From a virus (Duplodnaviria > Heunggongvirae > Uroviricota > Caudoviricetes), in IMG/VR virus record IMGVR_UViG_2534682078_000023: 11,296 bases of DNA; one strand, given 5' to 3'. Made by a program: the position numbers and the translations under genes. The notes under the pieces are model-generated. The model was given only the letters and a program-made list of their open reading frames with translations. It was not told the origin of the DNA and searched no databases. Below are positions 1 through 11,296 of the stretch, piece after piece; position 1 is the stretch's first letter; every line of letters starts with the position of its first letter.

Positions 1-7904: not shown

Positions 7905-10028
7905 ACCGGTAGGCGATCTGGTCGTTGATTTAAGTCTGGATGCGGCCAGATTTGACGAGCAGATGGCCAGAGTCAGGCGTCATTTTTCCGGTACGGAAAG
8001 TGATGCGAAAAAAACAGCGGCAGTCGTTGAACAGTCGCTGAGCCGACAGGCGCTGGCTGCACAGAAAGCGGGGATTTCCGTCGGGCAGTATAAAGCCGCC
8101 ATGCGTATGCTGCCTGCACAGTTCACCGACGTGGCCACGCAGCTTGCAGGCGGGCAAAGTCCGTGGCTGATCCTGCTGCAACAGGGGGGGCAGGTGAAGG
8201 ACTCCTTCGGCGGGATGATCCCCATGTTCAGGGGGCTTGCCGGTGCGATCACCCTGCCGATGGTGGGGGCCACCTCGCTGGCGGTGGCGACCGGTGCGCT
8301 GGCGTATGCCTGGTATCAGGGCAACTCAACCCTGTCCGATTTCAACAAAACGCTGGTCCTTTCCGGCAATCAGGCGGGACTGACGGCAGATCGTATGCTG
8401 GTCCTGTCCAGAGCCGGGCAGGCGGCAGGGCTGACGTTTAACCAGACCAGCGAGTCACTCAGCGCACTGGTTAAGGCGGGGGTAAGCGGTGAGGCTCAGA
8501 TTGCGTCCATCAGCCAGAGTGTGGCGCGTTTCTCCTCTGCATCCGGCGTGGAGGTGGACAAGGTCGCTGAAGCCTTCGGGAAGCTGACCACAGACCCGAC
8601 GTCGGGGCTGACGGCGATGGCACGCCAGTTCCATAACGTGACGGCGGAGCAGATTGCGTATGTTGCTCAGTTGCAGCGTTCCGGCGATGAAGCCGGGGCA
8701 TTGCAGGCGGCGAACGAGGCCGCAACGAAAGGGTTTGATGACCAGACCCGCCGCCTGAAAGAGAACATGGGCACGCTGGAGACCTGGGCAGACAGGACTG
8801 CACGGGCATTCAAATCCATGTGGGATGCGGTGCTGGATATTGGTCGTCCTGATACCGCGCAGGAGATGCTGATTAAGGCAGAGGCTGCGTTTAAGAAAGC
8901 AGACGACATCTGGAATCTGCGCAAGGATGATTATTTTGTTAACGATGAAGCGCGGGCGCGTTACTGGGATGATCGTGAAAAGGCCCGTCTTGCGCTTGAA
9001 GCCGCCCGAAAGAAGGCTGAGCAGCAGACTCAACAGGACAAAAATGCGCAGCAGCAGAGCGATACCGAAGCGTCACGGCTGAAATATACCGAAGAGGCGC
9101 AGAAGGCTTACGAACGGCTGCAGACGCCGCTGGAGAAATATACCGCCCGTCAGGAAGAACTGAACAAGGCACTGAAAGACGGGAAAATCCTGCAGGCGGA
9201 TTACAACACGCTGATGGCGGCGGCGAAAAAGGATTATGAAGCGACGCTGAAAAAGCCGAAACAGTCCGGCGTGAAGGTGTCTGCGGGCGATCGTCAGGAA
9301 GACAGTGCTCATGCTGCCCTGCTGACGCTTCAGGCAGAACTCCGGACGCTGGAGAAGCATGCCGGAGCAAATGAGAAAATCAGCCAGCAGCGCCGGGATT
9401 TGTGGAAGGCGGAGAGTCAGTTCGCGGTACTGGAGGAGGCGGCGCAACGTCGCCAGCTGTCTGCACAGGAGAAATCCCTGCTGGCGCATAAAGATGAGAC
9501 GCTGGAGTACAAACGCCAGCTGGCTGCACTTGGCGACAAGGTTACGTATCAGGAGTGCCTGAACGCGCTGGCGCAGCAGGCGGATAAATTCGCACAGCAG
9601 CAACGGGCAAAACGGGCCGCCATTGATGCGAAAAGCCGGGGGCTGACTGACCGGCAGGCAGAACGGGAAGCCACGGAACAGCGCCTGAAGGAACAGTATG
9701 GCGATAATCCGCTGGCGCTGAATAACGTCATGTCAGAGCAGAAAAAGACCTGGGCGGCTGAAGACCAGCTTCGCGGGAGCTGGATGGCAGGCCTGAAGTC
9801 CGGCTGGAGTGAGTGGGAAGAGAGCGCCACGGACAGTATGTCGCAGGTAAAAAGTGCAGCCACGCAGACCTTTGATGGTATTGCACAGAATATGGCGGCG
9901 ATGCTGACCGGCAGTGAGCAGAACTGGCGCAGCTTCACCCGTTCCGTGCTGTCCATGATGACAGAAATTCTGCTTAAGCAGGCAATGGTGGGGATTGTCG
10001 GGAGTATCGGCAGCGCCATTGGCGGGGC
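7897..10028 (+). pseudogene. H: Tail tape measure protein H (lambda gpH-like), truncated after about 711 codons by IS insertion
   Basis: Translation MAEPVGDLVVDLSLDAARFDEQMARVRRHFSGTESDAKK... ...LLKQAMVGIVGSIGSAIGG is recognised as lambda gpH (about 853 aa in lambda). From 10029 the frame reads IS-derived codons ([16 protein letters not shown]), so the C-terminal ~140 aa of H is separated or lost. Confidence 0.88.
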
Positions 10029-10082
10029 TGAACCGCCCCGGAAATCCTGGAGACTAAACTCCCTGAGAAAGAGGTAAACAGG

Positions 10083-10409
10083 ATGACTAAAAATACTCGT
10101 TTTTCCCCCGAAGTCCGTCAGCGGGCGATTCGTATGGTTCTGGAAAGTCAGGATGAATATGACTCACAGTGGGCGGCAATTTGTTCCATTGCCCCAAAGA
10201 TTGGCTGTACGCCGGAGACTCTGCGTGTCTGGGTTCGCCAGCATGAGCGGGATACCGGGGGCGGTGATGGTGGGCTCACCAGCGCTGAACGTCAGCGTCT
10301 GAAAGAGCTGGAACGTGAAAATCGTGAACTGCGCCGCAGTAACGATATCCTTCGCCAGGCTTCCGCTTATTTTGCGAAGGCGGAGTTCGACCGCCTCTGG
10401 AAAAAATGA
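10083..10409 (+). CDS. IS629-like transposase OrfA
   Basis: Translation [108 protein letters not shown] (108 aa). A GAGG-type ribosome-binding site lies upstream. Confidence 0.88.
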
Positions 10410-11296
10410 TGCCACTGCTGGATAAGCTGCGTGAGCAGTACGGGGTCGGACCGGTATGCAGCGAACTGCATATTGCCCCGTCAACGTATTACCATTGTCA
10501 GCAACAGCGACATCATCCGGATAAACGCAGTGCCCGTGCGCAGCACGACGACTGGCTGAAGAGAGAGATACAGCGCGTATACGATGAAAATCATCAGGTG
10601 TACGGTGTGCGTAAAGTCTGGCGTCAGTTGTTACGAGAAGGAATCAGGGTGGCCAGATGTACAGTGGCACGTCTCATGGCGGTTATGGGACTTGCCGGTG
10701 TTCTCCGGGGTAAAAAGGTCCGTACGACCATCAGCCGGAAAGCCGTTGCCGCAGGCGACCGCGTAAACCGTCAGTTCGTGGCAGAACGACCTGACCAGCT
10801 GTGGGTGGCTGATTTTACTTACGTCAGCACATGGCAGGGCTTCGTCTATGTGGCGTTTATCATTGATGTGTTTGCCGGATACATCGTGGGGTGGCGGGTC
10901 TCATCGTCTATGGAAACGACATTCGTGCTGGATGCGCTGGAGCAGGCGTTGTGGGCCCGTCGTCCGTCTGGCACCATCCATCACAGCGATAAAGGCTCTC
11001 AGTATGTGTCACTGGCCTATACGGAGCGACTAAAAGAAGCCGGATTACTGGCATCAACAGGGAGTACAGGCGACTCGTATGACAACGCGATGGCTGAGAG
11101 CATCAATGGTCTTTACAAGGCGGAGGTAATACACCGTAAGAGCTGGAAAAACCGTGCAGAAGTGGAACTGGCCACACTAACGTGGGTGGACTGGTATAAC
11201 AATCGACGATTGCTGGGAAGGCTGGGCCATACTCCTCCGGCAGAAGCAGAAAAAGCTTATTATGCTTCCATCGGAAACGATGATCTGGCAGCCTGA
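10406..11296 (+). CDS. IS629-like transposase OrfB (DDE integrase-core domain)
   Basis: Translation [30 protein letters not shown]...[36 protein letters not shown]...[10 protein letters not shown]...[22 protein letters not shown]...LAA* (296 aa), in the -1 frame relative to OrfA with an ATGA overlap on an A6 run (10401-10406). It may also be expressed as an OrfAB fusion. Confidence 0.88.

Follow-up and report, generated by a model that had tools for sequence, protein, structure and literature searches.

The window analysed here, a stretch of 11,296 nucleotides, is a prophage remnant at a tRNA-Arg gene next to fimZ in enterohaemorrhagic Escherichia coli (EHEC) O111:H8/H-, and it closes inside an insertion sequence (IS) that directly follows a broken tape measure gene. 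RefSeq annotation of the same locus in strain 11128 (locus sequence L001, in which window position x is position x+4501) gives, after the tRNA-Arg gene, C-terminal fragments of an integrase and of an S49 head protease, then a decoration protein, the major capsid protein and FI genes, a head-tail joining gene interrupted by a further IS3-family element, Z-, U-, V-, G- and T-type tail genes, a truncated H and finally IS1203. The features on which the argument turns are the following.

1-633, minus strand: fimZ (RefSeq annotation of the strain 11128 locus)
876-952: tRNA-Arg (RefSeq; Rfam tRNA, 72 bits)
7897-10028, plus strand: tape measure gene H, cut short: the first 710 of the 853 codons of lambda H and 2 nt (Pfam, TIGR01541, lambda H alignment, RefSeq)
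7897-10077, plus strand: hybrid reading frame (726 aa) that passes from H into residues encoded by the IS (open reading frame list, translation)
10026-10028, no strand: left flank GGC of the element; the right flank in the source genomes is TAA(GC), with no target-site duplication
10029-11296, plus strand: IS1203 (IS629 isoform, IS3 family), first 1,268 of 1,310 bp, in the same orientation as H; full copy in strain 11128
10029-10053, plus strand: left terminal inverted repeat TGAACCGCCCCGGAAATCCTGGAGA; 22 of its 25 positions agree with the right end read in reverse complement
10083-10409, plus strand: orfA, 108 aa, helix-turn-helix DNA-binding protein (Pfam HTH_Tnp_1, 47.3 bits)
10364-10480, plus strand: programmed -1 frameshift region with an ALIL pseudoknot (Rfam RF01497)
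10406-11296, plus strand: orfB, 296 aa from ATG, in the -1 frame relative to orfA, with a DDE integrase-core catalytic domain (Pfam HTH_21; rve, 96.9 bits)

The frame of H starts at 7897 and is broken after codon 710, at 10028, so that 710 complete codons and 2 nt precede the IS, in line with the roughly 711 lambda-like codons given by an earlier note made from the letters of the window. IS1203 begins with the next base: the junction reads ...GCCATTGGCGGGGC/TGAACCGCCCCGGAAATCCTGGAGACT..., the T of TGAACCGCCCC being position 10029, and the surrounding positions 10000-10060 are GGGAGTATCGGCAGCGCCATTGGCGGGGC/TGAACCGCCCCGGAAATCCTGGAGACTAAAC. The open frame of H runs on for 16 codons into the element before stopping at 10077. 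That an IS629-like element truncates H is borne out by this arrangement, as is the claim that the window stops within the element: its last base is that of the orfB stop codon (11296), and the missing 42 bp include the right inverted repeat.

The truncated protein contains the Pfam domains TMP_2 (235.7 bits) and Tape_meas_lam_C (75.7 bits), matches TIGR01541 over profile positions 2-229 of 332, where the match is broken off, and shares 99.3% amino-acid identity with lambda H (J02459, 853 aa; 10542-12632) over residues 1-697; RefSeq annotates it as a partial tape measure protein lacking its C-terminus. Domains, synteny after G/T and identity are those of lambda gpH, at a length of 710 of 853 codons. 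Judged by its sequence, the gene is lambda H itself, not merely a lambda-like gene, and in its truncated form it is a pseudogene of the lambda gpH family. In strain UTME-6 (locus L006) the truncated H has undergone an extra deletion of ~246 bp, corresponding to window positions 9658-9903, with an 11-bp overlap at the join.

IS3-family elements move by copy-out-paste-in, using an OrfAB DDE transposase made via a -1 frameshift. The element at the end of the window encodes a DDE transposase with an rve domain, has its two frames in phases 0 and -1 with a frameshift signal, and is bounded by imperfect TG...CA repeats. Fused OrfAB (404 aa) scores 366.3 bits against the IS3 family transposase model NF033516 (cutoff 160) over profile positions 1-369 of 369, and the ALIL match scores 121.5 bits (gathering score 50) over its full length, 1-117. 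Slippage could occur at either of two runs, TTTTG (10370-10374) or AAAAAAT (10401-10407), across both of which the -1 frame of orfB is open (from about 10340); no paper in the literature searched stated the frameshift site of IS629.

The right end was read in strain 11128, where the identical locus holds the full element (L001 14530-15839, 1,310 bp) with TG...CA termini; reverse-complemented it is TGAACCGCCCCGGGTTTCCTGGAGA, the partner to which the left repeat was compared. RefSeq names the element at this locus 'IS3-like element IS1203 family transposase', and plasmid copies, which RefSeq likewise annotates as IS1203 family, are identical to it at 1,310 of 1,310 bp. IS1203, an IS common in EHEC, is an isoform of IS629 and was first found in O111:H- (PMC3271280). 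A length of 1,310 bp and near-identity to named copies, named here by RefSeq annotation, place the element within IS629/IS1203, as the earlier note had proposed, and the Pfam and NF033516 matches of OrfA and OrfB and the RefSeq name fit that identity. The element as a whole is an intact IS1203, an IS629 isoform of the O111 type. The copy in the window differs from the same-locus copy of strain 11128 by two synonymous changes in orfB, at 10636 and 11119 (CGA versus CGG, AAG versus AAA). Bit scores indicate the same two differences between the window and the other same-locus copies of finished O111 genomes, which implies either that the strain behind the window lies outside the genome collection or that its IS was assembled from mixed copies.

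A search of complete E. coli genomes recovered the exact junction of H and IS1203 in 47 independent genomes and only in those of O111:H8/H-/NM; a scan of species-representative genomes, with one genome per species, did not return it, as would be expected. The earlier note had taken the IS as a hint of an EHEC or Shigella background, and the restriction of the junction to this EHEC lineage agrees with that. Many finished O111:H8/H-/NM genomes match the whole window at 100.0% identity as printed, the two mismatches being deduced from bit score. Because the window stops inside a multicopy IS, and because its copy differs by two synonymous bases from every same-locus copy in complete genomes, as mixed copies in a draft could, a contig broken or mis-joined at the repeated element has to be considered. 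The same left and right junctions, however, recur in the 47 independently finished genomes, and the window ends exactly at a stop codon, which resembles a cut at a gene boundary rather than the end of a contig; we reject an assembly artefact on these grounds and give it almost no credence.

Nothing inside the window contradicts a simple insertion, after which H would resume beyond the right repeat and M, L, K, I and J would follow just past the window. The part of the IS that lies past the window measures only 42 bp, less than the extension of about 100 bp that had been proposed. In strain 11128 the right end of IS1203 runs directly into TAAGCAAGAACGTGCTGCGGTTGGATG (the flank begins TAAGCAAGAACG...), followed by a SAM-dependent methyltransferase gene on the opposite strand, a tail-fibre-assembly (tfa) remnant, an alpha/beta hydrolase gene, ompT, envY and nfrA. 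The same holds in every one of the 47 complete genomes with the junction: the loop of a hairpin (described below) and the methyltransferase gene stand where H should resume, and no independent assembly with the junction continues H after the IS. The flanks, GGC on the left and TAA on the right, form no target-site duplication. Of what the earlier note had placed beyond the window, if present, the right repeat is there and the 3' part of H and M-L-K-I-J are absent. A synthetic query joining the right end, GGC and the 3' part of H found that junction in none of 5,426 complete E. coli genomes, which indicates that the missing part of H was deleted and not relocated. In strain 8B the match to the window is split in two pieces, and the structure is ordinary. 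A simple insertion, refuted in every sampled genome with the junction, is rejected and retains a negligible probability; IS1203 marks a deletion junction instead.

The flanks bear out the alternative that the earlier note had named, an IS-mediated rearrangement or deletion. In E. coli O121:H19 RM8352 the prophage exists in a fuller form at the same tRNA-Arg gene, 97-99% identical in the shared parts, with a methyltransferase protein identical to that of the O111 prophages. There H has all of its 853 codons, and behind it come M, L, K, I, J (which an IS interrupts), lom, the tail fibre gene stf and tfa. Projected onto the RM8352 locus (L003), the O111 breakpoints fall at 33037/33038, the end of the left flank, and at 44959/44960, the start of the right flank. 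Between them lie 11,922 bp that are missing from the O111 prophage: the 3' end of H, then M, L, K, I, J, lom, stf and tfa. On the right, the break falls within an 11-nt loop. The hairpin to which this loop belongs, CCGCAGCACGT-CTTAAGCAAGA-ACGTGCTGCGG, has a perfect 11-bp stem and is a terminator between the convergent tfa-side and methyltransferase genes; its left arm has been lost in O111. An IS3-family element is expected to be flanked by a direct duplication of 3-4 bp; that this copy lacks one is accounted for by the 11.9-kb deletion beside it and bears on the history of the copy, not on its family.

The deletion in H is one of several losses. Most of the integrase gene is gone from the O111 remnant, as are the genes for terminase and portal; the protease gene has lost its 5' part, and the head-tail joining gene is not intact. 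Early, regulatory and lysis genes are absent from both the O111 and the O121 copies. The earlier note held that the IS abolishes tail length determination and tail assembly, which is true but moot given the losses of integrase, early, lysis, terminase and portal functions: the prophage is already non-functional, and the loss of the H C-terminus is real but is not what disables it. The tRNA-Arg gene at 876-952 adjoins the integrase remnant, and the O111 and O121 prophages are both integrated there; it is presumably the attachment site. We take the position of the remnant to be that of the DLP12-type cryptic prophage of E. coli K-12 at argU. At window positions 1250-1254 the C-terminal fragment of the integrase gene (minus strand) meets the C-terminal fragment of the S49 protease gene. 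At this join 8,282 bp are missing relative to O121 (L003 17243-25524). Among the contents of that segment in O121 are an IS629 copy, W, the genes for terminase and portal, and the protease gene's 5' part. The join itself has no IS left, which suggests that this deletion took its IS along.

In our reading, which we consider likely, IS1203 occupies the point where an IS-associated deletion cut into a decayed lambda-like prophage, and the locus took shape along the insertion-deletion-excision pathway known from IS3-family elements. IS1203 would first have inserted at one of two sites, in H or in the hairpin loop. A deletion anchored at one end of the element would then have taken out everything as far as the other site and left the IS in place, either by mis-targeted strand transfer by the transposase or by a break-and-rejoin event, and the resulting allele would have become fixed in the O111 lineage. 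Three strains, discussed below, would later have lost IS1203 together with 5 flanking bp, joining at a 2-bp GC microhomology, the product expected of excision that depends on the transposase and on the IS-excision enhancer (IEE). We infer the order of events and the original insertion site, as no intermediate allele, with the IS and its duplication in H or in the hairpin loop, was found: among the 5,426 complete E. coli genomes, synthetic queries joining the hairpin loop to the left end, or the right end and GGC to the 3' part of H, returned only non-identical nearby insertions, and a scan of the metagenome collection for both kinds of simple-insertion intermediate found none. Copy-out-paste-in transposition alone does not predict adjacent deletions, and this counts against the reading that we favour.

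The same structure would also follow if two direct copies of IS1203, one in H and one in the hairpin loop, had recombined homologously, deleting the 11.9 kb and leaving a hybrid IS. Exactly one intact IS, no duplication and clean flanks are what such an exchange predicts; O111 genomes have about 35-40 places that match the query, and the same IS type occurs ~75 bp away in H (E300082) and ~290 bp from the hairpin (Z1323CEC0019). Recombination of this kind nevertheless requires two independent insertions within one 12-kb stretch before the deletion, and no genome carries an IS at either exact site with its own duplication. We hold it to be less likely than a deletion anchored at a single IS1203 copy, the alleles sampled being compatible with both.

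Three O111 strains, E2863, SF26 102-1 and UTAK-22, have the same H breakpoint and no IS1203, with the junction GGCGGGGC/AAGAACG; that of UTAK-22 is one G shorter, and the same assembly has a single-base indel in the other IS of the remnant. Relative to the IS-bearing allele, the IS-less allele lacks 1,315 bp, made up of IS1203 and TAAGC, with a GC dinucleotide at both edges. The existence of such alleles could indicate that illegitimate recombination between H and the hairpin made the deletion first and that the IS entered the finished junction later, the IS-less allele being ancestral. In O121, however, TAAGC forms part of the uninterrupted original prophage sequence (CGTCT-TAAGC-AAGAACG), and an insertion cannot restore five lost bases; the IS-bearing allele retains 5 bp more of the ancestral sequence, so the IS-less allele must be the derived one. 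An insertion would moreover have given a duplication of 3-4 bp, which is absent, and IS-bearing genomes outnumber IS-less ones by 47 to 3 in O111. An ancestral IS-less allele is rejected on the TAAGC argument, and a deletion preceding the IS seems to us very improbable. The three strains could descend from a single event; their local SNPs offer too few differences to tell one clade from several.

The loss of the IS in these strains fits what would be expected of excision promoted by IEE, and each step of the proposed history has backing in the literature. IEE has been reported in O111:H8 and O121:H19 and has microhomology-mediated end-joining activity, and its excisions come with IS-adjacent deletions of a few nucleotides to more than 40 kb (PMC9943667, where Kusumoto et al. 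2011 is cited on IEE-promoted IS excision). In an insertion-deletion-excision model, IS3-family elements delete adjacent DNA and are then excised (PMC8860574); such losses typically join at microhomologies of 2-4 bp and remove about the length of the IS, and the published mechanisms for IS-adjacent deletion are still models (bioRxiv 10.1101/2023.06.07.543989). A full-length iee gene, ~100% identical to ECs_1305 of strain Sakai, is present in at least three of the window-bearing genomes (2015C-3108, 08-4347 and 2013C-4361), and derived alleles lacking an IS join at short microhomologies, the 2-bp GC here and a 6-bp CCGGAT at a second element in strain 9662. For the three IS-less strains we infer a role of IEE from how their junctions are built, together with the presence of iee in the lineage; a 2-bp microhomology alone is weak evidence for such excision. 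RefSeq names the Sakai gene (L008 38953-41313) a 'TOTE conflict system archaeo-eukaryotic primase domain-containing protein', which files IEE under conflict or defence systems and not under IS biology. In O157 strain 111 the iee gene is interrupted by an IS3-family element.

The FII-type head-tail joining gene is split by the second IS3-family element of the remnant, which is 1,258 bp long (window 3990-5247). The terminal sequences of this element, TGTAGTGG...CCACTACA, are presumably IS911-like, and its flanks, TCT and GCC, form no target-site duplication. In the O121 prophage J is interrupted by an identical copy, there flanked by a TTT duplication. O111 strain 9662 is without this element, the join lying at the CCGGAT repeat and the gene being left frameshifted. 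An Rfam match to isrC, 'Hfq binding RNA' (RF01387, 150 bits, window 4058-4180), falls wholly within the 5' end of this element and the start of its transposase gene and so reflects IS sequence, not an independent small RNA gene. A solitary 25-bp remnant of an IS629 right end, TGAACCGCCCCGGGTTTCCTGGAGA, lies on the minus strand ~620 bp upstream of window position 1 (L001 3857-3881), inside an sfmH/fimH pseudogene that is frameshifted in the O111 strains and intact in O121; an IS that was excised imprecisely seems to have left it as a scar.

The element, its location and the phenomenon have each been annotated or described before, and this is known biology; the main value of the analysis is a correct annotation, of a deletion junction in a dead prophage and not a fresh knockout of a working tail gene. 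The junction places the window in the EHEC O111:H8 lineage and, being specific to that lineage, might be used as a marker for typing. Together, the alleles with and without the IS are a small natural example of IS excision at microhomologies in a lineage that carries iee. Conceivably, though we would not put it at even chances, natural isolates preserve at this locus every one of the three stages of a pathway, insertion-deletion-excision, for which the evidence has so far come mainly from plasmid experiments: an intact tail module in O121, the IS at the junction of the 11.9-kb deletion in most O111 strains, and a scar alone in three. A parallel loss has befallen the second IS3-family element, and a 25-bp IS629 end is left in neighbouring sfmH. 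If IEE is responsible, the region would be a ready natural test bed for how IEE and transposase shape the decay of EHEC prophages.

Set beside other systems, the element resembles the IS629/IS1203 copies of EHEC and Shigella in its 1,310 bp, its imperfect repeats beginning with TGAACCGCCCC, its orfA and orfB in frames 0 and -1, its ALIL pseudoknot and its rve domain. It differs from them in lying at a deletion junction without a flanking target-site duplication, and, as the IS1203 subtype, it shares no more than 95.4% identity with the IS629 copy of the O121 prophage. With the known systems of IEE-promoted excision and IS-adjacent deletion the O111 lineage shares iee, an IS3-family element at a deletion junction, and derived alleles that have lost the IS and a few bp at 2-bp and 6-bp microhomologies; unlike those systems, the evidence from O111 is comparative only, and the large O111 deletion kept its IS instead of removing it. 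Phage lambda has the same gene order of G, T and H and the same TMP_2 and Tape_meas_lam_C domains in its 853-residue gpH, to which the window protein is 99.3% identical over residues 1-697, whereas the H of the window lacks the last 142-143 residues, carries an IS-encoded tail in their place and is followed by none of the tail-tip genes. The DLP12 prophage at argU of K-12 presumably has the same position, at a tRNA-Arg gene by fimZ, with a methyltransferase gene and a tfa remnant towards ompT, envY and nfrA, and is likewise a decayed lambdoid remnant; the O111 remnant differs in keeping head and tail genes of lambda type, namely D, E, FI, Z, U, V, G and T and a portion of H.
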